Below, piece after piece: positions 1 to 31,027 of a stretch of 31,027 nt of DNA. A program made the position numbers and the translations under genes. Origin of the DNA: an uncultured Gammaproteobacteria bacterium (GTDB lineage: Bacteria; Pseudomonadota; Gammaproteobacteria; Magnimaribacterales; TMED112); contig CAYFES010000002.1 of the NCBI GenBank assembly GCA_964342225.1, positions 1-31,027 of the forward strand, in the 5' to 3' direction. The notes beneath the pieces were generated by a model. That model ran no database searches and was not told the DNA's origin. It was given only the letters and a program-made list of their open reading frames with translations. Every line of letters starts with the position of its first letter. The first letter of the stretch is position 1.

Positions 1-143
1 ATATCTTGGAGTTTTAATTTTTTTTCTTCAAGAATATTGAGTACTGGCTTTGAATCTCCTGGATCAATAACTGTTATAGAGTCATCAATTTGAATTGCCC
101 AAATATAATTATCAGTAAATGCAGGTATATCAAAGATATTCAT
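1..143 (-). CDS. gloB: Hydroxyacylglutathione hydrolase (glyoxalase II), 5' part; runs off the window start
   Basis: Hand translation from ATG at 143: MNIFDIPAFTDNYIWAIQIDDSITVIDPGDSKPVLNILEEKKLKLQDI. It has the GloB N-terminal motifs IPAFxDNYIW and VIDPG and is divergent from rnhA-dnaQ, as in many Gammaproteobacteria. Not in the ORF track. Confidence 0.9.
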   Translation of the reverse strand, partial: MNIFDIPAFTDNYIWAIQIDDSITVIDPGDSKPVLNILEEKKLKLQD

Positions 144-148
144 TACTT

Positions 149-163
149 TATAATTAGATTATA
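149..163. promoter_or_regulatory. Back-to-back -10 boxes in the gloB/rnhA gap
   Basis: TATAAT at 149-154 (+) and ATTATA at 158-163 (TATAAT on -). The divergent start codons are only 19 bp apart. Confidence 0.55.
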
Positions 164-597
164 TGTCTATTAAAGTATATACAGATGGTGCTTGTAAAGG
201 TAACCCCGGACCAGGAGGTTGGGGAGCTTTAATTATAGATGGAGATTCTAGAAAAGAACTTTATGCTGGAAAATCTGATACCACAAATAATCAAATGGAG
301 ATGCAAGCAGCAATTGAAGCCTTAAAGTATTTAAACGGAACTTCAGAAACTATAGAGCTGTATACAGACTCTAAGTACTTAAGACAAGGCATTACCGAAT
401 GGATCGTTAATTGGAAATCAAACAATTGGAGAACAGCATCTAAAAAGCCTGTAGCTAACAGAGACCTTTGGATGGAAGTAGATGAACTATCAAACACTCT
501 GAATGTTGAGTGGCATTGGGTAAAAGGGCATGATGGGGATCCAGGCAATGAAAGAGCAGATTATTTGGCTAATTTAGGAGTAGATAGTGTCAGCTAG
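163..597 (+). CDS. rnhA: Ribonuclease HI
   Basis: YTDGACKGNPGPGGWG, TNNQMEM, TDSKY, WVKGH and GNERAD motifs. Confidence 0.98.
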   Translation: MSIKVYTDGACKGNPGPGGWGALIIDGDSRKELYAGKSDTTNNQMEMQAAIEALKYLNGTSETIELYTDSKYLRQGITEWIVNWKSNNWRTASKKPVANRDLWMEVDELSNTLNVEWHWVKGHDGDPGNERADYLANLGVDSVS

Positions 598-1285
598 ATT
601 AATTTGCTTTGATACTGAGACAACAGGACTTGATTTCTCAGCCGGTGATAGAGTCATTGAAATAGGCTGCGTTGAAATTTTAGGCAGAGAAAAGACAGGG
701 AATGAATTTCAGACTTATATAAACCCAGAAGGAAAAGAAATAAGCCAAGAGGCACAAGAAATAACTAACATTTCACCAGAACAACTTAATGAGGCTCCAA
801 AATTTAAAGATATCGCTGATAAATTTATCGATTTTGTAAAAGGTGCTGAATTAGTAATACATAATGCAGAGTTTGATGTAGGGTTTATCAACAATGAGTT
901 AAAGGTAATGAAACACCAAATTTCTGATATTAGAGATATATGTACTGTTTTTGATACTTTAGTTCATGCCAGAAAAGTATTTCCAGGGCAAAGAAATAGC
1001 CTAGACGCATTATCTAATAGATTAGGGATATCTGGTTACGATAGAACTCATCATGGAGCATTACTTGATGCTCAAATACTTGCAGATACATATTTAAACC
1101 TAACAGGGGGACAAGTAACCTTTGATTTAGCTGAGAATGCTCCTAATCAAAATACAAAAGAGGATGAATCTCAAGTAAATAATTTAGAGTTCATTAAATT
1201 TTCTAGCAATAACACAGATGAAACAGAACATAATAAATTTATAGAGATGATGGCACAAAGAAATGAAAAAGAGGCTAATAGATGA
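587..1285 (+). CDS. dnaQ: DNA polymerase III epsilon subunit
   Basis: DEDDh exonuclease motifs DTETTG, HNAEFD and HGALLDAQIL; follows rnhA. Confidence 0.96.
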   Translation: MSARLICFDTETTGLDFSAGDRVIEIGCVEILGREKTGNEFQTYINPEGKEISQEAQEITNISPEQLNEAPKFKDIADKFIDFVKGAELVIHNAEFDVGFINNELKVMKHQISDIRDICTVFDTLVHARKVFPGQRNSLDALSNRLGISGYDRTHHGALLDAQILADTYLNLTGGQVTFDLAENAPNQNTKEDESQVNNLEFIKFSSNNTDETEHNKFIEMMAQRNEKEANR

Positions 1286-2574
1286 CAAAAAAAATTGTTA
1301 CAAGATTCGCACCAAGTCCAACTGGCTATCTTCATATTGGTGGCGTTAGGACAGCACTTTTTAATTTTGTTTTTTCACGAAAAAATAATGGGACTTTCTT
1401 AGTTCGCATAGAAGATACTGATAAAGAACGATCTGAGGAACAATATATAACTGCAATCATCGATGGTTTAGATTGGGTTGGGCTTAACCCAGATCATGAA
1501 CCAATCAAACAAAGCGATAGGTTTGATATCTATAAAGAAGAAGCCTTCAGATTGGTGGAAGAGGGTAAGGCGTATAAAGATGATGGCGCAATAAGACTTA
1601 AGGTTAATAAAGAAGGCTCAACATTAGTTAAAGATTTAGTCTATGGAGATATTGAGTTTCTTAATAAAGAATTAGACGATTTAGTAATTCTAAGAAGTGA
1701 TAATTCACCAACTTACCATTTTTGTAATGTAATCGATGATAATTATCAGCAAGTGACACACATTATTAGAGGAGAGGATCATTTGCCCAACACCCCTAAA
1801 CAAATCCAAATTATTAATGCACTTGGCTATGATGGTTTTAAGTATGCTCATTTACCACTAGTGCTTGGAGAAGATAAAAAGAGATTGTCAAAAAGACATG
1901 CAGCTACAGATTTAATGTCTTATAAAGAAGAAGGGTATTTACCTGAAGCCGTTTTAAATATGCTGGCAAAATTAGGTTGGTCAAATACAGAAAAAGATAT
2001 ATTCACAACAGATGATCTAATTAAAATATTTGATGTTAGTGATATTCAAAGATCAGGAGCTGTATTCGATAAAGAGAGACTTAACTTTATCAATCAGAAC
2101 CATATGGCTATGAAAACTGATGATGAATTAATGGATTTACTTAAAATCTTTAATGAAAAAAATGGATTTTCATTATCTGACCATCATGACCCTAAAAGAT
2201 TAGTGAGGCTTTGCGTAGGAAGTGGCAATAATTTTTCAGAGATATCAAATTTTATAAAACCATTTGTAATTGATTTTGATGAATACGACAAAGCTGACTT
2301 TGACAAACATCTATTAGAGAGTGAGAGGGTCCTAAATTATTTTAAAGAATCAATTCATTCAATAAGTGATTGGAATGAAGCAATATTTGAGGAAATTATT
2401 AATTCCGCTATGAAAGATTTGGATCTGCCTATGCCTAAAATAGGTTTGCCTCTTAGAGTAGCTTTAGTGGGTAGGGCAAAATCTCCTCCTCTTAGCTCAA
2501 CTATATATTTAATTGAAAAAAATAAGACAATTGAGAGATTAGATAAAGCCTTAAAGGTTATTTCTGCACACTGA
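1282..2574 (+). CDS. gltX: Glutamate--tRNA ligase, short form lacking the Zn-binding insertion
   Basis: TRFAPSPTGYLHIGG (HIGH), RIEDTD, IRGEDH, RLSKR (KMSKS); C-terminal anticodon-binding region (LRVALVG) present. Confidence 0.95.
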   Translation: MTKKIVTRFAPSPTGYLHIGGVRTALFNFVFSRKNNGTFLVRIEDTDKERSEEQYITAIIDGLDWVGLNPDHEPIKQSDRFDIYKEEAFRLVEEGKAYKDDGAIRLKVNKEGSTLVKDLVYGDIEFLNKELDDLVILRSDNSPTYHFCNVIDDNYQQVTHIIRGEDHLPNTPKQIQIINALGYDGFKYAHLPLVLGEDKKRLSKRHAATDLMSYKEEGYLPEAVLNMLAKLGWSNTEKDIFTTDDLIKIFDVSDIQRSGAVFDKERLNFINQNHMAMKTDDELMDLLKIFNEKNGFSLSDHHDPKRLVRLCVGSGNNFSEISNFIKPFVIDFDEYDKADFDKHLLESERVLNYFKESIHSISDWNEAIFEEIINSAMKDLDLPMPKIGLPLRVALVGRAKSPPLSSTIYLIEKNKTIERLDKALKVISAH

Positions 2575-4258
2575 CTTTGGCGTCAGGTCTTCGTAAATCA
2601 GCAAAACCAAAATTTATTTCATCTTTAATATGGATGCTTTGAGTACTTCCCATAGTTTTTGATTCTTTTGGTTTGTGCCCATAGCCCTCGAGCATTCTTT
2701 TAGTATCATTATTTAGTGTTTTTTCAACTTGAAGGCTGTAGTAAGGCCAATCTTGATGAATTCTAGGCATCATCGTTGCTAGACCTATATCAAGATCAAA
2801 ATCAATTACATTTATTAAGACTTGTAGATTAATCGCCGGTATTTTAGAGCCTCCAGGAGACCCTGTAATAAGCTCTAAGCTTCCATTTTCATCAAAAACC
2901 ATTACAGGACTCATTGTACTCATAGGCCGTTTAAAAGGTTCAAGTTTGTTAGCTTCTGATGTGCTTCTACTAATTGATTTTTCTAAACCATAATTACTAG
3001 CAAAATTATTCATTTGGCTATTTGTAAGAATGCCTGTTCCTGGAATTGTTACTCCAGAACCAAATGAGTAACCCAATGTATAAGTAACTGAAACAGCATT
3101 TCCGCTATCATCCACTATTGAATAATGAGTGGTATCTTCTGATTCTTTGTATTTAGATTCAATTGATCTTGTAACTCTATTTATTCGATCTGAAGAAGTC
3201 GTTTTTTTGAAGTCAATTTCTTTTGCTCTGCGATTGCCATTAGCATCTGACAGCATATCTTCTAAAGGCGCAGAATAAAATTTAGGATCTCCAATAAATT
3301 TAGATCTATTTTGATGGCCATGCTTTAATGATTCAGCAAGAATATGTAAGTATTGCGCACTATTTGGTTTTAAATTGCTGTAATCAAAGTTCTTCAATAT
3401 TTGTAAGGCAGTTAGAATGACAACTCCACCACCACTTGGAGGGCCTTGAGCAAAAATAGATTTATTTCTATATTCAATTGAAATTGGCTGAGCAATATTT
3501 GTTTTATATTTCTTTAAGTCACTCTTCCTTATTAGCCCACCATTTTCTATCATGGCTTTTTCAATTTTTTCTGCAATTTCACCATCATAAAAACCAGCTT
3601 TACCTTCATCTCGTATCTTTATTAAAGTCTCAGCAAGATCCAATAATTTAATTTTCCCTCCAACTTCTAGACTCTCATCTAAATAAACTTTTGTTGATTC
3701 TTCATCTCTTGTTAGAGTCTTTGTATTTTGTATGGCACCATAAAGATCGCTCGTAAGCGGTATACCTTGAATGCAAAGATCAATAGTGGGTTGAATTAAT
3801 TCTTTCATGCTTATAGAGCCATATAGTTCATGGGCTGTAAAAAGACCATCAACAGTACCAGGAACAGCAATTGCTTTGTAACCAGATCTAGATAGTGAGC
3901 TCTGATGCTCACCATTTTTTCTGTATACATCAGGTGTAGCAAGTTCAGGAGACATAGATCTGAAGTCTAAACTAACAATGGTTTTATTTTTTGCATCATA
4001 AATGAGCATAAAACCGCCACCACCTATATTTCCAGCTCTTGGTAGTGTTGCTGTTAATGCAAAACCTACTGCAACGGCTGCATCTACAGCATTCCCTCCT
4101 TTTGACAGTATTTCTGCGCCTATATCAGAAGCAATATAGTTCTGACTTACAACCATACCTTTATCAGACACTGTTGGATGGAAAGGATGAGAATATTCAA
4201 GATATTCTTGTGACCTAATAAATAGCGATAAAAGTAGTAATAGAGATAAACGTAACAT
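2558..4258 (-). CDS. ggt: Secreted gamma-glutamyltransferase-family Ntn hydrolase with a non-canonical (acylase-like) substrate pocket
   Basis: GGNAVDAAVA, GNIGGGGF, DFR, catalytic TTHYS (Thr376) and GSPGG; N-terminal hydrophobic signal-like segment. The pocket reads TLGYSFG and QMNNF instead of TLNxxFG and QMDDF. Confidence 0.9.
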   Translation of the reverse strand: MLRLSLLLLLSLFIRSQEYLEYSHPFHPTVSDKGMVVSQNYIASDIGAEILSKGGNAVDAAVAVGFALTATLPRAGNIGGGGFMLIYDAKNKTIVSLDFRSMSPELATPDVYRKNGEHQSSLSRSGYKAIAVPGTVDGLFTAHELYGSISMKELIQPTIDLCIQGIPLTSDLYGAIQNTKTLTRDEESTKVYLDESLEVGGKIKLLDLAETLIKIRDEGKAGFYDGEIAEKIEKAMIENGGLIRKSDLKKYKTNIAQPISIEYRNKSIFAQGPPSGGGVVILTALQILKNFDYSNLKPNSAQYLHILAESLKHGHQNRSKFIGDPKFYSAPLEDMLSDANGNRRAKEIDFKKTTSSDRINRVTRSIESKYKESEDTTHYSIVDDSGNAVSVTYTLGYSFGSGVTIPGTGILTNSQMNNFASNYGLEKSISRSTSEANKLEPFKRPMSTMSPVMVFDENGSLELITGSPGGSKIPAINLQVLINVIDFDLDIGLATMMPRIHQDWPYYSLQVEKTLNNDTKRMLEGYGHKPKESKTMGSTQSIHIKDEINFGFADLRRPDAKVSVQK

Positions 4259-5730
4259 CAGAATATTAATGGAAGCATATAAATACAGAATACCGTAACA
4301 ATTATGATTCCTGCAATATTGAAATAAAGACCAGCCCTCATCATTTGCCCAATGCTAAATTTCTCTGAACCATAAACTATTGCATTGGGAGGTGTGGCAA
4401 CTGGCAACATAAAAGCACAGCTTGAAGCCAAAGCTACTGGAATCGCAAGTTGTGCAATAAGGCTTAAATCTTTTGAACCATCTGGCATTAAGTTTTGTTC
4501 TGAGACTGCTAGAAGGATCATTATTGGTACAAAGGTAGCTGTTGTAGCTTGATTGCTTGTAAGTTCAGTAAGAAAAACAATTAAAACAACAATTAATAAA
4601 ATTAATAATGCTGCATTTAAAGCAGGGATAGAATCTCCTATCCATGCTCCTAAGCCTGAACCCATTATGGCATTGGCCATTGATAAGCCACCACCAAATA
4701 GAATTAATATGCCCCATGGTAATTTCGTTGTTGCACTCCACTCTATTAATCCCGAACCCTTACTAGATCGAGTTATAAAAACAGCTAAAGCAGCAATAAT
4801 GGCTATACCATAATCAGTTAACCCACTTAAGAAAGATAGATTGTCTAGTAGATCTCTAGTCATCCAAGCAAGAGCTGTAAAACAGAATATAACTAAAACT
4901 CTTCTTTCATCTACACTTATTTTGCCTAAATCTTCATACATTTTTTGTAGGGATTTTTTTGTTTCTTGAGTGCCACTGATATGCACTGGAAAAATTATAT
5001 GAGTCAGTAACCACCAACCTACTAATAGCATAATTGCTGATATTGGTGTCGCTAAAAGCATCCAATTATTAAAAGACACTTCTAATCCTTGTTCTTGTAT
5101 GAGGCTTATGACCACAATATTTGGTCCTGTACCAATAGGAGTTGCCATTCCTCCAATTGTTGCAGCATAAGCAATTCCTAATAACAGAGCAGTTTGAAAA
5201 TTAGAAAAATCTTTATCCAAAGAAGTTGTTTTCTGTACCACGCCTGCAATAGCTAAACCTATAGGCAATAACATTAAAGTTGTTGAAGTATTCATAATCC
5301 ACATACTAATCAAAGCACTTACAAGCATAAAACCACCTATTAAGTATTTCGCATCTGTACCAATAGATAAGAGCATCTTCAAAGCAATTCTTTTATGTAG
5401 GTTTACCTTTTCTATAGCTAAAGCCAAAATAAAACCACCTAAAAATAAAAATACATTGGGATGAGCATATGGAGCCGCAACTTCTGTAAATGCTTTTTTA
5501 GCTGGGTAATCATAGATACCAAGCAATGGAAATAGTGCTAAAGGAATTAAGGCAGTAGCTGGAAGTGGTATTGCTTCAGTTGCCCACCAACAAGCCATCA
5601 AAAGAACTACACCTGCAACATGCCAAGCCTCACTTGATAGACCACCAGGAGGTGAAGTCAGTAGCGTAAAGAAAAAAAGAATTAATCCAGAAGCAAAACC
5701 TATAAATTTTGGACTAGAAATATTGCTCAT
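4258..5730 (-). CDS. SLC13/DASS family Na+/dicarboxylate (or other anion) symporter
   Basis: WWATEAIPLPATAL, FLFLGGF, GGMATPIGTGPN, LPWGILILFGGGLS and AFMLPVATPPNAI; many TM segments; stop overlaps the GGT start (TGATG). Confidence 0.92.
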   Translation of the reverse strand: MSNISSPKFIGFASGLILFFFTLLTSPPGGLSSEAWHVAGVVLLMACWWATEAIPLPATALIPLALFPLLGIYDYPAKKAFTEVAAPYAHPNVFLFLGGFILALAIEKVNLHKRIALKMLLSIGTDAKYLIGGFMLVSALISMWIMNTSTTLMLLPIGLAIAGVVQKTTSLDKDFSNFQTALLLGIAYAATIGGMATPIGTGPNIVVISLIQEQGLEVSFNNWMLLATPISAIMLLVGWWLLTHIIFPVHISGTQETKKSLQKMYEDLGKISVDERRVLVIFCFTALAWMTRDLLDNLSFLSGLTDYGIAIIAALAVFITRSSKGSGLIEWSATTKLPWGILILFGGGLSMANAIMGSGLGAWIGDSIPALNAALLILLIVVLIVFLTELTSNQATTATFVPIMILLAVSEQNLMPDGSKDLSLIAQLAIPVALASSCAFMLPVATPPNAIVYGSEKFSIGQMMRAGLYFNIAGIIIVTVFCIYMLPLIF

Positions 5731-5762
5731 AAAAAAAGGAGGCGCGAAATTAATCGCGCCTC
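5731..5762 (-). terminator. Intrinsic terminator after the TonB receptor gene
   Basis: Perfect 9-bp stem GAGGCGCGA/TCGCGCCTC (5739-5747 with 5754-5762) and 6-nt loop, followed on the minus strand by C and T7 that abut the SLC13 ATG. Confidence 0.85.
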
Positions 5763-5778
5763 AAACAAAAAACAAGAT

Positions 5779-8739
5779 TTAGTATGTAAATCTTAAATCG
5801 ACGTAGAAGTTTCTTCTTAAATTATTATCTAAATCTTCAAAGTAACCCATTCTAGAAGAAGCTAATGGAGCTCTTTCGTCTTCTAGGTTGTTTACGCCCA
5901 TTCTTATTCTTAGATCACTTTCAGCAAAATTTGTGTAGTAATCTGTATACAAGTTCATTGTCTTATGCGGTGCTACGCCCCACATTGCGCCTGCAGATGA
6001 AAGAGTTCTATCTTCCCAAACAGTACTTCTAGCATTCTGATTCCATCCAACAGCCCAATCGCCACGTCTGAATCTAAGAGAAGTATAAGTTTTTCTCTTA
6101 GGCGCACCGTTTATAGCAAGAAGGTTTCCATAACCATCTATTGCTGTGAGTGGAACAGTTCCTGCATCCATAGCATCATCTATTTGTTGCAGTTCAGCAC
6201 CATAGCCTTGTGATTTATCAGTAAGCATTGAGATCTGATGCTTGAATGACCATGTACCATTAAATGGCCACATTGATTCCCAATCAAAATATACACCTGC
6301 ATCCCATCCTTCTACTGTTCTAGCAGCTAAGTTGGCGTATTTATCTTCAACTCTTTCTGCTAAACCAAATGGACAAATACCAGCATCTAAGAAAGTTTGA
6401 GGGTTGTCTGGTGCTTGTCTTACTACAGCTGGGTTACCAACTACAGCAGCACAATTTGAAAGATCATTTTGTTGCAACCTTAATAGAAGGTCATACAACA
6501 TATGGTTCTCTTCACCAAATAATCCAATTGTATTTTCTGATTCAATAGTCCACATGTCATAAGTCAATGTTAGATTATCAAATTCTAGAACTATTCCCAT
6601 TGTAGTATTTTCTGATTCTTCAGCTTTAAGCAGGTTACTACCTGTAGCAGCTCTTTGGACAGAATATCTACCATCAGAATCATCAGTGTCAGCACCAAGA
6701 GCGATTGCGTACTTAGTAGCAGCATCATTTCTGGTATTGTTTCTGACAACTAGACTCTCGTTGATTGTAATTAAGTTAGGAGCTCTAAAGGTATCTTGTG
6801 ATGACCCTCTGAATTTTAGCCAATCAGCTACTCTCCAACCAAAAGCTAATCTTGGAACTTCTGTACCTTCAAAGTCTGAATATGCTTCAGCTCTATAAGC
6901 AACCTGTAAATCAAGTTGTTGAACGAAAGGAACGTTTTGTTCAGGACTTACAACAGGAACATCTAATTCTAAATAGTAAGAGTTAACTGTTCTGTTACCA
7001 CTGCCATCAGGTGTTGGGCTACTGTTAACAACATCTGAAACATAAGGGTATGTATCTCCTGGACTTGTTGAAAGACTACCGCTAGTTTTTCTTTCAGTAA
7101 AGACAATAGTTCCATCAAGTCTTGGGTCTCTGTCGTCCTTGAAGGAATCACTTCTAAACTCATAACCAACAGCGACACCTATCCAACCTGCTTTAGTTTC
7201 CCAAACATTAGGATTTGAAAATCTCATATCAAAAGTTGTCATAGTTCTTTCGTTGTTTCTAAATACGTCTACAACTGCAGGTCCTATTCCGCCTGGAGTT
7301 AAGTCCACAGGGTTATGTGATACTCTCGGACTAATATATACACCACCACCATTGAAGGGGTTATAAGCGTTTGGTCCAGTGGCTTGTAATAGTTGGTCCA
7401 TTAGAGTATTTGAAACTCTATTGTGAGTAACATCTTCGGCTTCAGCAGTTGAATATGATATTGCTGATTCCCAATCCCATCCTGTGTCAGTAACACCTCT
7501 AAGACCCATTAACATTCTATTGGTCTCTTTATCGTTATCGACAATTCTTGGTCCAGCATCAACAAATCTATAGTTATCCATTAATAATGCTTTACCAGTA
7601 AAGTTATAAGGGTTCGTTGCAGGAACTACGTGTTTTACAGAAGAGAAAGATGAAGAGGAGTGTCTATTACCATTGTATTCACTTCTATACTGACCAAATT
7701 CTGCAAATGCTTCACGTCCATCACCTAAGTCATGGTTAATGAAAATGAAAGTATTATGTCTTTGGACATCACCAAGAACATCTCTTTGTCCGTTCCAGTT
7801 ATGGATAAGGTTTCCTGCTGTATCTTTAGCAGCACAAACTCCATTACCTAAATTTAATACACAATCAGGGTCTCCAGCAGGGTAAATTAAGAACTCACCT
7901 GAACTATCTGTATAAGCAGCAGTACCACTCATATCAAATTGTCCCCATGCTGAGTTAGATGAACATCTATAGAAAGCACTATTAAACTGATCTGGAACTA
8001 GATCGTCATAGTCACATCTACCCATGATTTCATCTTCAGCAGCTGCAACTCTGTCTCTGTCATAAAAACTAAAAAACATTGAAATATTAGTTTTTCCACC
8101 ATTAAAGTCTTGACCCCATTTCATTGAGAATTTATGGTCATCACGATTAAAGTGTTGCCAATTCTGGAATCTTCCTCTCATCTCGAAACCAACAAAATCT
8201 GTTTCAAGAACATTGTTTACAACACCAGCAACAGCATCGGAACCATAAACAGCTCCTGCACCATCTCTAAGTATTTCAACTCTATCCACTAGAGATACTG
8301 GTATATTGTTTGAATTAACTGTGGCGACTGGAACATAACTTCCACCTACTTCTTCCGTCTGGTAAGAAGGTGTAGAGATCATTCTTCTACCATTCAATAG
8401 GACAAGTGTATTACCTGTACCTAAAGATCTGATATCAAAAGCTCCTACGTCACCTCTTGAAGCGTTAACACCTCCGCCGTTTGAACCGACGTCGTTAAAC
8501 TGGTTAACACCTTGTTCTGTAATAGTTGCTAAAAGCTCATCACCAGAGTTGACACCTCTATCATCGATATCATCTTTAGTAATAACCGTAACCGGTAAAG
8601 CTTCATTAATTCTGGCGCCTTTAATTTGCGTACCAGTAACAACCACTTCTTCTACATCATTACCGTCGTCTGTTTCCTGTGCATTCACTGAAAAAACGAC
8701 AGCACACATTAATAAAATTAAATATTTAATCTTGGTCAT
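5779..8739 (-). CDS. TonB-dependent receptor (986 aa)
   Basis: Signal peptide, TonB box EEVVVTG, plug motifs TLVLLNGRR and DRVEILRDGAGAVYGSDAVAGVVN, C-terminal beta-strand ending in an aromatic residue (DLRFTY); SD-like GAGGGGGG upstream. Confidence 0.95.
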   Translation of the reverse strand: MTKIKYLILLMCAVVFSVNAQETDDGNDVEEVVVTGTQIKGARINEALPVTVITKDDIDDRGVNSGDELLATITEQGVNQFNDVGSNGGGVNASRGDVGAFDIRSLGTGNTLVLLNGRRMISTPSYQTEEVGGSYVPVATVNSNNIPVSLVDRVEILRDGAGAVYGSDAVAGVVNNVLETDFVGFEMRGRFQNWQHFNRDDHKFSMKWGQDFNGGKTNISMFFSFYDRDRVAAAEDEIMGRCDYDDLVPDQFNSAFYRCSSNSAWGQFDMSGTAAYTDSSGEFLIYPAGDPDCVLNLGNGVCAAKDTAGNLIHNWNGQRDVLGDVQRHNTFIFINHDLGDGREAFAEFGQYRSEYNGNRHSSSSFSSVKHVVPATNPYNFTGKALLMDNYRFVDAGPRIVDNDKETNRMLMGLRGVTDTGWDWESAISYSTAEAEDVTHNRVSNTLMDQLLQATGPNAYNPFNGGGVYISPRVSHNPVDLTPGGIGPAVVDVFRNNERTMTTFDMRFSNPNVWETKAGWIGVAVGYEFRSDSFKDDRDPRLDGTIVFTERKTSGSLSTSPGDTYPYVSDVVNSSPTPDGSGNRTVNSYYLELDVPVVSPEQNVPFVQQLDLQVAYRAEAYSDFEGTEVPRLAFGWRVADWLKFRGSSQDTFRAPNLITINESLVVRNNTRNDAATKYAIALGADTDDSDGRYSVQRAATGSNLLKAEESENTTMGIVLEFDNLTLTYDMWTIESENTIGLFGEENHMLYDLLLRLQQNDLSNCAAVVGNPAVVRQAPDNPQTFLDAGICPFGLAERVEDKYANLAARTVEGWDAGVYFDWESMWPFNGTWSFKHQISMLTDKSQGYGAELQQIDDAMDAGTVPLTAIDGYGNLLAINGAPKRKTYTSLRFRRGDWAVGWNQNARSTVWEDRTLSSAGAMWGVAPHKTMNLYTDYYTNFAESDLRIRMGVNNLEDERAPLASSRMGYFEDLDNNLRRNFYVDLRFTY

Positions 8740-8835
8740 ATTGAGACCCCCCTCATTATTAGTTTATTTAACTAGAAAACATTGTATTTTTCAAGTTTTA
8801 AAACACATTGAATTAATTTAAAATAAAGGGTTTTT

Positions 8836-8911
8836 GGGGCCATAGCTCAGCTGGGAGAGCGCAACGCTGGCAGTGTTGAGGTCAGGGGTTCGATCCCCCT
8901 TGGCTCCACCA
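8836..8911 (+). tRNA. tRNA-Ala (GGC)
   Basis: GGGGCCA/TGGCTCC acceptor with G3:U70, anticodon arm CAACG-CTGGCAG-TGTTG, TTCGATC T-loop, encoded CCA. Confidence 0.97.
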
Positions 8912-8927
8912 TTTAAAAAAAGGAATT

Positions 8928-9407
8928 ATGGAAATATCATTTATTGGCTGGATACACACTATTTTAGGCACCTTAGCTATTTTGATAGCAATTTTTATAA
9001 TCGCAACACAGGGTTTTATTACTGTGAAAAATTCATTGGGTAAATTTTATTTAATTGCAACAGCCATAACTGCTGCTACTGCACTGATGCTATATAAAAA
9101 TGGTGGTTTTAATCTTGCTCATCTTTTAGCAGTTTTTACTTTAATTGCAATTTTTCTAGGTTTGGCTTCAGAAAAATACAATATTCTTGGCATTTCAAAA
9201 TACCTTCAAGCAATGTCATATACAGGAAGTGTCTTGTTCCATCTGATACCGGGAATTGCAGAAGTAAATAAAAGATTGCCTTTAGATAGCCCTATGGGCC
9301 TTTCGGTTGATGATCCTATCAATATTCGTTATTACCTTATTTTTACCTTAATTTGCGGAATTACAGTTTTGGCTCAATGGGTATATATTTGGAAGAAAAA
9401 AGTTTAG
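8928..9407 (+). CDS. Integral membrane protein, DUF2306-like
   Basis: About 5 hydrophobic segments; conserved-looking His residues (GWIHT, LAHLL, FHLIPG); AGGA SD. The family assignment is by recall only. Confidence 0.6.
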   Translation: MEISFIGWIHTILGTLAILIAIFIIATQGFITVKNSLGKFYLIATAITAATALMLYKNGGFNLAHLLAVFTLIAIFLGLASEKYNILGISKYLQAMSYTGSVLFHLIPGIAEVNKRLPLDSPMGLSVDDPINIRYYLIFTLICGITVLAQWVYIWKKKV

Positions 9408-9814
9408 CTATTCTGCTTTTTCCACATTGAATGTAAAAGATAGAACCAAAAACCATTAAGTATTGGTTCAATAATGGCATCTACAGCAGCTTCATTAAAA
9501 GAAACATCAAAAATAAAAGATGCCCATAAAGTTGCAATACAAAAATGCCCCAGCGTATAAATAGACGTCAAAGTTAAGGTGTTTAAGGCATTTTTTGCGA
9601 TTCTATGAAGAAAATAGAACCAAAAACCATTGATTATTGGCTCAATAATGGCATCTGCAGCAGCCAAAGAAAAAGATGCATCAAAAATTAAAGTTGCACA
9701 GGCCCAGGCAATAATGATGTGGCCTATTGTATAGACGACAGCTAAACCTAAACTGCCAATTTCTTTTATTTGAGTATCGACTTGTTTCTTTACCGAAAGG
9801 ATTAATTCAGTCAT
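9404..9814 (-). CDS. Small membrane protein made of two tandem DUF2061-like repeats
   Basis: Two copies of YTxGH...A..DAIIEPIxNGFWFYxLH, 58 codons apart. Confidence 0.8.
   Translation of the reverse strand: MTELILSVKKQVDTQIKEIGSLGLAVVYTIGHIIIAWACATLIFDASFSLAAADAIIEPIINGFWFYFLHRIAKNALNTLTLTSIYTLGHFCIATLWASFIFDVSFNEAAVDAIIEPILNGFWFYLLHSMWKKQNS
9441..9664. repeat. Intragenic direct repeat, cores at 9441-9490 and 9615-9664
   Basis: 46 of 50 nt identical by hand alignment; offset 174 nt, in frame. Confidence 0.9.
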
Positions 9815-9818
9815 TAGG

Positions 9819-10562
9819 TTAATTGTATTGTTTTTTGTGCTCTAAGTATGCTTCCCAAGCAATCTTTTGTAGGAAATTCAAATCTTCTTTAGAAATTTGA
9901 TTTAAGTAATTATATTCTAGACCTTCAGGAGAAGAGCCAGTAATAACAGCAAATACAACACAAGACCCTAAGTAAGTTCCAAGCAATCCCGGGTGAGTTC
10001 CATCTGGATGATGTAGCTTTATGTTAGGCCTCTCTTTATAAGCCATTTCATAAGCTGTTCCTACAGGAATAACTGCAGATTTACTTTTTTTGCCAGCATC
10101 ATAATAGGCTAGTTCAATTTTTTTGATTAAGTTTGGCTCGTATCTAGGATCATTATCAAGATATGCATGCGTCATATATAAAGCTGTTTTTATACCTAAT
10201 TTTTGAGCTTTTCTGCTGTAATCTATAGCAGTCTTTGAAAATTTAGACCTTAATTCCAAAGTAGTAACCTCTTTACTACCGCCCTGCATTATTAATAAAT
10301 CTATCTGTCGATCTAGTTGTAAATTATTGTAATCAAGCAGATGGTCAATATTATGATTATGCAATCTAGAACCTCCGATTGTCGCTGATTTAGTGATAAT
10401 GTTTTGATCTTCATAATGTTCAATTAGCATTCTTTCAACGTGATTGTGTACGCTATCGTTGTAATAGAGATAACTATTACCAATAAATAAAATTCTTTTT
10501 GGATATTCAGCAAGCAATAAGTTTGATAACAAAACAATTAAAAAAACTTTTAAAAATTTCAT
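9819..10562 (-). CDS. Secreted SGNH/GDSL-type hydrolase (DUF4886-like)
   Basis: Signal peptide, block I ILFIGNSY and block V DGTHP (DxxH). Confidence 0.8.
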   Translation of the reverse strand: MKFLKVFLIVLLSNLLLAEYPKRILFIGNSYLYYNDSVHNHVERMLIEHYEDQNIITKSATIGGSRLHNHNIDHLLDYNNLQLDRQIDLLIMQGGSKEVTTLELRSKFSKTAIDYSRKAQKLGIKTALYMTHAYLDNDPRYEPNLIKKIELAYYDAGKKSKSAVIPVGTAYEMAYKERPNIKLHHPDGTHPGLLGTYLGSCVVFAVITGSSPEGLEYNYLNQISKEDLNFLQKIAWEAYLEHKKQYN

Positions 10563-10981
10563 TTTTTTATGTCCTTATGCATAGCAGTAAATACAATTTT
10601 AGAAATCAGATTCCCTTTTTCATCTTCTATTTTTACATTCCACACAGATGTACTTTTTCCTATATGATTTGGCGAAGCAATTGCATATACAAAACCTTCA
10701 GTAATGCTTTTTATATGGTTTGCTGTCAGGCTTAACCCTACAACTGTTTTTTTGCTTGGATCTACAGTTAGATATGCCGCACAACTAGCAGTACTTTCTG
10801 CTATAACGCATGAAGCTCCACCATGGAGAAGACCTAAAGGCTGACGAGTTTTTTCGTTTACAGGCATTTTTGCTTTTAAATAATTATCTCCAAGCTCAAC
10901 AAATTCTATTTCTAGATGTTTGTCTATATTTATGGATGAACGAAAATTTTCTATTTTGTAGTCTTTAAACCATACACTCAT
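10559..10981 (-). CDS. Hotdog-fold acyl-CoA thioesterase (PaaI/MenI-YdiI type)
   Basis: MPVNEKTRQPLGLLHGGASCVIAE, LTANHIK and VWNVKIEDE motifs. Confidence 0.9.
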   Translation of the reverse strand: MSVWFKDYKIENFRSSINIDKHLEIEFVELGDNYLKAKMPVNEKTRQPLGLLHGGASCVIAESTASCAAYLTVDPSKKTVVGLSLTANHIKSITEGFVYAIASPNHIGKSTSVWNVKIEDEKGNLISKIVFTAMHKDIKK

Positions 10982-11084
10982 ACAGGCATTATATATAAAT
11001 AAGAAATATAAACATTCCTATCAAAATAAGCTAAATAGCTAATAAAAAATTAATTTTTTTCTATTTTCTATCAAAAAAACTTAC

Positions 11085-11098
11085 AAATAGGCTATTTT
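11085..11098. promoter_or_regulatory. Palindromic site AAATAG-G-CTATTT (copy 1), candidate operator
   Basis: 14 nt identical to 29838-29851; both copies are intergenic. Confidence 0.35.
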
Positions 11099-11150
11099 TA
11101 CAAAAAAAATATGATTATTGTTTAAAAAAGACATAAAATATATTTAAGTT

Positions 11151-11223
11151 AATTGTCGCTGCCTAGATCAGAATGTCTGGCCCAACTTCCATTCTGCAAT
11201 ACAACTAGGTAGCGATTTTTTTT
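11151..11223 (+). ncRNA. Candidate small structured RNA or terminator-like element (family not recognised)
   Basis: 11-bp outer stem (11156-11166 with 11205-11215, one G-U), 7-bp perfect inner stem (11169-11175 with 11190-11196), 14-nt loop, then T8; GC-rich within AT-rich DNA. Confidence 0.45.
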
Positions 11224-12554
11224 CTTAGAGCTATCTGTTCTTTTGTAAAATTCAACATTGAATTTGAATCTTGTTGCTGGATATCAACGCATAGATTTTT
11301 ATATTTTTTCTCAACAGGAAGCCAAGTTTCACTATTGCTGAAACCAAAATTTTTAGATTTAGAATGCCAAGGCATAGGAACACGACAACCATCTCTACCT
11401 TTAAATTTTGGCCAAAAATTCTTCCCAAATGGATCTTGGATATGTTCATATTCAACTTCAGATTCTGAAAGCCCAAGCTCCTCACCTTGATAGATGCAGA
11501 CATTACCTCTCAGTTTTAGCAGTTTTTTCATAATTGTTTTAGGGTCTTGATTGATTCTAGAAGCAATCCGTTTTGAATCATGGTTGCTAAAAGCCCAACA
11601 AGGCCATGATTCAGGATGATTATTAAAGAAGCCTTCAACAACATTTTCTATATCTCCAAAATTAATGTCCTCTGCTAGAAACTCAAAACAATATGCCATA
11701 TGAAGTCTTTTTTCATTGGTATACTTCCCAATAGTTTCAAGAGGGTTTTCAGAAACAATTTCTCCAACAGATATAGCATTATATTTATCAAGAATCTCTC
11801 TGATTTTTTCTAGATAAGGTATAACCTCAGGCCTAGTGTTGTCATATTCATGAATTTGTAAACCATATGGATTATCTTTATTGAAACCAAGAGGGCGAAC
11901 TAATTTAGGATCTTTACCAGGATTATTCCTTAACTCTTTATCGTGAAATAAAAAATTGATGACATCAAACCTGAAACCATCAACACCAAATTTAAGCCAA
12001 TATTCAATCTCATCTAGCATCTGACTCTGAACCTCTTCATTATGAAAATTTAAATCAGGTTGAGACTTAAGAAAATTATGTAAATAGTATTGCTCTCTTT
12101 CTTTACACCATTCCCATGAGCTTCCACCAAATACTGATAACCAGTTATTGGGCGCTACATCAGGTTTGCCGTCTTGCCAAACATACCAGTCTGAAAACTT
12201 GTTGGCTTTAGATTTCTTACTCTTCTTAAACCATTCATGCTCATCAGAAGTATGACTCAACACTAGGTCTGTAATGACTTTCAGGCCTTTATTGTGAAAG
12301 ATATCTAATAATTTTTTGAAATCATCATTTGAACCAAAGAGAGCATCTACTTTTCTGTAATCAGAAACATCATACCCAAAATCTTTTTGTGGTGATTTGA
12401 AGAAGGGAGATACCCAAACATAGTCAACACCAAGCTCAGCAATGTAATCAATCTTCTCAGTAATTCCATTCAAATCACCAACACCATTCCGAGATGTGTC
12501 TAAAAAACTTCTTGGATATATTTGATAGATAGTTTTATTTTTCCAATCTTCCAT
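11205..12554 (-). CDS. GH13 alpha-glucosidase (oligo-1,6-glucosidase-like), lacking C-terminal domain C
   Basis: YQIYPRSF, DFGYDVSDY, DLVLSHTSDEH, catalytic GFRFDV / GE / NHD, YQGEELG and RDGCRVPMPW. Confidence 0.93.
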   Translation of the reverse strand: MEDWKNKTIYQIYPRSFLDTSRNGVGDLNGITEKIDYIAELGVDYVWVSPFFKSPQKDFGYDVSDYRKVDALFGSNDDFKKLLDIFHNKGLKVITDLVLSHTSDEHEWFKKSKKSKANKFSDWYVWQDGKPDVAPNNWLSVFGGSSWEWCKEREQYYLHNFLKSQPDLNFHNEEVQSQMLDEIEYWLKFGVDGFRFDVINFLFHDKELRNNPGKDPKLVRPLGFNKDNPYGLQIHEYDNTRPEVIPYLEKIREILDKYNAISVGEIVSENPLETIGKYTNEKRLHMAYCFEFLAEDINFGDIENVVEGFFNNHPESWPCWAFSNHDSKRIASRINQDPKTIMKKLLKLRGNVCIYQGEELGLSESEVEYEHIQDPFGKNFWPKFKGRDGCRVPMPWHSKSKNFGFSNSETWLPVEKKYKNLCVDIQQQDSNSMLNFTKEQIALRKKIAT

Positions 12555-12572
12555 AATTAAGTTTACTGAGTA

Positions 12573-12600
12573 TTGCCTTTATCAATTATAGGTATACATT
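12573..12600 (+). promoter_or_regulatory. Sigma70-type promoter, probably leaderless, for the sugar symporter
   Basis: TTGCCT-16 bp-TACATT, then 6 nt to the ATG at 12607; no SD. Confidence 0.55.
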
Positions 12601-12606
12601 AATTAT

Positions 12607-14211
12607 ATGAATAGTTTGGATTACCTAATTGTAGGTTTGTATGCTGTAGGTTTAATTGCTATAGCCACTTATGTCTCTATGACAAAAAAGGGTGAGAAGA
12701 AAACAGCCGAGGACTATTTTTTAGCAGGAAGATCATTGCCTTGGTGGGCTATAGGAGCCTCTCTCATAGCAGCAAACATATCTTCAGATCAGCTCATAGG
12801 TATGAATGGAGATGCTTATGCATTTGGTATAGCAATTGCAACGTATGAATGGACAGCAGCAGTAGCATTAATTGTTATAGGTAAATTTTTATTGCCAGTC
12901 TATTTAAAGCAACAAGTTTTTACTATGCCTCAGCTATTACTGCAACGTTTTGATAAAAGAGTTAGTACTATGCTGGCAGTTTTGATGCTCATTATGTACG
13001 TAATGGTAATTTTGCCAGTAGTGTTATGGATGGGAGCTAAAGCTATAAATAATCTTACAGGGTTAGATTTAATTCTTTCAATGATTCTTTTGGGCGGATT
13101 ATCTCTTGCTTATTCCTTATATGGAGGGCTTAAATCTGTGGCTATGACAGATATTATCCAAGTTGCTTTATTGGTTTTTTCTGGTCTGTATGTTTCTTAT
13201 CTTGGCTTAAATGCGATTTCTGATGGGAATGGAGTTATTGAAGGATTCATGATGCTTCAAAGCGAATTTTCGGGAAAGTTTGATGCCATTTTATCGTATA
13301 CACCAAAGGCAGAAGATCCAGAAGCTTATGCAAATTATGTAAAGCTGCCTGGTATTTGGGTGTTAATTGGAGGTCTTTGGATCGGACATTTTTATTATTG
13401 GGGCACTAATCAATATATTACGCAAAGAGCTCTTGGTGCAAAAAGTTTAAATGAAGCTCAGAACGGATTGATGTTTGCTGGAGTACTTAAAATTTTTATG
13501 CCAATAGTTGTTGTTTTGCCAGGATTAATTGCTGTAGCGCTTGAAAGCAGCTCTAGTATTCCTTCTTTAGAAGGCGACAGAACCAACGCTTATCCTTCCA
13601 TGTTGTCATTACTACCACACGGAATGCTAGGCCTTGCATTTGCTGCTTTGATTGCTGCAATTGTTTCTTCTTTAGCATCATTGTCAAATAGTGTCAGCAC
13701 AATATTTACCATGGATATCTACAGAAAAGATCAAGACATCAATGACCCAAGCTTAGTAAATATTGGAAGAATAGCTGGATTAACAGGTTTAGTTATTTCT
13801 ATTGTTGTGGCTCCAATATTTCTTGGTAGCCTGCCTTCAGCTTTTCAATATGTTCAAGAATATATGGGACTTTTTAGTCCGGTGATATTGTTTGTATTCT
13901 TATCAGCAATTTTTATCAGAACTTCTAACTCAAGATCTGTTTTAATTGGCTCGGTTGCGGCACTTATTGCAGGCGTGGCCATGAAATTATATGTACTCAA
14001 TGTCGAAGAAGCATTAATAGAGCCTTTCATGCATCAGATGATGGTGTCATTTGGAATAGCTTTTATATTTAGTTATCTATTTTCTGGATCAGAGACTAAC
14101 CAAAAAGTTTTCCAATTCTCAAATGAAGATTTTAGAACTTCAACGTTATTCAATGCAGGATCAGTATTTATTATTGCTATGCTTGTGTTTATTTATACAA
14201 CTTACTTTTAA
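12607..14211 (+). CDS. Sodium:solute (sugar) symporter, vSGLT-like
   Basis: DYFLAGRSLPWWAIGASLIAANIS, YGGLKSVAMTDIIQ, WGTNQYITQRAL and AAIVSSLAS; divergent from the alpha-glucosidase. Confidence 0.93.
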   Translation: MNSLDYLIVGLYAVGLIAIATYVSMTKKGEKKTAEDYFLAGRSLPWWAIGASLIAANISSDQLIGMNGDAYAFGIAIATYEWTAAVALIVIGKFLLPVYLKQQVFTMPQLLLQRFDKRVSTMLAVLMLIMYVMVILPVVLWMGAKAINNLTGLDLILSMILLGGLSLAYSLYGGLKSVAMTDIIQVALLVFSGLYVSYLGLNAISDGNGVIEGFMMLQSEFSGKFDAILSYTPKAEDPEAYANYVKLPGIWVLIGGLWIGHFYYWGTNQYITQRALGAKSLNEAQNGLMFAGVLKIFMPIVVVLPGLIAVALESSSSIPSLEGDRTNAYPSMLSLLPHGMLGLAFAALIAAIVSSLASLSNSVSTIFTMDIYRKDQDINDPSLVNIGRIAGLTGLVISIVVAPIFLGSLPSAFQYVQEYMGLFSPVILFVFLSAIFIRTSNSRSVLIGSVAALIAGVAMKLYVLNVEEALIEPFMHQMMVSFGIAFIFSYLFSGSETNQKVFQFSNEDFRTSTLFNAGSVFIIAMLVFIYTTYF

Positions 14212-14687
14212 AATTTAAGCTCTTTATCTGATATTAAGATTCCATTTTGATCACAATAAGCCCAATTATTTGGTTTTATTGAAAGATTTCCAAAATTTAA
14301 GGTCTCCGATCTGCTGCCTCTACCTTTCTTTTCACTTCTTTTTGGTGAGCTCGCTAAAGCCATAATCCCTATATTTAGATTTGATAGAATTTCGACATCT
14401 CTAACACAACCATTTACCACTATTCCAGACCAATTATTATCTATTGCTTTGCCAGCTAACATGTCGCCAAGAAGGGCGCATTTTATTGAACCAGCACCAT
14501 CAATAAAAAGCAATCTATTGTTGCCATCTTCTTCTAATATCTCTTTTACATAAGAATTATCATCAGGACAAACTGCTGTCTCAATTTGTCCGTAGAAAGA
14601 TTTAATATTTCCATAGTGTTGGAATGAAAGTTCAATGACTTTTGCATCATCATTTTGGTCAGATAAATCAGGAGTTGTTAACTTCAT
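14208..14687 (-). CDS. rraA: RraA-family protein (ribonuclease E activity regulator / HMG aldolase-like)
   Basis: TPDLSD, DDNSYVKEIL, IDGAGS..ALLGD and NGCVRD. Confidence 0.88.
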   Translation of the reverse strand: MKLTTPDLSDQNDDAKVIELSFQHYGNIKSFYGQIETAVCPDDNSYVKEILEEDGNNRLLFIDGAGSIKCALLGDMLAGKAIDNNWSGIVVNGCVRDVEILSNLNIGIMALASSPKRSEKKGRGSRSETLNFGNLSIKPNNWAYCDQNGILISDKELKF

Positions 14688-14722
14688 ATAAGTATTTTAC
14701 ATCAGCAACTAAATAATTCATT

Positions 14723-15682
14723 ATGAGAAACAAGATGCAGAAATTTCTAATCACATTAATTATATTTTTTTCGTCAATTTTATTTTCTAGCTCCAAACCA
14801 GTAGCAATAGTTGTTCATGGCGGAGCAGGTTGGTTTGAAAATATGCCAGAAGGCCAAGTTGAAGGGATTATGAAGGGTTTAGAAGGCTCAATGAATACGG
14901 GGTATGAGATTCTTATTAGTGGTGGATCAAGTTTAGATGCTGTTGAACAAGCAATAATACTGCTTGAGAATGATCCACTCTTTAATGCGGGCAAAGGAGC
15001 AGTTTATACGTCTGAACTTAGACAAGAGCTCGATGCTTCAATCATGCATGGACTCAATAATAATGCTGGAGCTGTAGCCTCTGTAACTAATGTTAAAAAT
15101 CCTATTTCTTTAGCGCGCTATGTTATGGAAAACACAGATCATGTAATGTTCTCATCAAGAGGAGCTGAAAGAGTGGCTAAAGATGCTGGTTTAGATATTG
15201 TTTATCCCAGTTATTTCTATCAAAAAGATAGATTAGAAGACGCTAAAAGAATAAAAAAAGAAAAGAACAAAATGGGTACAGTTGGAGTGGTAGCAATAGA
15301 TATGGAAGGCAACATTGCTGCCGGAACTTCCACAGGAGGAATGACTAACAAGATGCCTGGTAGAATTGGAGATTCTCCTATTATTGGAGCAGGCACCTGG
15401 GCTGAAAATAATGTTTGCGGTGTCTCTGCAACAGGACATGGAGAATTCTTTATCAGATTTAATGTGGCAAATGAAATATGCGATCTAATTAAATATCAAT
15501 CTAAAGATGTAGATGAAGCAGCTGAAATAGTTATTGAAAAACTAAGATCTATTGGAGCGGATGGAGGAGTTATAGTGCTTGATTCTGAGGGCAATGTAGC
15601 AATGACTTTCAATACGCCAGCCATGGCAAGAGCTTATAAAAATTCTAAAGGCGAACAGCTAGTAAAAATATATAGAGATTGA
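14723..15682 (+). CDS. iaaA: Isoaspartyl peptidase / L-asparaginase (type 2 Ntn hydrolase), probably exported; alternative start at 14735
   Basis: IVVHGGAG, LENDPLFNAGKG, ELDASIM, catalytic GTVG, TSTGG, GRIGDSP and TGHGE; hydrophobic N-terminus. Confidence 0.92.
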   Translation: MRNKMQKFLITLIIFFSSILFSSSKPVAIVVHGGAGWFENMPEGQVEGIMKGLEGSMNTGYEILISGGSSLDAVEQAIILLENDPLFNAGKGAVYTSELRQELDASIMHGLNNNAGAVASVTNVKNPISLARYVMENTDHVMFSSRGAERVAKDAGLDIVYPSYFYQKDRLEDAKRIKKEKNKMGTVGVVAIDMEGNIAAGTSTGGMTNKMPGRIGDSPIIGAGTWAENNVCGVSATGHGEFFIRFNVANEICDLIKYQSKDVDEAAEIVIEKLRSIGADGGVIVLDSEGNVAMTFNTPAMARAYKNSKGEQLVKIYRD

Positions 15683-15918
15683 AAACCTTTCTTGAGCAAC
15701 ACTTATTAAATCTTGATCTACATGGTGTCAGACATCATGAGGTAAAAATTATGGTCGAAGATTTCGTGCTAAACAATCAAGAACAATTACCTCTAGTAAT
15801 AATATGCGGCAATTCATCAAAGATGATTGAGTTAGTAACAGAAACTCTATCAGGCATTAATGTAAATTTTGAAGAAACAAGATACGGTAGAATAAGAGTG
15901 AATTCATTAGATGCGTAA
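15679..15918 (+). CDS. Stand-alone minimal Smr-like domain protein
   Basis: LDLHG motif followed by a helix and IICGNS; TTG start overlaps the iaaA stop and the stop overlaps the next ATG. Confidence 0.65.
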   Translation: MKTFLEQHLLNLDLHGVRHHEVKIMVEDFVLNNQEQLPLVIICGNSSKMIELVTETLSGINVNFEETRYGRIRVNSLDA

Positions 15919-17014
15919 ACTTAAAATAATTCAGATTCTTCCCACATTAAATACGGGCGGCGTTGAAAGAGGGGTTCTAGATTTTAATAAATATCTTGTA
16001 GGTAAAGGTCATCAATCATATGTAATTTCTAATGGTGGTAGGCAGGTAAAAAATTTAATTGATGATGGAGGAAAGCACATACATCTTCAAATAGCAGAAA
16101 AAAGTTTATTTACTCTTTTCCAGGCAAAAAAACTTGCTGATGTAATCAATGAAATATCTCCTGATGTTATTCATATCAGATCAAGAGTACCAGCTTGGGT
16201 TTTACAGCTCTCTAAACTCTTTATCAAAAATCCAAGACCTTTAATATTCTCAACTTTTCATGGCCTTTATAGCACGCCATTCTATAGCAGAATAATGGCT
16301 AGTTTTGACAGAGTTATAGCTATATCTAAGACAGTTGAACAATATATTTATGACAATTACGAAAGACATCTAAAAAAGCCTCCTATGCTTATTTACAGGG
16401 GATCTGATGAATCTTATTTTTCGTCTAAGTTTGAGCCTAAACAGGAATATTTAGATAATTTTTATAAAAATTTACCTGATCTAATGGACAAGAAAATTGT
16501 GGTGTTTCCTGGAAGACTTTCATCATGGAAAGGACAAGAATCTTTCATTAAATTGATCTCCGAATTGCCTGATAATTTTTCTGGTTTAATTGTTGGCCCT
16601 TATAAGAATGCAAAGAAAAAATATTTTAATCGCTTAAACAGATTGATTGAGAACTACAACATCAGAAATAGAGTTTTTTTCTATGATGCGAAAGACGATA
16701 TTAGAGAGATTTATTATTTATCTGATTTAGTGATAAATCTTTCAACTACACCTGAGCCATTTGGACGCACTATTCTTGAAGCAGCAATGATGGGCAAAAA
16801 AATTATTGGTTGGGATAGAGGCGGTGTAGGGGAAGTTTTAGAAATGTTCTACCCACAGGGCAAAGTTGAATTTGGAAACTTTAAATCTTTAGCCGAAACT
16901 GTTAAAAATTTATCTATTTCAGATGAAAAACCTTCAAATGTATTTCTTACATCTGACCTAATGCACTCCAAAACAGTTTCATTTTATTTAGATGCTCTAG
17001 AAAATAAATCTTGA
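15911..17014 (+). CDS. GT4 glycosyltransferase, LPS/LOS core type (GtrOC2-like)
   Basis: QILPxLNTGGVERG, HIRSRVPAW, PGRLSSWKG and PEPFGRTILEA (Ex7E). Confidence 0.88.
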   Translation: MRKLKIIQILPTLNTGGVERGVLDFNKYLVGKGHQSYVISNGGRQVKNLIDDGGKHIHLQIAEKSLFTLFQAKKLADVINEISPDVIHIRSRVPAWVLQLSKLFIKNPRPLIFSTFHGLYSTPFYSRIMASFDRVIAISKTVEQYIYDNYERHLKKPPMLIYRGSDESYFSSKFEPKQEYLDNFYKNLPDLMDKKIVVFPGRLSSWKGQESFIKLISELPDNFSGLIVGPYKNAKKKYFNRLNRLIENYNIRNRVFFYDAKDDIREIYYLSDLVINLSTTPEPFGRTILEAAMMGKKIIGWDRGGVGEVLEMFYPQGKVEFGNFKSLAETVKNLSISDEKPSNVFLTSDLMHSKTVSFYLDALENKS

Positions 17015-17964
17015 TAAACCTTATTAACTTTTTCAGCTTGAATTGAAAGTAAATTCTCTTGTTTAACTTTTTTAAAGCAAACTTCTTGCATTGTTTTTAG
17101 TTCACCAATGTTATCAACCCATTGAGATAGTAAATCCTTAAAATTTTCATCATCAATTTCAGCAAGAGAAGCGGGAGGAAGCATATCACTCATAATGCCA
17201 CATTTAGTTGACAATACTGGTACATTACAAAAAAGAGATTCAAATAAAACTTTTGGTGAACCTTCTCTATTAGAAGGTATTATTAGCGCTTTAGCTTTTG
17301 AGAATAGTTCAGCAATATTATTTGTTTCAGATTTTAAGGATATTTGATTAGATAAATTGAGATCTTTAATTAAATTTTGCATTTCACTTTTCAATGCGCC
17401 TTCGCCAACCATGATTAATTTATGATCTATGTCTTTCCAAGCATTAATTAGTCTTTTAGGGTTCTTAACGGGTTCAAATCTACCTAGGTAAAGAAAATAT
17501 TCACTTTCAGATTTTGAATAGCTGCTAAACCTGCTTTCGTCGACCCAATTCTCTAGAACCATGGAATTTGATGACGATATTCTCTCTAGTGATTTTTTGC
17601 TAGCCCCAAATATAAAGTCTGTTTTTTCAAAAGGAGAAATATCTTTCTTAGTTCCATGAATAGTTGAGACATGAAGATTTAAATCTTTGAATTTATTAAC
17701 AATGCTAGTCATCTTGCTTGCGTGAGTATGCAATACATCAGGAGCTATGGAGTTAATTATTGTTTTAGTTTGATTCAATAGAATCGGTGAATGTCTCCAT
17801 TGGTCGGTATCTAAGACTTTATATTTGCAACGAAAATTTTCTTTCAAACTTTCAGGACCTACGACAACAATTTCATGGCTTTTTGATTGTTCATAAGAAA
17901 GCTCTTCTAAGTGTCTCTCTAATCCAGCAAATACTTTGCTAGAAAATAAATGCAAGATTTTCAT
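16984..17964 (-). CDS. GT4 glycosyltransferase
   Basis: GLERH, DVLHTH, LGRFEPVKN and REGSPKVLFE (Ex7E). Confidence 0.88.
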   Translation of the reverse strand: MKILHLFSSKVFAGLERHLEELSYEQSKSHEIVVVGPESLKENFRCKYKVLDTDQWRHSPILLNQTKTIINSIAPDVLHTHASKMTSIVNKFKDLNLHVSTIHGTKKDISPFEKTDFIFGASKKSLERISSSNSMVLENWVDESRFSSYSKSESEYFLYLGRFEPVKNPKRLINAWKDIDHKLIMVGEGALKSEMQNLIKDLNLSNQISLKSETNNIAELFSKAKALIIPSNREGSPKVLFESLFCNVPVLSTKCGIMSDMLPPASLAEIDDENFKDLLSQWVDNIGELKTMQEVCFKKVKQENLLSIQAEKVNKVYQDLFSRASK

Positions 17965-18881
17965 AGTCTTTCTAATAATTCTTCAACCACTCTTTTAACT
18001 TCCTTCAGATGAATATTTTTTTGAGGATGTATAATTTCAGCAGACTTAATAGAACGAGATAACATATGTCGCTTTGAGTCAATATATCCTATGTGGCCTT
18101 GTTCCTTTAGCTTATTAATATTCCTAGTGACTTTAGTTTTTCGTTTGCTTCCATATTGATCATCAATGTGATGTTCATGATGAAAAACATAAACCATTGT
18201 TTTAGTAGAAAGTCCTTCATATAAAACCGACACACTTTCTGGCGTTAAAAAAGTTATTTCACTTCGCATCATTTCATTTGATAACCAATCTTCGGCAGTA
18301 TTCTTCCAGCTATAAAATTCTGCGTTTCCTGGATGATTTGGTTGATCCAAGTTAGGCGATCTTGGTGAGGTAGTAATTTTCCATTTATAGTCTTTAAAAA
18401 TATCGTTTAAAAGCCATTCAATTTGTTGTGAAAGGACATTTTTTCGAAAATGATAGTGTCTGCTTTTACCTCCAATGACAATAAGGCCTGTCTTTGGAAT
18501 AGTTTCTTGATCAGAGTATTCTGATAAAACACCTTGAGTCGAAATTACATTTTTGGGCTTATTGAAATAATATGTATCCATATCTGGAACTATAGCTATA
18601 TCAAACCATTGTGTAGGCCTCATAGAGGGCTTCATTAAAACAATTGTTTTTGCTGTTGGGTGTTCTTTTTTTGCTAGCAACATATGTTTATGAGTGTTAT
18701 TGCCAGCTCCAATAATTATGTCGGGTTTAGAGCTATGCACTTCCCAAGAGTTAAATTCATAGACTTTTAGCTGTTTAAATTGTGACAATTCAGAAATTAA
18801 TGCATTAATTTGCTTTTCATGGCCTTTTTTTCCATCTTTAAAGGCCCAAATTGTAATTTCTTCTTTTTGTTTAAGGGACAT
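17961..18881 (-). CDS. ELM1/GtrOC1-family putative glycosyltransferase (DUF1022)
   Basis: DGKKGHEKQ, IIGAG, VLMKPS...FD.AIVP, IGGKSRHY, TTSPRSP and TPESVS motifs, next to GT4 genes. Confidence 0.82.
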   Translation of the reverse strand: MSLKQKEEITIWAFKDGKKGHEKQINALISELSQFKQLKVYEFNSWEVHSSKPDIIIGAGNNTHKHMLLAKKEHPTAKTIVLMKPSMRPTQWFDIAIVPDMDTYYFNKPKNVISTQGVLSEYSDQETIPKTGLIVIGGKSRHYHFRKNVLSQQIEWLLNDIFKDYKWKITTSPRSPNLDQPNHPGNAEFYSWKNTAEDWLSNEMMRSEITFLTPESVSVLYEGLSTKTMVYVFHHEHHIDDQYGSKRKTKVTRNINKLKEQGHIGYIDSKRHMLSRSIKSAEIIHPQKNIHLKEVKRVVEELLERL

Positions 18882-18899
18882 AGATTAAAATAATGATAC

Positions 18900-19673
18900 A
18901 TGGATCAGAATAATCAATACAAATCTGTTTTTTTATCAGATATACATTTAGGGTTTAGTGGCTGCCAAAGCGATAAGCTTGACCTTTTTCTTAGCAATCT
19001 CAAATGCAAAGAGCTGTATCTTGTTGGCGATATTATTGATTTTTGGGCAATGGAAGATAATTTCTTTTGGCCTGATATTCATACGAAGATATTAGATAGA
19101 CTTATTGAGCTTAAAGAACAAGGTGTAGAAGTGAAATATATTTCTGGCAATCATGATGATCCTTTGAGAGAAGATAGAATACTAGAAGACCTATATAATA
19201 GAGGAGAGCCTTATCACACGATAATTAATCAATTAGATAAATTAGATCATTGTGAGCGATATGATTTCATATCAAAAAAACACGGAAAAATTTTACTAAT
19301 ACATGGCGATCAATACGATTCTGTAACCACTAATGCAAAATGGATATCTAAGCTTGGAGGTCTAATCTATGACGGCCTCATATATATAAATCGCCCACTT
19401 TCAAAACGTTTAAAAGCATTAACCAAAAGGCTTGTGGATGGAGCTAGTGGGTTCCATAAAAAAGTAAAAAATGAATGCCAAAAAGGAGAATATGCTGGTT
19501 TAATGTGTGGACACAATCACAGACCAGAAATTAAAAAATTTGAAAGCCATTTTTATCTAAATACAGGCGATTGGATTGAATCATGTTCTGCTATAGTTGA
19601 GCTGACGGATGGTTCAATTCAGCTTATAAAAGTAGACAATAACAATAATATTACTAAGGCTGCAGAATTATGA
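18900..19673 (+). CDS. plcP: Calcineurin-like metallophosphoesterase, PlcP (phospholipase C) / LpxH2-like
   Basis: SDIHLG..GCQ, LVGDIID, GNHD, HGDQYD, CGHNH and NTGDWIES, immediately upstream of an Agt-like GT4. Confidence 0.75.
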   Translation: MDQNNQYKSVFLSDIHLGFSGCQSDKLDLFLSNLKCKELYLVGDIIDFWAMEDNFFWPDIHTKILDRLIELKEQGVEVKYISGNHDDPLREDRILEDLYNRGEPYHTIINQLDKLDHCERYDFISKKHGKILLIHGDQYDSVTTNAKWISKLGGLIYDGLIYINRPLSKRLKALTKRLVDGASGFHKKVKNECQKGEYAGLMCGHNHRPEIKKFESHFYLNTGDWIESCSAIVELTDGSIQLIKVDNNNNITKAAEL

Positions 19674-20662
19674 AGAAAATTTTGATAGTTACCGATGCAT
19701 GGAAGCCTCAAGTTAATGGAGTAGTTACAACTATGACCACGGTAGTAGACAAGCTAGAAGAAAAGGGTTTTCATGTTGATGTAATACATCCAGGGCTATT
19801 TCATACATTTCCTCTTCCTAATTATCCAGAAATATCAGTTGCATGGAATTTTTGGGACCTTAAAAAGAAAATACAAAAACTTAAGCCAGATTATTTCCAT
19901 ATTTCAGTTGAAGGACCATTAGGATTAACTGCAAGACATTATTGTTTAGAACACAAAATTCCTTATACATCTTGTATTCACACAAAATTTCCAGAATATG
20001 TATATGAAAGATTTGGTATTGGTCTTGATGCTACGAAGGGATTATTGAAATGGTTCCATAATTCTGCAGCCAAGACACTTGTTAATACTAAAAGCCATAT
20101 GGAAGATCTATCGTCTGATGGTTTTACAGATCTTTTTCTATGGTCTAGAGGTTTTGATGAAAAAATCTTCTATCCAGCTAAAGAGGGAAGCAAAAAAAAG
20201 TATTTACTTTATGTCGGTAGAGTCGCAGTCGAGAAGAATATAGAAGAATTTTTAAAAATGGAATCTGATTTGCCTAAAGTTGTTGTTGGTGGAGGTCCTA
20301 GTCTTAAGTCATATCAAAAAAAATATCCAGATGTTGAGTTTGTTGGATTTAAAGTGGGAGATGAGCTTGCTGATTTTTATAGAGATGCAGCATGCTTTGT
20401 ATTTCCATCTAAAACCGATACATTTGGCATTGTCTTAATCGAAGCTCTTGCATGTGGAACACCAATTGCCGGCTTCAATGTTACAGGACCTAAAGATATA
20501 GTAATAGAAGGTGTTAATGGTTCACTTGATAATGAGAATCTTAGTTTAGCTGTCGAAAAAGCATTAAAAGTTGATAGAGAATCAACCTTTCAATCTTCAA
20601 AAACTTATACTTGGGATACAGTTGCAGACCAATTTATAGATTCACTGATACCAATTAAATAA
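19670..20662 (+). CDS. agt: GT4 diacylglycerol glycosyltransferase, Agt-like
   Basis: IVTDAWxPQVNGVV, PxYPEI, EGPLG, HTKFPEY, YVGRVAVEKNIE, FPSKTDTFG and EALACGTP; ATGA overlap with plcP. Confidence 0.78.
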   Translation: MKKILIVTDAWKPQVNGVVTTMTTVVDKLEEKGFHVDVIHPGLFHTFPLPNYPEISVAWNFWDLKKKIQKLKPDYFHISVEGPLGLTARHYCLEHKIPYTSCIHTKFPEYVYERFGIGLDATKGLLKWFHNSAAKTLVNTKSHMEDLSSDGFTDLFLWSRGFDEKIFYPAKEGSKKKYLLYVGRVAVEKNIEEFLKMESDLPKVVVGGGPSLKSYQKKYPDVEFVGFKVGDELADFYRDAACFVFPSKTDTFGIVLIEALACGTPIAGFNVTGPKDIVIEGVNGSLDNENLSLAVEKALKVDRESTFQSSKTYTWDTVADQFIDSLIPIK

Positions 20663-20663
20663 A

Positions 20664-21383
20664 ATGTTTCTTTTTTATCCGCTTTCAGACGACAACCCTA
20701 CACCGAGAAAACCAATTTTAACTTGGACGATCATAGGGATTAATGTATTAGTCTTTCTGTATCAAATGTCTCTAGGGGATGCAGCAAATAATAGACTCGT
20801 AAGTGACTATGGGGTTAGGCCTAGTGTTTTTACAGATTTTAATGATCTTCATACCATCGTTACTTCTGCATTTTTGCATGGTGGCTTTGCTCACTTATTT
20901 TCCAATATGCTTTTTCTGTATATCTATGGCGACAATATAGAAGCCTATCTAGGTAGAGTTAATTTCTTAATATTTTATGCTCTTGGTGGTGTTTCAGCTG
21001 CATTATTGCAATCTTTTTTCTCAGGCGGTCTAGATGTTCCTATGATTGGGGCAAGTGGCTGCATAGCAGCAATAATGGGAGCTTATTTTGTGCTATATCC
21101 GCAAGCAAGAATTAGAGTATTTATTTGGTTCTTTATTTTCATACAATTTGTAAAAATACCCGCAAGCATAGTAATTGGTATGTGGATCTTTGGCCAATTA
21201 ATAAGTGCAGCTGGAAACACATATGATGGAGTTGCATATTTTGCTCATATTGGAGGATTTATATTTGGATATTTAGCAATAAAATTCTTTTTTAAAGAGT
21301 ACGTTCAATATGAAGAAATTAGTGAAAACAATTTACCAATATCAAGAAAAAATAAATCACAAGGATTAACAAGAGATGATTGA
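20664..21383 (+). CDS. Rhomboid intramembrane serine protease
   Basis: FLHGGFAHLFSNM, GDNIE, catalytic GASG and AYFAHIGG. Confidence 0.93.
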   Translation: MFLFYPLSDDNPTPRKPILTWTIIGINVLVFLYQMSLGDAANNRLVSDYGVRPSVFTDFNDLHTIVTSAFLHGGFAHLFSNMLFLYIYGDNIEAYLGRVNFLIFYALGGVSAALLQSFFSGGLDVPMIGASGCIAAIMGAYFVLYPQARIRVFIWFFIFIQFVKIPASIVIGMWIFGQLISAAGNTYDGVAYFAHIGGFIFGYLAIKFFFKEYVQYEEISENNLPISRKNKSQGLTRDD

Positions 21384-21666
21384 AAAAATAGAGCAAAGAC
21401 TATCAGAAAATATTGAATGCATTCATCTCGAAGTTATAGATGAAAGCCCTAATCATGGTGGCTATAATGGCTCAGTTTCTCATTTAAAAATCATTATTGT
21501 TTCAGATCAATTCATTGATCAATCTTTGATAAATAGACATAAACTGGTTTATAAAGCTATGGGAGATTTTGTAGGAAAAATACACGCAATATCTATAGTT
21601 TCAAAAACTAGCAATCAATGGGAAGAATCTAGTGAATATCCTGATTCTCCCGAGTGTGCTAAATAA
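21376..21666 (+). CDS. bolA: BolA-family protein
   Basis: LEVIDES..H, SHLKIIIVSDQF, RHKLVY and IHAISI. Confidence 0.9.
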   Translation: MIEKIEQRLSENIECIHLEVIDESPNHGGYNGSVSHLKIIIVSDQFIDQSLINRHKLVYKAMGDFVGKIHAISIVSKTSNQWEESSEYPDSPECAK

Positions 21667-23933
21667 TGATTCAAGATTTTTTTCAAAAAATAATTAATCA
21701 TAAATATTTATTCTTGTTTGGATTATTTCTTCTCTTAGGCACTTCTTTGCTAGGGTTAAATAATTTTAGATTTGATGCTTCATCTGAGACTCTAGTTCTT
21801 GATAGCGATATTGATTATCAAATCTATGATGAAATAAACGATGAATTTGGAACTTCAGAATACGTAATTTTAGCAATTAAAAATGATCAGATATTTTCTC
21901 AAGAATCATTGATTCAGCTAAAAGCTGTTCAAGACAAACTTCTTGCTTTAGAAGTGGTTAGTGATGTTATATCAATATTAGATGCACCAATATTCGAGCA
22001 ACCAAAAGTATCTTTAATTAAATCAGCTGATAACGATAAGTATTTATTGATCGATGAGCTTGATTTAGATAAAGCAAAACAAGAATTGAGCACAAGCCCA
22101 ATTTTTAATGAGTTAGTAATCAGTAAAGATGGTGAAGTTACCGCTATGCAGATCAACCTATATGATAGAGATGATTATTCGCAAGCTATGGCTGAAATAA
22201 GAGCTATTATTAACAGCAATCAGACATTTGAAATGTATCTAGCTGGTCCAGCAATGATAGTGGTCGATACAATAGATTTTATTAAAGCTGATGTAAACAC
22301 TTTCGGCACTCTGACTGTAATTATATTTTTCATATTACTTACTTTATTCTTTAGAGACCTTTGGTCAGTGTCAGTGGTCATATTAAATGCCGGTTTAGTT
22401 ATGTTATCTACAATGGGTATTCTAGGTTTATTTGATTGGCCAATAAGCATAGTCTCTTCAAATTTTCTTGCTCTTTTGTTAATTGCATCAATTGCGATAT
22501 CAATACATATTCTTGTTAAAGTTCAAGAAGGTGTTGAAGAGGACATTACCAACGCCGAATCATTTTCAAAGATTATTACACCATGTTTCTATGCGGCTTT
22601 GACAACAGCTGTAGGATTCTTATCTTTAATTTTAAGTGACATTAAGCCCGTAATTGATTTTGGAAAAATGATGGCTGTCGGAGTCTGTTTAAATTTTTTT
22701 GTATCGTTTATCTTTATTCCCAGCGCTCTAGCTATTAGAAATATAACAGCAAATAAAAATAAGAGTTTAGTGCCTTTTTTCTATAACAATATTTACTTAA
22801 CAGGCAGAAGTTTTGTTAGAAAATTTTACCTTCCAATTCTTCTAATTAGTTTTCCTTTATTTTTTTATTTCAGCTCGAATCTAAAAGTTGAGAATAAATT
22901 TATTGATTACTTTAATGAAAATACTGAGATCTATCAGGGCATGTCTTTGATAGACGATAAATTGGGAGGAACAACTCCAATAGAAATTATTTTAGAGTTG
23001 CCCGAAGAAGAATTTTTTATCGACGAAGATGATCTTTTCTTTAGCGAAGGTTCAGAAACAGTTACTTATTGGTGGCGTGAAAAAAATATGAATGTTTTAG
23101 AAGAAGTTCAAGAAGGCCTAACTGAATTTGATGCTTTAGGTAAAGCTTTAAGCCTAGTAAATGGAGTTCAGCTTGCTGAAAGATTAAATGATGATAATGA
23201 AATTAGCGATTTAGAGCTGGCATTTGTAAAAAATTCTTTGATTGAAAGTGAAAAAGCTAAAGATCTATTAAATGAATTTATCTCAGAAGATGAGAGAAGC
23301 GCAAGAATAACAATCAGAACGATTGATTCATTTGACGGTATAAATCGAAATCAACTTCTCTTAGATGTAGATAATTTTCTTTCTGAAGTCTTATCTAATA
23401 GTGATGTCAGTTATACCGTAAGTGGTTTAGGAGTTTTATATAACAATTTATTGCAGAGCCTATTTAGCTCACAGATAAAAACTATATCTTTGGTTTTCGC
23501 AGCAATTTTTTTAATGCTATTGGTCTTATTTAGATCATTTTTAAATGCATTATTTATTATTGTTGTGCCAGCATTTTCTGTTGGTATTGTTCTTTCTTTG
23601 ATGAGCATATTTAATATCCCGTTAGATATCATGACCATTACAATTGCATCTATATCAGTTGGAATGTCTGTCGATTATTCGATACATTTTGCTTGGAGAT
23701 ATCTACAAGAGAGAAAAAAATCACAGGAAAATAGTGAAAAAGAAACAATCTATTCTACTGGTAGAGCTATATTGATCACAGGGTTAACAATTATCGTAGG
23801 ATTTTTAATCTTTATATTTTCTAATTTTAATCCTACAGTTCTCTTTGGTATTTTTTCAGCGCTTGCAATTCATGTGAGCATGGTAATGTCATTCCGATTC
23901 TTACCAGTGCTATTGAATTTAAACTTTAAATAA
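21666..23933 (+). CDS. MMPL/RND-family membrane transporter (putative lipid exporter)
   Basis: Two repeats of TM, periplasmic loop and 5 TM; LAGPA, LTTAVGFLSL, FGKMMAVG, SISVGMSVDYSIHF and TGRAIL. Confidence 0.88.
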   Translation: MIQDFFQKIINHKYLFLFGLFLLLGTSLLGLNNFRFDASSETLVLDSDIDYQIYDEINDEFGTSEYVILAIKNDQIFSQESLIQLKAVQDKLLALEVVSDVISILDAPIFEQPKVSLIKSADNDKYLLIDELDLDKAKQELSTSPIFNELVISKDGEVTAMQINLYDRDDYSQAMAEIRAIINSNQTFEMYLAGPAMIVVDTIDFIKADVNTFGTLTVIIFFILLTLFFRDLWSVSVVILNAGLVMLSTMGILGLFDWPISIVSSNFLALLLIASIAISIHILVKVQEGVEEDITNAESFSKIITPCFYAALTTAVGFLSLILSDIKPVIDFGKMMAVGVCLNFFVSFIFIPSALAIRNITANKNKSLVPFFYNNIYLTGRSFVRKFYLPILLISFPLFFYFSSNLKVENKFIDYFNENTEIYQGMSLIDDKLGGTTPIEIILELPEEEFFIDEDDLFFSEGSETVTYWWREKNMNVLEEVQEGLTEFDALGKALSLVNGVQLAERLNDDNEISDLELAFVKNSLIESEKAKDLLNEFISEDERSARITIRTIDSFDGINRNQLLLDVDNFLSEVLSNSDVSYTVSGLGVLYNNLLQSLFSSQIKTISLVFAAIFLMLLVLFRSFLNALFIIVVPAFSVGIVLSLMSIFNIPLDIMTITIASISVGMSVDYSIHFAWRYLQERKKSQENSEKETIYSTGRAILITGLTIIVGFLIFIFSNFNPTVLFGIFSALAIHVSMVMSFRFLPVLLNLNFK

Positions 23934-24704
23934 AACTTTAAAATTATTTGTAGTTAAATTTCCCAATTCATCCTCTGAAATATCTAGTTCTTTAGCTATA
24001 GCAGAAAGAATATGGTTGAGGTATTTTGGCTCATTCCTATTATTTTTTGGTTTAGGAGTTAAATCTTTAGGCAATAAGTATGGAGCATCAGTTTCAATTA
24101 ACATTCTGTCAGCAGGAATATATTTCAATAAGCTTTTAACCTCATTACCTCTTTTAGGGTCACAAATCCATCCAGTAATACCTATATAAAGACCTAAATC
24201 AAGAAAACTTTTTAATTCCTCTTTAGTGCCTGTAAAACAATGAACGATACTTGGAGATAAGCGATCTATGGCATTGTTTAAAATTGGGTAAAAATCAGAA
24301 AAAGCATCTCTATGATGTAAAAAGGCTGGCAATTTTGTTTCTATGGCAAGTTCCAATAGATTTTCAAAGCATTTTTTTTGGATTTCATGACTTTGAAAAT
24401 TTCTAAAATAATCTAAACCTATTTCTCCGATTGCTTTTACAGAATCATGATTGGTATGCTGTTTTAAATCTCTGTAAGTGCTAGGTTTTAATTCGGAAGA
24501 GTGGTGCGGATGTATTCCTATGCCAGCAAATATATTTTCTGGCATTTTCTCACATGTTTCTAATATATCTTCAATTTCTATTTCTCTTGATGCGGGACAA
24601 AAGAGATACTTAATATTAGAAGATAGAGAATCATTAATTACAGAATCTAAGTCTTTTTTAAAGCTCTCATGTGTGAAATTGAAACAACTATCTGCTAATA
24701 ACAT
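23919..24704 (-). CDS. tatD: TatD-family nuclease (E. coli TatD subtype)
   Basis: GIHPH, IGEIGLDY, FLHxRDA, HCFTG and ETDAPYL. Confidence 0.92.
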   Translation of the reverse strand: MLLADSCFNFTHESFKKDLDSVINDSLSSNIKYLFCPASREIEIEDILETCEKMPENIFAGIGIHPHHSSELKPSTYRDLKQHTNHDSVKAIGEIGLDYFRNFQSHEIQKKCFENLLELAIETKLPAFLHHRDAFSDFYPILNNAIDRLSPSIVHCFTGTKEELKSFLDLGLYIGITGWICDPKRGNEVKSLLKYIPADRMLIETDAPYLLPKDLTPKPKNNRNEPKYLNHILSAIAKELDISEDELGNLTTNNFKVLFKV

Positions 24705-24733
24705 TTGAAATTAATTTTGATAAACTCTAACCT
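24705..24733 (+). promoter_or_regulatory. Sigma70-type promoter, probably leaderless, for the moxR operon
   Basis: TTGAAA (24705-24710)-17 bp-TAACCT (24728-24733), then 7 nt to the ATG at 24741. Confidence 0.6.
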
Positions 24734-24740
24734 AGTCCAA

Positions 24741-25589
24741 ATGAGATTCCAAGGAACAAAAAAATATATAGCATCAGAAGACTTAAAGTTGGCAGTTGAT
24801 GCTGCTCTAAATTTAGAAAAACCCTTGTTAATAAAAGGGGAACCAGGAACTGGTAAAACTATGCTTGCAGTTGAGGTAGCAGAAGCTTTAAACATGCGTT
24901 TAATTGAATGGCACATCAAATCAACCACAAAAGCTACACAAGGCTTATATGAATATGATGCAGTCTCTAGACTAAGAGATTCTCAATTAGGAGATGAAAA
25001 AGTTAAAGATGTCGCAAACTATATTAAAAAAGGAAAATTGTGGGATGCATTTACTTCTGAAGAACAAATTGTGCTTCTAGTTGATGAAATAGATAAAGCT
25101 GATATTGAATTTCCAAATGACTTATTACAAGAGTTAGACAGAATGGAATTCTATTGTTATGAGTTAGATAAGACCATAAAAGCTAAAAAGAGACCGCTAG
25201 TTATAATTACATCAAATAACGAAAAAGATTTGCCCGATGCTTTTTTAAGAAGGTGTTTTTTCCACTACATAGCATTCCCCGATAGAGAGGGATTGGAAAA
25301 AATTATCAATGTCCATATACCGAAAATTAAAAAGAAACTTCTTAAAGATGCATTTGATGTGTTCTTTGACATACGAAAAGTCCCAGGACTTAAAAAGAAA
25401 CCATCAACTTCTGAATTAATCGATTGGTTGAAACTGATAGTGTCCGATGATTTAGCTCAAGAAGTGCTTGCTTCTGATCAAAGTAAATTAATTCCTCCAC
25501 TATATGGAGCATTAATAAAAAATGAACAGGATGTTGAATTGTTACAGCGTCTTGCTTTCATGAGCAGAAGAGACTCAAGTGCTAATTAA
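24741..25589 (+). CDS. MoxR-family AAA+ ATPase (282 aa from ATG 24741)
   Basis: Walker A GEPGTGKT, Walker B LLVDEIDKA and SNNEKDLPDAFLRR. The ORF-track TTG start at 24705 coincides with the -35 box and is probably not used. Confidence 0.92.
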   Translation: MRFQGTKKYIASEDLKLAVDAALNLEKPLLIKGEPGTGKTMLAVEVAEALNMRLIEWHIKSTTKATQGLYEYDAVSRLRDSQLGDEKVKDVANYIKKGKLWDAFTSEEQIVLLVDEIDKADIEFPNDLLQELDRMEFYCYELDKTIKAKKRPLVIITSNNEKDLPDAFLRRCFFHYIAFPDREGLEKIINVHIPKIKKKLLKDAFDVFFDIRKVPGLKKKPSTSELIDWLKLIVSDDLAQEVLASDQSKLIPPLYGALIKNEQDVELLQRLAFMSRRDSSAN

Positions 25590-26760
25590 TCTTTTTAATA
25601 CAGTAAGAGCCTATGGAATACCGGTAAGTGTTAGAGAACTTCTAGATCTTTTAAATGCACTTGAGAAAAAAATAGTTTTTGCTGATTGGAATGAGTTCTA
25701 TTACTTATCAAGATCTGTTTTAGTTAAAGATGAAAAATATTTTGATAAATTTGATAGAGCTTTTGATATTTATTTTAGAGGTATTGAAAATTTAGATGAT
25801 ATTTTTAAAACTTTGATCCCAGATGAATGGTTAAGAGAGCAATTCAAAAAGAATCTGTCTTCAGAAGACCTAAAAAAAATTAAAGATTTAGGCGGCTTAG
25901 AGAAATTAATGGAAGAGTTTAAAAAACGACTAGAAGAACAGAAAAAAGCTCACCATGGCGGCAGTAAATGGATAGGAACAGCTGGAACTTCACCTTTTGG
26001 TAATTCTGGAAACCATCCTAATGGAATTCGAGTTGGAGGAAAATCCAACAAAGGCATGGCAGCAAAAGTTTGGGAAGAAAGGACTTATGAAAATCTTGAT
26101 GATTCAGTTCAGCTGGGTACGAGAAATATAAAAATTGCTTTAAGAAGGCTTAGAAGAATGGCAAGAAAAGGAGAAGATTTTGAATTCAGTCTTGATAACA
26201 CAATTAAAAGTACAGCAAAAAATGCGGGAATATTGGAATTGGAGTACATCAGAGAAAAACTCAATGATATAAACCTAATAGTTTTCTTTGATGTGGGAGG
26301 ATCCATGGATCCATTTGTTAAATTATGTGAAGAACTTTTTTCAGCAGCAAAATCAGAATTTAAAAATCTGGAATATTATTACTTTCACAACTGTATCTAT
26401 GAGTCTGTCTGGACTGATAACTATAGAAGAAATGAAAATAGAGTTGAAACACAAACTATTATCAACAAATTTACCAAGAATCATAAAGTAATAATTATTG
26501 GAGACGCCAGTATGGCCCCATATGAACTTACTAATGCAGGCGGTAGCATTGAGCATTGGAATAAGGAAGCTGGTGAACTTTGGCTTAAGAAAATAAAATC
26601 CAATTTTTATAAAACTGTTTGGTTGAATCCTGTTCACGAAGATCATTGGGACTATACATCAACTATAAGCATGATCTCAGGCTTGATGGAACAGAAAATG
26701 TACCCATTAACTATAAGTGGCATCTCTGATGCAGTTGCACATTTATCGCGAAGACATTAA
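25579..26760 (+). CDS. VWA-domain partner of MoxR (CoxE-like)
   Basis: GGSKWIGTAGTSPFG, MIDAS-like FDVGGSMDP, YFHNC, GDASMAPYE and WLNP. Confidence 0.88.
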   Translation: MLINLFNTVRAYGIPVSVRELLDLLNALEKKIVFADWNEFYYLSRSVLVKDEKYFDKFDRAFDIYFRGIENLDDIFKTLIPDEWLREQFKKNLSSEDLKKIKDLGGLEKLMEEFKKRLEEQKKAHHGGSKWIGTAGTSPFGNSGNHPNGIRVGGKSNKGMAAKVWEERTYENLDDSVQLGTRNIKIALRRLRRMARKGEDFEFSLDNTIKSTAKNAGILELEYIREKLNDINLIVFFDVGGSMDPFVKLCEELFSAAKSEFKNLEYYYFHNCIYESVWTDNYRRNENRVETQTIINKFTKNHKVIIIGDASMAPYELTNAGGSIEHWNKEAGELWLKKIKSNFYKTVWLNPVHEDHWDYTSTISMISGLMEQKMYPLTISGISDAVAHLSRRH

Positions 26761-27671
26761 TGAAAGCATTAGAAATAAAAAACCTTAGCAAAACTTATAG
26801 CAACAATGTTCATGCATTGAAAGATATTAGTCTCTCTGTTGAAAAGGGAGATTTTTTTGCACTTCTTGGACCAAATGGAGCAGGAAAATCAACAGCAATA
26901 GGAATAATTTCCTCTCTTGTTACAAAAAATGCAGGACAAGTTTCAATATGCGGAGTGAACATAGATGAAAATTTCCCACTAGCAAAATCAAAGCTTGGAG
27001 TAGTTAATCAAGAGTTTAATTTTTCACAGTTTGAAAAAGTGCAAGATACTATTGTCACTCAAGCAGGCTATTACGGAGTAGATTACAAAACAGCTCTAGA
27101 AAAATCTGAAAAATATTTAAAACAAATGGGAATTTGGGATAAAAAGGATGATACTCTTCGCGAATTATCAGGAGGACAGAAGAGAAGGGTGATGATAATA
27201 AAATCACTTATTCATGAGCCTGAACTTTTAATTCTAGATGAGCCAACAGCTGGGGTTGATATAGAGTTACGTAGAGGACTTTGGGATTTCTTAATTGACA
27301 TAAATAATGCAGGAACGACCATTATTCTTACCACACATTATCTAGAAGAAGCAGAAAATCTATGTAAGAACATAGCAATTATTGATGAAGGTAAGATCAT
27401 TGAAAATACGAGTATGAAACAACTACTTAAACAATTAGATAGCCAAGTATTTACTATTGAGACAAGCTCTAATCTTCCTCATGGTTTCAATATACCTGGC
27501 TTTGATATTAAAGTAGAAAACGATAATAAGTTTTCAGTAACACTATCTAAAGGATCTTCTGTAAGCAATCTTTTTAACAAGCCTGAATTAGCTCAAATAG
27601 AAGTTACCAATATTGCAAATCAAACCAATAGGCTAGAACAATTATTTTTAAACTTAACAGCGAAATCATGA
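26760..27671 (+). CDS. yadG: ABC-2 exporter ATP-binding subunit, YadG-like
   Basis: GPNGAGKS, LSGGQ, LDEPTAGVDIELRR and TTHYLEEAE. Confidence 0.88.
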   Translation: MKALEIKNLSKTYSNNVHALKDISLSVEKGDFFALLGPNGAGKSTAIGIISSLVTKNAGQVSICGVNIDENFPLAKSKLGVVNQEFNFSQFEKVQDTIVTQAGYYGVDYKTALEKSEKYLKQMGIWDKKDDTLRELSGGQKRRVMIIKSLIHEPELLILDEPTAGVDIELRRGLWDFLIDINNAGTTIILTTHYLEEAENLCKNIAIIDEGKIIENTSMKQLLKQLDSQVFTIETSSNLPHGFNIPGFDIKVENDNKFSVTLSKGSSVSNLFNKPELAQIEVTNIANQTNRLEQLFLNLTAKS

Positions 27672-28441
27672 ATCATTATCAATCTTTAAAAACTTTAACT
27701 TACGCACAGATTAGAAGGATCCTAAGGATATGGATTCAAACTATAGTTCCTCCAGCAATTACTACAGCATTGTATTTCTTAATATTTGGCCAATTAATAG
27801 GAAGAAGAATAGGAGAAATGCCAGGCTATGAAGGCTTTACTTACGTAGAGTTTATGGTTCCAGGGCTAATAATGCTATCTGTCATTACAAATGCGTATGC
27901 AAATGTAGCATCTGCATTTTTTGGGGCTAAATTTCAAAAAGCCATTGAAGAGATTATTATTTCGCCAATGCCAAATTGGTCTATATTGATTGGTTTCATC
28001 ATGGGGGGAATTGCTAGAGGCTTCATTGTTGGAATAGTTGTAGTTTTAGTGAGCTTATTTTTTACAACATTCACTATTCATAACATTCCATTAACTTTAT
28101 TTGCAATTATCATTACATCTGTTCTTTTCTCCCTATTAGGTTTAATTAACGGTGTATATGCAAAATCTTTCGATGATGTGACAATAATCCCAACTTTTGT
28201 TTTAACGCCTTTGATCTATCTTGGAGGAATATTCTATTCAATAGAAATACTTAGTGATCAGTGGCAATTTATTTCAAAATTAAACCCAATACTCTATGTT
28301 GTTGATTTCTTTAGATACGCAATGTTAGGGACTTACCAGATTAATCCACTTGGGGCCTTCGCTTTAATATCTGGGTTTACTGCTTCCTTTTTTGCACTAG
28401 CTTACTACCTTCTTCATAAAGGTATTGGCGTAAAGGAGTAA
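27668..28441 (+). CDS. yadH: ABC-2 exporter permease, YadH-like
   Basis: RIWIQTIVPPAIT..LYF.IFG, PGLIM and PTFVLTPLIYLGG.FYS. Confidence 0.88.
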   Translation: MNHYQSLKTLTYAQIRRILRIWIQTIVPPAITTALYFLIFGQLIGRRIGEMPGYEGFTYVEFMVPGLIMLSVITNAYANVASAFFGAKFQKAIEEIIISPMPNWSILIGFIMGGIARGFIVGIVVVLVSLFFTTFTIHNIPLTLFAIIITSVLFSLLGLINGVYAKSFDDVTIIPTFVLTPLIYLGGIFYSIEILSDQWQFISKLNPILYVVDFFRYAMLGTYQINPLGAFALISGFTASFFALAYYLLHKGIGVKE

Positions 28442-28444
28442 AAA

Positions 28445-29152
28445 TTGGCTGGCCCACTTGGAAAAAAAGTTTCCAACCTAAAAGAATTCTCTCCTGATAT
28501 TTTATTTCCAATCAAAAGAGAAGAACAAAGAGAACTCTTAAACAATATCAATTTCAAGGGCGAGGATATTTGGAATATTCATGAATTGCTCTGGATTGAT
28601 AACAATGATTGTCACCATCATGACGAGATTTCTATTGTTATTCCTTGTTCATCAACCAATATAGTTGAATCTAAGTCACTTAAATTGTTCATAAACTCAT
28701 TAGTTCATGAAAGATTTGAATCTCTTTCAGAAGTAAATAAATTAATAAAGCATCACATTGAAGAATTAGTAGAAGCAGATATTGAAATTAATAATGTATA
28801 TGAAAAACCAGATGCTAAAGTTTTAAGTGTAATAAGAGGCAAAAAAAACAATCATTTTCCTGAATGTGCATCTGTCTCAGAACTCCATTGTTTTAGAGGC
28901 TTTAGGTCATTATGCCCAGTTACTCAACAACCAGATATTGCTGATATTTTTATTGAAGGCTCTTTAAGTGAGTCTGATCAAGATAATATTGCAAATTATC
29001 TAGGAGATTTTTTTGAAAAGGAAGCATTTCATGAGCTTTGTATTGAACAAATTTTTGAAGATCTAAAATCTTTTAATTACTCATTTTCAAAGGTTGAAGG
29101 CTACTTTGAGAGAAGAGGGGGCATAGCAATTATCCCTAGACGCTACTCTTGA
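28445..29152 (+). CDS. queF: NADPH-dependent preQ0 reductase, bimodular QueF (compact form)
   Basis: LGK...LFPI.R, GEDIW, IVESKSLKL, catalytic CPVTQQPD, FHE and RRGG; AGGAG SD before the TTG start. Confidence 0.88.
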   Translation: MAGPLGKKVSNLKEFSPDILFPIKREEQRELLNNINFKGEDIWNIHELLWIDNNDCHHHDEISIVIPCSSTNIVESKSLKLFINSLVHERFESLSEVNKLIKHHIEELVEADIEINNVYEKPDAKVLSVIRGKKNNHFPECASVSELHCFRGFRSLCPVTQQPDIADIFIEGSLSESDQDNIANYLGDFFEKEAFHELCIEQIFEDLKSFNYSFSKVEGYFERRGGIAIIPRRYS

Positions 29153-29181
29153 ATAATTTCTAAGTTATAATCCACAATCTC

Positions 29182-29272
29182 GGAGAGATGGCAGAGTGGT
29201 CGATCGCGCTACCTTGGAAAGGTAGTGAACGTTTATAGCGTTCCGAGGGTTCGAATCCCTCTCTCTCCGCCA
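29182..29272 (+). tRNA. tRNA-Ser (GGA)
   Basis: GGAGAGA/TCTCTCC acceptor, anticodon arm CTACC-TTGGAAA-GGTAG, long variable arm, G73, encoded CCA; TATAAT at 29166-29171. Confidence 0.97.
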
Positions 29273-29273
29273 C

Positions 29274-29302
29274 TTAACAAAGAGCAATTTTTTTCTTAGT
29301 AT
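29274..29302 (+). promoter_or_regulatory. Sigma70-type promoter, probably leaderless
   Basis: TTAACA-17 bp-TAGTAT, then 6 nt to the ATG at 29309. Confidence 0.55.
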
Positions 29303-29308
29303 GTAGTT

Positions 29309-29815
29309 ATGATTAAATATTTAACAGTTATCCTACTTCTCGCTACACAATTAACCTATGCGCAAGCATACGACCCTCAAAGAGTTCTTAACTTAGACCC
29401 TAAAGTAATGGGTTTAGCTGCTTGTGCAGGCTCTCTTAACGCAAATCATGTCAATAATTATGCAAATGAACTCTATACCATTGAGCAGCTGAAAGACGCT
29501 TATCACATAAACAGTCTAGGCATGGAGCTAGCTATAGCTTCAAAAGGCCAGAATCATTATTTAAATTATGTAGGAGATTATGCTGCTTTAATAGAGCAAG
29601 GCTACGAAGATACAATTAACGAATTAACAAATGGCACTTTCGATTGGGATAGCCAAAGTGCACTAGATTACTGCCAAGTAAAGCTTTTCGAATATGTCGC
29701 GCAGCCACCAAGGTCTGCTATGTGGGTGGGTGATTTTGAAAAATTTAGAAAACTAACAAGAGATTTCACTAATCAATCTGTAGATATGTTAGTTCAGATC
29801 ATAGAAAATTATTGA
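29309..29815 (+). CDS. Hypothetical secreted protein (168 aa)
   Basis: Signal peptide ending TYA-QA, two Cys, helical-looking; no family recognised. Confidence 0.75.
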   Translation: MIKYLTVILLLATQLTYAQAYDPQRVLNLDPKVMGLAACAGSLNANHVNNYANELYTIEQLKDAYHINSLGMELAIASKGQNHYLNYVGDYAALIEQGYEDTINELTNGTFDWDSQSALDYCQVKLFEYVAQPPRSAMWVGDFEKFRKLTRDFTNQSVDMLVQIIENY

Positions 29816-29836
29816 TTAATTGGTAAAAAGATCAAT

Positions 29837-29851
29837 AAAATAGGCTATTTT
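29837..29851. promoter_or_regulatory. Palindromic site AAAATAG-G-CTATTTT (copy 2), candidate operator
   Basis: Perfect 7-1-7 palindrome about 150 bp upstream of the second TonB receptor. Confidence 0.35.
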
Positions 29852-29999
29852 CAGCCTTTCAATAATCAAAATAATCGAAATTTAAAAGCTAGCTTTAATT
29901 TGCCCTAAAAATTACTTTGTAAAAATTTGGCTTAATCCTTGACTAAATGGGCTAATCAGGCGATAAATATAGGTTATATATTTATTATTGGGGAAAAAT

Positions 30000-31027
30000 A
30001 TGACTAAAAGATTACTTTTACTATTACTTTCCTTGGGATTCTTTGGTGTTGTGTACGCTCAGGAAGATACTGGATCAACAGGTTCAGTTGAGGTGCAAAC
30101 CGAAGATGACGAAGACGAAGCCGAACCAGAAGAGGTTGTCGTTACAGGTTCTAGGATTGCTAGAAGTGAGTACGAAGTTGCTCAGCCAGTAACCATCATC
30201 TATGGTGAGGAATATGAAAATAGAGGCTATACCAATGCAGCCGACGCACTTTTTGATGTGCCAGGTATTGGTGTAACGAACTCTTTGACAAGCGGCTCAG
30301 GCGGAAACTTTGGTAACCAAAGTTCCTTGAGTGTGGGACAATCCCTAGCAAATAACTTCGGTTTAGGATCAGGTAGAACTCTGGTTCTTGTTAACGGAAG
30401 AAGATTTGTAGGATCTACATCACCATATGGATCAGGTGGATCAGGTAATGCTGTTGATATTAACAACATTCCATCCGTAATGATTGACAGAGTTGAGATT
30501 GTAAACGCTGGTGGTTCAGCAGTTTATGGTTCAGACGCTATTGCAGGTGTGATTAACTATGTTCTTAAAGATGACTATGAAGGCGCTGAAATGTCTATCG
30601 TTTATGATGACTATGCAGGACTTTCTTCAGATGTTTCATTACAAGCAGTAATGGGCGGAAACTTTGCTGATGGCAGAGGTAATATGGTCATGAACTTCCA
30701 GTATGAAGATATTGGAACAGTTTTCACTGGTGAAGTAGACAGATATTACAACAGCGAAACAGGTGTTTGTGGTACAGGTTCATACAGAAATACGTATAGT
30801 TCAACTGCACCATATCAAACAAGATGGATTGGCGCTGGCTCAATGGTAGACAGTGACTATGGCCCACAAGGTGTAACAGAAAGAGGTTGTATAACACTTT
30901 CAGCTATTCCTGAATCAGGAAAAGCTCACGTTTACAAATACTCATTCTCACCAGGATACTATGGTATATGGTATTACGACGGAGCATTCCCTGATGGTAG
31001 TACATGGCACTTTGGTGCACCAGGAGA
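30000..31027 (+). CDS. TonB-dependent receptor, 5' part; runs off the window end
   Basis: Hand translation from ATG 30000: MTKRLLLLLLSLGFFGVVYAQ...PEEVVVTGSRIAR...RTLVLVNGRR...IDRVEIVNAGGSAVYGSDAIAGVINY; open to the end; GGGG SD. Not in the ORF track because there is no stop. Confidence 0.93.
   Translation, partial: MTKRLLLLLLSLGFFGVVYAQEDTGSTGSVEVQTEDDEDEAEPEEVVVTGSRIARSEYEVAQPVTIIYGEEYENRGYTNAADALFDVPGIGVTNSLTSGSGGNFGNQSSLSVGQSLANNFGLGSGRTLVLVNGRRFVGSTSPYGSGGSGNAVDINNIPSVMIDRVEIVNAGGSAVYGSDAIAGVINYVLKDDYEGAEMSIVYDDYAGLSSDVSLQAVMGGNFADGRGNMVMNFQYEDIGTVFTGEVDRYYNSETGVCGTGSYRNTYSSTAPYQTRWIGAGSMVDSDYGPQGVTERGCITLSAIPESGKAHVYKYSFSPGYYGIWYYDGAFPDGSTWHFGAPG

Follow-up and report, generated by a model that had tools for sequence, protein, structure and literature searches.

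A variant gamma-glutamyltranspeptidase beside a TonB-dependent receptor in SAR86: a candidate periplasmic scavenging unit for acidic amides

Introduction

SAR86 is an abundant ocean bacterium. A window of 31,027 nucleotides from a SAR86 genome, by which we mean the whole stretch of DNA that was analysed, encodes a variant member of the gamma-glutamyltranspeptidase (GGT) family next to an outer-membrane receptor and an anion symporter. Which substrate does this enzyme cleave, and do the three genes act together? According to the original prediction the enzyme is not a glutathione enzyme and instead releases glutarate, succinate or a similar dicarboxylate from an imported amide, and the symporter takes up the product. 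The pocket changes, the clade and the linkage support such a reading, whereas the exclusivity of the enzyme and a dedicated symporter did not stand.

Results

Locus layout and transcripts

The ORF calls on the window place the three genes and their surroundings as follows:

9819..10562, minus strand: exported SGNH-type hydrolase P0275 (DUF4886), a possible accessory gene (PF16227 36.4 bits)
8740..8835, minus strand: putative promoter and leader of the receptor gene, bounded by a tRNA-Ala on the other strand
5779..8739, minus strand: TonB-dependent outer-membrane receptor P0003, 986 aa (Pfam Plug PF07715 58.6 bits, TonB barrel PF00593 49.9 bits)
5731..5778, minus strand: receptor-symporter spacer with GC hairpin and T-run
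4258..5730, minus strand: DASS/SLC13 Na+-coupled anion symporter P0002, 490 aa (PF00939 235.5 bits; TIGR00785 292.7 bits, above the cut-off of 198.6)
2558..4258, minus strand: variant periplasmic GGT-family Ntn hydrolase P0001, 566 aa, here called vGGT (PF01019, TIGR00066)

The three genes are thus co-oriented as first noted. Base 4258 is shared by the stop codon of the DASS gene and the start codon of vGGT (1-base overlap, TGATG), and the signal-like N-terminus noticed on the GGT is a signal peptide. The receptor fits the profiles for a plug and a 22-strand barrel. It has a signal peptide, and the stretch EEVVVTG near its N-terminus resembles a TonB box; solved receptors match it at the plug level only. 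Upstream of the receptor gene we found no Rfam family besides the tRNA, and there were no siderophore or iron genes near the locus. The hydrolase P0275, with a signal peptide and GNS and DGTH motifs, lies about 1 kb upstream of the trio on the same strand. Its homologue directly follows or faces a homologous receptor at three other loci (L081, L082 and L062), and it is possibly an accessory of the vGGT system.

A 9-bp GC hairpin (5739-5762; RNAfold −18.4 kcal/mol) occupies the spacer, and a T7 run follows it up to the ATG of the symporter gene. Of 15 related loci, 13 have a hairpin and T-run at the same place, with differing stem sequences. We read this element as a predicted intrinsic terminator or attenuator, and hence it would be too simple to call the locus one tight three-gene unit. 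The locus is present in marine metatranscriptomes: contigs from four runs of four studies span the receptor gene end to end, one RNA-library contig starts at 5767 within the spacer, contigs from two other RNA runs bridge the spacer and the GGT gene is barely covered.

Residue switches in vGGT

P0001 matches PF01019, the GGT family of Ntn hydrolases (MEROPS T03), over its full length (residues 49-557, 500.6 bits) and scores above the cut-off of the NCBIfam GGT equivalog TIGR00066 (471.5 bits, cut-off 357.85). Residue equivalences were taken from a HMMER alignment to E. coli GGT (PDB 2e0w, E 4e-112). The codons of interest are:

3956..3958, minus strand: Ser101 (E. coli E115, beside Arg114)
3131..3133, minus strand: Thr376 (E. 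coli T391), autoprocessing and catalytic nucleophile, invariant in all relatives
3071..3073, minus strand: Gly396 (E. coli N411, which binds the alpha-amino group and pairs with lid Tyr444)
3005..3010, minus strand: Asn417-Asn418 (E. coli D432-D433 in the alignment)
2957..3004, minus strand: lid-loop segment, residues 419-434, including Ile429 (E. coli Tyr444)

The codon positions first given for T376, G396 and N418 were calculated correctly. The match downstream of Thr376 had been described as free of gaps, which is not the case because vGGT has one extra residue near 456-458. The residues said to be kept are indeed kept: the catalytic and helper Thr (T376=T391, T394=T409), the oxyanion Gly-Gly (G469/G470=G483/G484) and the alpha-carboxylate clamp (R100=R114, S447/T448=S462/S463, where Ser to Thr is conservative). 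Of the alpha-amino triad N411/Q(E)430/D433 expected of a gamma-glutamyltransferase or glutathione hydrolase (EC 2.3.2.2 / 3.4.19.13) only the middle residue remains (Q415=Q430), the other two being replaced by G396 and N418 as reported. An Asp at the 433 position would have spoken against the original reading; the alignment gives Asn. The neighbours of the triad, D432 and E115, are neutralised as well, the former by N417. The lid-loop aromatic Y444, which gates the pocket via N411, is absent, with I429 in its place in the window protein.

Asn at 433 is a feature of class IV cephalosporin acylases (PMC8062742), and P0001 matches the B. halodurans 'cephalosporin acylase' PDB 2nlz only with E 9e-46. 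The same review confirms the cited precedent that D433N gives E. coli GGT glutaryl-7-ACA acylase activity. The activity gained is however low, and the mutant loses transpeptidation and keeps 82% of its gamma-glutamyl hydrolysis (PMC8062742). The claim that vGGT is not a glutathione enzyme is therefore unsupported by D433N alone.

A separate clade next to canonical GGTs

All 120 homologues with at least 59% identity keep G396 and N418, and N417 is found in all but one (Tyr). With this conservation the residue pattern is not due to chance. The vGGTs form one side of a tree branch (FastTree SH 98, IQ-TREE SH-aLRT 97.5) defined by E115S, N411G, E/Q430Q, D433N, S463T, I488P and a degenerate lid loop. 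Position 411 is Gly in 89% of the vGGT rows and Asn in 100% of the canonical rows, position 433 is Asn in 100% compared to Asp in 100%, and position 115 is Ser in 85% compared to Glu in 100%. At position 432 the variants have N, R, K, Y, H, S or A, often Arg or Lys, so that the switches remove three acidic residues near the alpha-amino site. The lid motif PN.YGL.G has a fixed length in 73 of 74 canonical rows; in vGGTs the motif is degenerate and the segment spans 15-26 residues.

A canonical GGT (N/E/D/D), 35% identical to vGGT, is encoded elsewhere in the same genome, and canonical and variant genes stand in tandem in SAR86 family f2 and on metagenome contigs, which argues for non-redundant roles. 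On these alignments and trees vGGT is a real, probably neofunctionalised GGT subfamily.

These observations bear on the view that vGGT acts on glutathione or gamma-glutamyl peptides by hydrolysis only, which would supply cysteine and glutamate to a cell that does not assimilate sulfate, and that the residue changes merely suppress transpeptidation. The equivalog score and the behaviour of D433N agree with this view, and the SAR86 literature assigns GGTs to glutathione scavenging and reports sulfate assimilation as missing. We nevertheless regard it as unlikely: a canonical GGT is already present, the changes affect four to five pocket positions at once, an ammonium group should be repelled by Arg or Lys at 432, the lid Tyr and its partner are both lost, and glutathione (307 Da) needs no TonB receptor.

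Linkage across genomes

We surveyed homologues for the linkage. The receptor-DASS-vGGT trio occurs in three SAR86 families (f1, f2 and f3) and the receptor accompanies variant GGTs outside SAR86, but the symporter is absent from the non-SAR86 vGGT loci. Within SAR86 the trio survives strand changes and an inversion relative to gltX, RNase T and RNase H. It is convergent in f2, and in one f3 genome (L038) the receptor is followed by vGGT with no DASS between them. Full-length receptor homologues adjoin GGT genes at four loci (L032, L054, L057 and L080). Three of these (L057, L054 and L080) lie outside SAR86, and there the receptors, about 1000 aa long, stand beside GGTs of the variant type. Receptor and DASS also occur as a pair elsewhere without a GGT, together with another exported hydrolase, and such loci carry DctB/DctD-like sensor and sigma-54 regulator pairs.

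Could the adjacency be merely historical, with receptor, DASS and vGGT acting on unrelated substrates in a streamlined genome? The whole region including the gltX-like, RNase T and RNase H genes is syntenic across f1, a terminator is predicted between receptor and DASS, and DASS stands alone in family f4. Much of the SAR86 linkage could thus be inherited synteny in streamlined genomes. As a full explanation it is very improbable, however, since the three genes have moved together in f3 and are reassembled in f2 in another orientation with other flanks, and since distant Gammaproteobacteria again show receptor-GGT and receptor-DASS pairs.

The symporter had been proposed as the partner of vGGT. 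P0002 is encoded by a core single-copy gene, and no second DASS was found in the genome. Family f4 keeps its DASS unlinked and without vGGT, and there hairpin-tip motif 1 is unchanged (MNT) and motif 2 again follows SN(x). P0002 is thus not dedicated to vGGT. The closest solved relatives of P0002 are NaCT, NaDC1, NaDC3 and VcINDY. Its hairpin tips, where Ser-Asn-Thr/Val motifs of the family bind Na+ and carboxylate, read MNT and SNQ, compared to SNT and SNV in human NaCT; both Asn are kept and Ser is replaced by Met in motif 1, a pattern found in all SAR86 families.

Candidate substrates

The preferred explanation contains two more specific readings. In the first, vGGT acts as an acylase on des-amino dicarboxylyl amides such as glutaryl or succinyl amines or siderophore fragments, and DASS imports the glutarate or succinate so released. 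The D433N precedent favours it, as do the di/tricarboxylate carriers among the best relatives of DASS, the DctB/DctD-like regulators and the AstE/AspA-like and M20 hydrolases at receptor loci, whose families include desuccinylases. Against it, the exchange of N411 for Gly makes the pocket larger, whereas an engineered B. subtilis acylase has Tyr at the equivalent site (E423Y; PMC8062742). A succinyl group is one carbon short of the kept carboxylate clamp, no siderophore or iron genes are nearby, and the Arg or Lys at 432 of many clade members hints that a further polar or anionic group is bound. We consider this reading doubtful.

In the second reading, which we hold as a tentative possibility, vGGT cleaves gamma-glutamyl bonds with an acylated alpha-amine and the canonical GGT finishes the free-amine ends. 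Candidate bonds are gamma-D-Glu-mDAP of peptidoglycan stems, internal poly- or oligo-gamma-glutamate bonds, phytochelatins and folyl-polyglutamates. Gly at 411 and the degenerate lid leave room in the direction of the alpha-amine, the tandem genes recur in several lineages, and a TonB receptor would suit a substrate of about 1 kDa. At other loci the recurring neighbours are peptidases (M14, M20, PF00144) and an SGNH hydrolase: f2 has a PF00144 beta-lactamase/DD-peptidase-family gene ahead of the canonical and variant GGTs, M20 genes neighbour the locus in f3 and G384, and a CCP-like M14 does so in G384 and G560. Peptidoglycan degradation has also been predicted for SAR86 (PMC3358033). All of this support is context drawn from different lineages, though; no peptidase adjoins the trio in the window, the genome, which is 87% complete, yielded no M14, and folate biosynthesis is reported to be present in SAR86. 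Given the enlarged pocket and the peptidase neighbours, an N-blocked donor would be no worse a fit than a glutaryl or succinyl amide.

Discussion

Proposed function

We lean towards a receptor-fed periplasmic scavenging unit in which vGGT cleaves the amide of a C5 acyl group that has no free amine. As the amino-group pocket is rebuilt, the enzyme probably harvests an acidic amide rather than glutathione. We infer the direction of flow, the substrate class and the cargo of the symporter as follows. The TonB-dependent receptor would import a conjugate whose size or scarcity probably prevents uptake through porins, and in the periplasm vGGT would split the amide bond. With catalytic Thr, oxyanion Gly-Gly and carboxylate clamp kept and the groups that hold a free alpha-ammonium mostly lost, the acyl group would be of the C5 glutaryl type, with an alpha-carboxylate and no free cationic amine. 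It may be des-amino (glutaryl-like) or an N-blocked gamma-glutamyl, like the internal gamma-Glu of peptidoglycan stems or of poly-gamma-glutamate. The adjacent Na+-coupled DASS symporter could plausibly carry the anionic product, and the internal terminator would set receptor expression well above that of symporter and enzyme.

A broader proposal, to which we give rather little credence, is that vGGT represents an undescribed ocean-abundant GGT subfamily and that, with a dedicated TonB receptor, it allows SAR86 to harvest N-blocked gamma-glutamyl compounds, such as peptidoglycan stem peptides, oligo-gamma-glutamates or phytochelatins, from dissolved organic matter. If true, this would be a new enzymatic route in the turnover of refractory dissolved organic nitrogen and sulfur.

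Comparison with known systems

E. coli Ggt (PDB 2DBU, 2DBX and 2E0W) is a full-length homologue of vGGT. Both have a signal peptide, the autoprocessing Thr, the oxyanion Gly-Gly and a carboxylate clamp of the Arg114/Ser462/Ser463 type, and their lid loops are equally long. vGGT differs by N411G, D432N, D433N, E115S, Y444I, S463T and I488P, by its separate clade and by its linkage to a TonB receptor and a DASS carrier. It shares Asn433 with E. coli D433N and the class IV glutaryl-7-ACA acylases, a change that admits a glutaryl group without alpha-amine (PMC8062742), and goes beyond it with Gly411, a non-acidic 432 and Ser115. The homology of these acylases to GGTs is given as about 30%, and they may themselves be GGTs with adventitious activity (PMC8062742).

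B. anthracis CapD and B. subtilis GGT are GGT-family enzymes that handle gamma-glutamyl chains (poly-gamma-glutamate). CapD accepts internal, N-acylated gamma-glutamyl units, and its structure (PDB 3g9k) matches P0001 by sequence. Both are distant from vGGT, come from Gram-positive bacteria and are without TonB or DASS partners. The lid loop is absent from CapD and Bacillus GGTs (PMC8062742).

The carriers VcINDY, NaDC1, NaDC3 and NaCT align with P0002 over the full length (E 1e-49 to 1e-64) and share both hairpin-tip Asn, but P0002 has Met-Asn-Thr instead of Ser-Asn-Thr in motif 1 and Ser-Asn-Gln in motif 2.

TonB-receptor-centred utilisation loci combine a receptor, a periplasmic hydrolase and an inner-membrane carrier. 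The SAR86 trio departs from them in that the hydrolase is a GGT-family amidase, the carrier is a DASS protein and no solved structure is close to the receptor outside its plug domain. Strong receptor expression, an attenuator after the receptor gene and the three-compartment logic are common to both.

Gene content of the cassette and its flanks

The window is contig C2 of an 860-kb genome that is 87% complete and whose close relatives carry the labels SAR86 or uncultured Gammaproteobacteria. The original prediction described a TonB-dependent receptor, a DASS/SLC13 symporter and a variant periplasmic GGT-family protein (vGGT) as co-oriented, with the last two coupled by TGATG. This holds: all three ORFs are on the minus strand, and at the TGATG junction one base is common to the DASS stop and the GGT start. 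Housekeeping genes lie on both flanks of the cassette.

1282-2574 (+): gltX-like gene (class I Glu/Gln-type tRNA synthetase-like), only 430 aa; convergent, with a 17-nt overlap with the GGT 3' end
2558-4258 (-): vGGT, 566 aa; PF01019 500.6 bits; over the TIGR00066 equivalog cut-off
4258-5730 (-): DASS symporter, 490 aa; TIGR00785 292.7 bits against a cut-off of 198.6
5779-8739 (-): TonB-dependent receptor, 986 aa; Plug and TonB barrel
8836-8911 (+): tRNA-Ala, anticodon GGC, between the receptor gene and a divergent gene for a small membrane protein
9819-10562 (-): exported DUF4886 SGNH hydrolase with a signal peptide, 1 kb upstream of the receptor

RNase T and RNase H lie beyond the gltX-like gene; on the upstream side of the receptor are the tRNA and small membrane proteins. 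With the tRNA in this position, the promoter and leader of the receptor gene have just ~95 nt, and an Rfam search for a riboswitch or other RNA element 5' of the receptor gave the tRNA alone. Compared with solved structures, the receptor matched at the level of the plug only (FepA, PirA, BtuB), which is uninformative on its substrate. No M14 carboxypeptidase was found in the window genome.

The exported hydrolase, a 4HBT thioesterase and a duplicated membrane protein are tightly packed in one direction upstream of the receptor (9404-10981, minus strand); the thioesterase and hydrolase overlap by 4 nt. The membrane protein (P0276, 9404-9814, minus strand, 136 aa) has no Pfam match and an internal tandem duplication, each half of which terminates in a near-identical DAIIEPI(I/L)NGFWFY motif.

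Donor pocket of the variant GGT

We aligned the window vGGT to E. coli GGT (2e0w) with HMMER (E 4e-112) and obtained the following equivalences.

R100 = E. coli R114: alpha-carboxylate clamp
T376 = E. coli T391: catalytic nucleophile
G396 = E. coli N411: alpha-amino binder position
Q415 = E. coli Q430: alpha-amino binder
N417 = E. coli D432: acidic neighbour position
N418 = E. coli D433: alpha-amino binder position
I429 = E. coli Y444: lid residue position
S447/T448 = E. coli S462/S463: alpha-carboxylate clamp
G469/G470 = E. coli G483/G484: oxyanion hole

All residue assignments made earlier were borne out, including Asn in the window protein where E. coli has Asp433. The match had also been described as free of gaps from the catalytic Thr onward, but the window protein has a single inserted residue near 456-458. 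A review (PMC8062742) confirms what N411, Q430 and D433 do in E. coli GGT, as well as the Y444-N411 gate, and likewise the precedent cited earlier, that D433N confers glutaryl-7-ACA acylase activity on this enzyme. According to the same review the acquired activity is low, the mutant keeps 82% of hydrolysis and loses transpeptidation, and class IV acylases are possibly GGTs in which this activity is adventitious.

The variant pocket is a property of a whole clade. G396 and N418 were kept in 120 of 120 homologues (at least 59% identity), N417 in all but one. GGT homologues number roughly 29,000; for a wider survey we took the best 150 representatives at 50% identity, giving 156 aligned rows, 108 of which showed the canonical N/E/D/D pattern; the best matches had G(S)/Q/x/N together with S-T at 462-463. 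All variant sequences fell on one side of a branch (FastTree SH 98; IQ-TREE SH-aLRT 97.5). In the FastTree tree their sister is a canonical clade that includes the GGTs standing in tandem with vGGT in one SAR86 family (f2), which suggests that vGGT arose by tandem duplication. The window genome itself also holds a canonical GGT on contig C11 (L001:1357-3072; N/E/D/D/F at these positions, 35% identity).

We then compared vGGT with canonical rows for positions separating the groups at 80% or more. These were E115 to Ser, N411 to Gly, E/Q430 to Gln, S463 to Thr and I488 to Pro, while D433 to Asn separated the groups fully (100% in each). D432 is replaced in vGGT by Asn, Arg, Lys, Tyr, His, Ser or Ala. 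In 73 of 74 canonical rows the lid loop is of constant length and shows the motif PN.YGL.G; in vGGT the motif is degenerate and the loop spans 15-26 residues. Judged from the alignments, these replacements remove three acidic side chains near the predicted alpha-ammonium site, where many members would put a cation instead. The carboxylate clamp and the catalytic machinery are unaltered.

We lean, on balance, towards a reading in which vGGT no longer recognises a free alpha-ammonium. The receptor would admit the substrate, vGGT would cleave the amide of a C5 acyl unit that retains its alpha-carboxylate, and the anionic product would be available to DASS. One version of this reading assumes an N-blocked gamma-glutamyl donor, for which Gly at 411 and the loosened lid make room; an engineered B. 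subtilis acylase had Tyr at the equivalent site instead. The repeated tandem occurrence of a canonical GGT and the peptide-acting neighbours in other lineages (PF00144, M20, M14) also favour this version, which we put forward tentatively.

Folate-polyglutamate salvage seems to us less likely as the leading explanation. Folate synthesis is among the functions that Dupont et al. assign to SAR86, and HPPK is present in the window genome; FolP was not found in this genome (87% complete).

Linkage within SAR86

For the linkage analysis we drew 200 genomes from the order and examined loci in each of its four families (f1-f4). In f1 and f3 the receptor, DASS and vGGT all point in the same direction, and at L035 and L037 the whole triad is flipped with respect to the gltX/RNase T/RNase H block. 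One f3 genome (L038) has the receptor followed by vGGT with no DASS between. The flanks differ in f2, where receptor and DASS converge on a pair of canonical GGT and then vGGT. At the single f2 locus that was annotated further (L041:3050-7879, plus strand), a gene of the PF00144 beta-lactamase/DD-peptidase family, the canonical GGT and vGGT form an operon converging on receptor-DASS.

Five near-complete f4 genomes had a canonical GGT only, with the DASS orthologue located elsewhere, beside patatin and GpsA genes; a full-length receptor orthologue was not found in four of the five. The window genome contains a single DASS, and the hairpin-tip motifs of DASS (MNT, SN-x) show the same pattern whether or not vGGT is present. 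We therefore saw no signal of DASS-vGGT co-adaptation. From the retention of DASS in f4, its single copy and its unchanged motif pattern it follows that the receptor-vGGT tie is specific, whereas DASS is a core carrier that may be merely shared. The conserved linkage originally proposed holds for the three genes in f1, f2 and f3, and f4 retains the symporter where vGGT is missing. That the adjacency is purely historical seems improbable to us.

Three f3 loci (L036, L039, L048) carry an additional 290-aa gene between receptor and DASS (L036:6592-7464, plus strand), which has no Pfam match and overlaps the DASS start. Around the cassette they also have genes for an M20 peptidase, a LysR regulator and an EthD-domain protein. 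Within one genus the divergence of the cassette is mosaic (window versus L003, L010, L013, L046 and L047). L003 shares 79% identity with the window in the receptor and 84% in DASS but only 62% in GGT; for L010 and L047 the receptor shares 36%, DASS and GGT ~63%. This suggests gene-wise replacement or recombination within the cassette.

Linkage outside SAR86

Members of the vGGT clade outside SAR86 (metagenomes and other genomes, GC 42-56%) again lie beside homologous receptors of ~1000 aa, with 31-37% identity over the full length. L032 shows the same triad, L057 has the receptor and then vGGT, and L054 the order vGGT, receptor, canonical GGT. The order at L080 is receptor, M14, binding protein, receptor, variant GGT, TAXI binding protein, M20, creatininase-family gene, sensor kinase and sigma-54 regulator. 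Some of the closest receptor homologues in 400 sampled Gammaproteobacteria have no GGT neighbour and pair with DASS and/or an exported SGNH hydrolase (DUF4886), a CCP-like M14 peptidase and DctB/DctD-like regulators. What recurs is the combination of a receptor with a hydrolase in the periplasm and a carrier for anions, in loci geared to acidic compounds.

These neighbours bear on the second version of our preferred reading, the originally predicted cleavage of des-amino dicarboxylyl amides. The D433N precedent, the class of the DASS carrier, the DctBD-like regulators and the AstE/AspA-like M14 and M20 neighbours, whose families include desuccinylases, all speak for it, and we consider it possible, if doubtful.

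Altered-pocket GGTs occurred in just one genome (G384) of the 400 that we sampled from Gammaproteobacteria other than SAR86; in this set, then, the clade is rare. This 4.1-Mb genome (L079, L080) has three GGT paralogues with pockets N/E/D/D, M/N/G/N and G/Q/H/T, and the homologous receptor adjoins only the last. A further group of GGTs (P0125, P0180, P0195, P0207, P0264) has E/E/G/D at 411/430/432/433; P0125 (1129 aa) shows this pattern with two matched stretches.

Transcription of the locus

The spacer between receptor and DASS is filled by a 9-bp GC hairpin and a T7 run ending at the DASS ATG, and 13 of 15 related loci have an equivalent hairpin whose stem sequences differ. Parts of the stretch occur in marine metatranscriptomes of at least 10 studies. 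For one run from each of four studies we mapped the contigs to the locus; such contigs give coverage and cannot measure expression or rank genes. The receptor gene was covered end to end in all four runs, DASS partially in two, and GGT barely at all. One RNA contig begins at 5767, just upstream of the hairpin, and contigs from two runs bridge the spacer. This coverage, though no measure of expression, fits a receptor that is strongly expressed, with read-through into DASS-vGGT being attenuated.

Comparison with known GGTs

[quoted passage not shown] If the substrate is identified, it would add a new pool to the dissolved organic matter on which SAR86 is known to draw, and provide a natural template for glutaryl or N-acyl-glutamyl amidases. 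As vGGT exceeds the TIGR00066 equivalog cut-off, annotation pipelines still call it a gamma-glutamyltransferase. A 47-sequence study of GGT subfamilies contains no description of the clade, and in the literature we searched SAR86 GGTs have so far been read as a single glutathione-scavenging function (PMC3358033; ISME J 2024 wrae227). The main rival to our reading, that vGGT is a hydrolysis-only glutathione hydrolase, agrees with this published view; we regard it as rather unlikely, and if vGGT does hydrolyse glutathione the finding shrinks to a hydrolysis-only GGT paralogue. Set beside the published view, our analysis shows that SAR86 genomes hold two kinds of GGT. In one of them the donor pocket is systematically rebuilt, and its gene has a conserved link to that of a TonB receptor which is probably strongly expressed.
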